From: an uncultured delta proteobacterium
Lineage (GTDB): Bacteria > Desulfobacterota > Binatia > UBA9968
Assembly: GCA_963728565.1 (NCBI GenBank)
Contig: CAVSLC010000022.1
Span: 32,495-96,494 of the forward strand
Direction of reading: 5' to 3'
Length of the DNA: 64,000 nt
The notes under the pieces were generated by a model. It was given only the letters and a program-made list of their open reading frames with translations, made no database searches and was not told where the DNA came from. How positions within the stretch are numbered: position 1 is the first letter of the stretch; every line of letters begins with the position of its first letter. Below, one piece after another: positions 1 to 64,000 of this stretch. The translations under genes were made by a program, and so were the position numbers.

Positions 1-648
1 AATCCGGCGGCAGCCTGATACCACGTCGGGTTGAGCGCAACTCGACCCGAACGGCTCGTAATCATCATCGCGCGGCCCTCATTAGTGAGCGGCAGATACC
101 GAATCGCAAACTTGAGATAGTTCTTGAGCTCAGGCGCGACCGCCGTTTGAATCATGAAATGGGAGTTCGGCGAGCTGATGGAATACGCGAAGTGGACATC
201 GAGGTAACCCTGGTCGACGAAGATGCTCGTGCCGGATGTTATCGGCCGAGCAACGTGAGCGACGGCATCCGGGTAGCTCTCGAATGAGCGGTCCGATGGC
301 AACGTCAGGCGACCCAAGGCACGGGATATCACCAGCGGCCGGCCAGCTTCCCAGATCGTGATCTCGCGGCCGAGCTGCGTCAGCGCCTGCTGGATTGCGG
401 CGTCGGCAGCGGTGAGATCGATTTCGCGACCACTCACAGGGAACTTGACCGACTTGAGGATCTCGAGCGGCAGCCGTGAAGATTAGATGCGCCTCGTGCG
501 AGTCAATCTTGACGAACGCATTGATCAGGCTCTCCATCGTGAACTCGTGCGCGCTCGCCAGCCGCGAAATCCCAACCGGCCATAGCGCCGTAGCAACATA
601 AAGGCCCAGCGCAAGTGCGTTAAACAGAATCCCACGGCGAAATGTCAT
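1..648 (-). CDS. HupE/UreJ-family protein, N-terminal part (frameshift near 480; runs off the window)
   Basis: Signal peptide then AHEFTMESLINAFVK; the shifted frame continues LRLPLEILKSVKFP...LPSDRSFESY...DQGYLDV...LNPTWYQAAAG, resembling long HupE/UreJ_2 proteins. Confidence 0.6.
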
Positions 649-712
649 CACGATGTACCTCCAGGTGGAGGCCTGCCGCAAGCGCCTTCGCTTTCGGCAG
701 GCGATGCGACGA

Positions 713-1246
713 TTACTTCACCGGATCGTAGTGAGGCAACAGCTGGTCCGGATTGCCGGCTGGAGTGAAGACATGAAGGTCGTTTCCTTTGCCGCGCCGT
801 GGCACGAACTTTTGGATCCTGCGGCCGCCGACCGTCTCGGCGATGTACAGATTGCCTTTCGAATCCGCCGCGACGGTATGCAGAAATGTGAACTCTCCCG
901 CATTGTGACCGGGACGCCCGAAGCCGGCGAGGATTCCCTGACCGGGCGTCGCAAAGAGAGCGGTGCCTGCGAGAGCAGCCAAGCGGTTGAAGGTCCACAC
1001 GACCTCGTTGCCGCCATCGGCGTTAAACATCAACTCCTGCCTTCTGTCGGGAGAAAATTCGACATCCCAAGCCGACCCGGCTGTTCCTATACCAGGGGTG
1101 CCGGTTCCAGGGATCACGGGAATGATCTTTACCAGCTTACCTGACTTGTCGAACACCTGGATGCGATCCTGGCCACGGTCGCAGGTATATACGAGTCCGT
1201 CGTTGCCAAGAACGATGCAATGCGGATGGCCACCGCCGCCAACCCT
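713..1246 (-). pseudogene. NHL-repeat beta-propeller protein, C-terminal fragment
   Basis: HPHCIVLGNDGLVYTCDRGQDRIQVFDKSG and HTVAADSKGNLYIAETVGGRRIQKF NHL motifs; frame is closed upstream by a TGA and the N-terminal half is missing. Confidence 0.6.
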
Positions 1247-1355
1247 TCAGGCAAACCTGGGCCGATTTCGGAAATCGAAATAGCGGCATCTATACCCATG
1301 CCACCGAGCCTCAGCGAGAGGTTCATTGGATGGACCGAGGATGCATCCAGAATCA

Positions 1356-2561
1356 TCAAGCCCCCCACAGCTTCTTGCTCGCCAGCGCGGCGCCTTCGGA
1401 TAGCGCGCGCAGCTTCGCCCAGGCGATCTGGGGATGCACCCGGCCCCCGAGGCCGCAGTCGGTCCCGGCTATAACATTCTCGCGGCCAACGATGTCGGAG
1501 AAGGCGAGAATACGATCCGCCACCAACTCGGGATGCTCAACGACCGGGGTTGCGTGGCTCACCACGCCGGGAATGAGGATCTTCCCCGGCGGCAACTTGA
1601 TGTCGCGCCATAGTTTGTACTCGTGCTCGTGGCGCACGTTGCCGGCTTCGGTCAAGTACGCCTGTGCCTTGACCTTGAGCAGCACATCGGCGATGTCGCG
1701 TAAGGGGATGTCCGTCGTATGCGGGCCATGCCAGCTACCCCAGCAAATATGATAGCGAACTCGATCCTCGGGAATGCCTTCCAATGCACGGTTGAGGGCT
1801 TCCACGCGCAGCATCGCATAGCGCCTGTACTCATTGACGCTCGGCCGCGGGTCCAACATATCCCAGGCGCCGGGCAAACCGGGGTCGTCAAGTTGCAAGA
1901 TAAACCCGGCCTCTATGATCGCGCGATACTCTTCGCGCATAGCGGCGGCGATCGCTTCAATGAATGCTTCAGCTGTGGAGTAGTAGCTGTTCTGACCACG
2001 GCAGAACATCTCCAGGCTGCCGGGAGCGATCGACGCGACGAATGCCTCTTCGGCGCCTGCTTCGTCCAACGCCGCTCGTAAGTTCGTAAGATCCCGGCGC
2101 AGCGCTTCGTGTCCGGTATAGGCGATCGGCGCCGCGCACATCGGCCGGCTCGCAGCAGTGCTGGGCGCTCCCAGTCCGGTGTCGGCATAGAACTCGGCGA
2201 ACTCCCGTTGCTCCCAGCGCACCCCGACGATGCGCATCGGCGCTCCCGGAGCCGATGTATCCGGCGCAACCGCTTCGGGCGGCGTCGCTACGAACCCAGA
2301 GACGCGGTTAAAGATGTAATTGCCCCAGGCGCCGCGATCCGATGCCGCACGCATCGGCTTGCCGAACTCGCCATCGTTGGGAATATCGATGCCCGCGCTC
2401 TTCTGAGCGAGCACAACCTCCGCGACCGCGGATCGCAAGCGCGCCTGCAGCGCGTCTTCCGCCGTAGCGCTGGTTTGCCTCGACCACATTTCGCGCAGAT
2501 CGGCGGGTCGCGGTAGACTGCCAACGTGCGTGGTCAGAATTCGATCAGTGCTTCGTCGCAT
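1356..2561 (-). CDS. Cobalamin-independent methionine synthase II family protein (single-domain MetE-like)
   Basis: ILTTHVGSLPRP start, HICWG Zn ligands, GTDCGLG. Confidence 0.9.
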   Translation of the reverse strand: MRRSTDRILTTHVGSLPRPADLREMWSRQTSATAEDALQARLRSAVAEVVLAQKSAGIDIPNDGEFGKPMRAASDRGAWGNYIFNRVSGFVATPPEAVAPDTSAPGAPMRIVGVRWEQREFAEFYADTGLGAPSTAASRPMCAAPIAYTGHEALRRDLTNLRAALDEAGAEEAFVASIAPGSLEMFCRGQNSYYSTAEAFIEAIAAAMREEYRAIIEAGFILQLDDPGLPGAWDMLDPRPSVNEYRRYAMLRVEALNRALEGIPEDRVRYHICWGSWHGPHTTDIPLRDIADVLLKVKAQAYLTEAGNVRHEHEYKLWRDIKLPPGKILIPGVVSHATPVVEHPELVADRILAFSDIVGRENVIAGTDCGLGGRVHPQIAWAKLRALSEGAALASKKLWGA

Positions 2562-2716
2562 TTCTCGATACCTCCAAGCTGGATCGTAGCATTTAGGCTT
2601 TCGTCTTGAGTTATCGCTAAATACAACCTTACCGCAAGCACCGATTAATCTATCTCTGTCAATTCCGTTGCTTTGGGCGATGACACCGGACATAAAATCC
2701 CTGCGGTGGTAGGACA

Positions 2717-2880
2717 GTGTGGGTCGCCTTCATCGTCGCTTGTGCATTTCTTGCGGCCCATTATGTTCTCGGCAACAGCTGGGAGAGATTGATTGCCGAT
2801 TACAATGTGTTTCGCGGCTGCATCTGGATGTTGGTGCTTTTGATGAACTTATTTACAACGATCTGGGCGTTTTCGCAGAA
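2717..2880 (+). pseudogene. Fragment of a small membrane protein
   Basis: HYVLGNSWERLIADYNVFRGCIWMLVLL resembles the C-terminal half of a conserved hypothetical membrane protein; no N-terminus. Confidence 0.35.
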
Positions 2881-3004
2881 GCAGAAGAAGAGGAGAGCCG
2901 GAATCGAGAATTCGACCGTATGCGCCGACCGAATGCGGAGTGCGGTACGGCGGCGACCGCACTCCGAGTCAACTGATGTGCAACGTTCCCGTCGCTATAG
3001 CCGA

Positions 3005-4087
3005 TTATTGGATCGCAGTTGGAACGGGAATGTTGTAGAGCCGCGCGACGTTTTCGCGCACCAGTTTGGCGCGCACTTCGGAGGGGAGATCGCCTAAATC
3101 CCTGGCTACGACCTTGCGTGAATGGGGCCAGGTAGTGTTGCCGTGCGGAAAATCATTGGACCACATGCAGTTGTCTTGACCCCACCACGAGAGAATATGA
3201 CCGCCGACGGCGTCATTGAAGAAAGTCGTGTAGATTTGGTTGTGGAAGTATTCGCTGGGAAGTTTTTTGATGAGCAACCCCTCTCGCTTGGTGCCAAAGC
3301 GTTTGAAGTAGTAGTCCCATTGCTCCAGGACAAACGGAATCCAGCCCAGCTCGTTTTCGACGAGCACGACCTTCAGCTTCGGGAACCGTTCGAGCACACC
3401 GGAATAGATCAGGTCATAGAGGCTATCGACCGACTGGGCCAGTTTCGAGTTGACGCTATTGTGCTCGGCGGTCATTCCGGTTGCGGTATCGCCGAGGCCG
3501 AAGGAACGGCTGCGACTGTAACCGTGCCCACTGAGGATATGCAGGTTGACCGGCATCTCGAGATCCTGAGAGGCGGCCCAGAACTTGTCGTAATGCGATG
3601 ACGAGAACGGCAGCTCTGGCGGCGGCACCTGCCAGATTACGGAGCCGCGCATGCCGGCTTTGCGGCAGCGCTCCAGTTCCTTAACGGCGCCGTCGGTGTC
3701 GTACATCGACAGCATGGCGATCCCGATCATTCGCTCGGGCGCCGCACTGCAGTAATCGATCAGCCAGTCGTTATAGACTCGGCAGCAGGCCGCCTCCAAC
3801 TCGTGATCGTCGAGGCTCAAGCATTTCAAGCCATGGGTCGGATAGAGCACTTCGGCGCTGACACCGTCGGCGGCCATCTCGGAGACGCGCTTATTACCGT
3901 CCTGGGCCCCGCCGGGGACGTCGTTGGGCCTTTGCCCTCCCCAATCAGGAGCCCGATCCTGAAGGGCTTTTGGCAGGTGTTTCTGCCAAAGCCCGGCGGG
4001 CTCGATGACGTGGGAATCCGATGAAATCAATAATTCATTGATAGCGGCGTTAGTCTCTTTTCCGTAGGTTCGTTCAATAATAGCCAT
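3005..4087 (-). CDS. Amidohydrolase 2 family protein
   Basis: ISSDSHV, AEVLYPT, VYNDWL, ERFPKLKVVLVE, MWSNDFPH; AAGGAG RBS. Confidence 0.9.
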   Translation of the reverse strand: MAIIERTYGKETNAAINELLISSDSHVIEPAGLWQKHLPKALQDRAPDWGGQRPNDVPGGAQDGNKRVSEMAADGVSAEVLYPTHGLKCLSLDDHELEAACCRVYNDWLIDYCSAAPERMIGIAMLSMYDTDGAVKELERCRKAGMRGSVIWQVPPPELPFSSSHYDKFWAASQDLEMPVNLHILSGHGYSRSRSFGLGDTATGMTAEHNSVNSKLAQSVDSLYDLIYSGVLERFPKLKVVLVENELGWIPFVLEQWDYYFKRFGTKREGLLIKKLPSEYFHNQIYTTFFNDAVGGHILSWWGQDNCMWSNDFPHGNTTWPHSRKVVARDLGDLPSEVRAKLVRENVARLYNIPVPTAIQ

Positions 4088-4420
4088 GTTCTTTGGCTCC
4101 TTTTGTATTTTAGGTTGCGACCTAGCTCTCGTTGGATTCTTCAGGTTCGCTGAACGGCATCACTATGGACATAGCCCAATCGAGGGTCATGGCGCAAGCG
4201 AAGGGCAATGAACCGCGTGAGATCGGAGGGAGCTCTGGCGTCGCGTATTTAACACTCCAATTTCATGACGCAATCATGAAACTATCGCTGGTGCTCGGGG
4301 AGAAAGCTCTTTCAGGATCGAAGACTTGCCAGAGACATTCACTAGTTCGAATCATCGAGCTCTTGCTGTTTTACGAAACGAAGTACAATCGCAAAGTGTC
4401 CAATACCGCCTGTTGGCTGA

Positions 4421-5179
4421 TCACCCGGCCCGCATCTTGAGCAGAGTCGGAATATCCATCGTTTCCTCATACAGCCGCAATTTTTTTTCCTTGCGCTGCG
4501 CGGCGAGCATGGCCATGCGGTCGGCGAGTTCATTGCCTTCGGTGCCTACATGCCCGGCGACATGAGTGAGCGTGAGCTTGTCTTTTATCCGGCGGTAGAT
4601 TGCATAACAGTCCTGGATGATTTTCAGGTTCTTGATCTCACCGCCAGGTTTCTTCCAGCCCCTCTTTTCCCAACCGGAGGCCCAGAGGCGAATACAGTTG
4701 ATGGAGTACGCTGAGTCGCTGCACACCTCGACGCTGTTGCCGGCCTCGAGCTCTGCTTCGGCCATACGCAATGCATGATAGAGCGCGTTTAGTTCCGCGG
4801 TGTTGTTGGTTCCTATGGGGTTATACAGGCCGTACCACAATTCGGCGAGTTTGCCCGCTCGGTACACTACGATACCGGAGCCGGCGTTGCCTGGATTGGG
4901 ATCACAGGCACCGTCACAATAAATGGTGACATCGAACCGATGAGCGATGTGCTCGGCACGTCGTTCGCTCGCCGATGCATTCGATATTTGCTTGCTAGAT
5001 GGCTTGGACGGAGTGATTGCGGAGCCGCCACTGCGGAACGCTTGCTCCGCTTCCGCCCGGGTTGCGAAAGATTTGTAGCGCGCGCCGGCATACCCCATCA
5101 CCGCGCGCCGGGTCGTCGCCCAATCGGTGAATACACCCGTCTGCCGTCCTGACCACACTACGTAATACTTTTCCGCCAT
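4421..5179 (-). CDS. rnhA: Ribonuclease HI with N-terminal hybrid-binding (caulimovirus viroplasmin-like) domain
   Basis: KYYVVWSGRQTGVFTDW...YKSF hybrid-binding domain; YCDGAC, TNNTAEL, SDSAY, HVAGHVGTEGNELADR. Confidence 0.9.
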   Translation of the reverse strand: MAEKYYVVWSGRQTGVFTDWATTRRAVMGYAGARYKSFATRAEAEQAFRSGGSAITPSKPSSKQISNASASERRAEHIAHRFDVTIYCDGACDPNPGNAGSGIVVYRAGKLAELWYGLYNPIGTNNTAELNALYHALRMAEAELEAGNSVEVCSDSAYSINCIRLWASGWEKRGWKKPGGEIKNLKIIQDCYAIYRRIKDKLTLTHVAGHVGTEGNELADRMAMLAAQRKEKKLRLYEETMDIPTLLKMRAG

Positions 5180-5294
5180 GCTGAGTCGATTTGGCTCCTG
5201 CGTCAAAAAATCTTCTTACCTGTCTGATGTGAAGAAACTGTTATCATAGATCCAGAGCGCGGCAGAGCTGAAAGCAGTCGGAGTCGGAAATTCC

Positions 5295-5405
5295 TCCCGC
5301 CAAGGCGCAAAGTCGCTAAGTTTATTAGGAAAGATGAAAACTTTACGAATGATTCGCACTCTCAATCTCCGAACTTCTCGAGCCTTTGCTCTTTGCCCGA
5401 GAGAC
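5295..5405. repeat. Degenerate intergenic inverted repeat (REP/MITE-like)
   Basis: ccgccaaggcgcaaagtcgctaagtt is imperfectly complementary to aacttctcgagcctttgctctttgcccgaga. Confidence 0.35.
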
Positions 5406-5505
5406 TCCGAGATTTCGTTGAGGTTTTCTCGAAAGTTTGTGCTGCGCGCCTTCAGCGCCCGTGCGGCGCAATCTCCGGTTCCCTGATTCTAACTGGCGAA
5501 ATCGG

Positions 5506-5538
5506 TGAAAACTTTGCGTCCCCCGGACGCGTTACTCA
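5506..5538 (-). promoter_or_regulatory. Putative bacterial SECIS element
   Basis: UGAG(U)AAC-GCGUCC-GGG-GGACGC-(AAA)-GUUUUCA hairpin; G-only apical loop 20 nt after the in-frame UGA at 5547-5545. Confidence 0.6.
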
Positions 5539-7032
5539 GGTGCCTCAGAACGTTCGGTAATGACTTTGCCCTTCCGGTGGAGGTTCGGCATAGGCGGCAA
5601 ACTCCGGCTGATCGTCGAAAGGCCGCGCTAGGATCTTCAGCAGCGTTTCGAACGGCGCGTAATCGCCTTCCTCCACCGCAGCACTCAAGGCTTCCTCAAC
5701 TCGATGATTGCGGGGAATGAACGCGGGATTGGCGCGCCGCATCGCCGGCGCACGGTCGGACTCTGCCACTGCTTCGCGCGAGAGCCGCGCCCGCCAATGT
5801 CCACTCCATCGGTCGTAGGCCGACGGATCGGCAAAGAGGCTTCGGATTCGTTCATGTTCACCTAGAGCCGCATCGGCGAGGTAACGAAAAGCCAACGTGT
5901 AATCAACGCCGTTGCCCTCCATCGCCGCGAGAAACTCAGTCGCAAGGTTAAGATCGGCCTCTTCCTCAGTGAATAGTCCGAGCTTGGCGCGCATGCCTTT
6001 TACCCAGTAGCTTTCGTAACGTCCTGAAAAGGCGTTAACCACCTCCGTGGCGCGCGCGATGGCGCGGTTTGCATCCTCATCGATCAGGGGCAGAAGCGTT
6101 TCGGCCAGCCGCGCCAGGTTCCACTGCGCGATCCTTGGCTGATTGGCGTATGCGTAGCGGCCCTGAGTGTCGATGGAGCTGAAGACCGTGGCTGGATCGT
6201 AATGATCCATAAAAGCGCAGGGGCCATAGTCGATCGTCTCACCGGATATCGTCATATTGTCGGTGTTCATCACACCATGGATGAAGCCCACGTGCATCCA
6301 GCCGGCAACGAGCGCCGCTTGTTTGTCGCACACCCGCTCGAGCAAGCCCAGGTAGGGGTTGGCCTGGCCCTTCAGCTCCGGATAATGGCGATCGATCACA
6401 TAATCCGCCAGTTGCCGCACCTTGGCCTGCTCACCGCGGACGGCGAAAAATTGGAAGGTGCCGACACGGACGTGGCTGGCAGCAACGCGCGTCAAGACTG
6501 CGCCGGGCAGGGCTCGCTCGCGATAAACAGGCTCGCCTGTGACCACTGCAGCAAGTGCTCGCGTCGTCGGGATGCCAAGCGCATGCATGGCTTCGCCGAT
6601 CAGATATTCGCGCAATACGGGTCCGAGTGCTGCCCGACCGTCGCCTGCTCGCGAAAACGGAGTGGGACCTGAGCCTTTGAGCTGAATGTCACGGCGCCGC
6701 CCATAACGATCGACCACCTCGCCTATCAGCAGCGCTCGCCCATCGCCGAGTTGAGGCACAAACCCGCCGAACTGATGCCCGGCATAGGCTTGCGCCAAGG
6801 GCACGGCTCCCTCGGGTGTTTCGTTGCCAGCAAAGATCCTGGCGCCCGCGTCCGAATCGAGAGCATCGGCATCCAGTCCCAATTCTTCAGCCAGCTGATG
6901 GTTTAACTTTATGATCCGAGGCCGCGCCACTTGCGCCGCTTTCCATGGGACATAAAAACCCTCGAGTTCGCGGGCATAGGTGTTGTCGAAGGCGAATAGT
7001 TCGGCGCCGGAATCGTTAGTAATCTGGTTCAT
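5536..7032 (-). CDS. selO: Protein adenylyltransferase SelO/YdiU, probably with C-terminal selenocysteine (YRTF-U-GT)
   Basis: [48 protein letters not shown]; 3' end reads TAC CGA ACG TTC TGA GGC ACC TGA. Confidence 0.92.
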
Positions 7033-7234
7033 TGTCGGACTTCCTTGTTGCGGACGTTTAGCGGTCGTATCTATTATTGTTCTCGATATCGGTAGTAATA
7101 TCCAGACCCGTCAGAAACGGGTGCTTCGTGCAAGAAGTTTCTCGTCGGGCCTCTAGTGTACTTAGGAGAAGCTGTCCAGTCACGAGCGGTTAGAGGCAGC
7201 TTTTCACCGTGAATATCGGACCAGGAGGATCATT

Positions 7235-8128
7235 ATGCGAGCCGCTTTAATCGTCATTCTTATCCTGGCTTCGATTGCGTTTGGATCTCAAGCCGCACAA
7301 TCCCAAACCGGGCTCCGCTTCCCCAACTCAGCACGTGACGCCTGAAGTGGCTCGGTACTGCCGGTTGGGAAATTCAGATTGCTCAGACCAAAATCCTGAT
7401 CGATCCCTTCCTCACGCGCCAGCAGGCGGTCGCCTCGGAAGAATGGACGACCGACGAAGAAGCGGTCCTTAAAGTTATCAGCCGGCGCCGACTACATCTT
7501 CGCCGGCCACAGTCACGCTGATCATATCGGTGACATCCCATTCATCGCCAAGCGCTTCGGGGCCAAGATCCTCGGCTCCAGAACCACCGTGAATCTCTCG
7601 TTGAGCGCCGGTGTCGATAAAGCCCAATTGACGACCATTAGCGGCGGCGAGAAATTGGATTTCAAAGACTTCTCGGTGCAAGTGATTAAAAGCCAGCACG
7701 GCATACTCACCCGCGATGGTCAAAAACGGCAACCCAGGTCCGCGGAAATCACCCGCCCGCTGTCGGGTCCGATTCTCGGAAAACATTTCGTCGAGGGTGG
7801 AAGTTATCTTTACTACTTCACCTTCGGTAAACTCAGCCTGCTGCACCAAAGCACCGGCAACTTCATCGAAGAGAATCTCCAAGGCTTAGAGCCCGACATC
7901 GCCATTCTCGCCGAGAACAGCAACTATGATTGGACCGAGGCTCTCAAGATTCTCCGTCCGAAAACGGTCGTCGTCCATCACTACGACGACTGGCGGGTTC
8001 CATTGTCGAGCGGCATGACCGCAGCTGTTAGAAGAAGAGCGCAACGCTTGGAGAAGGACGTCAAGTCCGTGGATCGCAACATCAAGGTGATCATCCCGGA
8101 GTTTCTGCAGACGATCACGTTGGAATAA
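7235..8128 (+). CDS. Secreted MBL-fold metallo-hydrolase (frameshifts near 7340 and 7490)
   Basis: Signal peptide; LKWLGTAGWEI, ILIDPFL, GHSHADH, HHYDD; AGGAGG RBS. Confidence 0.8.
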
Positions 8129-8140
8129 TACCGCGCGCTG

Positions 8141-8956
8141 CTAGATGATCGTTTTGCGCGGCATGGACGCTCCGGGGAACAGCCCGTGCTTGGCAAGAAA
8201 CTCAATCATAAAGCGATCGAACAGCCAAGGTTGCTCTATCTGGCAAGCGTGGCCGGCGCCCGGCAATGTTCTCAACTCACAGTTCGGTATGCGCGCTTGA
8301 AGTGCGAAAGCGCGTTGATGGCTGTTGTCTTCGCTGCCGGTCAGAATGATCGTCGGGCAGGCGATACGCTCATGATGCTCCTCGGGGTAGGGCTGCGCCA
8401 GTGCTTGGAATTGGTGGATGATCGTCTGCACGTCGGCGTGTTGATTGCGTTCGGTGAAAAGGTTCGCAAAGAAATGCGCCAGCGGAGTAGTGCGAAAGGC
8501 CGCGCTTAGATCTTCGAACGTGTAGGCCCAGCGATAATCAATCCCATTGGCCGTGTAGTTGGCGATCCTTCCCTTGGTGAATTCCTTGCTCGGATTGTAA
8601 CCGGTGCCCGACAACACGAGTGCCGCCGTTTTGTCGGGACGAAGATGGTACATGTGGGGCGCGAGCGACGAGCCGACCGAGCAGCCGACCAGAACCGCTT
8701 TTTCACCGGGTAGCGCATCGTCGACGGCTTCCCAACAGGCCTCGGCCATGTCGTTCATCGTCAGGCCGGGCTGGGCTTTAGGCGAGCGCCCATAGCCCGG
8801 GATGTCGATGGCAATACACCGGTACCATGTCGAGAGATGCGCCATTTGGAAAATCCAGCAAGATTGGTCCATTGGATTGGGATGAATAAAAGCAATCACC
8901 GGCCCCGAGCGTCCCATCCGCTCGTAATAAAGAGGTCCATCAATGTGTTGCGCCAT
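8141..8956 (-). CDS. Alpha/beta-fold hydrolase
   Basis: DIPGYGRS, GCSVG nucleophile elbow, GSED, AGHAC. Confidence 0.88.
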   Translation of the reverse strand: MAQHIDGPLYYERMGRSGPVIAFIHPNPMDQSCWIFQMAHLSTWYRCIAIDIPGYGRSPKAQPGLTMNDMAEACWEAVDDALPGEKAVLVGCSVGSSLAPHMYHLRPDKTAALVLSGTGYNPSKEFTKGRIANYTANGIDYRWAYTFEDLSAAFRTTPLAHFFANLFTERNQHADVQTIIHQFQALAQPYPEEHHERIACPTIILTGSEDNSHQRAFALQARIPNCELRTLPGAGHACQIEQPWLFDRFMIEFLAKHGLFPGASMPRKTII

Positions 8957-9117
8957 GTTACTCCTCCGGGATTAACTGCGGTATTTGTGATCCTTGGGCA
9001 TCAGTTGGGGGACTCGCACCGTCCTCGCTGTTCCGGCTCGAGAGACTCTTCCGCTCCGCTTGACCCAATCATCCGAGAGCAGTGCCAAACCTCACGGCGG
9101 TTGCGAGACCTGCCTTC

Positions 9118-9885
9118 CTATCGGACCTTTTTCGGCCGATAAAACTCAATTGCGTTCTTGTAAAAAACATCTGCCGCCTTTTGTTCGCCTAATGTCTCCA
9201 GAACCAGAGTGTAGTCTTCATCCTGATACGGTCTGGGCGCGCGGGTGGACGGTAGGTCGGTGCCGAACATGAGGACCCGTGGATTGGCCGCATAAAGATC
9301 GCTGAGCGCGGAACGCACGTCGAAGTCTACCCGTCCGAAACCGGTGGCCTTTACCCGCACACCTTTTTCAGCAAGCTTTAGCAGCGTCGGAAAACCTGCT
9401 TTCGATAGACCGAGATGGTCGATGCTGACTGCCGGCAACGAAACCAGAGTCTCAAAAAGATCGGCAAGCTCGGTGGAATCGACATACAACTCGGTGTGCC
9501 AGCCGACCAGCTCATGAACGCGCCGCGCCATGGTTTCCAGATGATGAATTTCTTCCGAACCGCCGCGCTTGACATTGAAACGAACGGCGCGAACACCCGC
9601 GCCATCGAGTTCCTGTAATTCCTGATCGGACACGGTCTGCGGCACTTGGGTGACTCCGACAAAAGATGGGCCGAGCACTTTTAAAGCATGGAATAGATAG
9701 CTCTGATCGAAGGCCTGGAACGAGCCCGAGACGATCGCGCCGCCGCAAAGATCGACCGCTTTCGAACGCTCTAGATAATCCTCGCTGGTAAACGCGTCGG
9801 GCATGAATCCTTGATTGGGCACGACGGGAAAGTTTTTATCGATGATATGGAAATGGCAATCAAAATATTTTGCTTTGGAGTTCAA
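9118..9885 (-). CDS. Amidohydrolase family protein (2-pyrone-4,6-dicarboxylate lactonase-like)
   Basis: FDCHFH, GVRAVRFN, IDHLG, MFGTDLPS. Confidence 0.82.
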   Translation of the reverse strand: MNSKAKYFDCHFHIIDKNFPVVPNQGFMPDAFTSEDYLERSKAVDLCGGAIVSGSFQAFDQSYLFHALKVLGPSFVGVTQVPQTVSDQELQELDGAGVRAVRFNVKRGGSEEIHHLETMARRVHELVGWHTELYVDSTELADLFETLVSLPAVSIDHLGLSKAGFPTLLKLAEKGVRVKATGFGRVDFDVRSALSDLYAANPRVLMFGTDLPSTRAPRPYQDEDYTLVLETLGEQKAADVFYKNAIEFYRPKKVR

Positions 9886-10131
9886 TGATTATCTCCTCTC
9901 AATTGCTGCCAACGTTTCCCGATAAGGGAACGCTGACAGCAGATCACGCCGGGATAATTTCCCTACCGCCATCGGTATATTCGATCAGCGTGATAGTGGC
10001 AAGTTTGGAGCGGGCATAACTACCAGCAAAATCATTACGCTCTACATTATTAAGGCCAATTTTTGGGACGAGGAGAGATTTCAGATTGAGGGGCGCTGCT
10101 AGGTCTTTCCGTCTACGCGTCCCGAACCCGT

Positions 10132-10779
10132 CTAGCGAAACAATGATTTCGCGACGCCGCTCACAAGGGTTAGGTAGAATCCTAACAGCAGCAGTGTGAT
10201 CAGGAAGTTTTGTTTCCAACGATTGCTCAGAGCGATTCCAAATGGGATTCCGGTGATGAAACCGATGATATGCGCGACGTAAGCGACTTGCGGGTCGTAT
10301 CCGGGGATCCGACTCTTTTGATAGACCAGGACGACGTTGTAGATGAAGTAGATAATCGCGATCAGTCCCTGCGGCGCGAGAAAGAGCCAGGAGAATTTCA
10401 GCGGTCTTATGAGCATGACGCTCCCAGCCAACGCGAAAATTGCGGCCGAGGCGCCCAGCATTCCGGTGCCCCGCGGCAAAAAGGCCGGGCCAAGGATAAA
10501 GCTCAGAAAGCCGCCGGTGAAAAAAATGGCCAGGAGTTTGCTGTGGCCCGACCGTCTTTTCCAAGGTTCTTCCGAAGACAAATAGGAAATAGCATGTTGC
10601 CGAGAAGATGAAGGACGTTGGCGTGGACAAACAGGGCCACGACCAGTAGTCCAGAATCTGCCCTCTTCGAAGTTGCGCAGACTGAAGATAAGATTTTGTT
10701 CGGCAAACGCCGGCTCCTGCTGCCATGCCCAAATGCTGGCTGCGATGCAGGCGATTATCAACAGTGAGTTGGTCTTCAA
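10132..10779 (-). CDS. Rhomboid intramembrane serine protease (several frameshifts)
   Basis: FVHANVLHLLGNM, LGASAA catalytic Ser and AYVAHIIG His, spread over three frames. Confidence 0.8.
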   Translation of the reverse strand: MKTNSLLIIACIAASIWAWQQEPAFAEQNLIFSLRNFEEGRFWTTGRGPVCPRQRPSSSRQHAISYLSSEEPWKRRSGHSKLLAIFFTGGFLSFILGPAFLPRGTGMLGASAAIFALAGSVMLIRPLKFSWLFLAPQGLIAIIYFIYNVVLVYQKSRIPGYDPQVAYVAHIIGFITGIPFGIALSNRWKQNFLITLLLLGFYLTLVSGVAKSLFR

Positions 10780-10852
10780 TGATCGACAGAGAGCCGGAAA
10801 GTAGAGGTTCGCAAAGTCGCTTAGGGGAGGGTGAGGTCCATGATGGCGATCG

Positions 10853-11872
10853 CTAAACGGCGTCTGCAAGGCGGTCTAATAACTCTTCCGTTTCCTCGAA
10901 TCCCAGACATGCATCGGTGATGCTCTGACCGTAGGTTACAGGCGCATTCTGACGCCCGGCGACGAGATGGCTCTCAATCATCAGCGCTCGAATCGGTGAA
11001 CCCCTCAGGTTCTCCATGACAGCGTTGGCCACATCGATCTGCCGCGCCGCATCCTTTTCGCTGTTACCGTGGCTGCAATCGATCATAACGGCCTCGGGAA
11101 GACCCGCCGCGCGCAGCATTCGGACAGCGCTTTCAATGGAAGCACCATTAAAGTTGGGTCCGGTCTCACTGCCCCCACGGAGCACGAGATGGGCGTAAGG
11201 ATTGCCGGTGGTTTCCAAGATCGCAGGCGCGCCTTCTTTGGTGAGTGACGGAAACAAATGCCGGCTGCGCGCGGTTTGTATGGCGTCCACGGCAATCTGC
11301 ACGTTACCGTCTGTGCGATTCTTGATCCCCACAGGCATCGACAAACCCGATGCCAGCTCTCGATGTATCTGGCTCTCCGCGGTGCGCGCTCCGATCGCAC
11401 CCCAGCTGATGAGATCGGCATAGAACTGGCCAAACGTGGTATCGAGAAACTCGGTCCCGGCAGGGATTCCTACATTCAAAATATCGGCGAGCAACTGCCG
11501 GGCTAGGCGCAACCCCTTGTTGATATGATACGATTCGTCCAGATCCGGATCGTTGATGAGTCCCTTCCAGCCAACAACCGTGCGCGGCTTCTCGAAGTAG
11601 ACCCGCATGACAAGGAGAAGCGCATGGGATAACGCGTCGGCAACCGGTTTGAGTTTGGTCGCATACTCGAGCGCGGCCTTGGTGTCGTGCACGGAGCAAG
11701 GACCGACCACAACCAGGAGCCGGTCATCCTTGCCGTCGAGAATCGCCTCGATGGCTCGGCGCGTCTCGTGTACTCGTGCTGCCGCGGTGTCGGTGAGAGG
11801 GATCTCCTCGGCGAGTATGGCTGGCGCGAGCAGTGGCCGGGTTTTGACGATGCGAAGATCGTCAGTCTTCAT
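10853..11872 (-). CDS. aroG: 3-deoxy-7-phosphoheptulonate (DAHP) synthase, class I-alpha
   Basis: GPCSVHD, MRVYFEKPRT, GWKGLINDP, IGARTAESQIHRELASG, DCSHGNS, YGQSITDAC. Confidence 0.93.
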   Translation of the reverse strand: MKTDDLRIVKTRPLLAPAILAEEIPLTDTAAARVHETRRAIEAILDGKDDRLLVVVGPCSVHDTKAALEYATKLKPVADALSHALLLVMRVYFEKPRTVVGWKGLINDPDLDESYHINKGLRLARQLLADILNVGIPAGTEFLDTTFGQFYADLISWGAIGARTAESQIHRELASGLSMPVGIKNRTDGNVQIAVDAIQTARSRHLFPSLTKEGAPAILETTGNPYAHLVLRGGSETGPNFNGASIESAVRMLRAAGLPEAVMIDCSHGNSEKDAARQIDVANAVMENLRGSPIRALMIESHLVAGRQNAPVTYGQSITDACLGFEETEELLDRLADAV

Positions 11873-11981
11873 GGCTAAATTGCCGGCTAGAGAAAAGCCG
11901 AGATTTCTCGCCTAAGCTAGTCGCCGCGGCCGACCGAAGAAGCCGACCGAGATCGATTGAATAGCTGGAACACATTTTGGA

Positions 11982-12011
11982 AGAGTACTCGACTATCGGA
12001 AATTGTGTCAA
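11982..12011 (-). promoter_or_regulatory. Sigma70-type promoter for the DAHP synthase gene
   Basis: TTGACA-N18-TACTCT. Confidence 0.5.
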
Positions 12012-12084
12012 ACCGCGTGTGATGAATCGCTTTGCTTCACAGGTGGTCGAACGCTTTGGGAGGCCAAGATACCGGATCGCAGGG

Positions 12085-12336
12085 TCACTGCCTTGGGATG
12101 TCGCCGTTGAGATAGGCTTGACCGCGAGGCGTGAGCGTAACTTCGGGCTCGTCAACTGTCTCGACGCGGCTCACTTGAACCAAGCCGCCAATGATCGCGT
12201 CCTCCCAAATCGTATGTCTCGGACACGTGCTCTGCCATGCATTCATGGCGTCCGCATAAGTCCGAGGACGGCTAGAGATCCAGGTAAGAAACTCCAGCAT
12301 CAAGGGGTCGGCGATTCTGCCATCGATAGACTCCAT
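12085..12336 (-). CDS. Small conserved hypothetical protein
   Basis: AGGAGG RBS; RPRTYADAMNAWQSTCPRHTIWEDA motif; winged-helix-like ending VTLTPRG. Confidence 0.65.
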   Translation of the reverse strand: MESIDGRIADPLMLEFLTWISSRPRTYADAMNAWQSTCPRHTIWEDAIIGGLVQVSRVETVDEPEVTLTPRGQAYLNGDIPRQ

Positions 12337-12689
12337 CACTTGCCTCCTGGTGAAGTGATGATTCATTATTCCGGAAGGTATTGATTTTATACCGTGCAGA
12401 GCTGAGTTCAAGCGTGAAAAATATCCGATGGGTTCAAGCTTGCGACTCTGCGCAGAGGATGAATAAAGGCTCTACGCCATGCCACCGTTAGCGGGACTCG
12501 CAGGGCTTGCGGTAAGGTGATCCCCAAAGCCACCTGCGGGAGAGCTGCATTACGGGGAAACCGACTTGGTTTGATGCACGGTTCTAAGCGGTCGAATCTA
12601 AAAACACCGAATGCAGCCTGAGGATCGATTTCACCAGACCCAGCCTTTTGCAGCTTCTGCCGCCTCTTCCGACTGAATTGCTACCGCGG

Positions 12690-12850
12690 CAAATTTGGAT
12701 TGCTCGGGACGGGTGACACGTGCAGGGGCTGGACACCACCTCTTTGAGCAGCTCCGACCGTTTACCGTTAAATTCGGTCGAAGCATACGGAGTCCGGTGA
12801 TGTTTGCTACGGGGCTTAGAACTGGAGACAAGGCATGCGGCCACGCGGTT
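12690..12850 (-). pseudogene. Decayed remnant of a PF04392-type SBP gene
   Basis: Across frames ..ANITGLRMLRP..NGKRSELLKEVVS..ARV matches the GNITG..GKRLELLKE motif of the paralogues at 55-64 kb. Confidence 0.55.
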
Positions 12851-13000
12851 CGGCCGGAATCCTTTGAAGTTCGTTCACTTTTAGACAGCAATCGTAACCG
12901 TTAAGCTCATAATCAAGTGCGAAAGTATTCAGGCGAACCAAAATGACGAATGTTCATTCAGACCGGCGTTACTCATAGCTCATCGATGGAGTTTACACCT

Positions 13001-13258
13001 ATGCAAGCGGAGATTGTCCTCAAGTCCGAAGAAAAAGAACGCTTACTTCAAATAGCTTTGGAAAACTCACCCGCCCGGGCTGTTCTTACGAGCGCTCGAT
13101 CCGACAGCAATCACCCGGAGTTAGTGATTATGAACTGCGACGAGCAAGCAGCCTATGCCCTGCTGGAAGTTGCAGCAGTCAACTGTGGCAGCGCCTGGAG
13201 AGTAATGAATTATCAGATGAGCAGACTTGGTCTTTTGAAGTCCAGAAGCACCGCTTGA
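13001..13258 (+). CDS. Hypothetical protein
   Basis: GGAG RBS, 85-aa ORF in an intergenic gap. Confidence 0.5.
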   Translation: MQAEIVLKSEEKERLLQIALENSPARAVLTSARSDSNHPELVIMNCDEQAAYALLEVAAVNCGSAWRVMNYQMSRLGLLKSRSTA

Positions 13259-13529
13259 AGATAAGAATCAGATCACCTCGTGTCGCAGCGGCGAGTTCGG
13301 TTCCTCGGCGTTGGCGGAACTCTATCACAAGGCATGATGCTGAAGGAGCCTTGTGTTTGCCTGCTGCATACTTCCTATACCCTTGGTTCTCGTAATCACC
13401 TGAACAGGCTGGCGATTTGGATTGTGAATGGCGTGTTCTTTATGAGCAGCGTATTCAATAGGATCGCCTCGTGCAGCAAGGATTCGACGATTCACATTCG
13501 CATACGATTCCTTGCTCGTTTCTGAATAC

Positions 13530-14429
13530 TTAGTTTTCCTCCGCCAGCGCAGTATTCGCCAGCTCCTCGACAAGCTTTACCAGCGCCGAGTGATCCAGAT
13601 CGCCGTAGCCCATCGCTTTCATGGCGCTCATCATTTGTGCGACTTGGCCGGTGACCATCAGCGGCACCCCATACTCGAATCCCGCTCCCAGGGCGATCTT
13701 CATGTCTTTCTCGTGCAGCCGGATGCGAAAGCCGGGCTTAAAACTATGGTCGAGCATTTTCTGACCGTGAGCCTCGAGTATTTTCGATTGGGCGAAGCCG
13801 CCTAAGAGCGCCTGCCGCACCTTCGCCGGATCCACGCCGGCCTTGGCGGCCAGTACCAAAGCTTCGCTGACGATTGCGATAGTCGTTCCGACAACCATTT
13901 GATTAGCCGCCTTGGTCACCTGGCCTGCGCCGGCCCGGCCGACATGAACGATGTTCTTTCCTAGCGATTCAAATATCGGCATCGCTCGCTCGACGGCGGC
14001 TGCCTCGCCGCCGATCATGATGGATAAGCTCGCGCTGATTGCGCCCGCTTCGCCGCCACTCACCGGCGCATCGAGCATATCGCAGCCTCGCCTTTGCGCC
14101 TCACCTGCAAGTTTGCGGGCGACGGCAGGTGAGATGGTCGACATATCGATGAGCAGGGTTCCCGGTTTCAATGCCGAGAAAATCCCGTTCTCGCCGGCAT
14201 AAACGAGATCGACATCGGGTGAATCGGGTAGCATGGTGATGATAATTTCCGCGCGCCCGGCGACCTCGTTTGCATCTGTCGCGGCATGTGCGCCTTCCCT
14301 TGTCAATTCGTCCACTGCTGCGCGACTACGATTGTGCACGATCAGCGGGCAGCCTGCCCTAATCAAATTCCGAGCCATGGGCTTGCCCATGATCCCGAGG
14401 CCAATGAAACCGATAATCGGCTTACTCAT
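13530..14429 (-). CDS. garR: 2-hydroxy-3-oxopropionate (tartronate semialdehyde) reductase
   Basis: IGFIGLGIMGKPMARNL, DAPVSGG, GQVTKAANQ, FKPGFRIRLHEKD. Confidence 0.88.
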   Translation of the reverse strand: MSKPIIGFIGLGIMGKPMARNLIRAGCPLIVHNRSRAAVDELTREGAHAATDANEVAGRAEIIITMLPDSPDVDLVYAGENGIFSALKPGTLLIDMSTISPAVARKLAGEAQRRGCDMLDAPVSGGEAGAISASLSIMIGGEAAAVERAMPIFESLGKNIVHVGRAGAGQVTKAANQMVVGTTIAIVSEALVLAAKAGVDPAKVRQALLGGFAQSKILEAHGQKMLDHSFKPGFRIRLHEKDMKIALGAGFEYGVPLMVTGQVAQMMSAMKAMGYGDLDHSALVKLVEELANTALAEEN

Positions 14430-14844
14430 GATCAGCTCCTCTTGCTCGGCATGCCAGCCAATCTGGCAAGCTTGTCGAAACGACGGGCCAGCAGCGCCCA
14501 CGAAAATATCGCTCTTTAAAACTCCTGATTACGACGATTATTACTCGAGAGGCCCCATGGCAAGTCAATTTTGTTGTCGATGCCTTTACCCAAATTAGAT
14601 CCGTTCAATTTGCTGCACAGCCGGCGAAAAAGAAGGTAAGATCGAATGTAAATCGCTCTTCGCAACTTATCTTACTCATGTTCTCTATGAGTCTGGGAAT
14701 GTGGCTGCACCGCGATTTATTATCGACTTGCTGATGACGATCTGGAGTCTCAGGTTGATGTTGGCGCGTTGTTTATGCCGGGATCAAAAAAATAATCGCT
14801 CATACTTGTGGGGCCACGAATTTAACTGCAGCGCCAACAGCAAT

Positions 14845-15330
14845 TCAGTTTAGCTTCGGTGACTCGGCGCGCCAGGTTTTTAACGTCCATAGAAAGCTGC
14901 CGAAATCCTGGATTGAAAAAACGAGTGCTAGAGGCGCTGGGATAATTTCGAGATGCCACAACATAAGCATGGCGAACGGCACAAGCGGCCGGTCCAGCAA
15001 CGATGCGAAAACAAACCCCGCGGCATTCAACCGACCGCTGGCAATGTAAATCATGCCGAGCCCGCTGACCAATAGGCCGACCAGGCGGAAATAATTCGCC
15101 GCTTGTTCAACCAGCGGCGGCAAGTTTAGTATTCGTGCGACGAAATGCGGGAGCAGCACAACCAACGACCCTTCAAGAAGTATTAACCAGCCGAAGACTT
15201 CCACGCTCTTGGCTGACCGGCTCTGCCCTCGAGCAGTAATAAGGCGTTCTAGCGTTTCAGTGAAGTACGACAATTTATCCGCTCCTGATTGAAGTGCCCA
15301 GACAAGCAATACCTGACAATTCATGGTCAT
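14845..15330 (-). CDS. Hypothetical membrane protein (about 4 TM)
   Basis: Hydrophobic segments; start uncertain. Confidence 0.55.
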   Translation of the reverse strand: MTMNCQVLLVWALQSGADKLSYFTETLERLITARGQSRSAKSVEVFGWLILLEGSLVVLLPHFVARILNLPPLVEQAANYFRLVGLLVSGLGMIYIASGRLNAAGFVFASLLDRPLVPFAMLMLWHLEIIPAPLALVFSIQDFGSFLWTLKTWRAESPKLN

Positions 15331-15554
15331 AGATCAACATTCGAGGTAGTAGCAAATTGTCGCTCCTGATCTGCGCCCTGATCATAGTCGAAACTCCCCT
15401 CCCTGTTCTCCCGGTCCAGGAGAACGGCACGGCTGGCGACATGCCGTCCAGAAAGCCTGAGAGCATAACTTCGATCGTAAGCAGACCAGAAACGACAAGA
15501 TCGAAACGATGGCTATCGTTTCGATCTTGGTGCGGTTTTGGAGAGGTGTGTGCC

Positions 15555-16794
15555 TTATAGTCTGGGCACCAGCACTGTCGATCCGGCGCGAAGTAGGCTA
15601 GCTTTGCGCAGACCGTTGATCCTGAGGATGCGCTCGGCTGACGTACCGTAACGTTGAGCGATCTGCATGAGCGTCTCACCACGTTTAACGCGATGCCGCA
15701 CCACGCTCGATTGTGCTTGTTGGCGCGCAGGTGTCTCGCGTGCCTGGCTCACCTCACGAGTCTCGACAATGGCTGCCATCTGTTTTTGGACGGGCAACTT
15801 CACGCGGTAGCCTGCGGGAATAATCTTTGGAGCATTTGCCAGGGCCGGGTTCCACTGCAAAAACTCATCTCGTTTAAGCCCGGTGGAGCGCATGACCGCT
15901 GCCAGCGATGTTTGCGACCTTAACTCCACTTCTTGAATGGCAACCGGCGGATCTAAATCGAGACCGGGAAAATATCGCTCGGGGTTTTTGCCGATTTCCA
16001 CGGCGACGAGAAATTCGGCGTAGAAATTTTTCGGCGGATATCCAAAGTAAGGACTATTATATTTCTGGATCACGTCCACCAGGTTGTCCGAGCCGACTTC
16101 AGCCACTGCGCGAGCCATGCCGCCGGGCCCGAAGTTGTAAGCAGTGATGGCCAATGGCCAATTGCCCAGTGACTCATAGGCTTGCTTGAGAAATGATGCC
16201 GCGGCCCGGGTAGATTCGATGGGGTCTCTTCTTTCATCGATGGCACGGTTGACCCGCATATACTGTCTGCCGGTAGCGGGCATAAACTGCCACATGCCCA
16301 AAGCGCCTGCATGGGAACGTGCGTTGCTGTTGAATGACGATTCGATCAGAGGGAGATAAGTCAATTCCACCGGCAAGCCCCGGTCCCGGAAGATTTGCTG
16401 CATTTGCCCGATATAGCGGTTCGAACGTTTGAGTCCCGCGGCGGTTCGTTCTTTGACGCCCCGCTGTGCCTTCACTCGTTCTATGCTGACTTCATGCGCC
16501 GCCGCAATCCGCGCTCTTTCACCGTCGACATATTCGTTGGAGCGATTCTCTTCGCCGACCTCCAAGACTTCATATATCCTGGACATCTCCAATGGATCAA
16601 AAAACACCAGTTGGGATATGCTGTACTCGGTAAAAATTTTGGTCCAGAACTCGACGGGCTGCTCGAGTCCGGCAAGAAGTGGGAACGGATTATTATCGAT
16701 TTTCACTGGGAACGGATTGAGCTCTCGCATGAACCGGCAAGAACACTATCCAAGACACGATCAGTGAGAGGAACCATCGTTGCGCTCGCTTCAT
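15555..16794 (-). CDS. mltD: MltD-like lytic murein transglycosylase with LysM domain (frameshift near 16700)
   Basis: AAGGAGG RBS and signal peptide MKRAQRW; LPLIESSF, GMWQFM, AITAYNFG; LysM HRVKRGETL. Confidence 0.85.
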
Positions 16795-17066
16795 TGCCGC
16801 CCTCCTTGTAGTGAGCCCCCAATTGAGCAACCCACGTGCCATCAGCGTGGTAGTCATAACCAGCGCATATTAAAGAAAATCCGCCCGAGAAACAATTGCT
16901 ATCCGTGAATCCGGCAGACATTTTGACTCTCGATGGTCGATTCTCGGCATCTTCCTCAACCGAGAGCTCTCTGGGCTCAACCATGTGTCGAAAGCCACGT
17001 AGGTTTGACCGCTGCTTGACCGGTGCATATAGTGCGACCGAGTTTCACCATGACGCGGAGGAAAGC

Positions 17067-17573
17067 TTGGAACATTCAACCCTGGTCGGCATCGTTGAAG
17101 CGTTCTTGCGACTGATTTTGGGCTGGCGCTTTTTGATCAGCGGCTTGAGCAACGTGCGCCGTTGGCCAAACCCGGTAAATACCGCAAGCATTCTGTTTTC
17201 TAAGCATGCGAAACTTTTCGGGCTCATCGCCACCGTGCTCATGGTGGGCGGCGGTGTTGGTCTTGCAGCCGGCTTCCAGACGCCGATTTCATCGACGATG
17301 CTGGTTGTGTTTTTAGTTCCAACGTTCAGTGTGCACTACTATTGGCTCAAGGTGCTGCCGACCATGGCACCGACAGTTAAAAACTCGATTGCCGATGACA
17401 AGGCGCTGGGATATTTCCGAAGCTTTGAGCGGCAAGCGTTCCATGCTCACGAAGTGGGAATCCGCGATAATCTAGTTTTGTTAGCCGCGGCTGCATACTT
17501 TGCAGTCCGGGGCAGCGGGCCGTACGGTCTGGATAATTTGATTAGCAATTGGGTGGTGTGGATCTTCCGGTGA
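17067..17573 (+). CDS. DoxX family membrane protein
   Basis: LRLILG..FLISG start and GSGPYGLD end; GGAGG RBS before TTG; TTGACC-N17-TATAGT at 17005-17033. Confidence 0.75.
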   Translation: MEHSTLVGIVEAFLRLILGWRFLISGLSNVRRWPNPVNTASILFSKHAKLFGLIATVLMVGGGVGLAAGFQTPISSTMLVVFLVPTFSVHYYWLKVLPTMAPTVKNSIADDKALGYFRSFERQAFHAHEVGIRDNLVLLAAAAYFAVRGSGPYGLDNLISNWVVWIFR

Positions 17574-17583
17574 TACTCTGCGG

Positions 17584-18892
17584 TCATAAACGACCGACAA
17601 AGCGGCCCGGATTCATCAATCTCTGAGGATCGAATTGCTGTTTAATCCTGCGCATAAGGAAAAACGCCTCTGGAGCCAGTCCCCAGATGTCCAAATCCCG
17701 CTTCAGATCAGCCGGAGCATCAAGCAGCACAACATGCCCCTTGTGTCGGGCCGCCTTGGATCGGAGCTGTGCAAAGCGCGCGGCGGCTGAGTTGATTTCG
17801 TTCGACCCAATCCAGATCGCGCCTGCTGCCATGTCCGCGACAATTGCCGGACTAAAATCCGTTGATTCCCAATCCTGAACGCAGCGTAGCAAATCAGCAA
17901 TCGCTGATCGCGGCACCGTTACACGAAAGACCACCTGATGGCCGAGAAGCGGGAAATCGCAAATACCCGCCCATGATCTTTCATGAGCCGCAGTACTACA
18001 AACCGCTGTTCTCAGGCTCAACCGCTCAGCCATCAATTGGAGATCTCGAAGATGACGACTGACTTGCTCGGCAAAACCTTCGGCGCGAACCGCCATTTGC
18101 CAGCCCGACTGCGGCGCTTCGCTGCTCGAGCTTGTTTCACTTTTCCAAAGCACTGTTGCGCTCGGCAACAAAACTGAATCCAGGATCTCGCCGGCAAACT
18201 CCGAAAGTTGCAATAAATCTCCGGATGCGGCCAGCGTCGCTTCCGCTTGCGGGAGCGGTGTCAGTCTGAGTGTCACTTCCGTGATAATCCCCAGCGTTCC
18301 TAAAGATCCAACGAACAGTTTACACATGTCGTAACCGGCGACATTTTTAACGACCTTGCCGCCGGCCTTGATATGCTCTCCCGTAGGCAGGGCTACTTTC
18401 ATGCCAATCACGAGATCTCGCACGCTGCCGTAACAGACGCGGCGCGCTCCGTTGAGATTGCCTGCGACAATGCCGCCAATGGTGGAACGTTGTGGGTTGG
18501 GCACATCGAACGGCACGAACTGCCGGGCTACGGCAGTGATCCTTTGGGATGCGGCCAACGTAATGCCGCTCTGCACGATAGCGGTCAAATTTGCATCATC
18601 GTGTTCGACCATGTGGTTAAGCTTGGATACGTCGATGATGATCTCGACACGCTCGGGTAAGTTGCCGATTTGAATGGCCGTGCCGCCGCCCCAGGGAGTT
18701 ACGGCGGCATCCGTCTCGCTGCAAACCCGTAACGCCGCGCTGACTTGCTCGGCAGTTGGCCGGCGAACAGATTAGGCACGGATAAACTCCGTCGACGGCG
18801 CGGGCGGCAAGCAATTCCGGCTGCCTCCTTACCGCGGCGCGGCCAAGCTCGGCTTCTAACCGGCTCGCCAGCCGGTCCGGGTCAACCTTCAT
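17584..18892 (-). CDS. glcE: Glycolate oxidase FAD-binding subunit GlcE (frameshifts near 18760 and 18615)
   Basis: STIGGIVA, GGKVVKNVAGYDMCKLFVGSLGTLG, KQQFDPQRLMNPGR. Confidence 0.85.
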
Positions 18893-20198
18893 TGCCTGGG
18901 GAAGATCCGCCGCTCGCATAGGCGCGATCGAGGAGATCCATCAAATGGTAGACTTCGACATTCGGCCCATACTTCTGCGCGCCATAGCGGAGCTGCAGCA
19001 TACAGCCTGGATTGGGCGCGACCACCGCTTCCGCACCGGTGGCGGCGATGGCCGGCATTTTCTCTTGAAGAAGCTGCTGTGACATTTCAGCATGAGTGAT
19101 ATTGTAAATTCCGGCACTGCCGCAACAGCGTTCAGAGCCATTCATCTCGACCAGTTTCAAACTCGGAATCGCCTGTAATAATTGACGGGGCTGACTGCGC
19201 ACGCGCTGACCATGCGCCAGATGGCAGGGATCCTGATAGGTAACGGTCATCCGCAATTCGCCGAGTTTGCCGGCCAATCCAATCTGCGCGAGGAATTCAG
19301 CGGCATCCTTGACTAAAGAACTGAACCTTCGTGCCTTGTCCGCATAATCAGGATCATCTCCGAGCAAATGGCCATATTCCTTCATCGCGGCGCCGCAGCC
19401 GGCGGCATTGACGACGATGGCGTCGAGCCCGGCGGTTAAAAATGCGTCGATGTTGCTCCGGGCCATTTCTTTCGCGCTGCTCGTCTCGCCATTGTGAGTG
19501 TTGAGCGCGCCACAGCAGGTCTGTCCCTTTGGGAAAACAACCTCGCAGCCGTTGCGTTGCAGCACGCGCACGGTGGCGTCATTGATGTCGCCAAAGAGCA
19601 ACGGCATGACGCAGCCGTTTAGAAACGCGACCCGGGCGCGCCGTGGGCCGATCGCAGAAAGAGCCTGAGCGTTTGCTCGAAAACGACGTTGCGGGATGGC
19701 CGGCAGCATTGCATCCATCTGCCGAACCTTGCGCGGCAATAACGGCCGCACCAGCCTCTGCAAGCCGGTTCGTTGATAGAGACGCAACACGCCGAAGAGG
19801 ATTTTTAGACGTCCGGGAAAAGGAAGTAGCTGAGTGAAAGCCAGATTCAGGATGACCCGTCCGAGCTTCGATCCCGGCGGGCCGATTACCGCCCGGGCGG
19901 TTTCGGCTATATGGCCGTATTGAACTCCAGACGGACAGGCCGTTTCACAAGCACGGCACAACAAGCAGAGATATATATGCTCCTTGAACCGCTCGTTGAG
20001 CTCGATCCGGCCGTCCGCAGCCGCTTTTACCAGGTGAATCCTGCCGCGTGGCGATTCCGGCTCGAGACGCAGCGCGCGGTAGGTCGGACACTGGTTTAGA
20101 CATAAGCCGCAGTGCACGCATTGATAGAGTTCCGGAATATCAAGCGTGGCGATCTTGGGTTGATCGCCATGTCGCAGATTGTGCAGACTGTCTTCCAA
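18882..20198 (-). CDS. glcF: Glycolate oxidase Fe-S subunit GlcF
   Basis: CVHCGLCLNQCPTY, CLLCRACETACPSGV and two CCG domains. Confidence 0.9.
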   Translation of the reverse strand: MEDSLHNLRHGDQPKIATLDIPELYQCVHCGLCLNQCPTYRALRLEPESPRGRIHLVKAAADGRIELNERFKEHIYLCLLCRACETACPSGVQYGHIAETARAVIGPPGSKLGRVILNLAFTQLLPFPGRLKILFGVLRLYQRTGLQRLVRPLLPRKVRQMDAMLPAIPQRRFRANAQALSAIGPRRARVAFLNGCVMPLLFGDINDATVRVLQRNGCEVVFPKGQTCCGALNTHNGETSSAKEMARSNIDAFLTAGLDAIVVNAAGCGAAMKEYGHLLGDDPDYADKARRFSSLVKDAAEFLAQIGLAGKLGELRMTVTYQDPCHLAHGQRVRSQPRQLLQAIPSLKLVEMNGSERCCGSAGIYNITHAEMSQQLLQEKMPAIAATGAEAVVAPNPGCMLQLRYGAQKYGPNVEVYHLMDLLDRAYASGGSSPGNEG

Positions 20199-20220
20199 GG
20201 CAAACTCTAGATGTTTTTTC

Positions 20221-21657
20221 CTAAATCCACAGCCCCGCCGGAATTTGCGCCGGCTGGCGCCGCACTTCGCCGCAGCCAGCCGGCGTTGGAAATAGCTTTG
20301 CGGGATTAAAGCGGCCGTCCGGGTCCAGCGCCGCGCGGACTCGCGCCATCGCCTCGAGATCCGCATCACTAAATAGCAAGCCGATGTAGGCTTTCTTTTC
20401 AATGCCGACGCCATGCTCGCCGGTGATACTGCCGCCGAGCTCTACGCATGCGTTCAATATTGCCGCGCCCGCTTCGATGACTCGATCGAGCTCTCCCGGC
20501 GCACGCATGTCGAAGAGAATATTGGGATGCAGATTGCCGTCGCCGGCGTGAAATACATTAGCGATGCGTAGATTGTAGTGTTTGCTGATGGCAGCCACTC
20601 GCCTCATGATTTCCGGCAATTGACTGCGCGGGACAACGCCGTCGTTGACATAGTAATTGGGCGCTAACGAACCCATGGCGCCGAAAGCCCCTTTTCTGCC
20701 TTTCCAAAGCCGTTGCCGTTCGGTTTCGTCCCGCGCCAACCTGACCTCCCGCGCGCCGCTCTGCTCGCAAATCGCATACGCCAATTGCACGGAACGCTCG
20801 GTATGCTCGCGCAAGCCTTCGATTTCAACCAGCAGCACCGCTTCGGCATCGCGGGGAAAGCCTACCGGCGCCCCGGATTCGACGGCTTCAATGGTCGTGC
20901 GGTCCATCATCTCTAACGCGGCGGGAATGATTCCGGCTCCGGTGATTTCAACCACCGCTCGAGTGGCGTCATCCATGCGATCGTAGATGGCGAGAAGGGT
21001 GCGCACCGACTCGCGATTGCGCATGAGTTTGACAATTACTTTGGTCACCACACCCATGGTTCCTTCCGAGCCGACAAACACACCACGAAGATCATAGCCG
21101 GGCGTGTCCGGCACTTCGCCACCGAGCCAGACAACCTGACCATCGTCCAAAACGATTTCGAGACCAAGAACGTGATTGGTTGTCACCCCGTAGGCGAGGG
21201 TATGCGGCCCTCCGGAATTGTTGGCGACATTGCCGCCGATGGAGCATGCGGCTTGGCTGCTAGGATCTGGCGCATAAAAAAAGCCGTCATTGGCGACTGC
21301 TTTGGTGAGGTCGAGATTGATAACGCCGGGTTCGACGATAGCAAGGCCGTTCTCGAGATCGATTCTCAAGATACGATCCAAGCGCGCCAGAGATAGCACG
21401 ATGCCGCCCTCAGCAGGCACGGCACCGCCGGCCAAACCCGTGCCCGAACCGCGGGGTACGACCGGCACAGCGGCTTGTTTAGCCGTTTTCACCACCGCAG
21501 CAACCTGTTCGACATCGGCAGGCAGGACAACGATCTCCGGCATGACCTGGAAGATTGAGCCGTCTTGTTCGTAGACGATGACGTCCTCCTTTTCGACCAG
21601 CACATAACGCTCGCCAACGATGGCGCATAGCTGGCGGACGAGGTTGTTCTTATCCAT
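20221..21657 (-). CDS. glcD: Glycolate oxidase subunit GlcD
   Basis: PRGSGTGLAGG, APDPSSQ, GSEGTMG, HAGDGNLHP, GEHGVG. Confidence 0.92.
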   Translation of the reverse strand: MDKNNLVRQLCAIVGERYVLVEKEDVIVYEQDGSIFQVMPEIVVLPADVEQVAAVVKTAKQAAVPVVPRGSGTGLAGGAVPAEGGIVLSLARLDRILRIDLENGLAIVEPGVINLDLTKAVANDGFFYAPDPSSQAACSIGGNVANNSGGPHTLAYGVTTNHVLGLEIVLDDGQVVWLGGEVPDTPGYDLRGVFVGSEGTMGVVTKVIVKLMRNRESVRTLLAIYDRMDDATRAVVEITGAGIIPAALEMMDRTTIEAVESGAPVGFPRDAEAVLLVEIEGLREHTERSVQLAYAICEQSGAREVRLARDETERQRLWKGRKGAFGAMGSLAPNYYVNDGVVPRSQLPEIMRRVAAISKHYNLRIANVFHAGDGNLHPNILFDMRAPGELDRVIEAGAAILNACVELGGSITGEHGVGIEKKAYIGLLFSDADLEAMARVRAALDPDGRFNPAKLFPTPAGCGEVRRQPAQIPAGLWI

Positions 21658-21690
21658 TTGGCTCTATCTGTTTCCCGGCGATCCCTTGGA

Positions 21691-21720
21691 AGCGTAGCGG
21701 AGACTGGAATACAGTGTCAA
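21691..21720 (-). promoter_or_regulatory. Sigma70-type promoter of glcDFE
   Basis: TTGACA-N18-TACGCT. Confidence 0.55.
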
Positions 21721-21935
21721 TGAGCGAGACCAAAGAACTCGAGCCGATGCAATGAGCTGAGATCAGCAATTGATATTCTAAGCGACACGACTTCCGTGAG
21801 ACAACCGTAAGGATTAACACTTTCCAATCGCCGTGAGTTGTGCAGGCTGGACACGCCATTGACGTAAGTCCGGAACCTGTAATATAAACCGTGAACGCCA
21901 AGTTGCCGTGTCGTGCTTATCTGAGAGGAGAAACC

Positions 21936-23114
21936 ATGGCTAGTCAAGAGAAGCTACAAGATCAAGATGCCAAGAAGATCTCACGCCGGAACGTTCTCAA
22001 AGCGGCGGTTGTCGCGGGTGGCGCTGCGGCTCTCGGCTTCCCGATGATTGCCCGAGGCCAAACAGGGCCGGTCACAATGCGCTGGCAGAGCACGTGGCCG
22101 CAAAAAGACATTTTTCACGAGTTCGCCCTCGACTTCGCCAAGAAGGTCAACGACACGACCGGCGGCGATTTGAAGATCGAGGTCTTGCCTGCGGGCGCTG
22201 TAGTGCCGGCCTTCCAGCTTCTCGACGCGGTGTCGAAAGGCACACTCGACGGCGGCCATGGCGTGGTCGTGTACCATTATGGCAAGCAGACGGCCCTGGC
22301 GCTTTGGGGCTCGGGTCCGAGCTACGGGATGGATGCCAATATGATGCTTGCGTGGCACAAGTACGGTGGCGGCAAGGACTTGCTCGAAAAGCTCTACAAG
22401 TCCATCGGCGCCAACGTGGTCTCTTTCTTGTACGGCCCGATGCCGACTCAGCCGCTTGGCTGGTTCAAGAAGCCGATCACCAGGGCCGACGACATCAAGG
22501 GGCTCAAATTCCGCACCGTCGGCCTCTCGATTGACGTGTTCACGGGGTTGGGCGCGGCGGTGAACGCGCTCCCGGGCGGCGAGATCGTGCCGGCGATGGA
22601 CCGGGGACTGCTCGATGCCGCCGAGTTCAACAATGCGTCCTCGGATCGCCTCCTTGGCTTCCCTGACGTTTCCAAAGTTTGCATGTTGCAGAGCTACCAC
22701 CAGAACGCTGAGCAGTTTGAAATTTTGTTCAACAAGACGAAGTTCGATGCGCTGCCGGCGAAGATGAAGGCGCTGATCGAATCTACGGTGGAAGCCGCTT
22801 CGCAGGATATGTCGTGGAAGGCGATCGATCGCTACTCAAAAGATTATGTCGAGATGCAGGCCAAAGACAAAGTCAGATTTTACAGGACGCCGGACTCCGT
22901 GCTCCAGAGGCAACTCCAGGCATACGACGCCGCAGCCGACAAGAAGGCCGCCGAAAATCCAATGTTCAAGGAGATTACTGCGTCACAGCGGGTTTTTGCT
23001 GAGCGGGCGGTGAAGTGGGATTTGGACACTAACGTTGGTCGCCGCATGGCCTACAACCACTATTTTGCCAAAGCGGCCGGCAAAACCGCACCGGAAGGAA
23101 GTAAAAAGAGCTAA
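21936..23114 (+). CDS. TRAP transporter solute-binding protein, TakP-like, Tat-exported
   Basis: SRRNVLK Tat motif; WQSTWP, GWFKKPI, GLKFR, LPGGEI..RGLLDAAEF. Confidence 0.9.
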   Translation: MASQEKLQDQDAKKISRRNVLKAAVVAGGAAALGFPMIARGQTGPVTMRWQSTWPQKDIFHEFALDFAKKVNDTTGGDLKIEVLPAGAVVPAFQLLDAVSKGTLDGGHGVVVYHYGKQTALALWGSGPSYGMDANMMLAWHKYGGGKDLLEKLYKSIGANVVSFLYGPMPTQPLGWFKKPITRADDIKGLKFRTVGLSIDVFTGLGAAVNALPGGEIVPAMDRGLLDAAEFNNASSDRLLGFPDVSKVCMLQSYHQNAEQFEILFNKTKFDALPAKMKALIESTVEAASQDMSWKAIDRYSKDYVEMQAKDKVRFYRTPDSVLQRQLQAYDAAADKKAAENPMFKEITASQRVFAERAVKWDLDTNVGRRMAYNHYFAKAAGKTAPEGSKKS

Positions 23115-23185
23115 TTCTTCCGTGGATCGTATCCAGCTTCTCCATCAGCCATAATCTCGGGCTGATCCCTGGTGTTTTGTACACC

Positions 23186-23866
23186 GTGAATGCCTACCGA
23201 CTACTCCGAGCCATCGATCAACTCAGCTACTGGTCGGGCAAGGCTTTTGCCTGGCTGATCGTCGCGCTCACACTCGTTGTCTCGGTGGAGGTTTTCAAAC
23301 GCTACATCCTGAATGCTCCCACGGCCTGGATCTTCGACTTCAACAACATGCTTTATGGTACGCTGTTCATGATGTGCGGCGCTTACACCTTGTCGCTCAG
23401 TGGGCACGTGCGCGCCGACTTCATATACGCCCGGCTGTCGCCGAAGATGCAGGCGGCGCTGGACTTAGCACTTTATATACTTTTCTTTGTCCCAGGCATT
23501 CTGGCACTTATCTATGCCGGCTACGGTTACGCCGCCGAGTCGTGGCAGATCGGAGAGCACTCGACTGTGACCGCGGAGGGACCACCGGTTTATCACTTCA
23601 AGTCCGTGATCCCGATCGCCGGCGCGCTGGTGATGCTCCAGGGTGTCGCAGAGATCGCGCGTTGCATCCTGTGCTTGCGCACCGGCACCTGGCCGGCGCG
23701 ATTGGAAGATGTCGAAGAAATAGACGTCGTCGGCGGACAGCTTGCTCACAGCGAGTTTGTCGACGAAGAGTCGCGCCGCGCTGCGGCCGGATCGGCACAC
23801 GCGCTGGACGAAGCCGCGCGCCAGCGCACCCTGGTGGATGAAAGAAAGGACGGCAAGGGTGAGTGA
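23186..23866 (+). CDS. TRAP small permease (DctQ family)
   Basis: 4 TM, GHVRAD motif. Confidence 0.88.
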   Translation: MNAYRLLRAIDQLSYWSGKAFAWLIVALTLVVSVEVFKRYILNAPTAWIFDFNNMLYGTLFMMCGAYTLSLSGHVRADFIYARLSPKMQAALDLALYILFFVPGILALIYAGYGYAAESWQIGEHSTVTAEGPPVYHFKSVIPIAGALVMLQGVAEIARCILCLRTGTWPARLEDVEEIDVVGGQLAHSEFVDEESRRAAAGSAHALDEAARQRTLVDERKDGKGE

Positions 23867-25899
23867 CCCAGCGCTCGGATTGACCATGCTTGGGCTCATC
23901 GTGATCGCGATCATGATGGGCTTTCCAACCGCCTTCACCTTAATGGGGCTGGGGATGCTCTTTGGCTTTCTCGCTTTTTGGACTCCTTCACAGCACTGGT
24001 ACGACAATCAGGTCTTCGATCTCATGGTGCAGCGCACGTATGGTGTGATGACCAATGATACTTTGCTGTCTGTGCCGCTCTTCGTTTTCATGGGCTACAT
24101 TATGGAGCGCGCCGCTCTGGTCGACCGAATGTTTCATAGCGTCCAGCTTGCGTTTCGGCGAGTGCCCGCCTCGCTCGCCGTGACCACCTTGCTGGTGTGC
24201 GCCTTTTGGGGAATCGCTTCGGGCATCGTCGGCGCGGTGGTGGTTCTGATGGGAGTGATCGCCATGCGTCCGATGCTGAATGCCGGTTACGACGTACGGC
24301 TCGCGTCGGGTGCAATCACGGCGGGCGGCACGCTGGGTATTTTGATTCCGCCCTCGGTGATGCTCATTGTCTATGCGGCGGTGGCCGGAGAGTCGATCGT
24401 CAAGCTCTATGCGGCGGCAATGCTGCCCGGGTTTTTCCTAACGTTCCTCTATCTCGCCTTCATTCTCGGCTGGGCAATCATCAATCCGAAGATTGCGCCT
24501 AAGTTGCCGCTGGAACAGTATCGGATCGCGACGCCGCAATGGCTCCGACGGCTCGAACGTGGTTCGGCCCGACGGATCGTTGCCGGTCTCCTCGCCGCCA
24601 TGTTTCGACCGAAATTGTTGCACGGCGCGACTTCACCCGACGGTCATCGGATAACCTATGGTCTGATCGTCAAAAACGTCCTGACGCTGATGGTTCCGGC
24701 AGTATTGACGATCGGAATGTTTGCTACCGCCTGGTGGTATGTCGTCATCTATAACGCTCCCAGTACCGCCGTCGCTCCGGAGAACGGGGCTGCGCAACCG
24801 CTGAACTTGCCGCCAGCTGCTTTGGAGAGGCCGCAGGAAACGCCGCAGGAAAAATTGCAAGAGCTCGGAGGGCCACCAACCGCGTCGGAGTTCTCCGAAT
24901 CGCCTCTGCTCCCGGACGGGCCGCCTCAGGAAATGGGCTCACTGGCCGAGCCGCCAGGCGCATCGGCCACCCGCAAAACTCCGGAATATTTCTATCTCGT
25001 GTTCTGGGGAATGGCGGCTTTTTCGACGATTCTTCTTGCCATCTACTATTGGCGTATGGATGGCGAGCAGCTCGAGATATTGAAGGAACTGGTCGTCTCG
25101 GTAGTGCCGCTGGGAGTGCTGACGGTGGTGGTGCTCGCAGTGATTTTGTTCGGCATCACTACGGCCACCGAATCGGCTGCAGTGGGAGCGCTCGGAGCTC
25201 TCTATCTTGCGGTGATGGCCAAATACCCGCGCCACGTTTGGTCCTGGAGTCTGGTCGGAGCCAGTTATTGGGGTGATCCTCAGCTGGCCGCGCGGCGGCG
25301 TGGTGACTGTGCTCGTCTCGGGTTCTCTTGGAGGCGTATTCGCCGGAACGCTCGTTCCCTGGTTTTGGGGGCTGAGAAGGTCCAAGCAGCTCTGGCAAAA
25401 TCTCAAAGAATCGGTTTTCCTGACTGCGAAGACCACGGCTATGGTCTGCTGGCTCTTCATTGGCTCGGCGCTTTTCTCCGGTGTCTTTGCGCTTCATGGC
25501 GGACAGGCGCTCATCGAACGCTGGGTTCTGGGGATGAACCTCTCTCCCGTCGGTTTTTTGATCATGGCGCAATTGATTATATTTCTACTTGGCTGGCCGC
25601 TCGAGTGGACTGAGATCATCGTTATCTTCTGTCCGATTTTCATACCGCTGCTCGGCCATTTTAACGTCGATCCGATTTTGTTCGGCACCATGGTAGCGGT
25701 TAATTTGCAAGCGGCCTTTTTGTCGCCCCCCGTGGCGATGTCAGCCTTTTATCTGAAGGGGGTTGCGCCGAAGCACGTCACTCTCAACCAGATTTTTGCC
25801 GGCATGATGCCGTACATGCTGATTGTCCTTCTGTGCCTGGTGTGCATGTACATCTGGCCGGGCATGACGCTCTGGCTGCCCGAATTCCTGTATGGTTAG
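23859..25899 (+). CDS. TRAP large permease (DctM family) with internal Pro-rich insertion (frameshift near 25270)
   Basis: VPLFVFMG, GTLGILIPPS, TATESAAVG, FLSPPVAMSAFYLKG. Confidence 0.88.
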
Positions 25900-26044
25900 T
25901 GCAGGTGCAACTGACTTCGCTATACCGCGTTCTCGGTCGTCGCCGATCCTCAGCGTACTAACAACGTACGCTTCCGGTGCGGCTTCTTCCTCGGGCCTTG
26001 TCTGGCTCGTCATTTGTATCTGCACGATCGCTGAGAAATATAGG

Positions 26045-27385
26045 ATGGAACTAACCGATCTTCACTTGCTCTCGGCTTCGGAGGCTGCCCGTTTGATCCG
26101 TGACGGCATCATCAGCTCGGAGCAGCTGGTCGAGGCTTGTCTAGCGCGCATACGCGAAGTGGAGCCGCGAGTTCAGGCCTGGGCGTTTCTCGATGCGGAC
26201 TATGCACTGACACAGGCGCGTTCCCGCGATGAGCTGCGTTTATCGGGCGGAGCAATCGGTCCGCTGCACGGCGTTCCGATTGGCCTTAAAGATATTTTCG
26301 ACACGACAGACATGCCGACGGAATGCGGTTCGGTGCTATACGCCGGGCGAACTCCGTCGCGCGACGCGACCGTGACGGCCATGTTGCGCGCCGCAGGCGC
26401 GGTGATCATGGGGAAAACCGTGACCACCGAGTTTGCCTACTTCTCACCCGGTAAAACGCGCAACCCGCATAATCTTGAACATACTCCCGGGGGATCCTCC
26501 AGCGGTTCAGCAGCCGCGGTGGCGGCAAGCATGGTGCCGCTGGCGCTGGGAAGCCAAACCAACGGTTCAACCATTCGTCCCGCGGCGTATTGCGGTGTGA
26601 TCGGGTTCAAGCCGACCCACGGTCTGATTTCTCGCCATGGCGCCTTGGCCCTCTCGCGCACCCTCGATCATGTCGGCCTGTTCGCTAATTCGCTTGACGA
26701 CATCGCTCTCCTCGCCGAACAAATCGTCCGGTACGACGAGAACGATCCCGACACGAGGCCTCGGGCGCATCTCCCATTTGCCGGGATCACCGCGGAAGAG
26801 CCGCCGTTACCGCCGATGTTCGCATTCATCAAAACGCCTCATTGGCAATGCGCCGACGAAGAAACCCGAGAAGGATTCGCCGAGATCATTGAACATCTCG
26901 GTAGTCAGGTCGAAGAAGTCGAATTATTTGCTTCGGCGGGGGACGCTTGGCAGTGGCACCAGAGTATCATGAGCGCCGAAATGGCTTACAATCTCGAGCG
27001 CGAATGGAGGATCGGCGGGGCTCGTCTATCGGAACAACTGCGGGTGCAGATCGAGGGCGGACGCGAAGTGCGCGCGGCGGAGTATCTTGACGCGCTCAGG
27101 CGCATAAGGTTGCTCAATGACAGTTTCATCGAGCTTTTCGAACAGCGCTATGACGCAATTCTCACTCCTGCCGCACCGAGCGCGGCGCCGAAAGGTCTGG
27201 CCAGTACCGGCGATCCGTCGTTCTGCACGCTCTGGACCTTCTGCGGCATGCCCGCGCTGAGTTTGCCGTTGTTGCAGAGCAGTGCCGGCATGCCTCTCGG
27301 TGTTCAACTCGTCGGTCCCCGTTACGGTGATGCGCGATTGTTGCGAACGGCGCGCTGGCTGGCGGCGAAAGTTGCAACGTCTTGA
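26045..27385 (+). CDS. Amidase (amidase signature family)
   Basis: GPLHGVPIGLKD, TPGGSSSGSAAAVA, GSQTNGSTIRPA. Confidence 0.92.
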   Translation: MELTDLHLLSASEAARLIRDGIISSEQLVEACLARIREVEPRVQAWAFLDADYALTQARSRDELRLSGGAIGPLHGVPIGLKDIFDTTDMPTECGSVLYAGRTPSRDATVTAMLRAAGAVIMGKTVTTEFAYFSPGKTRNPHNLEHTPGGSSSGSAAAVAASMVPLALGSQTNGSTIRPAAYCGVIGFKPTHGLISRHGALALSRTLDHVGLFANSLDDIALLAEQIVRYDENDPDTRPRAHLPFAGITAEEPPLPPMFAFIKTPHWQCADEETREGFAEIIEHLGSQVEEVELFASAGDAWQWHQSIMSAEMAYNLEREWRIGGARLSEQLRVQIEGGREVRAAEYLDALRRIRLLNDSFIELFEQRYDAILTPAAPSAAPKGLASTGDPSFCTLWTFCGMPALSLPLLQSSAGMPLGVQLVGPRYGDARLLRTARWLAAKVATS

Positions 27386-27595
27386 GCATTATCATTTCGG
27401 ATGGGGACCGGCTGGTCGCCGCTAACTAATCTAATCTAAAGATTCGTTTTTGTATGCGATTCGTCCGGTGTCGGACCTCGGAACGAACCTTAGTCTTTGG
27501 CAAAGCTCGATGGTAACGGCGGCACCAGATCGGTCAAAGCCAACGTCGACTAGAAGGGCAAGGGCAATTGAGTTCGATAATCCAAAATCGCACGC

Positions 27596-28874
27596 CTACC
27601 AGTTCACCAGTTCGACCAAGCCGAGGCTGATCCATGGAACATAGGTGACTAGCAGAGTAACCAAAACGAGAACGACCGTGAACGGCCAACCCGCTTTGAA
27701 GACCTCCCAGAAGGGCAAACGCGCGATGGTAGCGACGGTGAAGAGCACGGTGGCGACGGGCGGGGTCTGCTGGCCGACGCCGAGGTTGATCGTCACGATA
27801 ATACCGAAGTGGATCGGGTCCACGCCGATCTGGCGAATCAGCGGCATGACGATGGGAACGATCAGAATAATCGCCGCTGCCGAGTGGAGAAACATCCCGG
27901 CAATGAAGAAAGAAAATGTTTAAAAAGAGCAGTATCAAGTATCTGTTCGATGTCGTCTCAAGGATCATGCGAGCAAACTTCTGCGGAATCTGCTCACTCG
28001 TCAGAAACCACCCGAGCACGGCAGATGACGCGACGATCAACATGACCACGGCGGTCTGTCCGCTTGAATCATTCACGACGCGGGTGATCTCGCGCACCGG
28101 CAGCTCGCGGTAGAGTAAGGCGCCAATGATTAATGCCGCGACTACAGACAGCGCGGCCACCTCGGTGGCGGTGGCGATGCCGAGAAAGATGCCGCCCCAG
28201 ATCACAATCGGAATCAAAAGTGCCCAGAATGCTCGAACGGTAGCTTTTCCGACCTCGTTTAAAGAGAATTTCTGCTCTACCGGTAAATCTAATTTGCGCG
28301 CGTAATAGTAGCTGAGCCCCATCATGCTTGCGCAAGCGATAAAGCCGGGGAGAAAACCCGCAAAAAAGAGCTTGGCTACTGACACCTCGGCCATCCAGGC
28401 ATAGATGATCATAGGAATGGAAGGGGGGATGAGAATGGCAGCCGAGGCAGCGTTGGAAACGATGGCCGCGCTTAGCGCCCTTGGATAACCCCGCTTCTCC
28501 ATGGCAGGGATCACAACGTTTCCGATCGCAGCCGCGTCAGCGACCGATGATCCCGAGATCTCGCTCTGAATCATCGTCGCCACCACAGTCACCATCGCAA
28601 GTCCGCCGCGGATAAACCCGACAAAACTATTGGCTAGGTTCACGAGCCGCAGCGAGATGCCCGAAGTCTCCATCAGGCCGCCGGCCAAGATGAAGAGCGG
28701 AATCGCGAGTAACGGAAAACTCGACGCCCCGGAAAAAAGATTTAGCGGGACGACGCTGAGCGATGCGGTTCCCTTCCAGAGAAGAAACAGAATGGTGGTG
28801 ATCGAAAGGCCGAACCCGATCGGGACGTTGAAGACCGTGAGGAGAATGATTACTCCGAGGATGAGCCACTCCAC
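27596..28874 (-). CDS. TRAP large permease DctM (frameshift near 27915)
   Basis: LLAIPLFILAG, SGSSVAD, LIPPSIP, GVDPIHFG, QTPPV. Confidence 0.88.
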
Positions 28875-29365
28875 GCCGCTTCAGCTCCTTTCCCAGTCGC
28901 GTTGCCGAAGAGAAGATGATGCAGTCGCTCAAGGCTGATAAGGAGCATGAGCCCACCGGCAATAGGGAGCACGCTGTAGACCCACGCCATTTTGACCCAA
29001 GGAAGCGAAACCGCAGTCTCGTTGCCCATCTTCTGCGTGAGGGTCCATCCATAGTAGAAAAGCACAATTTGGAATCCCAAGACGAAGAGCTCGGCGATAA
29101 CGTCGGCCATCCTTCTGGTGTTCGGCATGAACCGATTTACCACCAAGTCAAATCCGATATGTCGGCCACGGTAAGAGGCCGCCACCGCTCCGTAGAAGGT
29201 CAGCCAGACCAGCAGGTAGGAAGCGAACTCGTCATACCAGGCAAGAGATGCGCCGAGGACGTAGCGGAAGAAGACCCCCATGAAAACCACGACGACCATC
29301 AAGACCAGCAGGAACATCGACCACCAGTCGAGAACGCTGATCAATCGATCGAAGATTCGCCGCAT
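28850..29365 (-). CDS. TRAP small permease DctQ
   Basis: VFFRYVLG, WYDEFASYLLVW, HIGFD. Confidence 0.88.
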   Translation of the reverse strand: MRRIFDRLISVLDWWSMFLLVLMVVVVFMGVFFRYVLGASLAWYDEFASYLLVWLTFYGAVAASYRGRHIGFDLVVNRFMPNTRRMADVIAELFVLGFQIVLFYYGWTLTQKMGNETAVSLPWVKMAWVYSVLPIAGGLMLLISLERLHHLLFGNATGKGAEAAWSGSSSE

Positions 29366-29449
29366 GGATTGCTCCAGTTTAAATTTTTGATCTTGCGTAT
29401 CGAGTTCTAAATGCCAGGTTCTAAGACCCACGGTGCGAATATTTTTGCT

Positions 29450-30428
29450 TCAGCGCAGCGACTGGACTACCTTGATGAGATCTGTCCCGCCGGCGACTTC
29501 TTTACCAAATTCTTCGTAGATCGCCGCCGAGCGCCTTAATGAAAGCTTCTTTGTCGGCTTCGTTTACCTTCATTGGCGGGGAAAGTTTGCCCATCAGTTC
29601 CTTATCCAGCCGTTCGCCCTCAGAGCGGGCAAAGTCCCCGAGGTCCCAGGCGATCTTGACGAGCGTGCTCTGGATATCTTTAGGCAGCTTTGACCACACA
29701 TCTTCGCCAATCACCAGATAAGCAGGTGTATAGACATGGCCGGTCAACGAAAGAAATTTTTGCACTTCGTAAAATTTCGCGGAGGCGATTTGTGGGAACG
29801 GGTTTTCCTGCGCGTCCATGACGCCGGACTGCAGTGCCGAATAGACTTCCGCCAAGGGCATGGGCGACGGATTCGCCCCGTAGTCTTTAAACATCTTTAC
29901 CCGCCAGACTCCGCCGGGCACTCTCAACTTGATCCCTTTCAAATCCTCTGGCTTTATGATCGGCCGTACATTGTTGGTGATATGGCGAAAGCCGTTCTCC
30001 CATACCCCCAGGACCCTGATTCCTTTTGTCGGCAGGCCGCCGAAGAGCTGGTCCTGCACCTGTTTGTTCTCAGCCACTTTCTTCATATGGGCTCGGCTGA
30101 CAATGAGGTAGGGCATCTCGAAGACGCCGAATTTGGCATCCATGGTGCTCATGACCGTTGAGGGCGCCACCATCTCCGGGGCGCCAACCTTGATGCCTCG
30201 CATCATCTGCTCGTCGCTGCCGAGCTGGCTTGAATGAAAGACCTTGACCTCTAATTTACCTTTGAGCGCAGCGTTGACTCGCCTGGCATATTCATCAGTC
30301 GTCACGGCGAAGAGCGAGCCGGGAAAACCGACGTGACCCAGGCGCAACGTTGTTGTCTGCGCCAGGGACGCTTGAGCCCATATACTGAACAAGGTCATCA
30401 CAAGAATAGTGATCAATGTCCGCTTCAT
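29450..30428 (-). CDS. TRAP solute-binding protein DctP (frameshift near 29530)
   Basis: Signal peptide; WENGFRHIT, DLKGIKLRV, EVYSALQSGVMDAQENP. Confidence 0.9.
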
Positions 30429-30479
30429 CTCGTTTCTCCTTTTCGCCATGTCCAGCTTACGGCTAGAGTTATTGAAGCC

Positions 30480-31183
30480 TTATCGAAGCTTGGTCCGTGC
30501 CTCGATCAGGATGGTTTCAGCCCGCCTGATGTTGAACACCCCGCAGCTGCAAAATCGCGCCATCGTGCGCGCGACTTCCGCCGCGCCGCGCCGATTTTCC
30601 TTGACCCAATCGATCATCTTTTTGGCGAAAGTGGCGGATACCATGCATGACCGCACATGGTCGTGAGCTCAAGAACAGTGGCGTCCGGCAAACGGTCCAC
30701 TCGCCCGCAAAACCCCAGAGAGTATTCTACGCTATGACGGGTAATCCCGGTGTCACGGCAACAACGGACCGCATCTTCAATGGGCGCGCTGATGTTCACC
30801 GAGATGCCTAAGTTTGCGCGCTGGACGTCGTCGACGAAGGCCTTCATATTCTGATAGCTGTCAAAGACCGCTGCCGCCGTCGTGTGGCCCTCAATACCCG
30901 CGATCACTTCTTCGGGGTTGGATCGATGATCGCGCCTCCAGTGGGCTTTCGGATTCAGATCTTGCTTTGGTCGAAGCATGCCGCCTTTGGCAGCGTCGCC
31001 GATGTTCACGGGATGATGCTTCAGTGCGAGGCGCAAAAAAGTGCGATACTTTTCAACCAGACCGTCGTCGTTAATGCCGCGGCTCGCCATCGCGAAGACG
31101 ATGAAATCGTCGGCAACCGGCGCCGGGTTCGCCGGCTTCTCAGAGGCATAGTGCTCGCTGTAGCGATGCAGCGTGTTGGTCAT
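30480..31183 (-). CDS. Conserved hypothetical protein with Cys motifs (frameshift near 30645)
   Basis: MTNTLHR start; reconstructed C-terminus TTMCGHGMVS...RFCSCGVFN...KLR. Confidence 0.75.
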
Positions 31184-31241
31184 TACGAATCATTCCAAAA
31201 GGACAAGCGCAGCTCGCAATTGATTTTGCATTTCTCAATTT

Positions 31242-32060
31242 TCATTCTGCGTTTTGACTTTGAGTCCTGACTCGCCCCAGCCCCAGATTGGTTTTTCCCC
31301 GATAGGTGGGATAGCCTTCACGTTCCAAAATCTCCCGCAACGTTTCTTCGCCACCGCCGTCGCAGCGCGTCGACACTCCGACGCTGATCACCGTATCTAC
31401 TTCGCGGGACAGCTCTTTGATCTTTCTCAAGATCCAAGGCACTTCTGCCAATCTCGTTTTGATCTCCACGATTGCCGAAAGAACCTTCTCGTTGAGGATC
31501 TCCGGCCGGATGACACCACGCGACGAGTCGGTCATGAGCGTGATAACGGGATTATTGCTTTCGAATTCCACGCCCAACTCGGCTAGAGCGCGGGTAACTC
31601 GCTCGATGTCGCGAAAACGAGCGCCGACTCCCGGCCGGCCGAATTCAATGACAAATCCTGCGTCACCCGCCTTCACCCGATTGGTTACGTCGTTGGTTTT
31701 GACCTCAGCGGTGCCGCGCCCGTGGATGCCGGTGGACTCGTGTGGCACTTGAGGGTCGGAGAAGGCGCGCCGGACGACTCTTGGCCAGGTCAACTCCTCC
31801 GGGATGATCGCATCCGTCGGGCAAATGTCCGGCTCCGGGTCGAAGCGAAAGCGGAAAAATTGCGCCGTCTTGCGAATCGCTCGCACAAACATCGGGTTCA
31901 AGTGTTCTTTCGACATGCCTCGATAGCAAGTAAAGCATTCGACGCACTCGTCGGCGTTGATGCGTGCCCGGCTGGTCGACGGTTCAATGTAAATCGCGCC
32001 CATCGGACACACCGGTAAGCAATTGCCGCAGGCAACGCACTTGTCAGGATCGATCCTCAT
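31242..32060 (-). CDS. 4Fe-4S dicluster-domain protein with uncharacterised C-terminal domain
   Basis: CVACGNCLPVCP, CVECFTC...ICPTDAI; GRGTAEVKTNDVT and EFGRPGVG. Confidence 0.85.
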   Translation of the reverse strand: MRIDPDKCVACGNCLPVCPMGAIYIEPSTSRARINADECVECFTCYRGMSKEHLNPMFVRAIRKTAQFFRFRFDPEPDICPTDAIIPEELTWPRVVRRAFSDPQVPHESTGIHGRGTAEVKTNDVTNRVKAGDAGFVIEFGRPGVGARFRDIERVTRALAELGVEFESNNPVITLMTDSSRGVIRPEILNEKVLSAIVEIKTRLAEVPWILRKIKELSREVDTVISVGVSTRCDGGGEETLREILEREGYPTYRGKTNLGLGRVRTQSQNAE

Positions 32061-33241
32061 AACGGCGATCGTCTCATGGCGGTTTCCAGGAGATATGTCT
32101 CAGCTGCCGCAAGTCCGGCTCCTAGCGGAATCTTTACGCCGAAGCTCTTCAGCGCCATTTCAATTCCAGCCAAGACGCCCAAAAGTTCAAGCTCATTGAG
32201 GCTGCCCAGATGACCGATGCGAAAAAGTTTTCCTTTTACTTTGCCGAGCCCCTTGCCGAGGGGGAGATCGACGAGTTTAAGCGTGTGATCGATGAACGCA
32301 TCGGAGTCGAGCCCCTCAGTCATCGCGACGGCGGTCAACGTATTGGAATATTCCGTGGCATTTCGCGCGAAGAGTTTAAGCCCTGTCGCTTCGACAGCTC
32401 TGCGGCAGGCTTCGGCGAGCCGTGCGTGGCGGAGGAAAACATTCTCAAGCCCTTCTTCGAAGAGCATTTTGAGACTTTCGTTTAGACCCAACAGCAAGGA
32501 GGTTGCCGGGGTATATGGAAAGTTGCCGTTGGCGTTGCTCTCCAGTACCGCTTGCCAGTCCCAAAACGAGCGCGCGCATTTGGCCGATCGGTTCGCCTGA
32601 AGCGCTTTCTCGCTCACGGCGAGAACCGCCATGCCGGGCGGCAGCATGAGCCCTTTCTGCGCCGCGGTGAGGGCGACGTCCAGCCGCCATTCGTCGAAGC
32701 GCAGCTCCGTGCATCCTAGCGAGCTAACCACGTCGGCCAGCAGCAGGGCGGGGTGGGCCGCAGCATCAATGGCATCGCGAACGGCTGTAAGGCTGCTCGT
32801 AACTCCGGTGGATGTTTCAGTTTGGACGACCAGGACCGCCTTGATTTGGCGCTCTTTGTCTAGACGCAGGCGCTCCTCAATCGCGCTAGCCGGGACGCCG
32901 GCGCCGTAGTCGACTTCCAACCTCTGAACATTCACTCCGTGGGATGTGGCAGTGCGACAATATAGATCGCTGAAGTGGCCGTTCACACAACCCAGCACTT
33001 GGTCACCGGGAGACAGCGTATTGACGATGCAGGATTCCCAACCTCCTGTGCCCGAGCCGGGGAAGAGGAGGATTTTACCTCGAGCGGTTTGAAACAGCTT
33101 TTTCAGGCCCTCGAGCACCTCGCCCAGAAGCACGGCAAACTGAGGGCCGCGGTGGTCAATCAGCGGCTGGGACATAGCCCGAATCACGCGCTCCGGCACG
33201 ATGCTCGGACCAGGGATCTGAAGAAACGTGCGCCCGGACAT
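32057..33241 (-). CDS. Class V aminotransferase (alanine/serine-glyoxylate aminotransferase-like)
   Basis: FLQIPGP, SGTGGWE, ETSTGV, DVVSSLG, AQKGLMLPPG, FRIGHLG. Confidence 0.92.
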   Translation of the reverse strand: MSGRTFLQIPGPSIVPERVIRAMSQPLIDHRGPQFAVLLGEVLEGLKKLFQTARGKILLFPGSGTGGWESCIVNTLSPGDQVLGCVNGHFSDLYCRTATSHGVNVQRLEVDYGAGVPASAIEERLRLDKERQIKAVLVVQTETSTGVTSSLTAVRDAIDAAAHPALLLADVVSSLGCTELRFDEWRLDVALTAAQKGLMLPPGMAVLAVSEKALQANRSAKCARSFWDWQAVLESNANGNFPYTPATSLLLGLNESLKMLFEEGLENVFLRHARLAEACRRAVEATGLKLFARNATEYSNTLTAVAMTEGLDSDAFIDHTLKLVDLPLGKGLGKVKGKLFRIGHLGSLNELELLGVLAGIEMALKSFGVKIPLGAGLAAAETYLLETAMRRSPL

Positions 33242-33252
33242 AAGATCCGCGA

Positions 33253-33282
33253 ACACTACCTAAACTCTGTCACTGATGTCAA
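33253..33282 (-). promoter_or_regulatory. Sigma70-type promoter, near-leaderless transcript
   Basis: TTGACA-N18-TAGTGT ending 11 nt before the ATG; no Shine-Dalgarno sequence. Confidence 0.5.
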
Positions 33283-33337
33283 GCGATTTTCGCCGGTGAT
33301 GTGACTATGTTCGGGCGAATCGCAAATTGCCCCGCGC

Positions 33338-34186
33338 CTAACCGACATGACTCCATGCGTGGTACGAGCTGCGCACCAGCGGACCCGATTCAACATGACG
33401 AAAACCGAGTTTTTCGCCAGTGCTCTTGAATTCGACGAATTCCTCCGGCGTAACGTAGCGCTCTACTTTGAGCTGGCGGTTGGACGGCTGCAGATATTGC
33501 CCCAGCGTAACGATATCGACTTCGTTCCGACGCAAGTCCTGCAATGTCCCGATGACCTCTTCATAACTCTCGCCGACGCCGAGCATAAAACCCGACTTGG
33601 TCAGCACATCGGGGCGCATTTCCTTGGCGCTTTTTAGAACATTTAACGAGCATTCATAACTGTGCCCGGGTCGAACCTTGCCATAAAGGCGCGGCACGGT
33701 TTCGATGTTGTGGTTCAGGATTTCGATTCCGGAGTCGACCACCGTTTTCACCGCCGTGAGTTTGCCGTCGAAGTCAGGAATCAGCAGTTCGACACGAATC
33801 CCGGGGCTGAGCTGTTTGATCCAAAAAACGGTTTTTGCGAAATGGCTCGAGCCGCCATCCGGCAGATCATCGCGATTTACGGAGGTCACGACGATGTGCT
33901 CCAAGCCGAGATCTTTAACGACCAGCGCCACATTGCGCGGTTCCTCTGGATCGAGCGCCAGTGGTTTACCTTTATCGATGGCGCAGAATCGGCAACCTCG
34001 CGTGCAGGTGTCCCCCAGGATGAGAAACGTCGCGGTCTTATTGCCCCAGCACTCGCCGATATTGGGGCAGCGCGCTTCCTCACAAACTGTATGAAGATTC
34101 TTTTGGCGCAGAATACGTTTGAGACGCAGATAGTTGGGACTTCCCGGGGCTTTGACTTTGATCCAGTCAGGATGTCTTCGCGGCAT
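33338..34186 (-). CDS. lipA: Lipoyl synthase
   Basis: CEEARCPNIGEC, CTRGCRFC, PLVRSSYHA. Confidence 0.97.
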   Translation of the reverse strand: MPRRHPDWIKVKAPGSPNYLRLKRILRQKNLHTVCEEARCPNIGECWGNKTATFLILGDTCTRGCRFCAIDKGKPLALDPEEPRNVALVVKDLGLEHIVVTSVNRDDLPDGGSSHFAKTVFWIKQLSPGIRVELLIPDFDGKLTAVKTVVDSGIEILNHNIETVPRLYGKVRPGHSYECSLNVLKSAKEMRPDVLTKSGFMLGVGESYEEVIGTLQDLRRNEVDIVTLGQYLQPSNRQLKVERYVTPEEFVEFKSTGEKLGFRHVESGPLVRSSYHAWSHVG

Positions 34187-34192
34187 AGTTCC

Positions 34193-34975
34193 TTAACAGC
34201 TGGTGATAAACGACCATCTACTTCGTTGCGTTCGCCCGATTTCCTCCGACGTACTAACACGTACGTCTGCGCTCATCGGACTTCGTGCGCCTGGTAGCTG
34301 GCGCGTTCTTGCCCAGCCTGAAAACAAGACGTTTCCAAAGCTTCTTCGACATCGGGAATAACCAAACAATTCAGCAAAGTGGTGGAGAAATCCAGCTTGT
34401 ACTTGCGTCTGGCTTTGCTCTTTGCCAAGTTCCTTCGCCATCGATGTGACGTCGGCCCAGCTCAGTCCACAAGGAATGATCCGACTAAAATAGGAAAGAT
34501 TGGTGTTCACGTTCAGCGCCAAACCGTGGAAAGTAATGCACCGGCGCACAGCGACGCCAATGGCGGCTATTTTTCGATTATCGCACCAGATGCCGGTATA
34601 TCGCGGCCGTCGCGTGGCCTCGAGGCCGAAGTCTCTGAGTGTTTGGATCGTCGTCATCTCGAGATTTCTGACATAACGATGCACGTCTTTACGCAATTTC
34701 GAGCGCAGATCGATAATCGGATACACCACCAATTGACCAGGTCCGTGGTAAGTGACGTCGCCGCCGCGACTGGTGCGATGCAGCGGCACGTCTTGCGCGG
34801 CGAGGACATTGTTGGGGTCACCGCTGCGGCCGATCGTATAGACATGCGGATGTTCGACGAAGAGAAGAATGTCGGCAATATCTTTACGCCGCTTTAACTC
34901 TACCAGTCGCTCTTGCTGCGACAATGCTGCGAGGAAGTCCAACCCGCCCAGATTCTTGTAAAGCAATTCAGCCAT
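34193..34975 (-). CDS. lipB: Lipoyl(octanoyl) transferase LipB (true stop probably near 34300-34340)
   Basis: EHPHVYTIG, RGGDVTYHGPGQ, KIAAIG, HGLALN, IIPCG. Confidence 0.93.
   Translation of the reverse strand: MAELLYKNLGGLDFLAALSQQERLVELKRRKDIADILLFVEHPHVYTIGRSGDPNNVLAAQDVPLHRTSRGGDVTYHGPGQLVVYPIIDLRSKLRKDVHRYVRNLEMTTIQTLRDFGLEATRRPRYTGIWCDNRKIAAIGVAVRRCITFHGLALNVNTNLSYFSRIIPCGLSWADVTSMAKELGKEQSQTQVQAGFLHHFAELFGYSRCRRSFGNVLFSGWARTRQLPGARSPMSADVRVSTSEEIGRTQRSRWSFITSC
34205..34310. repeat. REP-like palindromic element between lipB and lipA
   Basis: Nested inverted repeats gacgtac-N6-gtacgtc, ccgat/atcgg, ccatctac/gtagctgg. Confidence 0.5.
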
Positions 34976-35044
34976 CGTTTGTCTTAGTCTTATCCACCGC
35001 GGTCTGATCTTTCAAGTTGGACCCGACCGAGCACGGTAAACCGT

Positions 35045-35074
35045 TTGACAGTCAATGGTAGTGACCGCTAGATT
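35045..35074 (+). promoter_or_regulatory. Sigma70-type promoter
   Basis: TTGACA-N18-TAGATT. Confidence 0.55.
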
Positions 35075-35104
35075 CTGGCCAGTCCCATAAGCCATCCCAA
35101 GCAC

Positions 35105-36664
35105 ATGCCTCGACGTCCTTTCCACCCGCCATGGTTCGTTCGCAAAGATCTCGACGGCTTTTTCGGATTGATGATCGACAATCTGATTCAGCTAATCCTG
35201 ATTGTCAGCCTGTGCCGCGAGCTGATCCATCTTCCCGACGAATATATACTCGGCAAAATTCTACCCGGCGCCGCCTTTTCCATATTGGTTGGCAACCTGT
35301 TTTACGCATGGCAGGCGCGGCGGCTGGCGCGCGAAATCGGTCGGGACGATATCACCGCGCTGCCTTACGGTATCAATACGGTCAGCCTGTTCGCCTTTAT
35401 TTTCTTCATCATGATGCCGATCTATCAGGAGACGCAGGATCCCGTTTGGGCATGGAAAGTCGGGCTGGTCGCTTGTTTTCTCAATGGCGTCATCGAAATC
35501 GCGGGAGCCTTTGTCGCCGATCGCGTCCGTAGCGTAACACCCCGGGCGGCGTTACTTTCAGCTTTGGCGGGCATCGCGATCACTTTCATTTCGATGGATT
35601 TTACCTTCCGGATCTTCGCGCGGCCTTTGGTGGCGCTGATTCCATTGGCACTGATTTTTATCGCCTATTTCTCACAGCAAAAATTTCCGCTCGGGCTGCC
35701 CGGCGGAATGGTGGCTGTAGCCGTGGGAACACTTTTGGGATGGTGGCTGGGAGCTGTAAAAGGTCCGCCGCCCAGCATCGATTTCGCTTTAGCAGGGCCC
35801 GATTTCACCGGCGGTGCCTTAGTCGAGGCGCTGCGCCATCCGGCATTTTTGAATTATCTTTCAGTGATCATCCCGATGGGAATTTTCAACGTTATTGGAT
35901 CACTGCAGAATATCGAAAGCGCGGAAGCCGCCGGAGATCGCTACCGAGCCTTTCCTTCGCTGCTGGCCAACGGCGTGGGCTCCGTGGTGGCGGCTTTGCT
36001 CGGCAGCGTTTTCCCGACCACAATCTATATCGGCCATCCAGGCTGGAAGCGGCTCGGCGCGCGCTCCGGGTACTCGGTTTTGAACGGTCTTTTCATCGCC
36101 TTGATTTGCCTCACCGGAACGATTCAAGCCGTGCTTGCGTTTATTCCGCTCGAGTCCGGCATCGGTATTCTTCTCTACATCGGCGTTATCATTGTTGCCC
36201 AATCTTTTCAGGAGACGCCCAAGGAACATGCACCGGCAGTGGCGCTGGGAATTGTGCCGGCATTGGCCGCATGGGGTCTGTTAATGGTCGAGACCGGTGT
36301 GCGCGTCGCGGGCAAATCGTTGCATTCAGTCGGAATTGCGCCTTTCGGCCAAAACCCCGCGATGCATGGCATGATCTCGCTTCAGCAAGGGTTTATTTTT
36401 ACCTCGATGATTCTTGCGGCCATTGGTGTTGCCTTGATCGAAAGACAATTTAAAAAAGCGGCTGGCTGGTCCTTAGCTGCAGCGGCTTTCTCCGCGATCG
36501 GCCTTATCCATGCCTATGAATTGACGCCCGCCGGCGTAGCCGCGCGTTTCGGCTTGCTTGAAGCTCCTGAGTTTGCAGCCAGTTATCTACTCCTCGCCTT
36601 GCTATTCTTGGCCTTCTCGTTCGCCCCAGGTAAACAGAGGAACGCCAACGCGGATTCTTCCTAA
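35105..36664 (+). CDS. NCS2/AzgA-like (xanthine/uracil-type) permease
   Basis: DLDGFFGL, TALPYGIN, ESAEAAGD, PTTIYIGHPGWK; many TM segments. Confidence 0.78.
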   Translation: MPRRPFHPPWFVRKDLDGFFGLMIDNLIQLILIVSLCRELIHLPDEYILGKILPGAAFSILVGNLFYAWQARRLAREIGRDDITALPYGINTVSLFAFIFFIMMPIYQETQDPVWAWKVGLVACFLNGVIEIAGAFVADRVRSVTPRAALLSALAGIAITFISMDFTFRIFARPLVALIPLALIFIAYFSQQKFPLGLPGGMVAVAVGTLLGWWLGAVKGPPPSIDFALAGPDFTGGALVEALRHPAFLNYLSVIIPMGIFNVIGSLQNIESAEAAGDRYRAFPSLLANGVGSVVAALLGSVFPTTIYIGHPGWKRLGARSGYSVLNGLFIALICLTGTIQAVLAFIPLESGIGILLYIGVIIVAQSFQETPKEHAPAVALGIVPALAAWGLLMVETGVRVAGKSLHSVGIAPFGQNPAMHGMISLQQGFIFTSMILAAIGVALIERQFKKAAGWSLAAAAFSAIGLIHAYELTPAGVAARFGLLEAPEFAASYLLLALLFLAFSFAPGKQRNANADSS

Positions 36665-36691
36665 TAACAAAGGCTCGGCTATTGCAACCTT

Positions 36692-37312
36692 CTATGGCCG
36701 GGGCAAGCTGTAGGGCTTGCTATTAACATGAGTGACTTCCCATAGGCTATTTCGGTGCTGAGTGATCCGCGTTATGCCGCAGGGATCGAGATGAAATGAC
36801 CGATAATTGTTTAGATCGGTTCCAGTCACCCGGCAAACGACGCCAAGAATAGGAAAGTTATGGCTTACCACGATTACGGTATCGTCCGCTTCGTGACGCT
36901 GCGCGATGCGTGTCAAGGCGTCCCAGGCTCTCTCGGCAACATCGGCGAGCCTTTCTCCCCCGGGTACCTGGAGTTCCGCGGGCGCGGTTCTCCAGCCCGT
37001 TAGGAATTCGGAATACTTCTCCTTGATCTCGTCAAAAGTCAGTCCCTCCAATTCGCCGTGGTCGAGCTCGCGTACGTCATCCTCGATCATGACCGGAAGA
37101 TTGTGCGGCCGGCTCACCAGCTGCGCGGTTTGGCGCGCCCGCTCAAGACTGCTCGAATAAACAGCATGAATGGTTTCGTTGCTGAGCTGAGTTGAAATCT
37201 GCTCGGCTTGGCGCAGGCCCACTTCGGTGAGCCGGCGATCACTCGAACCTTGGCAGCGGCCTTGAAGATTCCAATCTGTCGCCCCATGGCGAAGCAAGAC
37301 GATTTGCATCAT
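36692..37312 (-). CDS. Histidine phosphatase family protein (CobC/GpmB-like)
   Basis: LLRHGATDWN, YSSSLERARQTA, VVSH. Confidence 0.88.
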   Translation of the reverse strand: MMQIVLLRHGATDWNLQGRCQGSSDRRLTEVGLRQAEQISTQLSNETIHAVYSSSLERARQTAQLVSRPHNLPVMIEDDVRELDHGELEGLTFDEIKEKYSEFLTGWRTAPAELQVPGGERLADVAERAWDALTRIAQRHEADDTVIVVSHNFPILGVVCRVTGTDLNNYRSFHLDPCGITRITQHRNSLWEVTHVNSKPYSLPRP

Positions 37313-37324
37313 TACAGAGGCGAA

Positions 37325-39235
37325 TTAGATTTCTTCAAGAGGCCCGGAATTAATTTCGATCTTGGCCTTGGCTTTGAGCTCGTCTTTGAACTTTAACAGG
37401 ATCCGCTGGCGGGCCTCGGCTAATGCCTGTTGCATGAGCTGGCTCTTATCCTTCTCAAATTGAGCCATGTCAGCCGGTTGAGCCTCTTTGAAGGAAAACA
37501 CGAAGGCGGCGTCAGCTTGCGTGAAAATCCTATCGGGAACAGGTTTGCGCGCGGAGAGTGCCAGACTTCCGGCTGTGAGATTTTGCAGCTCGCCCACTTT
37601 GGGCAGCTGTTGTGTGTTGCGGGTGAACCATCCGGTTTCCTCCAGCTTCAGTTTCTTATCACGAGCCAATTTAGCAAGGTTCGGTTCTTTTTTGACTTGA
37701 TCAAGCAAATCGTTAGCTTGCTGCACGGACATTTCATAAGCCTTCGATTCTTTCAGACCTTTCTCGATTTTACCGCGGACGGCGACAAGCGGCGGAACAA
37801 CTGCTTCCGTACGTTCTTTTGCTTTGAGGATATAGTAGTCATTCGGTCCTTCGATGACTGAACTAACCTCGTTCGCTTTCAGTGCTAGCGCGGTCTTGTA
37901 GAAGTCTTGCGTTGGGCCAATCTCGGGCAATACTTCTCCCTCGCTGAACAGTCGGGTTGTCTTTAGCGGTAAGCCGCTCTCTTGCGCAATCTTGGCGAGC
38001 TCATTGCCGGAGGCCGCTTTTTCGCGGTCGCGATCCGCGATCTTTGCCGCCTCGTACTTTCCTTTTTCAAGTTTGAGCTCGCGCGTGATAACCGGTTTCG
38101 CCTCGGCCAAGCTCAGTGTTTTTTCTTCCTTGATATCTTCGACTTTGACGATGTGGAAACCCACCGGCGTTTCGATAGGCTCGCTGATTTCTCCTTTAGC
38201 CAACGCGAATATCTGCTTGTCCAGAGCTTCCGGCAATTGTCCTTGATTGAGCCAGCCGATCTCTCCACCTTTTTCCGCGCTGGGATCCTGCGATTCCTTT
38301 TTGGCTAATTCGGCGAAATTCTTTCCTCCACGCGCCTCGGTGACGATTCGATTCGCCCGAACTTGAGCGCTCTCTTTCTGTTTCGCGTCTGCACCGGCAT
38401 CGACACGAACCATTACGTAACGCACCTTTGCCTGTTTGGGCGTGGTAAACTTCGTTGCGCGGTTGGCGTTGTAGTAATCCTCGACCTCCTTATCAGTAAG
38501 CTGCACCGGGCCGGAGAACTGTTCGAAAGAATAGGGGATGTATTCTACTTGGACTTTGAGCGGTTCCTTGAGGGATTCCTTGTTACGGTCATAAAATTTC
38601 TCGACATCTTCGTCGGTGACCTTTACCTCAGATAAGTTGTCGCTGACTGAAAACCGGATAAACTGCAAGTTGATCTTTTCCTGTTCGAAGCGATAGCGCT
38701 CGCGCACCTCGGCTTCAGTCACATGCGTGGCGTCGGCGAGAACTCCGAGTAAGCGCTGGATGGTGAGCTGTTTTCTCTGATCTTCTTCGAACTGCGCTGG
38801 AGTCAGCCGATTGGCACGCAGAAGCTGTATATAGCGCTCCTTGTTAAACCGGCCGTTGACATGGAACTCGGGGACTTGCGCGACGGCATTCATGAGTTCT
38901 TCATCGGTGGCGCTGAGACCTAGACGGCGCGCTTCCTGAAGCACTAAACGGGCCTCGATCATCTCTTCCAGCAGCGACTGCTTGATATTTAAGTTTTTCA
39001 GCAGTTCCGGCGTAAAAGAGCCTTTGAACATTTCGCGGTAGCGTTCCACGGCGCGCTGGTAATGCATTATGAATTCTCGCTGCGAGATGCTTTCACCGTT
39101 TACTTCCGCGACGTGAGAGGTGACGCCGGTGGGCTGCTGGGAGCCGCCGTAAAATGCGATAAAGACGACAATAATCAGGCCCAGTAGAATGGTGATGATC
39201 CAAGATCGTTTCTTTTTTCTTAGAAAATCGAGCAT
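37325..39235 (-). CDS. ppiD: PpiD/SurA-type peptidyl-prolyl isomerase chaperone
   Basis: N-terminal TM, SurA_N domain, parvulin motif FAELAKKESQD..GGEIGW..GFHIVKV. Confidence 0.88.
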   Translation of the reverse strand: MLDFLRKKKRSWIITILLGLIIVVFIAFYGGSQQPTGVTSHVAEVNGESISQREFIMHYQRAVERYREMFKGSFTPELLKNLNIKQSLLEEMIEARLVLQEARRLGLSATDEELMNAVAQVPEFHVNGRFNKERYIQLLRANRLTPAQFEEDQRKQLTIQRLLGVLADATHVTEAEVRERYRFEQEKINLQFIRFSVSDNLSEVKVTDEDVEKFYDRNKESLKEPLKVQVEYIPYSFEQFSGPVQLTDKEVEDYYNANRATKFTTPKQAKVRYVMVRVDAGADAKQKESAQVRANRIVTEARGGKNFAELAKKESQDPSAEKGGEIGWLNQGQLPEALDKQIFALAKGEISEPIETPVGFHIVKVEDIKEEKTLSLAEAKPVITRELKLEKGKYEAAKIADRDREKAASGNELAKIAQESGLPLKTTRLFSEGEVLPEIGPTQDFYKTALALKANEVSSVIEGPNDYYILKAKERTEAVVPPLVAVRGKIEKGLKESKAYEMSVQQANDLLDQVKKEPNLAKLARDKKLKLEETGWFTRNTQQLPKVGELQNLTAGSLALSARKPVPDRIFTQADAAFVFSFKEAQPADMAQFEKDKSQLMQQALAEARQRILLKFKDELKAKAKIEINSGPLEEI

Positions 39236-39282
39236 GCGCGATAAGCCTTTCAGCGTTAGGTCGGAAGAGCGTATTTGAGAGA

Positions 39283-39312
39283 AGATTAATGATAGGGAAA
39301 GGTCATTGGCAA
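39283..39312 (-). promoter_or_regulatory. Sigma70-type promoter of ppiD
   Basis: TTGCCA-N18-TAATCT. Confidence 0.45.
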
Positions 39313-39426
39313 TGCAACCATCGCGTAATTCACCAGCTTCTACCCTATTGAAAAATTTCATTTTCTTGCTTGGTAGTGACAAATCTGCTATTTTCACGCT
39401 GCTTTAGTCTTCTCTTTTCGCGCTAA

Positions 39427-40473
<1,047 letters not shown>

Positions 40474-40520
40474 GTTTCGAGACCCGCAATGTCTCCTGCT
40501 CCTGCACGTTCGAGCCTTCA

Positions 40521-41355
40521 ATGCTCGCTTTTTTTCGCAAGTACCAAATTCCTCTTAGCTGCTGTTTCTGCATTGTCTTATCTCTCTATATAATGACCGC
40601 GGCCGCTCGCGGCCAGCTAAAAAACGATCCGGTCGGACCGCATTCTGCTATGGCTAATCCGGCCATTGCAGATTGCGGCGCATTCAACCACGAGCTGGAT
40701 CAAGGGATTGCAGGAAAGCCATCTCACGGCGGCCGGCTACAAGGCTGAAAACGAAAGGCTCAGAAAACGCATCTTAGAGCTTGAGATGGAGCGAAATCGA
40801 TTTTTGGAAGCGGAAGCAACCAATCAGCAACTTCGACACTTATTGGATTTCCGCTCGCATTTGCCAGCTGCCGGCATCACAGCATCGATTATTGCAAACA
40901 GCGCCAGCAACTGGTTTCAGAGCTGCTCCATCGATAAAGGCACTGCCGACGGAGTGCGCAAGGGAATGTCTGTAGTTACGCCTTTGGGAGTTGTTGGACG
41001 AGTTGTGGACGTGGCGGCGCGAAGCGCCAAGGTTTTGTTGCTCACCGATCCCAACAGTGGAATCGATGTCATGGTGCAACGCACTCGCGCGCGCGGCATT
41101 GTGTCGGGCTCGTTGGAAAACGGCACGGTGCTGAAATACATCAAACGTACAGAGGATGTTCAGGTTGGCGATCGGCTTATCACGTCTGGTCTCGATGGGG
41201 TGTTTCTCAAAGGCTTGATGGTCGGCACGGTCACCAAGGTGCGCAAAGAGAGTTTGGGTTTGTTTCAAGCCATCGAGGTCATGCCGGCGGTCAGTCTTGC
41301 TCGCACTGAAATCGTGCTGGTAGTCAGCGCCGAAGGGAGATCAGCCGCGAAATAG
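40521..41355 (+). CDS. mreC: MreC (frameshift near 40640)
   Basis: Coiled coil, IDKGTADGV, GVVGRV, TSGLDGVF; synteny. Confidence 0.92.
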
Positions 41356-41373
41356 CGGTTCTGTGGGTCGGAC

Positions 41374-41877
41374 ATGAAACTCTCGTTGCTCTTGTTCTCC
41401 ATTGGGCTTCTGATGGTTTTGCTACAGACGACTTTCCTCCATTTTTTCCCCTTGGTTCCTGATTTGATACTTGTTCTTTGCGTTTACTGGGGGCTGCACC
41501 ATCCGACCGTCGGCGCCGTTCTGGCATCGTTTGTATTGGGCTACTCGGTTGATGTTGTCTCAAGCCCGATTTTGGGTATCAACGCGTTCGCAATGTCATT
41601 GGTATTCCTGGCCGTCTACTTCAGCTCTCGTTCAATCTGGCTTCATAATCACCTGGTCAGCGCCGTGGTCGTTCTCTTGGCTTCATTGGTCAAGGGAGTC
41701 GCATTAGTGGTGGTCTCCGTAATTTTTCTCAGCACCGAAGGCTTCTGGATGGGGGCCTTACGGTATATACTACTCGAAGCTTTGGTTGCCGCACTACTGG
41801 CTCCGTTCGTCTTTGCGCTCTTGCGCCGCGGCCAAACCTATCTCGAAAAGGTCCAGATACCCGGGTTGTATTATTGA
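41374..41877 (+). CDS. mreD: MreD
   Basis: VPDLIL motif, hydrophobic, synteny. Confidence 0.88.
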   Translation: MKLSLLLFSIGLLMVLLQTTFLHFFPLVPDLILVLCVYWGLHHPTVGAVLASFVLGYSVDVVSSPILGINAFAMSLVFLAVYFSSRSIWLHNHLVSAVVVLLASLVKGVALVVVSVIFLSTEGFWMGALRYILLEALVAALLAPFVFALLRRGQTYLEKVQIPGLYY

Positions 41878-43757
41878 TGGCTATTCTCGGCGATGTGGCT
41901 CGAAAAGATGGCGCCCCGGAACTCCGCGTCCGTACGCGGTTTGTTTATCTTGTTTTAATTATCGCTTTTCTCGGAATCATCTCACGCCTGGCGATTCTCC
42001 AGATCGCTCAGGGCGAACGCTATACTTTCCTTTCTGAGAACAACCGGGTGCGAATCAAAAGGGTTCCCGGCACCCGTGGCATGATCATGGATCGTCAAGG
42101 CGAGTTGATGGTTGACAGCCGACCATCATTCGACCTGTTGTTTGTGCCCGAAGATGCGGGAGACCCGCAAAGCACATTGCGTCAGCTGGCGAAGTACTTG
42201 GGGCGACCGGAGCATGAGCTCATTGCAGTTTTCGAGGAGAACAAGAGTCGCGCCGCATTCGATGAAATCATCTTGGGGCGGGATGTGGATTGGGCAACAG
42301 TCGTAGCAGTCGAAACACATCAGCTCGATCTTCCGGGCGTTAACTTGCGGGTACGACCCCGGCGCAACTATGCTGACGGTCCGATGGCGGCGCATGTGTT
42401 GGGCTATCTCGGTGAGATCGGCCCCAAACAGCTCAAGATTCTTAAAGAGCAGGGCTACGGCTCCGGTGATGAGATCGGCCAGTATGGCTTAGAAAAGAGA
42501 TGGGAGGGATTTCTTAAAGGCCAGAACGGCGGGCAGCAGGTTGAAGTCGACGCCCTAGGAAGGCGGGTGCGGGTCCTGCACGAAGTGGTTGATGTTCCCG
42601 GTTATACGGTTCACCTCACGCTGGACCGGCAGCTGCAGCAAACCGCTTACGAAGCGCTCAAAGGCAAGGAAGGAACCATTGTAGCGCTGGACATTCACAC
42701 CGGCGCGATTTTGACGATGGTGAGCACGCCGGCGTTCGACCCCAATCTCTTTGCCCGCGGAATCAAACCTGAAGAATGGCGCAGCCTGACAAAAGATAGG
42801 CTGCGACCGCTTAATAATCGCGCGATTCAAGGACAGTATCCTCCGGGATCGACGTTCAAAATCATCATGGCGATCGCCGGACTTGAGGAAGGCGTCATGG
42901 ACCCGGATGCGCGGATTTCTGATCCCGGTTTTTTCCCGTTCGGGAATCGCAGCTTCCGTGATTGGAAGAAGGGCGGTCATGGCTCGGTCGATCTGCACAA
43001 GGCAATCGTCGAATCCTGCGACGTCTATTTCTATCAGCTCGGCCAGCGCCTGGGCATAGACAGGATCGCCAAGTATTCCCGCGCCTTCGGGTTGGGCGAA
43101 AAAACCGGTGCTTTTCTCGACGATGAAAAAGACGGACTGGTGCCGGACACGGCGTGGAAGAGAAAGCGTTACCGTCAACCCTGGTATCCGGGCGAAACAC
43201 CTTCGGTGGCAATCGGCCAGGGGTATTTAACGACCACTCCATTGCAACTTGCCAATATGATGGCGGCGGTGGCCAACGGGGGGACTCTTTATCGCCCGCG
43301 CATCGTCAACAAAGTTGAGTCTATAGATGGCACAATGGTGCGCGAGTATGGGCCCGAAAAGATTCGCACCATCAGTTTGAAGCCAACCACCTTACAGCGG
43401 GTTCAGACGGCTCTAACTGATGTGGTGCGAGGCAGAGGCGGCACGGGTGGGGCGGCGCGTTCGAACATGATATCGGTCGCCGGCAAAACCGGCACAGCGC
43501 AGGTTGTCGAGATGAAGGCGGCTTATCTCAAGAGCGAGCAGCTCTCTTATTTTAACCGCGATCATGCCTGGTTCGTCGCCTATGCGCCGGTGGAGAATCC
43601 ACAAGTCGCCATCGTCGTGTTGGTTGAGCACGGCGGGCACGGCGGTGAAGCCGCTGCTCCCATGGCAAAAAAAGTTTTCGAGAAATACATCGAAATAAAA
43701 AACCAGCCAAAGGATCAACAACACGCCCGGGCGCCAGGAGAGATCGGTGCAGATTGA
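41877..43757 (+). CDS. mrdA: Penicillin-binding protein 2
   Basis: PGSTFK (SxxK), SCD, KTGTAQ. Confidence 0.96.
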   Translation: MAILGDVARKDGAPELRVRTRFVYLVLIIAFLGIISRLAILQIAQGERYTFLSENNRVRIKRVPGTRGMIMDRQGELMVDSRPSFDLLFVPEDAGDPQSTLRQLAKYLGRPEHELIAVFEENKSRAAFDEIILGRDVDWATVVAVETHQLDLPGVNLRVRPRRNYADGPMAAHVLGYLGEIGPKQLKILKEQGYGSGDEIGQYGLEKRWEGFLKGQNGGQQVEVDALGRRVRVLHEVVDVPGYTVHLTLDRQLQQTAYEALKGKEGTIVALDIHTGAILTMVSTPAFDPNLFARGIKPEEWRSLTKDRLRPLNNRAIQGQYPPGSTFKIIMAIAGLEEGVMDPDARISDPGFFPFGNRSFRDWKKGGHGSVDLHKAIVESCDVYFYQLGQRLGIDRIAKYSRAFGLGEKTGAFLDDEKDGLVPDTAWKRKRYRQPWYPGETPSVAIGQGYLTTTPLQLANMMAAVANGGTLYRPRIVNKVESIDGTMVREYGPEKIRTISLKPTTLQRVQTALTDVVRGRGGTGGAARSNMISVAGKTGTAQVVEMKAAYLKSEQLSYFNRDHAWFVAYAPVENPQVAIVVLVEHGGHGGEAAAPMAKKVFEKYIEIKNQPKDQQHARAPGEIGAD

Positions 43758-44850
43758 TCGGCGCCTCATTTCACATTTCGATTGGCCTCTGTTTCTTCTA
43801 ACCCTTGCCTTCGTCGGCATGGGGATCGTGACCATCTATAGCGCCAATTACGACATCGCGGCGGAGCATGCCGGAGGCCTCCCTTCGCGTCAGCTCCTTT
43901 GGCTGGGGCTGGGACTCGCGGTTATGTTCACCACGATTGCGTTTGATTACCACTATGTCGATCGGCTGGCATATCCGTTTTACGGGTTAATCTTGCTTCT
44001 GCTGATATTGGTTTTCTTCGTCGGACATTCAGGAGGTGGCTCGCAGCGCTGGATTAATCTCGGGTTCTTCAGACTGCAGCCCTCGGAACCGGCAAAACTG
44101 GCCATTGTCTTGGTGATGGCGAAATACTTTCAAGATAGCGAGCCGTCGCGCGGCTATTGTCTACGTGATCTTTGGGCGCCCTTCGCATTGGTTGCGCCGC
44201 TAATATTACTGACGCTAGTTCAGCCTGATCTTGGCACTGCGATTATTCTCGGCTTGGTTTTTATGAGTATGATGCTGATCGGCGGGTTGCGGATAAAGTC
44301 ATTTCTCGGTTTGGCCGCTGCCGGGCTGGCGTTTTTGCCAATTGGATGGAATCTCCTATGGCCTTACCAGCGACAGCGTGTGCTGACATTTTTTGATCCT
44401 GATCGTGATCCGCTGGGTGCGGGATACCACGTCATTCAATCACAGATTGCGATCGGATCGGGAAGGATGTTCGGCAAAGGCTACTTGCACGGTAGCCAAA
44501 ACCGGCTGGATTTCTTGCCGGCTCAGCATACTGATTTTATCTTCGCAGTGTTTTCCGAGGAGTGGGGCTTTGTCGGCTGTTTCGTTTTGCTTGCCTGTTA
44601 CTTTGCCATGATGGTCTATTGTCTTAAGCTCTTTGAACGAGCCAAGGATCGATTCGGCGCGCTGTTAGTATTCGGCATGGTGGCAATCCTGTTCTGGCAT
44701 GTGGTGATCAATGTGTCGATGGTGGCGGGCTTGATGCCGGTAGTGGGCGTCCCGCTGCCGCTATTCAGCTATGGCGGGTCGGCACTGGCGTCAATGATGT
44801 TCGCAGTCGGCATGATGATAAACGTCAGTATGCGCCGCTACACTTTCTGA
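43747..44850 (+). CDS. rodA: Rod shape-determining protein RodA
   Basis: QPSEPAK, QPDLGT, HTDFIF, SYGGS. Confidence 0.96.
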   Translation: MQIDRRLISHFDWPLFLLTLAFVGMGIVTIYSANYDIAAEHAGGLPSRQLLWLGLGLAVMFTTIAFDYHYVDRLAYPFYGLILLLLILVFFVGHSGGGSQRWINLGFFRLQPSEPAKLAIVLVMAKYFQDSEPSRGYCLRDLWAPFALVAPLILLTLVQPDLGTAIILGLVFMSMMLIGGLRIKSFLGLAAAGLAFLPIGWNLLWPYQRQRVLTFFDPDRDPLGAGYHVIQSQIAIGSGRMFGKGYLHGSQNRLDFLPAQHTDFIFAVFSEEWGFVGCFVLLACYFAMMVYCLKLFERAKDRFGALLVFGMVAILFWHVVINVSMVAGLMPVVGVPLPLFSYGGSALASMMFAVGMMINVSMRRYTF

Positions 44851-44989
44851 GAAGAGCGGGTCCGAGCAGTCCGTTTTGCCAAGTCTAGCGATTCGACCAT
44901 GAAGACGATGAGCGCTCTGGACGGAGCGCCGGCGGTAAAGCTGATTCCCGCTCGAATCGAGTTATCCCTTCAACAAATCCCGTATCTTT

Positions 44990-45316
44990 CTATTGTAGGG
45001 CTTTGTCGATTGCGCTCACCAATTTTGCTTTGGGCACGGCGCCCACGATCTGTTCCTTTACCGCGCCGCCCTTGAGAATCAGCAGATTTGGGATACCGCG
45101 AATGCCGTATCGCGATGCTGTAGCGGGATGATCATCGACGTTGAGTTTAGTTACTTTCAGTTTGCCTTCGTACTCTCCGGCGATTTCTTCGACAATTGGC
45201 GCGATCGACCGGCATGGACCGCACCAAGGCGCCCAGAAATCGACCAGCACCGGCACGCTACTTTGGATCACTTCAACCTCGAAATTGTTGTCGCCAACTT
45301 CGGTGATTTTTCCCAC
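44990..45316 (-). CDS. trxA: Thioredoxin
   Basis: DFWAPWCGPC; GTG start after an AGGAG RBS. Confidence 0.95.
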   Translation of the reverse strand: MGKITEVGDNNFEVEVIQSSVPVLVDFWAPWCGPCRSIAPIVEEIAGEYEGKLKVTKLNVDDHPATASRYGIRGIPNLLILKGGAVKEQIVGAVPKAKLVSAIDKALQ

Positions 45317-45333
45317 GATGGTTGTCTCCTTTT

Positions 45334-46813
45334 CTAAACGGTCATAAGAAATCTCAGCAAGGTGCGCACGCCAAATCCGGTTCCGCCCTTGGGACAAGTG
45401 GCAATGTCGCGGTCGGTATATGCGGGCCCGGCGATGTCGAGATGGGCCCAGGGAATCTCTTCAACGAACTCTTGTAGTATCAGGGCCGCGGTTATCGCGC
45501 CGCCATGGCCGCCGCCAATATTCTTGATATCGGCAACGCTGCTCTTGATGTCCTCGCGATACTCTTTGACGAGCGGCAATTGCCAGAGCTTCTCTCCCGA
45601 TTCCTGCGCGCAGCGCATGACTCTCTCCGCGAGAGCATGGTGGTTACTGAACATACCGGCCACCTGCGTGCCCAAGGCGACCATGCAAGCGCCGGTCAAG
45701 GTAGCCAAATTGATCATGTAATCCGGCTTTTGTTTAGCGGCTAGCGCCAAAGCATCGGCAAGAATCAAACGGCCTTCGGCGTCGGTGTTCAAGACCTCGA
45801 TGGTTTTGCCATTAAGGTAACGAATGACATCGCCGGGCTTCTGAGCGTTGGGGCCGGGCAGATTATCCGTCGTCGGGATGTAGCCGATGACCTCAACTGC
45901 CGGACGCAGCACCGGCAGCCGACTCATGGCGGCAATGACCGCCGCGCCACCCGCCATATCCAGTTTCATAGTCTCCATAGACTTGGACGGCTTGAGCGAT
46001 AGCCCACCTGAGTCGAAAGTGATTCCTTTACCGATTAGGGCGATTTTCTTCCTAGGTTTACCCGCCGGCTTGTAATGAATCGTTATGAAACGTGGCTCTT
46101 CTTGACTGCCGCGATTAACGGCCAAGAGCCCCGCCAACTTCATGGATTCGATTTTCTTTTTACCCCAGACGTCCACAGACAGGCCGCGGCCGCGACAGTG
46201 ACGCTCCGCCTGTTCGCCTAAATATCGCGCCGTAGTGACCGAGGGAGGCTCGTTGATCAAATCGCGCGCTAAGAAAACCGCGCCGACAGTTTGTTCAGTA
46301 ATGCGCACCGCCTGATCCATACCGCTGCTGCGACTCAGCCCCGGTTTATGGAGCGTGAGAGTCTTAACCCCTAAAGGGTTCTTGGCGTTGGAGCGGTATT
46401 TAGTGAACTGGTAAGAAGCCAGCAATGCTCCCTCGACGATTGCCGCGGCAGCGCCAGCGGGATCTCGTTCGGGAGAGAAAAAAAATCCGATATCCTCAAC
46501 CCCAAGCGCGGTGGCCTCTCGTCTGGCCCGCGCTCCGGATCTACGCCAAATTTCAGCATCTACATCCGCCGCCTTACCGAGTCCAATCAGCAGCAGATTT
46601 GCTGCAGGGAGCACTCCGGCCGTCGAGTAGAGCAGGCTGGCGCCTTCAGTTCCGGCAAACTTACTTTTCTGGATGCGCTCCTGTAGCTTTCCCTTTAATC
46701 GCCGGTCCAGCGCGCGAATGCTTGTCTCTTCAAGCCTCTTCTCGGAAACAGGCACCACCAAAAGGTCGGTCTTCAAACTTTCCGGCCCGATGTCTTTGAA
46801 TCTAACTGTCCAT
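45334..46813 (-). CDS. pepA: Leucyl aminopeptidase (frameshift near the start)
   Basis: GKGITFDSGG, MKLDMAG, NTDAEGRL, WAHLDIAG. Confidence 0.95.
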
Positions 46814-46823
46814 AGAGCTTCGG

Positions 46824-47390
46824 TTAACCTCGTTGCCGAATCAGCGTCATAAATTCATTTCGAGTTTCTTGCCGATTTTGAAAAGCGCCAAGCAACGTGC
46901 TGGTGATCACCATCGAATTTTGCTTTTCCACGCCACGCATTCTCATGCATAGATGTTCGGCTTCTATCACTACCGCGACTCCCAATGGATCAAGCTTTTC
47001 CATGATGATCGTCGCTATCTGATTGGTCAATCGTTCCTGAACTTGCAGGCGGCGCGCATAGATATCGACTAAACGCGCCAGTTTGGAGATGCCGACGATT
47101 TTGTGATGCGGGATGTACGCCACGTGTGCTTTGCCGAAAAAAGGCAACATGTGATGTTCGCAAAGAGAAAAGAAGTCGATATCTTTCTGAACGATCATCT
47201 CTTGGTAGTCCTCGGTGAAGAGGGCATCGTTGATGACCTTTGCCGGATCCATGTCGTAACCTCTGGTCAGGAAAGTTAGCGCTTGAGCAACGCGGTGCGG
47301 TGTTTTGACCAGCCCTTCCCGCTCCGGATCTTCGCCCAGGGACTTCAAGATGAATCGAATCTGCTCTTCCATGCTGTTGTCAGTCTCCAT
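46824..47390 (-). CDS. folE: GTP cyclohydrolase I
   Basis: [28 protein letters not shown]. Confidence 0.96.
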
Positions 47391-47508
47391 GTTTTCCGGC
47401 TTAAGGCGCTTGGCGAGGTTGACGATTGAAAAGCAATTTGATGATCGCAAAAAGCTAACATTTAGCCACAAGCAGGTCAAATATTGGTAAAGCTCTAAGG
47501 AGCAGCGG

Positions 47509-48246
47509 CTAAAGTCTTTTGAGCAACCAGTCAGGGGTGAAACGTAACGCATAAATGTTCAGCATCGTCATGTAGTCGGTTATCAAGAGCAGGCCGACAA
47601 TCACCAGCAAGATTCCTCCCGCGATATGAAATGCTCGGATATAGCGACGAAATGATTGTGAGAATCGCATAAATGAATTGATGGCCACCGCGCTCATAAA
47701 AAAAGGCAGACCAAGGCCCGCGGCATAGGTGGAGAGCAGCAGAGTGCCGCGGCCGATTTCTCCCGAAGTTCCGGCTAAAGCGAGAATGGCGCCGAGAATC
47801 GGCCCGACGCAGGGCGTCCACGCCACCGCGAAGGTGATGCCGACCAAGACAGAACCTAAGTAACCGGCCGGCTTATCCCGTAAATTGAATTGCAGATACC
47901 GTTCGAGCGCCGGGATCTTGATAAGACCTATCAGATACAGTCCGACCAGTAGAATGAAGAGACCACCGACGATGCGAATACTATTGCGATAGCCGAAAAA
48001 CAGGCTGCCAAGAAAACTGGCGGATACGCCGAGGGAAATAAACACCAAAGAGAAACCGGCGATGAAAGCGACGGAATTGAGCACGACGCGCGCGCGGACT
48101 CGTTTGAGTGTTTGATCATGGCGCATATCTTCGAGAGATACGCCGGATATGAACGACAGGTACGACGGAATCAGCGGTAGAACGCAAGGCGAGAGGAACG
48201 AAAAAATACCAGCGGCAAAGGCGACAAAAACGTTAACATCGCTCAT
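47509..48246 (-). CDS. ccdA: Cytochrome c biogenesis protein CcdA
   Basis: [10 protein letters not shown] and [10 protein letters not shown]. Confidence 0.93.
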
Positions 48247-48812
48247 CTTTTTCCATCGAGGAGATCTTTGATGAGGTTACGGGCTGCGGCGCTATACCAT
48301 TCCGCCGGTCCCCATGCGCGCGCCAATCCTTCGCCTTTAGGCCCAATCAAATAGGTCGTCGGCAATCCCCAGGCGCCGTAGAGTAGTCCTACCTGAGCAT
48401 CCGAATCGATGACGATAGGATAGGAGAGCTTTAGTTCCTTGGCAAAATTTATTGCGTCCTGCTTGCGATCTTTGACATTGACCGCCAGAACCACGAAGTT
48501 CTTTTCCTTAAATTCCTGGTAAAGCTTTTCCATGGCCGGCATCTCTTCGCGACATGGGACGCACCATGTCGCCCAGAAATTCAAAAAAACCAATTTGCCG
48601 CGAAAATCTTTCAACGAGATTTTCTTGCTAGCGAGATTCGGCAAAGTGAAATCCGGCGTCGGCGCTTGATCTTTCATCGCCTCCAAATTCGGAATGGCCT
48701 TGTAATTGATCTTGCCCTGAGCCCAAGCGTAGCTCGAAGCCGTCGACAGGAGCGCCGGTATGATTAGCAGCAACAAAAGCGATCGGCTAGGAAACGGATA
48801 ATTCATAGCCAT
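48243..48812 (-). CDS. TlpA-family disulfide reductase
   Basis: NFWATWCVPCREEMP; signal anchor; next to ccdA. Confidence 0.92.
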   Translation of the reverse strand: MAMNYPFPSRSLLLLLIIPALLSTASSYAWAQGKINYKAIPNLEAMKDQAPTPDFTLPNLASKKISLKDFRGKLVFLNFWATWCVPCREEMPAMEKLYQEFKEKNFVVLAVNVKDRKQDAINFAKELKLSYPIVIDSDAQVGLLYGAWGLPTTYLIGPKGEGLARAWGPAEWYSAAARNLIKDLLDGKR

Positions 48813-48992
48813 GACTGTAGCGAACTGGCTGAATCGACGCAATGTCCGGAATTGTGTTGAAGGTCTGAGTAACCTGGTTCTCCGCATGCGCCATCGGGCG
48901 TCCATCGTAGATCTAGAGTGTATGATCGCGATCAGCTATCGATGCGTGATGCACATAGGCTGGTTCTGAATGGAGAGATTCGGTTGAGATAC

Positions 48993-49028
48993 AACAAAAA
49001 CAAAGCCCCCCGGCAATCACCGGAGGGC
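48993..49028 (-). terminator. Rho-independent terminator
   Basis: GCCCUCCGG-UGAUUG-CCGGGGGGC followed by UUUGUUUUUGUU. Confidence 0.8.
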
Positions 49029-49114
49029 CTGTTTTCGAGATAGCCAGAACGACTATCTAGCCGCCTGAGAGTCTAGGAGGGTTTATCCACCACAACCCCA
49101 CATCAAAAAAACAG

Positions 49115-49168
49115 TTACTTCTTTTTCTTCTTGGCTTTTTTCTTTGCCGCTTTTTTCTTAGTTGCCAT
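49115..49168 (-). CDS. 17-aa lysine-rich peptide MATKKKAAKKKAKKKKK
   Basis: AAGGAGGT RBS at 49180-49173; ATG..TAA; own promoter and terminator; below the ORF-track cutoff. Confidence 0.75.
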   Translation of the reverse strand: MATKKKAAKKKAKKKKK

Positions 49169-49278
49169 AGGCACCTCCTTTTAGGATTCGGCGGGCGGGC
49201 TGTATCGAGGGGAGTTAAAGCGTGACTCAGGCGAAGAGAAGTAGAACAGAAACCCTCCCATATTTTGTAGCTGACCGG

Positions 49279-49308
49279 ATTATAAAGGCGCTATAAGTTG
49301 TATGTCAA
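49279..49308 (-). promoter_or_regulatory. Perfect-consensus sigma70 promoter with upstream AT-rich UP-like tract
   Basis: TTGACA-N18-TATAAT; A/T tracts at 49309-49350. Confidence 0.85.
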
Positions 49309-49661
49309 GAAAAAAATACCATTTTAGAAAACATTTTTTGAATTTTTTCATTTCACGGCAAAACAAAATCGCTTCTGAATATCGGTTGAACACGTTAGAT
49401 TATTTCTTTTGAGAAACGAACAGAATGTTTTATTCAGCTATCCACAGGTGACTTGCCGCTTTACAAGGCAGTAGGGTTGGCACACTTTCTCATTGAGCAG
49501 CAAACCCCGGGCGGCGATTTAGAAATTTAGATCCGTCCTAATTCAGGGAAATCACCATGGCCAGCCGGATCACTTGGATGATCTTCGCACACGAGCAGGA
49601 ATGCTATACAGCCAAACCTTACACTGAGAGACGTTGAACGGTTCAGCCAATGAAACAAGCT

Positions 49662-51009
49662 CTAGCCGAGCTGTAAAGCTTTAATCAGCTTCAGTAGATG
49701 AGTTCTATGCAATCCGAGAGCCTTGGCGGCGGCTGCGCGATTGCCACCGGCCTCAGACAGCGCCTTCAGGATCAGGTCGCGCCGGTGATGATTGATTGTA
49801 TCGTGATAGGATTTCGCTATCGGCAGTTGTATGGGTTGGCTTTAGACCGGCGATGCGCGCCGGCAGCAGGTCAATGGTCAGAACGGGACCGTCTCCGAGA
49901 ACTACTGCGCGCTCGATTACATTGGCTAGCTCGCGCACATTTCCGGGCCAATCGTAGGCCATGAGGGTTGCTTCCGCGTCGTCGCTGATTCGCGAAAATA
50001 GCTTCTTGGTTTCAACAGAAAATCGCTGTAAGAAATGGGCCGCCAGCTCGGAGATGTCTTCACGGCGTTCCCGAAGGGGAGTGAGGATGATCGGAATGAC
50101 GTTTAGCCGATGATAGAGATCCTCACGAAACGTGCCATCGCTCACCGCTTTGTCGATATTGCGGTTGGTTGCCGCAACGATTCTCACATCCACGCTGATC
50201 TGGTGTGTTCCGCCGACGCGCTCGAACTCGCGCTCTTGTAAAAACCTCAGAAGCTTGGCTTGAAGTTCCGGGGAGATATCGCCAACCTCGTCAAGAAAAA
50301 TCGTTCCACCGTCGGCTAGCTCGACTCTTCCTTTCTTTAACTGGTGCGCGCCGGTAAATGCGCCTTTCTCATGACCGAACAGCTCGCTTTCCAAAAGATC
50401 TTTGGAAAGGCCTACGCAATTGATCGGTATAAACGGTGCTGATTTTCTTTGACTCCAATTGTGGATTGCTCTGGCAAAAATTTCCTTGCCGGTGCCGCTC
50501 TCGCCGAGCAGCAGAACCGTGGATTTGCTGACCGCAGCTTTTTGGGCCTCACTCACCGCCCGCGCCATCGATACGCTTTTGCCCTGAACCATCTTAAAGC
50601 GAGCGTCGAGCTGTTCGGAAAGAATCTCTACTTCTTCACGAAGCCGGGTCCGCTCCAGCGCTTTTTTCACTACGATGGCGAGGTGATCAGGATCGAACGG
50701 CTTGGTAAGAAAATCTTCGGCGCCCTCCTTCATCGTCTCTACCGCCCGCTCGATGGTACCATGGGCGGTGATGATGACCACCGGAGTGTCGAGGCCTTTT
50801 CGCCGGATTTCTTTTAGCACTTCCAGACCATTCATGCCGGGCATCATGTAGTCGAGCAGAATCAGATCGGGTTGAAATCCGGGTAACTTCTCCAGAGCCT
50901 CCTCGCCACTGGCGCAGGTTGCAATCGAATGGCCCTGATCCGCTAACTCTTGCTCCAGCAGGTCTAAGTTAAAGGGCTCGTCATCGACGAGTAAAATTCT
51001 ATGTGCCAT
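49662..51009 (-). CDS. Sigma-54-dependent NtrC-family response regulator (frameshift near 49815)
   Basis: REC domain; GESGTGKE, ESELFGHEKGAFTGA, WPGNVREL; Fis HTH GNRAAAAKALGLHRT in the shifted frame. Confidence 0.93.
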
Positions 51010-51029
51010 TGCTGATATCGGACGGCTGG

Positions 51030-51059
51030 ATTGTAGGGTCGGGCTGGGAAGAACGTCAA
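51030..51059 (-). promoter_or_regulatory. Sigma70-type promoter
   Basis: TTGACG-N18-TACAAT. Confidence 0.55.
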
Positions 51060-51135
51060 GTTCTCGCTAGGGAAAGCGGGACGGACGGAGATTTTTAAAG
51101 TGAGTCTCCACGCTGACTGGATTGCTTTTGGTCGT

Positions 51136-52224
51136 TCACGATTTGAGTTTAACTATATTGAAAGCAGCGACGGCCCGGCTAAAGCCCTTGAGATGCAACT
51201 CCTCGCAAGCTTCGAATTCGACCAGGTCTTCGACTTTGCTCAAGGTTCTCTGATTGGTCAGAATCTGCCCGCCCTTGGCCTCGTCGCAAAGGCGCGCCGC
51301 AAGATTGGTGACGTTACCCACCGCGCCGTAATCCATGCGGCCCTCGAAGCCGATGTTTCCCAAGGTTGCATAGCTGGCGGCCAGGCCGATGCCCAAATCT
51401 AGATCGTAACCTTTCTTCATCCAGCCACTGCGAAGCTCTGTGCTTCGGCTACGCATCTCAACGGCCATACGAATCGCCCGCTCGGTATGATCCTCGCACG
51501 GTATCGGGTCATTGAAGAAGATCATGATGCCATCGCCGGCGAAGCGCTCTAGGGTGCCTTCGTATTTAAATACCAGCTTGCCCATTGCGGCGTGATAAGT
51601 TCGCAGCAATTCCATGACCTCTTCCGGTTCGGCGCTATCGGAGAACGCGGTAAAGCCGCGCAGGTCAAGGAACACCACCGTGATTTCGCGCCGGTGGGTT
51701 TTGAACAAGCTCTCATCATTGCTCTCGATCAAAGTATCGGCGATTTGCGGGGAAAGGTACCGCTTCAGGCGCTTCATGCGCTCAATCTCGCCAACCTGTT
51801 GTTCGACTTTTTGAGCCAGTGTCTTGTTCAGGTCCTCCAAAGAATCGTGCAGCTCTTTTATGCGCAGCATCGAACGGACTCTGGCCAACAGCTCGAATGC
51901 ATCGAACGGCTTGATGACGTAATCGTCGGCGCCGGCGTCCAGACCGGTGATCTTATCTTCCTGCGCCGCCTTCGCCGTGAGAAGTATCACCGGAAGGCTG
52001 CGCCATTTCTCGTCGGCTCGAAGCCGCTTCAGAACCTCCAGCCCGTTCATCCTCGGCATCATATAATCGAGGAGCACGACATCCGGTACAAAGGCCGGCA
52101 GTTTTTCGAGCGCCTCAGCGCCGTCACTGGCTCTTTCGATCTCGTAGCCTTGCTCCTGCAACTCTTGCTCGAGCAGATCGAGATTGAATGGTTCGTCGTC
52201 GACGATCAGAATTTTGTTGGTCAT
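51136..52224 (-). CDS. Response regulator fused to a class III adenylate/guanylate cyclase
   Basis: REC domain plus VFLDLRGFT, FAGDG, GNVTNLAARL. Confidence 0.93.
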   Translation of the reverse strand: MTNKILIVDDEPFNLDLLEQELQEQGYEIERASDGAEALEKLPAFVPDVVLLDYMMPRMNGLEVLKRLRADEKWRSLPVILLTAKAAQEDKITGLDAGADDYVIKPFDAFELLARVRSMLRIKELHDSLEDLNKTLAQKVEQQVGEIERMKRLKRYLSPQIADTLIESNDESLFKTHRREITVVFLDLRGFTAFSDSAEPEEVMELLRTYHAAMGKLVFKYEGTLERFAGDGIMIFFNDPIPCEDHTERAIRMAVEMRSRSTELRSGWMKKGYDLDLGIGLAASYATLGNIGFEGRMDYGAVGNVTNLAARLCDEAKGGQILTNQRTLSKVEDLVEFEACEELHLKGFSRAVAAFNIVKLKS

Positions 52225-52290
52225 GAGCGTATCGCTTATACAGTTTTCGATTTCAATCGGGAGTTGCTTCTGCTCGGCTCAACTCAGGCA

Positions 52291-52659
52291 TCAATCGAGA
52301 AATTTCCTGATCTTTTTCAACAATTCGTCTTCATCGATAGGCTTCGGCAGGTAATCATCGCAGCCAGCCTTGCGCGCCTCAACTTCGTCGCCCGCCATCG
52401 CATGGGATGTTACGGCAATAATCGGAATATGCTTTAGCTCATCGTTAGCTTTTATTTTGCGCGTCGCTTCCCAGCCATCCATGACCGGCATGCCGAGATC
52501 CATCAAGATGAGGTCCGGCCTTTCGGATTGCGTTTGTTTGAGGCCTTGGGCGCCGTCCTCGGCGATAACTAATTCAAACTCGTCTTCAAGCAGTTGCACC
52601 ACTAAATCGCGATTGAATTCGGTGTCATCGACAACAAGTATTTTTTTCTTTTTTCCCAT
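52291..52659 (-). CDS. Single-domain response regulator (DivK-like)
   Basis: LVVDD, LMDLGMP, AVTSHAM, YLPKPI. Confidence 0.92.
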   Translation of the reverse strand: MGKKKKILVVDDTEFNRDLVVQLLEDEFELVIAEDGAQGLKQTQSERPDLILMDLGMPVMDGWEATRKIKANDELKHIPIIAVTSHAMAGDEVEARKAGCDDYLPKPIDEDELLKKIRKFLD

Positions 52660-52765
52660 AGGTTCCTCGCTGGCAGAGCTGAATTTAGACTGCGGTGAAT
52701 TCTTCCATACCAGCTCGCGATGTTTGTTGTTCCCTGCGGCTCCCAAATCGAAAACTCGAAGCTGT

Positions 52766-55169
52766 TCAGTTGTTCTGGCTGAGCGGCAGGGTGATGGTAA
52801 ACTTTGAACCCTTGCCTACTTCGCTCTCGACGCCGATTTCGCCGCCGAGCAAATCAATGAGTCGCTTGACGATAGCCAACCCGAGTCCGGTTCCGCCGTA
52901 TTTTCTAGTCGTCGACATGTCCACTTGGCGGAACTCATCGAAGATATAATGCAAGGCGTCTTTGTTCATGCCGATTCCGGTGTCGGAAATAGCCAGCTTC
53001 AGCGAACCGTTCTCCGACCACGCGGCTACCTTGATTTCTCCTGCTTCGGTGAATTTAGCCGAGTTGCTCAAGAGATTGAGAATGACTTGTTTCAGTTTAT
53101 CCCGGTCTGTTTTGATCGCCGGAAGCTCGGGAGAGATCTCAGTAACGAGTCGCACGTTGCCATTTCTGAGCATCGGCTCGACCGTCGCGGTTGCAACCCG
53201 GACTACGTCATCGATCTTGAATGTCTCGGCATACACTTCCATGCGGCCAGCTTCGATCTTGGCTAAATCCAAAAGACCGTTGATCAATTTGAGCAAGTGT
53301 TCCGCGCTGACCAGCACTTTCTGCAGATTTTCTTTCTGCAGCTTTTCGATCTGTCCCTCGATCTTTCGCAGCACGAGCCGGGTAAAGCCGATGATCGAGT
53401 TCAGCGGTGTGCGCAGCTCATGGCTTACGTTCGCCAGGAACTGCGACTTATGCCGGTTGGCGGCTTCGAGCTGTTCATTCTTTTCTTCGAGCTCTTTGAA
53501 GAGACGAACGTTCTCGATGGCAATGACGGCCTGATCGGCGAATGTTTTGAGCAGGGCAATTTGACTTTCCGTAAATGGTTGGGTTTCTCTGCGGTAAACA
53601 ACAATCGCGCCGACCAGATTATTTTCCTTGAGCATGGGCACCGCGAGAACGCTCCGTATGCCCTCCTTGCGGTATTCTTCCGGCGGGTTCCAATTAGGAT
53701 CCGCATTAACATCAGGGATGTGAACCATCTTCCTTTCGAGCCCAACGCGACCGACTGCGGTTGTCGGATCCGGCGGAAATGATCGATCCGCCAATACAGT
53801 CATATGCGGCGAAACATATTGAGCCGTAACCAGGCTGAAAACCTTTCCATCAAATCTAAAAATTGCGCCGTAGTCGGAGCTGCCCAAACGTGTGGCGTTG
53901 GCGAGCATGGTTTCGAACACCGGTTGCAGGTCTCTCGGCGAGCTGCTGATAACGCCCAAAACCTGGCTCGTTGCCGTCTGTTGCTCCAAAGATTCGGTGA
54001 GCTCCTTGGTACGCGCTTCGACTTTTTGCTCCAAATTGGCATAGGACTCCTGCAGCTGAGATGTCATCTTGTTGAACTCGTCGGCCAGTATCTCCATCTC
54101 ATCGCCGGTTTTAAGATCGAGCCGGTAAGCCAGATCGCCGCTACCGATCCGTTCGACACCTTGGCGCAAGAATTCTGACCGGGCGAACAACCCGGCGCGC
54201 TAAGAACAGGCTGGCGATGAGAGCCATGCCGAGACCGATCATGAAAAGCGTCGAGGTTCGAATCATCGAAGCATAAAGCGCCTCGTAGGCTTCTTCGACC
54301 GGCCGCTCGAGCACCACCGCCCAGTCTAGAGTTGGGATCAAGGCGAACGAGCTGAGCACATCTTTGCCTTGCAGATCGGCGGCGACAATTGCGTTGGACG
54401 CCGCGACAACGGGCGTGTTTGGTCGAAACGCGGCTCTGGCCTGTTCCAGGTGGAGCACATTGCGGCGCTGCAGCACAAGGCTGATATCCGGATGGGCGAT
54501 TAACTCGCCGGATCGACTGATCGTATAAGCGTGGCCTGCTTTGCCCACGCGGATATTGGAAACAACGTCGCCGATGTATTTCAAATTAACTTCGGCCTGA
54601 AGCACCCCGATGACGTCGCCGGCAAACCGCTCGATGGGCACCGCAATGGTCATATAGGGTTCTGATCCGCGAACGAAATAAACCTGGCCGAAGTAGGATT
54701 TACCTTGCCTTGCTTGACGGAAGGATGGCGAGGTGGAGAGGTCTTTCTTGGCGTCCGGTAAAACCGTGCGCAATCGCGATGCCTGCACTTGGATAGTACC
54801 GTTTTCGTCGACCGCAAGCGCCTCAGTCACCGCCGGCGCAATGATCAAGAGTTTCTCTAATTCAAACCGAAATTCCGGCGTCAAACCTTTCGGCGCGATA
54901 TCGCGACTCTTGGTGGCTCCTTTCAAGATGTTATGAATCTCCTGAACGAACTGTTCGATCTTGAAGGCGGCGCCGGCGGCAATTTCCTTCTGAAGCAGAG
55001 CGAGCTGCTCTTGGCTCTCCTGATAGCGAAAATAGATCTCGACCAGGCCGCTGGTGATCAAGCCGCCGCCGATCAGCAGCACGGAAATCAAGAAATAATC
55101 GCGCAGCAGCCGTTCGCGCCGGCGACGCACGCCAAAGCTTTTCAACACGGGCAAATCACGCAGCTTCAT
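52766..55169 (-). CDS. Membrane sensor histidine kinase: TM-Cache-TM-HAMP-GAF-HisKA-HATPase (frameshift near 54180)
   Basis: Cache-like AYTISRSGELIAHPD; HAMP; GAF LKTFADQAVIAIENVRL; SHELRTPL; NLLSN; DTGIG; GGTGLGL. Confidence 0.9.
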
Positions 55170-55200
55170 TTCGTCTGATCACCTTGTGGGTATCGATATA

Positions 55201-56181
55201 TCACTTTATGACCTTGTCCGCCCGCGCCAGCATAGCCGGGGGCAGGGTCAATCCCAATTGTCTGGCTGTTTTCAGATTAATGAGGAATTCGAATTTTGTC
55301 GGCCGCTCGACCGGCAGATCCGCCGGCTGTGCCCCCTTGAGGATCTTGTCAACATAGACTGCCGCCTGTCGCCCCATCTCGTGAATGCTGAGCCCATACT
55401 GGATCAGACCGCCGGCCTCAGCGAACCCCGGCACTTCTGAAATGCTCGGCAGTTGCTGCCTGGTCGCAAATTCCGCAATGCGATTCTGATAAGTTTGAAA
55501 CATGGGATCGCTGACGACCAGCACGCCATCGACTCCGTTGCGACGCATTGCGGCGAACGCGTCTTCGAACTCGGCGGATTGCTTGACCTCAGCGCGCTCT
55601 AGACGCAACTTCAACGCTTGACCAGCGGGCTCGAGAACCTGCGGATAATTTTCCCAGGCCGAGTTTGCCGAATTCACTAAAACCGCCACGCGAGAGAGCT
55701 TGCGGGATGTTTCCTTCAAAAGCTCGAGCCTTTTACCCTCCAGCTCGGAGCTTAGCAAAGTCACGCCGGTGACGTTTCCACCTGGACGCGCCAGGCTGGC
55801 GACTATGCCGTCTGTTACCAGATCACCGGCCGCTCCAATAACGATTGGAATGGTTGAAGTGGCTTGCTTGGCCGCCCTCGCGCCGGTCACCGAATGCGTA
55901 AAGATGACGTCGGGCTTGAGCTTGACCAAGTCGTAAGCCAGTTCTGGCAGACGTTCCACTTTAAACTCGGCGTAACGATCTTCAAACATGACGTTTTGGT
56001 TTTCCGTATAGCCGAGCTCTCGTAACCTTTGTCGAAGTGCATCAATGACCGGCCGCGGCCGTGTGGCCGGTGACAGAATCGCGATTCGGTACATTCGTTT
56101 CCCCTGCTGCAGCGCCTCGGCGAGGCAAACAGCTGGCAGCAAAGCAGTGATCACTATGCAGATAGCAATGCTTCTAATCAT
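55201..56181 (-). CDS. ABC-type solute-binding protein (PF04392 family)
   Basis: Signal peptide; LARPGGNVTG, GKRLELLKE, DLPVERPTKFE..INLKTA, LARADKVIK. Confidence 0.9.
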   Translation of the reverse strand: MIRSIAICIVITALLPAVCLAEALQQGKRMYRIAILSPATRPRPVIDALRQRLRELGYTENQNVMFEDRYAEFKVERLPELAYDLVKLKPDVIFTHSVTGARAAKQATSTIPIVIGAAGDLVTDGIVASLARPGGNVTGVTLLSSELEGKRLELLKETSRKLSRVAVLVNSANSAWENYPQVLEPAGQALKLRLERAEVKQSAEFEDAFAAMRRNGVDGVLVVSDPMFQTYQNRIAEFATRQQLPSISEVPGFAEAGGLIQYGLSIHEMGRQAAVYVDKILKGAQPADLPVERPTKFEFLINLKTARQLGLTLPPAMLARADKVIK

Positions 56182-56233
56182 CCCATCGCGCTCCGAGTCT
56201 TTTCTGCTAACCGCTTTCTTTCATCACCCGATG

Positions 56234-57220
56234 TCACTTGATCACACTATCCGCCCGGGCCAGCACGTTAGGCGGAACGGTCACGCCGATCTGCTTGGCA
56301 GCTTTTAGGTTGATGACGAATTCAAATCGGGTGGGCTGCTCGACCGGAAGATCGGCCGGCTTCGTACCTTTTAGGATTTTGTCAACGTACACTGCGGCGC
56401 GCCGATAGCCCCAGCTCGGATCAGACTCATCGGGCCCGTAGGCCATGAGCGCTCCAGCCTCGGCGAATCGTCTATTATAGTAGATCGCCGGCATCCGATG
56501 CTTTGTCGCAAGCGCCGCGAGCTGTCTCGTGTTGTTGGTGAAGAGCGGCGAGCCCAGTATGACAAGGCCTTCGGCCCGGGGCTTTACCATCGCTTCGAAT
56601 GAAGTTGGGAAATCCTTCACACTTTGCACTTGCGCAAGCTGGAGCTGCACGCCTGCTGAGAGGGCAGCGTTTTGCAGTGTTTTAAGCTGGTTGGCGGTAC
56701 CGGTCTTATCCGAGAGAACGGCTACGCGCGAAATCTTCGGGAGAGACTCCTTGAGCAGGTCCAGTAATTTGCCGCTCACTTCACCAGTCTGAAACGATAG
56801 ACCCGTGATATTGCCGCCAGGCCGGGCAAGGGTTGTCACGAACCCTGCAACGTCGGCGTCGTCCATGCGCGCGATCACAACCGGGATAGTGCTGGTTGCT
56901 TCTTTCGCAGCGCGAACTCCAGCCGGCCCGTGAGTGACAATGACATCGACGCCAAGGCGAACGAGCTCAGTCATCATTATCGGAACTTGAACCAGGTTGT
57001 CTTCTGCCCATCTCGGCTCCAGTGTGATGTTCTGCCCTTCGATGTAGCCAAGTTGACGCAGCCCTTGGCGGAATTCTTCGAGACGTCCGAGTTTAGGTTC
57101 TTCAGCCTGCCGGGTTAAACGTAGAAATCCGACGCGCGGTACTTTGGTTGAAGTCTGCGCCTCCACCGGCAAAGTCGATGCCATGAGCAAAGCGGCAATA
57201 ACAAATCCGATAGACTTCAT
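56234..57220 (-). CDS. ABC-type solute-binding protein (PF04392 family)
   Basis: Same motifs; signal peptide ending VEAQ. Confidence 0.9.
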   Translation of the reverse strand: MKSIGFVIAALLMASTLPVEAQTSTKVPRVGFLRLTRQAEEPKLGRLEEFRQGLRQLGYIEGQNITLEPRWAEDNLVQVPIMMTELVRLGVDVIVTHGPAGVRAAKEATSTIPVVIARMDDADVAGFVTTLARPGGNITGLSFQTGEVSGKLLDLLKESLPKISRVAVLSDKTGTANQLKTLQNAALSAGVQLQLAQVQSVKDFPTSFEAMVKPRAEGLVILGSPLFTNNTRQLAALATKHRMPAIYYNRRFAEAGALMAYGPDESDPSWGYRRAAVYVDKILKGTKPADLPVEQPTRFEFVINLKAAKQIGVTVPPNVLARADSVIK

Positions 57221-57292
57221 CCTTTACTGTCCCTCTCGCCGAAAATTACTGTCAATGTGTTTCCTGCCCCTAGTCAGTCACGACAGCGCAAA

Positions 57293-57330
57293 TCATTTGA
57301 TCACTCTTTCCGTCCCAGCGAGCACATCAG
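57293..57330 (-). pseudogene. Short 3'-end fragment of an SBP gene
   Basis: Reads [11 protein letters not shown]-stop. Confidence 0.55.
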
Positions 57331-57350
57331 ATTGAAGTAACGGCAAACTA
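57331..57350. repeat. 20-bp direct repeat, copy 1 (SBP stop codon plus 17-nt trailer)
   Basis: attgaagtaacggcaaacta, 19/20 identical to 57997-58016. Confidence 0.8.
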
Positions 57351-57816
57351 TTTTGATCACCCGATCGGCCCGCGCCAGCACATCAGGCGGGATCGTCAGG
57401 CCGATCTGCTTGGCGGTTTTGAGATTTGTCACGAGCGCGAATTTCACCGGGGGCCGGGCAAATCGGCAGGTTTGGTTCCTTTAAGAATCTTGTCGACGTA
57501 AAATGCGGCAGGTCGGTATGACTCACGGAATTCGGATCATAGCTCATTAGCCCGCCAGCATCGACAAAGTCGTCCGAAAAAACATAGATCGTAAATGACC
57601 TGTTGCGAACAAATCTACGATACGGCTTCGGCGGCCTTCGATATGTCCCGATTCGCGGAGAGTTTGACGGCGGGCTTCGGGATTGGGGGCGGCCGCGGGA
57701 GAGAATGCCGGACTTATGAAACCGATCCGCGGATTTTTGTTGGCTGCTGCGCCTGGGCTGGAAGACCCACGCAAAGAGCCAGGCGCTAAGGGCGAAACTA
57801 ATAATATCTTTGTCAT
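57348..57816 (-). pseudogene. Internally deleted, frameshifted SBP gene
   Basis: Signal-like start, [38 protein letters not shown]; most of the middle is missing. Confidence 0.7.
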
Positions 57817-57864
57817 GAACGTCCCCGCGCTCTTGCTGACCAGTGATGACCGACTTCCGACCTC

Positions 57865-57996
57865 CGTTGATCATCTCATCTGCTCGGGCCAGCACACTCG
57901 GCGGAATCTCACACCGATCTGCTGCGCGGCTTTCAGATCGATCACCAGCTCGGACTTTGTTGGCTATCCTACCGGCAGATCGCCGGGCTCGGCTCC
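57865..57996 (-). pseudogene. 3'-end fragment of an SBP gene
   Basis: GAEPGDLPV..PTKSELVIDLKAAQQIG..VLARADEMI. Confidence 0.7.
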
Positions 57997-58016
57997 ATTG
58001 AAGTAACGGCGAACTA
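57997..58016. repeat. 20-bp direct repeat, copy 2
   Basis: attgaagtaacggcgaacta. Confidence 0.8.
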
Positions 58017-58985
58017 CTTGATCACCTTATCCGCTCGCGCCAGCACATTAGGCGGAATCATCAGACCGATCTGCTTCGCCGCTTTGAGATTGATGGCGAA
58101 CTCAAATTTCGTAGGCTGCTCGATTGGTAGTTCACCGGGCTTAGCGCCTTTCAGAATCCTATCGACATGGTGAAGGGCGCGCCCCAGAGTCTCCGACAGG
58201 GTTGAGCCATAGGACATGAGACCGCCATCATCGACATACGATGAATCTTCGTACATTATCGGCAGTCGGTTGTTTGTCGCCGATTCAAAAAGCTGCTTTC
58301 GGTTGCTTCTGATCAATGGATCGGTGATAACCAACAGCGCGTCCGGGCGTATACGCATCATCTCCAAAAAGGCGTTGGCAAAATCCTTGGGCTCGCGCAC
58401 AGCCGAAGCTTGCACCGCCACCCGCAACGCCTGCGCCGCTCGCTCCACCTCGCGGAACTTTAGTGTCATGCCAAGATCGGCCCCATTCCAGAGAACGGCA
58501 CTGCGGGCGAGCTTGGGAAAGACTTCCTTCAAAAGCTCAAGCCGTTTGCCGCTCAATTCCGCTTCCTGCGCACTCACGCCCGTTATGTTTCTGCCTGGCC
58601 TAGCAAAGCTCGCAACGAGTCCTGTAGCCACTGGGTCACCGGCCCCAAAGACGACGATGGGAATGGTCGTTGTTGCTTCCTTAGCAGCGAGAGCTGCCGG
58701 GAACGAGCCTGCAATAATAACGTCCACGGACAGGCGAGCGAGGTCGGCTGCAAGCTCGGGAAGGCGGCTCATCTGTCCACTGGCATATCGGCGCTCAATA
58801 GCGATGTTCTGACCTTCCACGTAGCCCAACTGGCGCAAGCCTTTGTCGAACGGTGTAGGGGACGCGGTTGGAGGGGGAGCACCGGGCATCAATAGGCCTA
58901 TCCGACGGAGTTTGGTTGGCTGCTGCGCCTGCGATACATGGACAATCGCCAGCACCAAAGTTAACAGCAGAAGAACAGTCTTCAT
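58014..58985 (-). CDS. ABC-type solute-binding protein (PF04392 family)
   Basis: MKTVLLL..SQAQQPTKLRRIG signal; GDPVATGLVASFARPG; LARADKVIK. Confidence 0.9.
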   Translation of the reverse strand: MKTVLLLLTLVLAIVHVSQAQQPTKLRRIGLLMPGAPPPTASPTPFDKGLRQLGYVEGQNIAIERRYASGQMSRLPELAADLARLSVDVIIAGSFPAALAAKEATTTIPIVVFGAGDPVATGLVASFARPGRNITGVSAQEAELSGKRLELLKEVFPKLARSAVLWNGADLGMTLKFREVERAAQALRVAVQASAVREPKDFANAFLEMMRIRPDALLVITDPLIRSNRKQLFESATNNRLPIMYEDSSYVDDGGLMSYGSTLSETLGRALHHVDRILKGAKPGELPIEQPTKFEFAINLKAAKQIGLMIPPNVLARADKVIK

Positions 58986-58999
58986 ACACCGGTGCCCTC

Positions 59000-59230
59000 T
59001 CATTTGATTATGTTGTCCGCTCGCGCCAGCACGGTCGGCGGAATCGTCAGGCCGATCTGCTTTGCGGTTTTTAGATTCATGACCAGCTCGAACTTGGTTT
59101 GCTGCTCGATTGGCAGATCGCCAGGTTGGCACTTTTAACGATTCTGTCGATTGATGTGGCTAGGCGCCGGTAACTGGATGCGAGCTGGGCTAGGACATGA
59201 GCCCACCGGCATCTACAAGATGCCTCCTGA
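59000..59230 (-). pseudogene. 3' fragment of an SBP gene
   Basis: GLMS-stop..[44 protein letters not shown]; frameshifted. Confidence 0.7.
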
Positions 59231-59273
59231 TGTATCTCGACCACGACCGGTCTTTTAGTCAGCGGAGCGTAAG

Positions 59274-60753
59274 TCACTCTTGAAACTCTTGAGGCGCGAC
59301 CTTGGCCAAGGCAACGAAAAACATTCTCCAGAACTCCGGAAACCTCATTCCGGCACGCCGATTAAACGGATCGAGCGCAACCGGCGGACCCCAACGACCA
59401 CGGTAACCGGAAGTACTGTCATCGCTCGGCCACCAGACTTGCGCTTGCCGGTCAACGATAAAGTTGTAACGACGGCCTTCGATTGGCACGTCTTCAGCCG
59501 CGGCCCATTTATTTTTATTAAGTATTATTCAGATCATCAATAGAGACATTTGTCGGAACGACGACCTTGCTGTTGCTGCCCGGCTCGGGCCCAGTATCCG
59601 GCCGTGGCGCTTCTAAAGGCGCAAGAAGTTCATCCGCGGGGGTCTCCGATCCAGGAAAAAGAGGCAGCCCTTCCAACGCCGTCAACACTGCGCCGGCGAT
59701 AAGGCCAGGCGGCCCGATGCCGAGGAGAAATCCCGCTCCGAGAATTTTGCCCCAAGCGGCAACCGGGCTTCCCTCCTCGGAAGAAGAAGGTTGGGATGCA
59801 AGATATTGGTTGAGCGCATCGGGTCCATCGAACTGCCCGCACCACTGGGGAAAGGACTCAGAAGGGTAGGGATCCACTTTATGCTCGCCCGGTTCGAGAT
59901 AGAGGCTGTGCGTCCCCAAAGATACAAAAAGCGCAGCATGATCGTCGATTGTCGCCGGCAGCGGCTTGTTTAGTTTCCCTATGCGTTCTTTCCATTTTTC
60001 AACTCTCATCCCGACACGTCTCTCGTTATCGAGTCCCTGCGTTGAGTCTAGATTGCGCCGTCCGGTATAACCGATCCACTGCGGCTCATAAGCTTGATTG
60101 TCAATTTGTCGGTTCAGCAGAAGCGCCAAGCACGCCCACTCACCGGCAAAACTGGCAAACTGTTTGCCCGTTTCCGTCTCCTCACATGGTGCCGCTAGGG
60201 ATTCGATATGACCCGGAAAGAAGAAATAATAACAGAGCAGAGCCGGGTTTGGATGTTTTTCTATGAGTTTGTTGAATACCTTCGCCAGCTCCAAACCGTC
60301 GGTGACCGGCATGTTCATAAGGTCTCGCAGGCGAACAGCGTCAAAAAACTCTGCGTGATACCAAAACCGGCTTTTAACAAGCTCCTTGTCGCCGTTGGCC
60401 TCATTGTAGAGGTTTGCCAGCTCCTCTAAATTGGAATATCGGCGCTCGATTGTTTTCCAGCCGGTGAGTTCAAAAAAACAGTCAGGCGCGAGAAAAAAGG
60501 TGGTGTCCGATAGCGTCTCACCAAGGAAGCGTTGATCGGCTAGCTTCTCAGTCTCGAAGGCCGCAATCTTTTTTTTCTCGATTATGGGGTCGGCAGGAAC
60601 AAGCTTGCCGTCATTTGCAAGTGTCGATTTCCAGAGCGCGCTGTGCTCAATGTACCGTTTGGCATCGGATGGAAAGAAGCGTTCCTTCGGATGAAAGTAG
60701 AGAATCGGTTCGAAGCGCCGAACCAACTTGATCAAATCTGCATCAGGAGGCAT
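59274..60753 (-). CDS. Hypothetical protein, loosely Vps62/NPP1-like (frameshift near 59515)
   Basis: RFEPILYFHPKERFFP, YYFFFP, AGEW, GTHSLY and C-terminal YRGRWG; one Gly-rich hydrophobic hairpin. Confidence 0.6.
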
Positions 60754-61864
60754 CGCTTTTTCTTTCCGGCGCCATCCATTCCCCACAGTTTTCCACCATA
60801 AGCCGGACGAGCGCGTGAAATTGGGGATCGCAGTTGAGCGGCTCGCAGTCCGCAGCTATTTTTTTGAGGCAATCAGACTCAAGCAAAGACTTCAGTGCCG
60901 GATCGTCGCGCAAGGAGACTCCGGCCAACCGTAGCCAGGCACACCAGTCAGCGCAGAGCTTTGCCATCTCGGGGCTATCGAGTTTTCCCGCCCTCCAGAG
61001 CTGCAAATATTCGTAGCAAGTTCTAAAGTAACGCGCGCGAGTTTCTGGACCTTTTCCGCTGATTGTGCGTCGAATTCGGTCAACCGCCGTCCTGATCGCG
61101 ACTTGGATCTGCCGTGCACAGTCGGGGTTCTGCTCTAAGACCCTTGCCAGGCTGCGGAAGAATCGCGCCCAGCACCTGGCAACGTCATCGGTCACCGGAC
61201 GGGAAAAGAATTCTTCATCCATAACATGCGGATTAACCCGCCAGACTTTTACTTCGTCAATATCTCCGTCCCAGTGAGTATCATTCCCCTCCGGCTCGTT
61301 GCCGATGCAGACGCCCAACGGCCCCACTGACGGCACCGTTCCCAGCAGATTAGTGCGCCGCGCTATGAGCTGACCATCAGCATAAAGCTCCATCGTGTCG
61401 AACCCGTTATGGGTAAAGCTTAACGTGACCCATTTACCGTAGGGAACTAGATACTCCTGAAAGCCGGGCGAACCCATGGAGTTCAGTCCATCGCTGTTCT
61501 GTAACGGGTAAGTCGATGTGCCGCGAAACGAAGCGAACAAAGAATGGTTACTGATAAAAAAGCTAAACGAATTGTGACCGGCGATGAGAGTTTGATGATC
61601 ATCCAGCAGGATAGGAGAGATACGGCGGCGCGCGGTCACTTCTACTTTAATCCCGCCAAGAGATCGCCAACTGTTGCTCGCTGGTACGTATATCCGGCTG
61701 CCGCTCTTCGAGAAACGAAGCGCGCCCGAATTGGGCGCGACGCCGTTTTTCAAGAACTGCGTATCAATTGCCTGTCCATGGTTGTCGTGATCGGATAAAT
61801 CAACCGGCAGGCCGTCCCATCCTGCATAGACGTGATGGCAGATCAGTTCGAAAGTTGCATTCAT
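60743..61864 (-). CDS. LamG/concanavalin-A-like domain protein with Cys-rich helical C-terminus
   Basis: DLSDHDNHG, GKWVTLSFTH..LYADGQ, IG..WDGDIDEVKVW. Confidence 0.75.
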   Translation of the reverse strand: MNATFELICHHVYAGWDGLPVDLSDHDNHGQAIDTQFLKNGVAPNSGALRFSKSGSRIYVPASNSWRSLGGIKVEVTARRRISPILLDDHQTLIAGHNSFSFFISNHSLFASFRGTSTYPLQNSDGLNSMGSPGFQEYLVPYGKWVTLSFTHNGFDTMELYADGQLIARRTNLLGTVPSVGPLGVCIGNEPEGNDTHWDGDIDEVKVWRVNPHVMDEEFFSRPVTDDVARCWARFFRSLARVLEQNPDCARQIQVAIRTAVDRIRRTISGKGPETRARYFRTCYEYLQLWRAGKLDSPEMAKLCADWCAWLRLAGVSLRDDPALKSLLESDCLKKIAADCEPLNCDPQFHALVRLMVENCGEWMAPERKSDAS

Positions 61865-62249
61865 CCCGGATTCCGCAGTTCAAAGTGACACAGGGATCAA
61901 GCGGCAAGCCCTCCGGAGCCAAGCCAATAGGTCTCTGGCTAATAGCGGACTGCAAGCTCCAGTGCTTTAGCCAACGCCTGAAAAGTTGTCATCCCAAAGC
62001 CAAGCACGATACCCGACATTGAAATTGTTCGCTTCTGCCTTCGCTCCTCCAGGCTCGCCGCTCGATCCGATACCGGTGTTCATCTCTACTGCGCAATCCG
62101 GGCTCATAGCAACGCACCGATCACGATGTTTTTTGTGGACTAAAAAAGCGTGTAGCCGGTCACAGGCAAGCTGCCAGCCGATGATGTTGGACGTGGGTCA
62201 AGAGCGCGCGTGAGCTTTTTGCCGATACGCATCCATTTAAGCTCATTGT

Positions 62250-63107
62250 CTAAGCCAGCTTTGTCCAGCTCGCCTGCGACGGATCACCGCCCCTCGTACA
62301 GAACCAGAGATTTGTGATCTCCGTGCCTCTGTCATCGGGCCAGACAGTGGACAACAATTCACCAGCGTTTGATTTCGCCAGCGCCGTGGGATCCTTGATG
62401 CGCAGCGGAATGAGCCAGAGCTGTGCCATCTTGCTCGATTCCAGTATTGCTGCCTGCTCCTCCTTGGAACGCGCGTGCACCCCTGCGCCGCGATCGCCGG
62501 TTGCGAAGACGCCCGTCTGGCCTTCGCCCAGCACGCCCGGGCCGCCGCTCGACTGTCCTTGAACACCAGGAAGCCCGCGGCCGAACACGCCTGGCCCGTT
62601 CGCGCCGTCGCCGCTGACGCCAGTTTCGCCGCGTCCGAGAACCCCGGCTTTCTGCGCCGCCTCGAAAGCGGCATCACGGGTCGTTGTCTGTTCAATTCCG
62701 ACAACGCCGTTCTGGCCGGTGCCGAAGACGCCTGGCGAGGCCGCCGAGCCGACGCCGAGCATGCCTGCGCCGACGGAATTTTCAAGAGGTCTATTGCGCG
62801 AGGTGGCATGGACATACCCGGCAACGCCGTTGATCCCTTGCGCAATAATTCCATTGCCGGCCGGAATCGTCCCCATTGCCCCGCCGGTAGGTGAGGGAAG
62901 CGTACCCTTGGCGTGGATGGCATCGACGCCGCGCCCCGGGGTGGATGTGAGCACCGCGTCATTTTCGATCGAGACACTCAGGACAAAATCGTCCGCGTAG
63001 CCGTTCGGAGCGGCGCCGGTAGCGACCAGAATGGTGCGTTCTTCGCTCTTGTTCGTGCGACCGACAGTCATGTCTTCGCCAGCTTCATCAGCTCCAAGAC
63101 TTCCCAT
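62250..63107 (-). CDS. Glycine-rich GVxG-repeat protein
   Basis: AGGAGG RBS; about 12 GVxG units; ends NLWFCTRGGDPSQASWTKLA. Confidence 0.7.
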   Translation of the reverse strand: MGSLGADEAGEDMTVGRTNKSEERTILVATGAAPNGYADDFVLSVSIENDAVLTSTPGRGVDAIHAKGTLPSPTGGAMGTIPAGNGIIAQGINGVAGYVHATSRNRPLENSVGAGMLGVGSAASPGVFGTGQNGVVGIEQTTTRDAAFEAAQKAGVLGRGETGVSGDGANGPGVFGRGLPGVQGQSSGGPGVLGEGQTGVFATGDRGAGVHARSKEEQAAILESSKMAQLWLIPLRIKDPTALAKSNAGELLSTVWPDDRGTEITNLWFCTRGGDPSQASWTKLA

Positions 63108-63354
63108 AAGACCTCCTGCGGATCACTTTACTGATCCGTATTGCAGACCTGAAATGAAAATCTCTTCGTCAAACAGTCGGGCTACTAACGAGTCGGTTTC
63201 TATAATCGAAAGTATCGGGTTGTCAACTTTTTTCCGGGACACTGCATCGGCTAACATAGCCATTTAACCTGAGTAGATTTCATCGTGTTGTCGGATTCAG
63301 AACGCGTCGGCACACAGCCGCGCAGACTGGCAAGCGTTGCATTCAAAAAAGGGT

Positions 63355-64000
63355 TTACTTGATCACGCGATCCGCTCGCGCCAGCATGTTGGGTGGGATG
63401 GTGAGACCAATCTGCTTGGCTGTCTTCAGATTGATTACCAGTTCGAACTTCGTCGGCTGCTCCACAGGTAGATCAGCCGCCTTGGCACCTCTGAGAATTT
63501 TATCGACGTACAAGGCCACACGCCTGAAAGAATCCGAAAGATTTGGACCGTATGTCATCAATCCGCCGGCGTCGGCAAATTGACTCCACCCGCCAAGGCT
63601 GGCTAAGCGCTGCGTCGCGGCAAATTCCGCGATTTCCTTTCGATGAGCCAGCATCAGTGCATCCGGGAAGGTGATAAGACCGTTGGCGTGCTGTCTAATA
63701 AGAGCGCTAAAGGCGCCGGCGAAATCATCGGCAACCTGCGCGGTGTGACGTTGCACGCTAACACTCATGATGTTAGCCGCGGCTTGCGTCTCCGCGAACT
63801 CGACCGATTCTCCAGCATGATTTGGGTTGGCTAGTACGCCGATGCGGGTAGTCGTGGGCACCGCCTCTTTGAGCAACTCGACCCGTTTGCCGGCGAGGAC
63901 AGATGCAAAAAATGTCATACCAGTCGCGTTTCCCCCGGGGCGCGCCAAGCTGGCGACTATTCCGGCTTCAACCGGATCACTGCTGGTGCCGAAAACAACC
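63355..64000 (-). CDS. ABC-type solute-binding protein (PF04392 family), 5' end outside the window
   Basis: LARPGGNATG, GKRVELLKE, DLPVEQPTKFELVINLKTA. Confidence 0.9.
   Translation of the reverse strand, partial: VVFGTSSDPVEAGIVASLARPGGNATGMTFFASVLAGKRVELLKEAVPTTTRIGVLANPNHAGESVEFAETQAAANIMSVSVQRHTAQVADDFAGAFSALIRQHANGLITFPDALMLAHRKEIAEFAATQRLASLGGWSQFADAGGLMTYGPNLSDSFRRVALYVDKILRGAKAADLPVEQPTKFELVINLKTAKQIGLTIPPNMLARADRVIK

Follow-up and report, generated by a model that had tools for sequence, protein, structure and literature searches.

A SelO gene with a predicted UGA-encoded selenocysteine and a candidate SECIS hairpin behind its stop codon in Binatia-type soil bacteria

SelO proteins are members of an AMPylase family with a redox-active Cys close to the C-terminus. 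In E. coli SelO, as described in passages of a review, the C-terminal Cys476 forms a regulatory disulfide with the activation-loop residue Cys272; a preliminary description of the present locus likewise states that characterised bacterial SelO carries a regulatory C-terminal Cys. Mitochondrial SELENOO of mammals belongs to the same family and, according to a review passage, carries selenocysteine (Sec) near its C-terminus at the position of E. coli Cys476, within a CxxU motif. Until 2025, Sec in SelO was held to be restricted to higher eukaryotes, and the relevant passage of a 2020 review gives the residue as Cys in "all prokaryotes". "Selenoprotein O-like" bacterial proteins were then predicted by deep-Sep in Desulfosediminicola ganghwensis IMCC35004 (PMC12013277), and a part of a 2026 review lists a "Selenoprotein O-like protein, PF02696, WP_136798779.1" (PMC13188914). 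In view of the 2025 report, a Sec-containing bacterial SelO is less novel than had earlier been assumed. Eukaryotic SECIS elements are kink-turn structures that lie in the distant 3' UTR and are bound by SBP2. Bacterial SECIS elements, for which the consensus model is that of the E. coli fdhF type, are placed within coding regions by the 2026 review.

Here, we analysed a 64,000-nucleotide stretch of DNA from an uncultured delta proteobacterium (contig CAVSLC010000022.1), hereafter the window, in which a SelO gene contains an in-frame TGA near its 3' end (Table 1). As far as the Desulfosediminicola protein is described in the source, it shares with the window protein the family (PF02696/COG0397), an in-frame TGA paired with the Cys of homologues and a downstream SECIS-like structure. 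Both are computational predictions, and the comparison covers the family, the pairing of TGA with Cys and the presence of a downstream structure. The lineages differ: the closest relatives of the window are Candidatus Binatia or "Deltaproteobacteria bacterium" soil MAGs, and our literature search found no paper linking Binatia to selenoproteins. The passages on the Desulfosediminicola protein make no mention of a Sec/Cys mixture within one clade, of hairpin remnants in TGC forms, or of a hairpin lying wholly behind the stop codon. The window and 24 relatives would constitute a second, well-sampled bacterial Sec-SelO lineage of soil Binatia type, next to the earlier Desulfosediminicola prediction. 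Compared with SELENOO, the proposed Sec is third from the C-terminal end and the CxxU motif is absent, because residue -3 from U is Arg (Y-R-T-F-U). A kink-turn SECIS is likewise lacking among the Rfam matches, which include no SECIS family. In contrast to the eukaryotic elements, the candidate element of the window is a 15-nt hairpin of bacterial type, 20 nt from the UGA and presumably read by SelB. It also differs from the fdhF type in being wholly untranslated, since the coding sequence runs on for just two codons past the UGA. An element placed wholly after the stop may be missed by tools that look for bacterial SECIS elements within coding sequence.

Table 1. Positions of the features of the SelO locus within the window.
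Feature	Position	Strand	Remarks
SelO/YdiU CDS, likely full translation	5536..7032	(-)	498 residues, M1...F495-U496-G497-T498 + stop; read-through TGA=U
SelO ORF as listed	5545..7032	(-)	495 aa, ends YRTF
In-frame TGA (residue 496), proposed to encode Sec; aligned with the conserved C-terminal Cys	5545..5547	(-)	
Gly497-Thr498 codons GGC ACC, after UGA	5539..5544	(-)	
Proposed true stop, second TGA, 11 nt before loop	5536..5538	(-)	TGA in 25/25 Sec forms
Candidate SECIS core hairpin GCGUCC-GGG-GGACGC	5516..5530	(-)	wholly in 3' untranslated region; genome contig C22 38010-38024
Extended SECIS-like stem-loop including lower stem UGAG-U-AAC...GUUUUCA	5506..5538	(-)	MFE structure
Cys272 (DYGPC, activation-loop region)	6217..6219	(-)	inferred redox partner of U496

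The 3' end of the gene reads CAT TAC CGA ACG TTC TGA GGC ACC TGA GTA ACG CGT CCG GGG GAC GCA AAG TTT TCA on the minus strand and translates H-Y-R-T-F-[UGA]-G-T-[UGA], so that the succession TTC-TGA-GGC-ACC-TGA reported past YRTF is confirmed. The annotation error would be invisible because gene callers cut the protein short by three residues only. Among 80 named genome contigs, 54 end in ..TF-C-GT-stop with TGC or TGT, in line with the earlier remark that TFCGT is a common ending of bacterial SelO proteins, and 12 have TGA at that codon; 13 were unread by the C-terminal pattern and one pattern match was spurious. The UGA therefore sits, as had been proposed, exactly where the 54 named relatives have a Cys codon, and U496-G-T-stop in the window corresponds to their C-G-T-stop, with the Cys or proposed Sec third from the C-terminus in each. 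The neighbouring genes encode RNase H1 (4421-5206) and an alpha/beta-hydrolase (8141-8956), for which we saw no functional link to SelO.

The protein matches the SelO profile PF02696 at 394.9 bits (cut-off 22.8; E=6.5e-118) over essentially the full length of the model, from position 7 to 464 out of 466, and scores 584.3 bits with the YdiU family model NF000658 (cut-off 431). It falls below the cut-offs of the equivalog models NF045949 (451 vs 850) and NF040880 (421 vs 900), and is thus a member of the family without being an equivalog of the Pseudomonas or E. coli enzymes. The solved SelO structures of E. coli and Pseudomonas syringae (6eac, 6k20, 6iii, 9jym) are full-length homologues with E of about 1e-106 to 1e-108; they have Cys at the C-terminal position, whereas the window has the proposed Sec codon. 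The alignment to 6eac runs end to end (E=2.2e-108) and places its C-terminal Cys opposite U496. The HGVMNTDN and DYG motifs also align with 6eac, and IDYGP of the window stands opposite FDFGP in the alignment to 6eac and 9jym. Three kinase-like motifs with presumed catalytic roles, assigned in part after a review passage, are retained in this putative AMPylase: a Lys within LKG.G, the HGVMNTDN sequence, and the Asp of D-[YF]-G that would bind metal.

The E. coli switch involves two cysteines, and the proposed Sec of the window occupies the position of the C-terminal one. E. coli Cys272 (FIC-NHSD) aligns to Phe284 of the window protein, with a 13-residue offset between chain and native numbering that was deduced from the alignment coordinates, and the E. 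coli regulatory mechanism is therefore not simply transferable. The subfamily of the window has instead an invariant Cys, Cys272 of DYGPC, 12 residues before Phe284, where the E. coli and P. syringae proteins have Phe. All 22 Sec forms compared carry this Cys, as do all 15 Cys forms and all 7 outgroups. Cys272 of DYGPC would probably be the redox partner of U496, with which it would form a selenenylsulfide bond.

To follow the codon among relatives, we surveyed 123 genomes of the taxonomic order of the window; SelO was present in 48 of them and its C-terminus readable in 44. Codon 496 is TGA in 25 and TGC in 19, at the same codon throughout, which upholds the expectation of a conserved TGA-GGN-ACN aligned to Cys. 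The two versions occur side by side in the lineage at 77-98% identity. In the 25 distinct TGA-form sequences, which are relatives and not independent samples, the next codon is GGC (13), GGT (9) or GGG (3), followed by ACC (23), ACA (1) or ACT (1). The variation is thus restricted to the third positions of GGN and ACN, which indicates that the predicted Gly and Thr codons after the UGA are translated, on evidence that is thin because only two codons follow. The 6 nt after the UGA could also be constrained as part of the RNA element. G251, a genome of the phylum sample flagged as containing one TGA, was discarded, as this triplet is a stop upstream of the start codon and no Sec site.

The RNAfold minimum-energy structure (window 5495-5550, minus strand) reproduces the hairpin as first drawn: UGAG, a bulged U and AAC pair with GUUUUCA, below an upper stem GCGUCC/GGACGC that is closed by a GGG loop. 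In this structure the loop begins 20 nt past the first UGA, and the second UGA is paired within the lower stem, 11 nt from the loop, both as previously described. The fold of the window hairpin is no better than chance (z = 0.74; 151/200 shuffles fold equally well or better). The geometry was compared with the bacterial SECIS model given in the Fig 2 legend of PMC13188914, namely a loop of 3-9 nt, an upper stem of 4-16 bp, G in loop position 1 or 2, usually followed by G or U, an MFE of -7.5 kcal/mol or lower, and a spacing of at least 16 nt. The loop is 3 nt and the stem 6 bp in the window, while the relatives have loops of 5-6 nt and stems of 5-6 bp, and all 25 TGA forms lie within the size limits. 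The loops (GGG, CGGGN, CGUGC or CGGGCC) have the expected G in 25/25, and the distance from UGA to loop is 18-20 nt in 25/25; the 11 nt of the second UGA lie outside the spacing range. With -8.3 kcal/mol the core helix of the window is below the energy limit; of the 25 TGA forms, 13 are at or below -7.5 kcal/mol when only the core helix is scored, and 12 are not. The MFE of a 47-nt segment is -8.5 kcal/mol or lower in 25/25, a value to be read with the proviso that the stretch scored by the original program may differ. The hairpin called SECIS-like on inspection thus has the published bacterial geometry in every TGA form. Its sequence has no similarity to curated RNA families: a search of window 5350-5700 against Rfam at a permissive threshold gave nothing relevant, with one chance snoRNA match (E = 1). 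The 15-nt core pattern has 2 copies in the 4.53-Mb genome (0 for the reversed control). A role as genome-wide SECIS consensus or repeat was dismissed, as there are no further copies and the second one falls by chance within an ordinary ORF of contig C23 that has no TGA upstream.

By comparison, in contrast, the hairpin exceeds chance. A qualifying hairpin is present in 25/25 TGA forms and 0/19 TGC forms of SelO, so that the element is kept only together with the TGA. Of the TGC forms, 13/19 have no candidate hairpin and 6/19 have weak ones (-4.8 to +2.1 kcal/mol), none of which passes. In the relatives the core is GCGUC-CGGGN-GACGC, and each position is 90-100% conserved across the 23 ungapped TGA forms. 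Averaged over all pairs of the 25 TGA forms, the identity of the core is 0.84, as against 0.39 for the same stretch in TGC forms. Within the TGA forms the comparison values are 0.67 for third codon positions upstream and 0.41 and 0.25 for the next two 15-nt blocks; the core is thus kept even though it is non-coding and lies between flanks that have diverged to random. The lower stem varies in sequence and register between relatives and is not conserved in register. Covariation gave the hairpin no support: 4/5 core pairs are invariant, one changes from U-A to U-G, and a score as high as the real one arises in 315/500 shuffles. At the outer pair, the 25 TGA forms have C-G (7), U-A (1) or no pairing (17). 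Because the core is invariant, the covariation test is uninformative and does not tell base pairing apart from conservation of the sequence as such. Support for the predicted SECIS function comes from comparison, not from folding energy or covariation.

The machinery for Sec insertion, which it had been proposed to look for, was found in the genome: a tRNA-Sec (74.2 bits; ARAGORN call SeC(tca)) and adjacent selA, selB and selD genes, which score 607, 396 and 382 bits, respectively. The selD gene is itself of the Sec type, with its own in-frame TGA in the context G-U-AAK; its SECIS region is unlike the SelO hairpin. Across the order, selA occurs in 110/123 and selB in 106/123 genomes; the TGA-form genomes have selA in 22/25 and selB in 20/25, and the TGC-form genomes have selA in 17/19. 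The machinery is therefore necessary, and being nearly universal in the order it does not discriminate TGA from TGC genomes. Neither selA nor selB was found in 3/25 TGA-form genomes (G517, 66% complete; G473, 93%; G497, 92%). In G027 and G495, the TGA-form SelO lies on one contig with selA and selB, so that a binning error is not the explanation.

We consider it highly probable that this is a genuine selenoprotein gene, encoding an AMPylase-family protein in which the C-terminal redox-active Cys is replaced by a predicted U496 under the direction of the hairpin. The earlier proposal of a Sec-containing bacterial SelO that gene callers cut by 3 aa is strengthened by the co-occurrence of TGA and hairpin among relatives, with incorporation itself predicted. 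When the ribosome arrives at the first UGA, the hairpin, a G+C stem of 5-6 bp with a G-rich loop 20 nt after the UGA and behind the true stop, would recruit SelB carrying Sec-tRNA(Sec). Sec would then be inserted, Gly and Thr added, and translation would end at the second UGA, which is too close for recoding because it lies only 11 nt from the loop. U496 may serve as regulatory residue, as Cys476 does in the E. coli protein.

Genuine termination at the first UGA appears improbable. SelO would then lack its last three residues including the regulatory Cys, and the hairpin would be an unrelated 3'-end element for mRNA stability, termination or protein binding. It does lie outside the ORF as called, is followed in the window by a short U-run (AAAGUUUUCA) and has neither a covariation nor a thermodynamic signal. 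Termination by RF2 at UGA always competes with Sec insertion, and some truncated SelO is expected in any case. A recoding efficiency of 30-40% is given in the abstract of one report (PMC4513850). A general 3'-end element should, however, be independent of codon 496, whereas a qualifying hairpin accompanies TGA in 25/25 and TGC in 0/19. Truncation would remove the very residue that is Cys in the 54 named relatives, GGN ACN TGA is kept behind the codon in 25/25 with third-position variation only, and the hairpin agrees with the published SECIS model in its loop and its placement. The suspicion that the hairpin acts only as a terminator is not borne out either: a terminator scan did not call it, AAAG precedes UUUU in the window, and most relatives have no U-run after the hairpin.

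Read-through of the UGA by other means, with a near-cognate tRNA-Trp or tRNA-Cys or a suppressor tRNA placing W or C at position 496, has very little to commend it. UGA is the leakiest stop codon, and the identity of the inserted residue is predicted from sequence. Such read-through would leave a conserved hairpin at SECIS distance unexplained, in a genome with the full Sec machinery and at a codon that aligns with Cys, the usual counterpart of Sec. The TGA might also stem from faulty sequencing or assembly, or from a recent mutation that inactivated the gene in this one MAG. The source genome is a metagenome bin (80.55% complete, 5.84% contamination), and positions 5545-5547 were checked in Logan contigs. 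One run (X1) stops short of the SelO 3' end. An independent soil-metagenome contig (X3, record 22) agrees with the window at both TGAs while differing nearby at synonymous sites and in the spacer, and the same TGA occurs in 24 other genomes (25 distinct 3' sequences in all). An error or private mutation is hardly credible and in practice refuted. RNA-library contigs X15 and X17 cover parts of SelO at 92-99% identity; this coverage (X17 record 14 ends at 5543, 2 nt past the TGA) does not establish transcription or a 3' end.

With its UGA a mere three codons before the end, a gene read as encoding a selenoprotein could yield two products: a full-length form with a Sec redox switch when selenium suffices, and, when it is scarce, a form that stops at F495 and is complete except for the missing regulatory tail. 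The clade would then be a natural experiment in Sec/Cys exchange. We regard this extension as rather unlikely; if it were true, selenium status would directly set the redox-regulability of a stress-response AMPylase.

One clade of the gene tree holds Sec and Cys forms intermixed, and the outgroups are all Cys (7/7). This pattern suggests that the predicted Sec form arose once in the Binatia-type clade from a Cys ancestor and was followed by several Sec-to-Cys reversions. As the outgroups and the clade ancestor have Cys, the origin of Sec would be independent of that in mammalian SELENOO. A second Cys five residues upstream (CxxxxC) is present in 11/15 Cys forms and 0/22 Sec forms, a hint that a Cys tail may need a helper thiol that a Sec tail does not; under phylogenetic control, with only 3 independent pairs on supported branches, a link between the -5 Cys and Cys at codon 496 gave p >= 0.5. 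With both versions side by side, the long-standing question of what Sec does for SelO that Cys cannot is testable in matched natural pairs; the window's Sec form, for instance, is 86-87% identical to Cys forms from its own genus (G007, G002). After reversion to Cys, the SelO hairpin would have decayed. Agreement with the 15-nt core extends to 11-13 positions in four of the 19 TGC forms of the ingroup, against a maximum of 10 among 56 outgroup forms, which fits the view that these matches are decayed SECIS remnants.

The protein encoded at 5545..7032 of the window is a full-length SelO/YdiU. It matches PF02696 with E = 6.5e-118, scores 584 bits against the NF000658 cut-off of 431, and aligns over its whole length to four solved SelO structures, 6eac, 9jym, 6iii and 6k20 (E = 2.2e-108 to 7e-106). 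At its 3' end the minus strand reads CAT TAC CGA ACG TTC TGA GGC ACC TGA GTA ACG CGT CCG GGG GAC GCA AAG TTT TCA. The window DNA and the ORF list both bear out the preliminary description, in which the ORF ends at YRTF and is followed by TGA GGC ACC TGA. When the first TGA is read as selenocysteine (U), the C-terminus becomes ...HYRTF-U-GT-stop, and residue 496 aligns with the C-terminal Cys of 6eac. We consider it very probable that this is a real, well-supported predicted selenoprotein gene.

Coordinates of the SelO gene, its surroundings and related loci (G000, the window's genome; other G-numbers, compared genomes; C, contig; L, locus)
Feature	Location	Strand	Remarks
SelO ORF as called	window 5545..7032	minus	mechanical ORF list, 495 aa, end ...HYRTF
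SelO residue 491 (column of the -5 Cys)	window 5560-5562	minus	
SelO terminal stop	window 5536-5538		TGA in 25/25 Sec forms; Cys forms TGA 15, TAA 2, TAG 2
RNase H1, downstream of SelO	window 4421-5206	minus	N-terminal hybrid-binding domain (PF01693 + PF00075)
ORF, 134 aa	window 7478..7882	minus	overlaps the next ORF on the opposite strand (7478-8128)
ORF, 179 aa	window 7589..8128	plus	
selD (L018)	G000:C28:38569-39495	+	in-frame TGA, ...VKAAG-TGA-AAKLGP, G-U-AAK context
Split SelO (L166)	G491:C13:143336-144815		match in 2-3 pieces, different frames
Split SelO (L167)	G497:C14:2683-4178		match in 2-3 pieces, different frames
Extra SelO fragment, TGC-form genome	G494:C9:295146-295385		only residues 419-498, 71-73% identity
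Extra SelO fragment, TGC-form genome	G493:C29:435912-436151		only residues 419-498, 71-73% identity
Second full-length SelO	G462:C946:829-2304		only 61% identity, no internal stop

The read-through protein was searched against the full set of 123 species-representative genomes in the window's order. A SelO match was found in 48 of them, a tally that includes the unpublished G467, which has an N-terminal fragment only and was dropped from later analysis. G467, G470, G502 and G518 carry only N-terminal pieces, and the C-terminus was read directly in the other 44. The expected TGA-GGN-ACN opposite Cys was found: the codon is TGA in 25 and TGC in 19 (hereafter TGA or Sec forms and TGC or Cys forms), with GGN ACN and then a stop codon following in every case. 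SelO was found in 23 of 401 genomes sampled evenly across the phylum, and of these the window's is the only one with the C-terminal TGA; the one other TGA flagged, in G251, is a stop that precedes the start codon of its gene. Of 80 named GenBank contigs, which overlap the genomes above and are not an independent sample, 12 read TGA, 54 read TGC/TGT, 13 were unread by the pattern and 1 was a spurious match. The 12 are all at least 77% identical to the window's protein and are titled Candidatus Binatia, 'Deltaproteobacteria bacterium' or 'uncultured delta proteobacterium', with single cases of Pseudomonadota and Candidatus Acidiferrales; the proteobacterial relatives (60-72% identity) all fall among the 54.

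The hairpin proposed 3' of the UGA was reproduced by RNAfold in every detail. GUUUUCA forms the lower stem with UGAG and AAC, between which a U is bulged out; above it GCGUCC pairs with GGACGC, and the GGG loop begins 20 nt past the first UGA and 11 nt past the second, as described. All 25 TGA forms have GCGUC-CGGGN-GACGC or one of two variants (GCGUC-CGUGC-GGCGC in G024, CGCGUC-CGGGCC-GACGCG in G491), starting 16-18 nt past the U of UGA. Each core position is 90-100% conserved among the 23 ungapped TGA-form sequences, and since the element sits after the stop codon, it is non-coding. Mean pairwise identity over hairpin nt 17-31 is 0.84 in TGA forms (n = 25, two indel-shifted sequences included) and 0.39 in TGC forms (n = 19); it falls to 0.41 and 0.27 over the next 15 nt and to 0.25 and 0.24 over the following 15 nt, and third positions of the last 30 codons give 0.67 and 0.61. 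The SECIS criteria in a 2026 review (PMC13188914, Fig. 2 legend) are a loop of 3-9 nt, an upper stem of 4-16 bp, a G among the first two loop nucleotides, a UGA-to-loop distance of 16-37 nt and an MFE of at most -7.5 kcal/mol. A qualifying hairpin is present in 25/25 TGA forms (spacing 18-20 nt) and in 0/19 TGC forms, 13 of which have no candidate and 6 a weak one (-4.8 to +2.1 kcal/mol). The 47-nt segment reaches -8.5 kcal/mol or lower in all 25; the core helix taken by itself is at or below -7.5 kcal/mol in 13 (window, -8.3).

Folding energy shows no excess stability over 200 shuffles (z = 0.74; 151/200 fold at least as well), and the suggested covariation analysis lends no support: four of the five core pairs are invariant, one changes from U-A to U-G, and a score as high as the observed one arises in 315 of 500 shuffles. 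Rfam returned no match for the hairpin. It is more than chance by comparison and not by energy. Of the stem-loop originally drawn, relatives keep the 15-nt core (in the window GCGUCC-GGG-GGACGC), whereas the lower stem shifts in sequence and register, and we take the core alone as established on comparative grounds. A terminator reading gained no call in a terminator scan. Nor is the core a dispersed repeat, because its pattern occurs only twice in the 4.53-Mb genome (reversed control, 0) and the second copy falls within an ordinary ORF and has no TGA upstream of it.

A sequencing error at the TGA is excluded by the same TGA in 24 other genomes. In four further runs, compared as assembled contigs rather than raw reads of the window's own sample, an independent soil-metagenome contig (X3 record 22) covers 5342-6130 with 22 differences and leaves both TGAs unchanged; it differs at the synonymous sites 5542 and 5551 and at two spacer positions, 5533 and 5535. 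As to whether the UGA is translated, the six bases after it vary only at third codon positions across the 25 distinct TGA-form sequences (Gly as GGC 13, GGT 9, GGG 3; Thr as ACC 23, ACA 1, ACT 1), and the stop after Gly-Thr is kept in all 25. This GGN-ACN pattern looks like coding sequence, though it is only six bases long. The uniform TGA terminal stop of the Sec forms could reflect a constraint imposed by the RNA element, or common descent alone.

The genome was expected to hold selA, selB, selC and selD, and all were found: a tRNA-Sec (74.2 bits; ARAGORN call SeC, anticodon tca) and an adjacent selA-selB-selD cluster (607, 396 and 382 bits). Because selD has an in-frame TGA, SelD is itself a selenoprotein and Sec decoding is in use here. 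The region 3' of that TGA folds unlike the SelO hairpin, into a GUGCAA/UUGCAC stem whose loop lies about 36 nt past the UGA. In the bin, which is 80.55% complete with 5.84% contamination, the sel cluster, the tRNA-Sec and the window are on different contigs; TGA-form SelO, selA and selB share one contig in both G027 and G495. Across the order, selA occurs in 110/123 genomes and selB in 106/123, tallies that include the unpublished G018, G012 and G488, all without a SelO match. TGA-form genomes have selA in 22/25 and selB in 20/25, with neither found in G517 (66% complete), G473 (93%) and G497 (92%); selA is present in 17/19 TGC-form genomes. The machinery is near-ubiquitous and is therefore necessary but not discriminating. 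In family f3 (genus g20), 0/28 genomes, many of them complete or nearly so, have a SelO match and 28/28 have selA and selB.

In bacteria, SelB with GTP and Sec-tRNA(Sec) binds the loop of the SECIS hairpin when the UGA occupies the A site, and a bacterial SECIS has been shown to function when untranslated, provided that the spacing is kept. Here SelB-GTP-Sec-tRNA(Sec) would bind this loop with the first UGA in the A site, and the 18-20 nt spacing fits the consensus bacterial model (PMC13188914). At 11 nt from the loop the second UGA is outside the 16-37 nt range and would act as stop. With only two codons after the Sec codon, the hairpin is wholly untranslated; according to PMC13188914 bacterial SECIS elements sit within coding regions, whereas here the hairpin lies past the stop, an extreme C-terminal case. 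E. coli SelO is regulated through a Cys272-Cys476 disulfide, and Cys476 is Sec in higher eukaryotes, according to two reviews that cite Sreelatha et al. 2018. Residue 496 is the counterpart of Cys476, and E. coli Cys272 aligns to Phe284 of the window's SelO (by an inferred numbering offset). Cys at DYGPC272 is present in 44/44 sequences of the subfamily, at a position occupied by Phe in both E. coli and P. syringae. This Cys and the position of residue 496 at the C-terminal Cys site together suggest a putative Cys272-Sec496 selenenylsulfide switch.

A 2020 review still gives the C-terminal residue as Cys in all prokaryotes, and PMC13188914 lists 'Selenoprotein O-like protein, PF02696, WP_136798779.1'. 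Bacterial Sec-SelO is already known, as a recent prediction (PMC12013277), and the window's SelO is a new member of it from a new lineage. The literature yielded nothing on Binatia and selenoprotein and, judging by title and abstract, only unrelated work on Binatota and selenocysteine; NCBIfam release 20.0 gave no model of a selenoprotein subtype for this SelO. The present set adds matched natural Sec/Cys pairs, hairpin remnants in TGC forms and a predicted wholly untranslated SECIS.

A maximum-likelihood tree was built from 22 Sec and 15 Cys ingroup proteins, all 37 of them full-length, together with 7 outgroups. The last six residues were trimmed off, and the partial sequences of G473, G491 and G497 (Sec) and G010, G022, G008 and G464 (Cys) were kept out. 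The ingroup is a single clade (support 97/94) and the outgroups are all Cys. Sec and Cys forms are intermixed, with 11 changes on the best tree and at least 3 forced by well-supported branches (9 and 4 on a quick tree). Because all Sec forms share the same hairpin in the same place, we infer that Sec and SECIS arose once in the clade and that reversion to Cys then occurred several times; recombination among relatives could also account for the mixture. In four of the 19 ingroup TGC forms, 11-13 positions of the core still match (typically ACGAGTCAGGGNGACGC), and the best match among 56 outgroup forms is 10. These apparent remnants are consistent with reversion as the probable direction of change.

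A further Cys, five residues ahead of the Sec or Cys position (C-Y-[RQ]-T-F-C), is found in 11/15 ingroup Cys forms, 0/22 Sec forms and 0/7 outgroups; the partial G473 has it together with TGA, and with only 3 independent pairs its association with the Cys state was not shown under phylogenetic control. Near the window's SelO, the RNase H1 gene has no evident link to it, and neither overlapping ORF has a Pfam match. The split SelO genes of G491 and G497 are frameshifts or assembly indels and keep both TGA and hairpin. The extra fragments in G494 and G493, 3-5 kb from the full gene, are possibly partial duplications, and the second SelO of G462 is a distant paralogue or acquired copy.

Follow-up and report, generated by a model that had tools for sequence, protein, structure and literature searches.

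We found that the minus strand of the window (the whole stretch of 64,000 nt that was analysed) carries a genuine tiny gene at 49350-48993, with a near-ideal promoter and a perfect Shine-Dalgarno (SD) sequence. Its predicted product is a 17-aa Lys/Ala peptide, probably of 16 aa once the Met is lost. Considered as a whole, the data are best explained, with somewhat better than even confidence, by a tiny gene for a polycation peptide resembling an H1 tail and encoded on a structured mRNA. The data themselves establish the sequence features, their conservation, the selection on codons, the membership of the family and the pairing within the RNA; what is said below on expression level, binding partner, role of the fold and read-through is what we infer. 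A sequence-only reading of the same DNA had described the unit as a UP-like tract, a promoter, a ribosome-binding site, an ORF, a 3′ UTR and a terminator, and all of these elements were confirmed by reading the sequence (Table 1). It had put the leader at about 100 nt and the 3′ UTR at about 90 nt; we found about 104 nt, counted from an inferred start, and 84 nt between the stop codon and the terminator. Given the predicted start at about 49272, the transcript would be about 280 nt long. The 17-aa ORF falls below the 20-aa floor of the ORF listing and was therefore unlisted. An alternative in-frame GTG (MPMATKKK...) is present two codons upstream and located within the SD.

Table 1. Features of the unit and its downstream genes, in coordinates of the window.
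Feature	Position	Strand	Remarks
A/T-rich UP-like tract	49309..49350	-	ends in conserved TAAAATGGTATTTTTTTC just 5′ of the -35
Sigma-70-type promoter TTGACA-N18-TATAAT, 12/12	49279..49308	-	-35 at 49308-49303; -10 at 49284-49279; spacer 18 nt
5′ leader, about 104 nt	49169..49272	-	start inferred, about 7 nt past the -10 (about 49272)
Shine-Dalgarno AAGGAGGT	49173..49180	-	4 nt 5′ of the ATG; invariant, as is ATGGC, in 60 aligned sequences
ORF MATKKKAAKKKAKKKKK plus TAA	49115..49168	-	17 codons; ATG at 49168-49166
Intrinsic terminator and T tract	48993..49030	-	stem 49030-49003, 12 pairs, 8 of them G-C; T tract to 48993
Predicted helix A, 5′ strand GGGAGGGTTT	49250..49259	-	pairs with 49084-49075; in the single-sequence MFE fold
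Predicted helix A, 3′ strand AAACCCTCCT	49075..49084	-	CCUCCU complementary to the SD (AAGGAGG), read from the sequence: anti-SD look-alike
Predicted helix B (long-range), 5′ strand CGCCTGAG	49226..49233	-	pairs with 49069-49062
Predicted helix B, 3′ strand CTCAGGCG	49062..49069	-	RNAalifold; paired cells counted in the alignment
G/U-rich tract GATGTGGGGTTGTGGTGG in the 3′ UTR	49087..49104	-	conserved in the order; can pair with the C-rich leader 49200-49190 (MFE)
Hairpin, 8-bp stem, conserved GUUCU loop	49038..49058	-	compensatory changes in 7 of 8 pairs
tlpA-like thioredoxin and ccdA	47509..48905	-	co-directional, downstream; Pfam matches; read-through probable

The expression signals had been called the strongest in the window. 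In our scan of 44000-54000, the promoter was the sole 12/12 site among six promoter-like sites, and the terminator ranked first of 17 terminator-like sites in the 10 kb scanned. In the whole assembly (4,529,011 bases) there were two perfect TTGACA-N16-18-TATAAT sites, with about 0.76 expected from base composition, and one SD-led K-rich small ORF. The motif of the A/T-rich tract, in the TAAAATGGTATTTTTTTC region, was unique within the assembly. No extended promoter motif was found elsewhere in the genome, so there is no co-regulated set. Across 26 relatives, the -35 and its flanks did not vary and the UP-like tract was nearly invariant in the alignment. In the other families of this class, a related arrangement, an A-tract with the motif TTTCCAAAAYG, precedes the -35. 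Conservation of the leader begins at CTACAAAATATGGGAGGG, immediately 3′ of the -10. The UTRs were conserved at least as well as the ORF, which is compatible with a function at the RNA level too.

The distribution of the unit was surveyed by blastn with a 328-nt query, an E value of 1e-12 or better being taken as a strong match. Strong matches were obtained in 22 of the 24 other genomes of its own family and in all five of the sister family, with 67-99% identity along almost the entire query. All 26 full-length homologous stretches retained the SD, the ATG and a K-rich ORF of 12-19 aa, and a pattern scan of public genomes added 56 loci. A syntenic short ORF upstream of tlpA-ccdA in relatives had been proposed as a check on the gene; such an ORF, beginning with MA(A/T)KKK, was found with invariant SD and ATG, and the synteny held in 50 of 52 distinct units having at least 1700 nt downstream. 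According to these comparisons, the entire unit of about 280 nt is conserved, leader and 3′ UTR included. In a third family (f3) of the same order, the unit was seen in none of 11 genomes by blastn and in none of five of these by two patterns, so it appears to be dispensable there. The single pattern candidate from f3 was rejected as an ordinary longer gene. A strict pattern occurred in three of 401 genomes sampled across the phylum, all three within the class. A looser one occurred in 14 of the 401, and the 11 outside the class resemble unrelated gene starts, by their matched strings.

Variation within the ORF was then compared at the codon level. The peptide has 11 Lys and four Ala among 17 residues, with its Lys codons mixed between AAA and AAG. 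Among 49 unique ORF DNA sequences, AAG was used 293 times and AAA 213 times, and all four GCN codons for Ala were in use. The third position of Lys codons was A or G only; in all-purine codons, G stood at positions 1, 2 and 3 in 0, 9 and 296 cases, and Glu codons were absent. The 16-aa class, with 17 sequences, had 1, 1 and 14 variable sites at codon positions 1, 2 and 3. Purely synonymous variation was seen in 13 codon columns and a residue change in one, so the synonymous-only variation that the sequence-only reading had suggested looking for was very nearly what we observed. This almost purely synonymous pattern argues that the ORF is translated and is under selection for Lys and Ala. The longest A-run averaged 5.98 nt, versus 7.37 in shuffles, and none of 1000 shuffles was as low. 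The order of AAA and AAG keeps the A-runs short.

When 31 loci from the other families of this class were retrieved, 28 showed the same layout: an A-tract, -35 and -10 elements, a G/U-rich leader, a helix strand, the SD, a K/A-rich ORF, the other helix strand, a hairpin and a terminator. The ORF had 24-36 aa in 20 of these loci and 78-126 aa in eight. The longer homologues, up to 126 aa, are rich in Lys and Ala (also Pro and Thr) and consist of KKKA-type repeats (KKKAAP, KKKAV or KKKAT). On sequence comparison, the 17-aa peptide belongs to the shortest form, of 12-19 aa in its order, of a Lys/Ala-rich, H1-tail-like family, in which the versions of 78-126 aa arose through repeat expansion. Four homologues of 27-117 aa matched no Pfam or NCBIfam family in hmmscan at E up to 1, so the link to H1 and AlgP is one of composition and not of homology. 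Ten homologue proteins looked up by exact match were all absent from a protein collection, and with the 117-aa form as query, a search for homologues turned up four weak unnamed matches among 8000 scored candidates. In the ESM Atlas, the closest cluster with a name is annotated with PF07382 (HC2); its score of 0.80 makes it no more than a lead. Among the literature matches listed for lysine-rich small ORFs and polylysine nucleoid proteins there was nothing comparable, and among those listed for 'Binatota' nothing on small RNAs or peptides.

A very small and very basic product, a strong promoter and a UP-like tract would also suit a micro-protein that associates with ribosomes, akin to eL41, bTHX or bL36, and is made from an rRNA-like promoter, or a resident of the exit tunnel. 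The CCUCCU element of the 3′ UTR, which we take to resemble the 3′ end of 16S rRNA, could then be an autoregulatory mimic of that end. eL41, bTHX and bL36 are tiny basic ribosomal proteins of fixed length and conserved sequence. The Binatia family is like them in size, charge and strong expression signals, but its length varies tenfold. A range of 12 to 126 aa, reached by repeat gain and loss, is unlike that of proteins in a fixed rRNA pocket and argues against both a fixed ribosomal protein and a Lys-tRNA-sensing leader. In addition, the unit never adjoins ribosomal protein genes in the examined loci, and the blastn survey of f3 (0 of 11 genomes) also speaks against this role, which we consider quite unlikely.

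The alignments also indicate that the unit is a conserved structured RNA whose leader and 3′ UTR pair with each other. Such pairing was absent from the sequence-only reading. A helix of 8-16 bp joins the 5′ leader to the 3′ UTR and loops out the SD and the ORF, with compensatory changes across the class. RNAalifold predicted the long-range helix in both alignments. Anchored by CCUG/CAGG, it was seen in 80 of 86 unique units, and its compensatory pairs were C-G to U-A (7), G-C to A-U (2) and A-U to U-A (1), plus G-U; where the anchor is lacking, the equivalent position is taken by other sequences that are complementary. On these predictions, the long-range 5′-3′ helix enclosing the ORF is a new RNA motif, backed by covariation and without an Rfam match. 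In this order, a second helix crosses it, pairing GGGAGGGUUU with AAACCCUCCU, and its 3′ strand is the anti-SD look-alike. In the alignment, 99.2% of cells were paired for helix B and 91.4% for helix A (59 distinct sequences), the latter with scarce covariation.

Within the order, helices A and B hardly vary, so that what supports them there is their complementarity and not covariation. They cross, so a simple nested fold cannot hold both, and they would be alternatives or a pseudoknot. Neither of them involves the terminator. Between these helices and the terminator, the hairpin has a loop (GTTCTGG) that is at least 90% conserved. Covariation is strong in both the hairpin and the terminator, the latter showing compensatory changes in six of nine counted pairs. 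The equivalent of the G/U-rich tract is located in the 5′ leader in other families. Single-sequence folding was not convincing (z = -1.67; 12 of 200 shuffles at least as good). RNAduplex of the leader against the 3′ UTR gave long messy duplexes without discrimination (z from -2.7 to +1.7), and an ungapped-stem search was used instead. The best Rfam score for the unit was 24.3 bits versus a gathering score of 43 bits, and it concerned the terminator only; seven class-level loci gave no Rfam match, and nothing reached the gathering score within the window. ARAGORN found no genes (no tmRNA).

The RNA itself might be the main actor, a structured riboregulator or dual-function sRNA that uses its conserved loops and single-stranded parts to act on other RNAs or proteins, with translation of the ORF being secondary. 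Secondary translation might, for example, tune the stability or conformation of the RNA. Across two families, conservation reaches at least 90% in the leader, the 3′ UTR, the GUUCU loop and the 5′ CUACAAAAUAUGGGAGGGUUU, the unit has its own terminator, and the ORF shrinks to 12-19 aa exactly in the order where the extra RNA elements (the crossing helices and the anti-SD look-alike) arise. However, purifying selection acts on the codons, the SD and ATG are invariant, the ORFs of homologous units grow to 126 aa, and Rfam gave no match. None of 31 genomes of the order yielded Hfq, with which RNAs of this kind usually partner. This explanation thus seems improbable, though it deserves some weight. 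An Hfq-dependent (class II-like) sRNA or Hfq sponge was rejected, since PF17209 was found in none of the 31 genomes, of which 20 have a completeness of at least 90%. The features of an Hfq sponge, AAR repeats and a U tail, are present nonetheless; the A/G-only third position is not demanded by ARN.

Downstream of tlpA and ccdA, the genes here are GTP cyclohydrolase I (folE) and an M17 peptidase (pepA); in relatives, what lies downstream is an alpha/beta hydrolase or a convergent PAPS reductase. The distance from the terminator to the next co-directional gene is 88 nt here and about 30-45 nt in relatives. Because co-directional genes start within tens of bases past the terminator in relatives, the unit may open an operon as its first cistron, the terminator being leaky. 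With co-directional genes so close behind, the earlier description of the gene as stand-alone becomes doubtful. Contigs covering the unit were present in all four soil metatranscriptome runs, from four studies, and in three of the four they crossed the promoter or the terminator; these are assembled contigs, possibly with DNA, whose ends do not mark transcript ends and whose uncovered parts are uninformative. The contigs span 48990-49595 in run X2, 48887-49340 in X4 and 48526-49149 in X6, where the terminator is bridged by one contig. In run X1, the bin 49138-49254 had a depth of 1153 versus 0-25 in most other bins, a depth that cannot rank genes.

The trp, his, leu and thr attenuators have a short ORF rich in one codon family, an intrinsic terminator and co-directional genes. 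The Binatia unit is similar in its Lys-rich ORF (11 of 17 codons), its strong terminator and the co-directional genes that follow, and the contig bridging the terminator would fit as well. It could be proposed that the ORF is a Lys-codon leader peptide, and that ribosome speed sets the terminator and thereby controls tlpA-ccdA-folE-pepA, or the alpha/beta hydrolase of relatives. However, the downstream genes (tlpA, alpha/beta hydrolase, convergent PAPS reductase) are unconnected with lysine and differ among families, and homologous ORFs reach 126 aa. The 84 nt from stop codon to terminator, with a covarying hairpin in between, also speak against attenuation. The consensus folds predicted no conserved alternative hairpins and no antiterminator/terminator pairing overlapping the ORF end, and the terminator arms covary freely, with no conserved alternative partner seen. 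Classical attenuators have a leader unlike a structured one of 104 nt. We therefore hold attenuation to be highly improbable.

The sequence-only reading had left four functions side by side. The protamine- or H1-tail-like polycation is now favoured, and a fixed ribosomal protein and a Lys-tRNA sensor are disfavoured. As an H1-tail-like peptide, the product would most likely act as a sequence-unspecific polycation, binding and compacting polyanions, with nucleoid DNA foremost and polyphosphate or RNA as possible partners. H1 tails, the KPAA domains of AlgP and PhaF, and chlamydial Hc2 act by binding and compacting polyanions. The fold may stabilise the tiny mRNA and/or gate its translation, possibly through feedback from the peptide. 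The terminator would be partial, so that a fraction of transcripts extends into the downstream genes. A peptide of 12 aa is perhaps too short to mimic a tail of 150 aa, a point against the polycation role. The genome has three HU-family genes, so that an extra nucleoid protein is not obviously needed, and one PPK1. With HU and PPK1 both present, neither helps to choose DNA or polyphosphate as the partner.

According to passages of one report, AlgP and PhaF of Pseudomonas have KPAA-repeat, H1-like DNA-binding tails, and AlgP, a protein of 352 aa with a folded N-terminal domain of 124 aa, associates with polyphosphate granules (PMC9239181). By composition, the Binatia repeats with their large positive charge are like these Lys/Ala(/Pro)-rich, repetitive and disordered tails. 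However, the Binatia ORFs open directly with MA(A/T)KKK and encode the tail alone, down to 12 aa, without any other domain, whereas a phasin domain bears the tail of PhaF. Profile and homologue searches detected no sequence homology between them, and the structured mRNA of the Binatia unit is not known to have a counterpart for AlgP or PhaF. Chlamydial Hc1 and Hc2 (hctA and hctB) are, according to another report, DNA-condensing proteins with lysine-rich repeats whose number varies among strains (PMC2848022). Hc2 thus resembles the Binatia family in its Lys-rich repeats of variable number, but it has 165-237 aa, and the Binatia homologues of 27-117 aa gave no match to PF07382. A trans sRNA controls hctA post-transcriptionally, whereas in the Binatia unit the RNA structure is in cis. 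With eukaryotic H1's C-terminal tail and protamines the likeness, in composition and presumed charge neutralisation, is an analogy only; H1 belongs to another domain of life, and the Binatia peptide has 12-19 aa and no globular domain.

A more elaborate explanation, to which we give a low probability, joins the two sides of the unit: the peptide would be an abundant polycation, the shortest chromatin- or condensate-type protein known, with its level set by a sensor, namely its own pseudoknotted mRNA. When free, the peptide would attach to the 5′-3′ helices and the G/U-rich tract. The anti-SD look-alike AAACCCUCCU would then move from its 5′ partner GGGAGGGUUU to the SD, turning translation off, while the terminator would meter read-through into the operon. 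In this lineage, which yielded no Hfq, the peptide could also act as a general chaperone of RNA annealing.

Genes so short escape annotation, yet this one is under evident purifying selection across a whole uncultured class of soil bacteria. The organisms are uncultured, but the RNA motif is amenable to a heterologous host. Should the peptide be produced in quantity, some ten lysines in a bare run would suffice for a conserved cellular function, offering a natural minimal model of how the charge of DNA, polyphosphate or RNA is neutralised in the H1-tail, protamine or AlgP manner. The family would then also illustrate how such proteins lengthen and shorten, between 12 and 126 aa, as repeats are gained and lost while the regulatory chassis around them stays conserved.

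The sequence-only reading had proposed a minus-strand gene for a 17-aa poly-lysine peptide with a perfect promoter, an SD and a terminator, and reading the minus strand confirmed it. Its promoter and terminator were also held to be strong. In a consensus scan of 44000-54000, six promoter-like sites were found against 7.0 expected, and only that of the unit scored 12/12; its terminator ranked first of 17 in the same scan. Across the whole assembly of the window's genome (4,529,011 bases, 28 contigs, 80.55% complete), the unit was single-copy and we found one SD-led Lys/Arg-rich small ORF and two perfect TTGACA-N16-18-TATAAT sites. The other perfect promoter, TTGACA-N16-TATAAT, is on the minus strand of contig C19 at about 61502-61529; an ORF beginning MAIGELLRARGIITDEQLQTVL starts ~130 nt downstream of it.

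Features of the unit and its neighbourhood (window positions, or positions within fetched homologous loci, L)
Feature	Position	Strand	Remarks
A/T-rich tract	49350-49309	minus	
-35 TTGACA	49308-49303	minus	then 18-nt spacer
-10 TATAAT	49284-49279	minus	
5′ leader		minus	~104 nt
SD AAGGAGGT	49180-49173	minus	
ORF MATKKKAAKKKAKKKKK	ATG at 49168, TAA 49117-49115	minus	17 codons
3′ UTR	between TAA and terminator	minus	84 nt
Terminator stem	49030-49003	minus	12 pairs; T tract to 48993
Sigma-54-type response regulator	49753-51009	minus	upstream; receiver, AAA+ and lid domains
Receiver-adenylate/guanylate cyclase	51136-52224	minus	upstream
Hydrolase genes, spacer loci	L080:1997-2803, L075:1997-2818, L059:3233-4114, L044:1999-2844		
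Hydrolase genes, other loci	L088:539-1327, L093:555-1322		

The unit is conserved well beyond its own genome. We compared a 328-nt query with 40 relatives by blastn and counted only matches at E 1e-12 or better, because the tally at E up to 1 takes in chance matches. The unit was present in 22 of the 24 other genomes of the same family, the two misses being fragmented assemblies (750 and 870 contigs), in all five genomes of the sister family and in none of the 11 of a third family. Identity was 67-99% over nearly the full query, from promoter through leader, ORF and 3′ UTR to terminator, and AAGGAGGT and the ATG were retained in all 26 full-length homologous stretches, each with an ORF of 12-19 aa of the form MA(A/T)KKKAKKK.... 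Two unpublished genomes (G018 and G012) account for two of 60 alignment rows and two of the 22 positive genomes, and no claim hangs on them alone. Scanning one genome per species for a pattern gave 56 further loci, whose public titles mostly name MAGs of Candidatus Binatia or 'Deltaproteobacteria'; the few exceptions were labelled Chloroflexota, Verrucomicrobiia, Eisenbacteria, Myxococcales or Syntrophobacter. Foreign titles notwithstanding, the unit keeps its NtrC/tlpA/ccdA synteny in L030, L064, L075, L047 and the loci labelled Syntrophobacter, and the genome of L047 is a member of the window's class; the odd titles are probably due to labelling that is coarse or wrong, or to mis-binning of contigs. 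One MAG holds near-identical copies with the same flanking genes on two contigs (L053 and L056), which more likely reflects duplicate strains within the bin than genuine paralogy. In total there were 59-61 distinct units. The commonest peptide was MAAKKKAKKKAKKKKK (19 of 59 units); Met is probably removed ahead of Ala.

Codon usage was analyzed in 49 unique ORF DNA sequences. Lys codons were AAG in 293 cases and AAA in 213, all four GCN codons were used for Ala (79, 53, 43 and 13), Glu codons were absent and Arg was confined to the C-terminus. In 515 cases of all-purine codons, G occupied positions 1, 2 and 3 in 0, 9 and 296, respectively. All length differences were in frame. In the 16-aa class (n = 17), variable sites numbered 1, 1 and 14 at the three codon positions. 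Synonymous-only variation in relatives, the pattern that the sequence-only reading had looked to, was thus nearly reached: 13 codon columns varied only synonymously and one changed the residue. The arrangement of AAA and AAG holds A-runs short; the mean longest run was 5.98 compared with 7.37 in 1000 within-ORF shuffles, none of which was that low, a test that overstates independence as the sequences are related. The UTRs are very strongly conserved, which would suit an RNA-centred function, but the codon-level evidence makes such a function unlikely. Were the sequence kept as a purine-rich RNA motif, ARN for example, its third codon position would not be limited to purines. From these patterns we conclude that the ORF is in all likelihood translated and that its residues matter.

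The kind of product is suggested by longer homologues. L047, a divergent match from a different family of the class, was used as a blastn query over 120 genomes of the class; 30 of 121 had matches, limited to the SD and ORF. We fetched and read 31 loci of this type, and 28 share the layout of the unit: an A-tract with TTTCCAAAAYG, then TTGAC, a TATAMT box and a G/U-rich leader; a CTCGCCTGAG-like segment, AGGAGG 4-9 nt ahead of ATGGC and a Lys/Ala-rich ORF; and, past the ORF, a stretch resembling CTCAGGCGAG, then a small G+C hairpin and the terminator. The ORF has 24-36 aa in 20 loci (e.g. MAAKKKAKKAKKKSKAKKKAPSKKKGSKKK) and 78-126 aa with KKKAAP/KKKAV/KKKAT repeats in eight. Two of the other three loci lack such an ORF and one codes for a different protein, 200 aa long, that has a K/A tail. 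In some genomes of the class (L092, at G441:C80; L094/L113/L115), a 200-aa protein with a Cys/His-containing N-terminal half and a tail of AKKKAAPKKKAV repeats is encoded in addition to, and is distinct from, the 112-126 aa repeat-only proteins of the family, so H1-like tails are not confined to a single gene there.

Given the homologous layout and ORFs of up to 126 aa, the 17-aa peptide would be the minimal end of an H1-tail-like polycation family that grows and shrinks by repeats. The earlier suggestion of such a polycation is thus favoured by composition and by the family of longer Lys/Ala repeat ORFs; it gained nothing from profiles, as four homologous proteins (27-117 aa) matched none in Pfam or NCBIfam. 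In the ESM Atlas, one 30-aa homologue was present letter for letter, the nearest clusters were unnamed 'hypothetical proteins' of 22-43 aa and the nearest named cluster was PF07382 HC2 (score 0.80, a lead only). According to PMC9239181, AlgP and PhaF are DNA-binding proteins with KPAA repeats, and AlgP is located on polyphosphate granules; this composition and behaviour fit the Binatia family. The variable number of lysine-rich pentamers in chlamydial Hc2, as described in PMC2848022, fits it too.

The tiny ribosomal proteins eL41, bTHX and bL36 are of known small size. A ribosome-bound peptide, also raised earlier, fits poorly and seems quite improbable, because a fixed binding pocket is at odds with a repeat-variable, tenfold length range, and the unit was not found by blastn in the 11 genomes of the third family.

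Downstream of the unit, tlpA-like, ccdA, folE and pepA-like genes run in the same direction. Among the 52 distinct units for which 1700 nt or more of downstream sequence was available, tlpA followed immediately in 29, tlpA/ccdA lay farther along the same strand in 21 and neither was seen in two; the expected synteny upstream of tlpA-ccdA thus held in 50 of 52. In all four loci examined of those 21, the spacer gene encoded an alpha/beta-hydrolase ~45 nt past the terminator. Two loci of another family had a weakly similar hydrolase (28% identity over 54 aa, pairwise E = 5e-7) ~30 nt past it. These hydrolases (256-294 aa, Abhydrolase_6/Abhydrolase_1, no NCBIfam match near cut-off) lie between the unit and tlpA in many relatives and are not found there in the window's own genome; another family of the class shows this adjacency too. 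Gaps of 30-45 nt leave scant space for a separate promoter, from which we infer that the terminator is partial and that the unit, over-expressed, is the first cistron. Yet another family has a convergent PAPS reductase as the neighbour. A sigma-54-type regulator or cyclase gene also lies upstream in many relatives; in the window's regulator, no DNA-binding domain was found at E 0.001. The unit has no constant functional partner, and its neighbours have nothing to do with lysine. Classical attenuators have a known anatomy. A Lys attenuator, in which the ORF would sense Lys-tRNA as once suggested, is a poor fit and highly improbable, considering the downstream genes unrelated to lysine, the long homologues and the failure to find a conserved antiterminator.

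Twenty-four runs held 12-46% of the sampled words from a 3.5-kb stretch around the unit; the 11 recorded as RNA libraries held at most 23%. Four RNA runs, drawn from four studies and stored only as contigs, were compared with the unit, and all four had contigs over it. One (49149-48526) runs across the terminator and on into tlpA; other contigs cover 48990-49595 and 48887-49340. Contigs reveal neither ends nor strand nor level, and these libraries may include DNA; transcription is no more than plausible.

RNAalifold, applied to an order-level alignment of 60 sequences, predicted a leader/3′ UTR helix (helix B) of CGCCUGAG (49233-49226) with CUCAGGCG (49069-49062), a hairpin (49058-49038) and the terminator. 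In the order, 99.2% of helix B cells were paired and six of eight pairs were invariant. Compensatory changes occurred in seven of eight hairpin pairs, with a conserved GUUCU loop, and in six of nine terminator pairs. For the structure as a whole, shuffles attained the observed value at most once in 500 on each measure (never on four of five), and slid controls all scored below the observed structure. At the class level helix B covaries, and a CCUG/CAGG-anchored helix occurred in 80 of 86 unique units. Of three flanking positions, the first had C-G in 61 units, U-A in 7 and U-G in 6; the second had G-C in 76 and A-U in 2; and the third had A-U in 66, G-U in 8 and U-A in 1. The G-U pairs show that it is the sense RNA that pairs. 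Units without the anchor had other complements at the same position, e.g. GUUUCGUCG with CGACGAAAC and GGCGAAGGG with CCCUUCGCC. Helix B was the longest ungapped leader/3′ UTR complement in 20 of 33 units examined, reached 16 bp in one locus and had a 14-pair version in a separate 9-sequence alignment of another family. A second pairing in the window's order (helix A), GGGAGGGUUU (49259-49250) with AAACCCUCCU (49084-49075), was 91.4% paired with little covariation and is part of the single-sequence MFE fold, whose energy (z = -1.67) is unconvincing alone. Helix A crosses helix B, so the two would form a pseudoknot or be alternatives; its 3′ strand, as read from the sequence, also complements the SD (AAGGAGG with CCUCCUU), and its CCUCCU resembles the 3′ end of 16S rRNA. 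The mRNA is itself a conserved structure; its fold may shield so small a transcript, control its translation, offer a peptide feedback site or combine these roles. Separately, an Hfq sponge was rejected: Hfq (PF17209) matched control genomes and none of 31 genomes of the order (the window's own and 30 relatives; 20 at least 90% complete).

The unit and its products match no Rfam, Pfam or NCBIfam family, and nothing matching was found among the open-access papers listed. Bacterial H1-like proteins rich in Lys and Ala are already known. What appears undescribed is a stand-alone version of 12-36 aa under purifying selection, together with a class-wide regulatory chassis in which a covarying 5′-3′ helix encloses the ORF.
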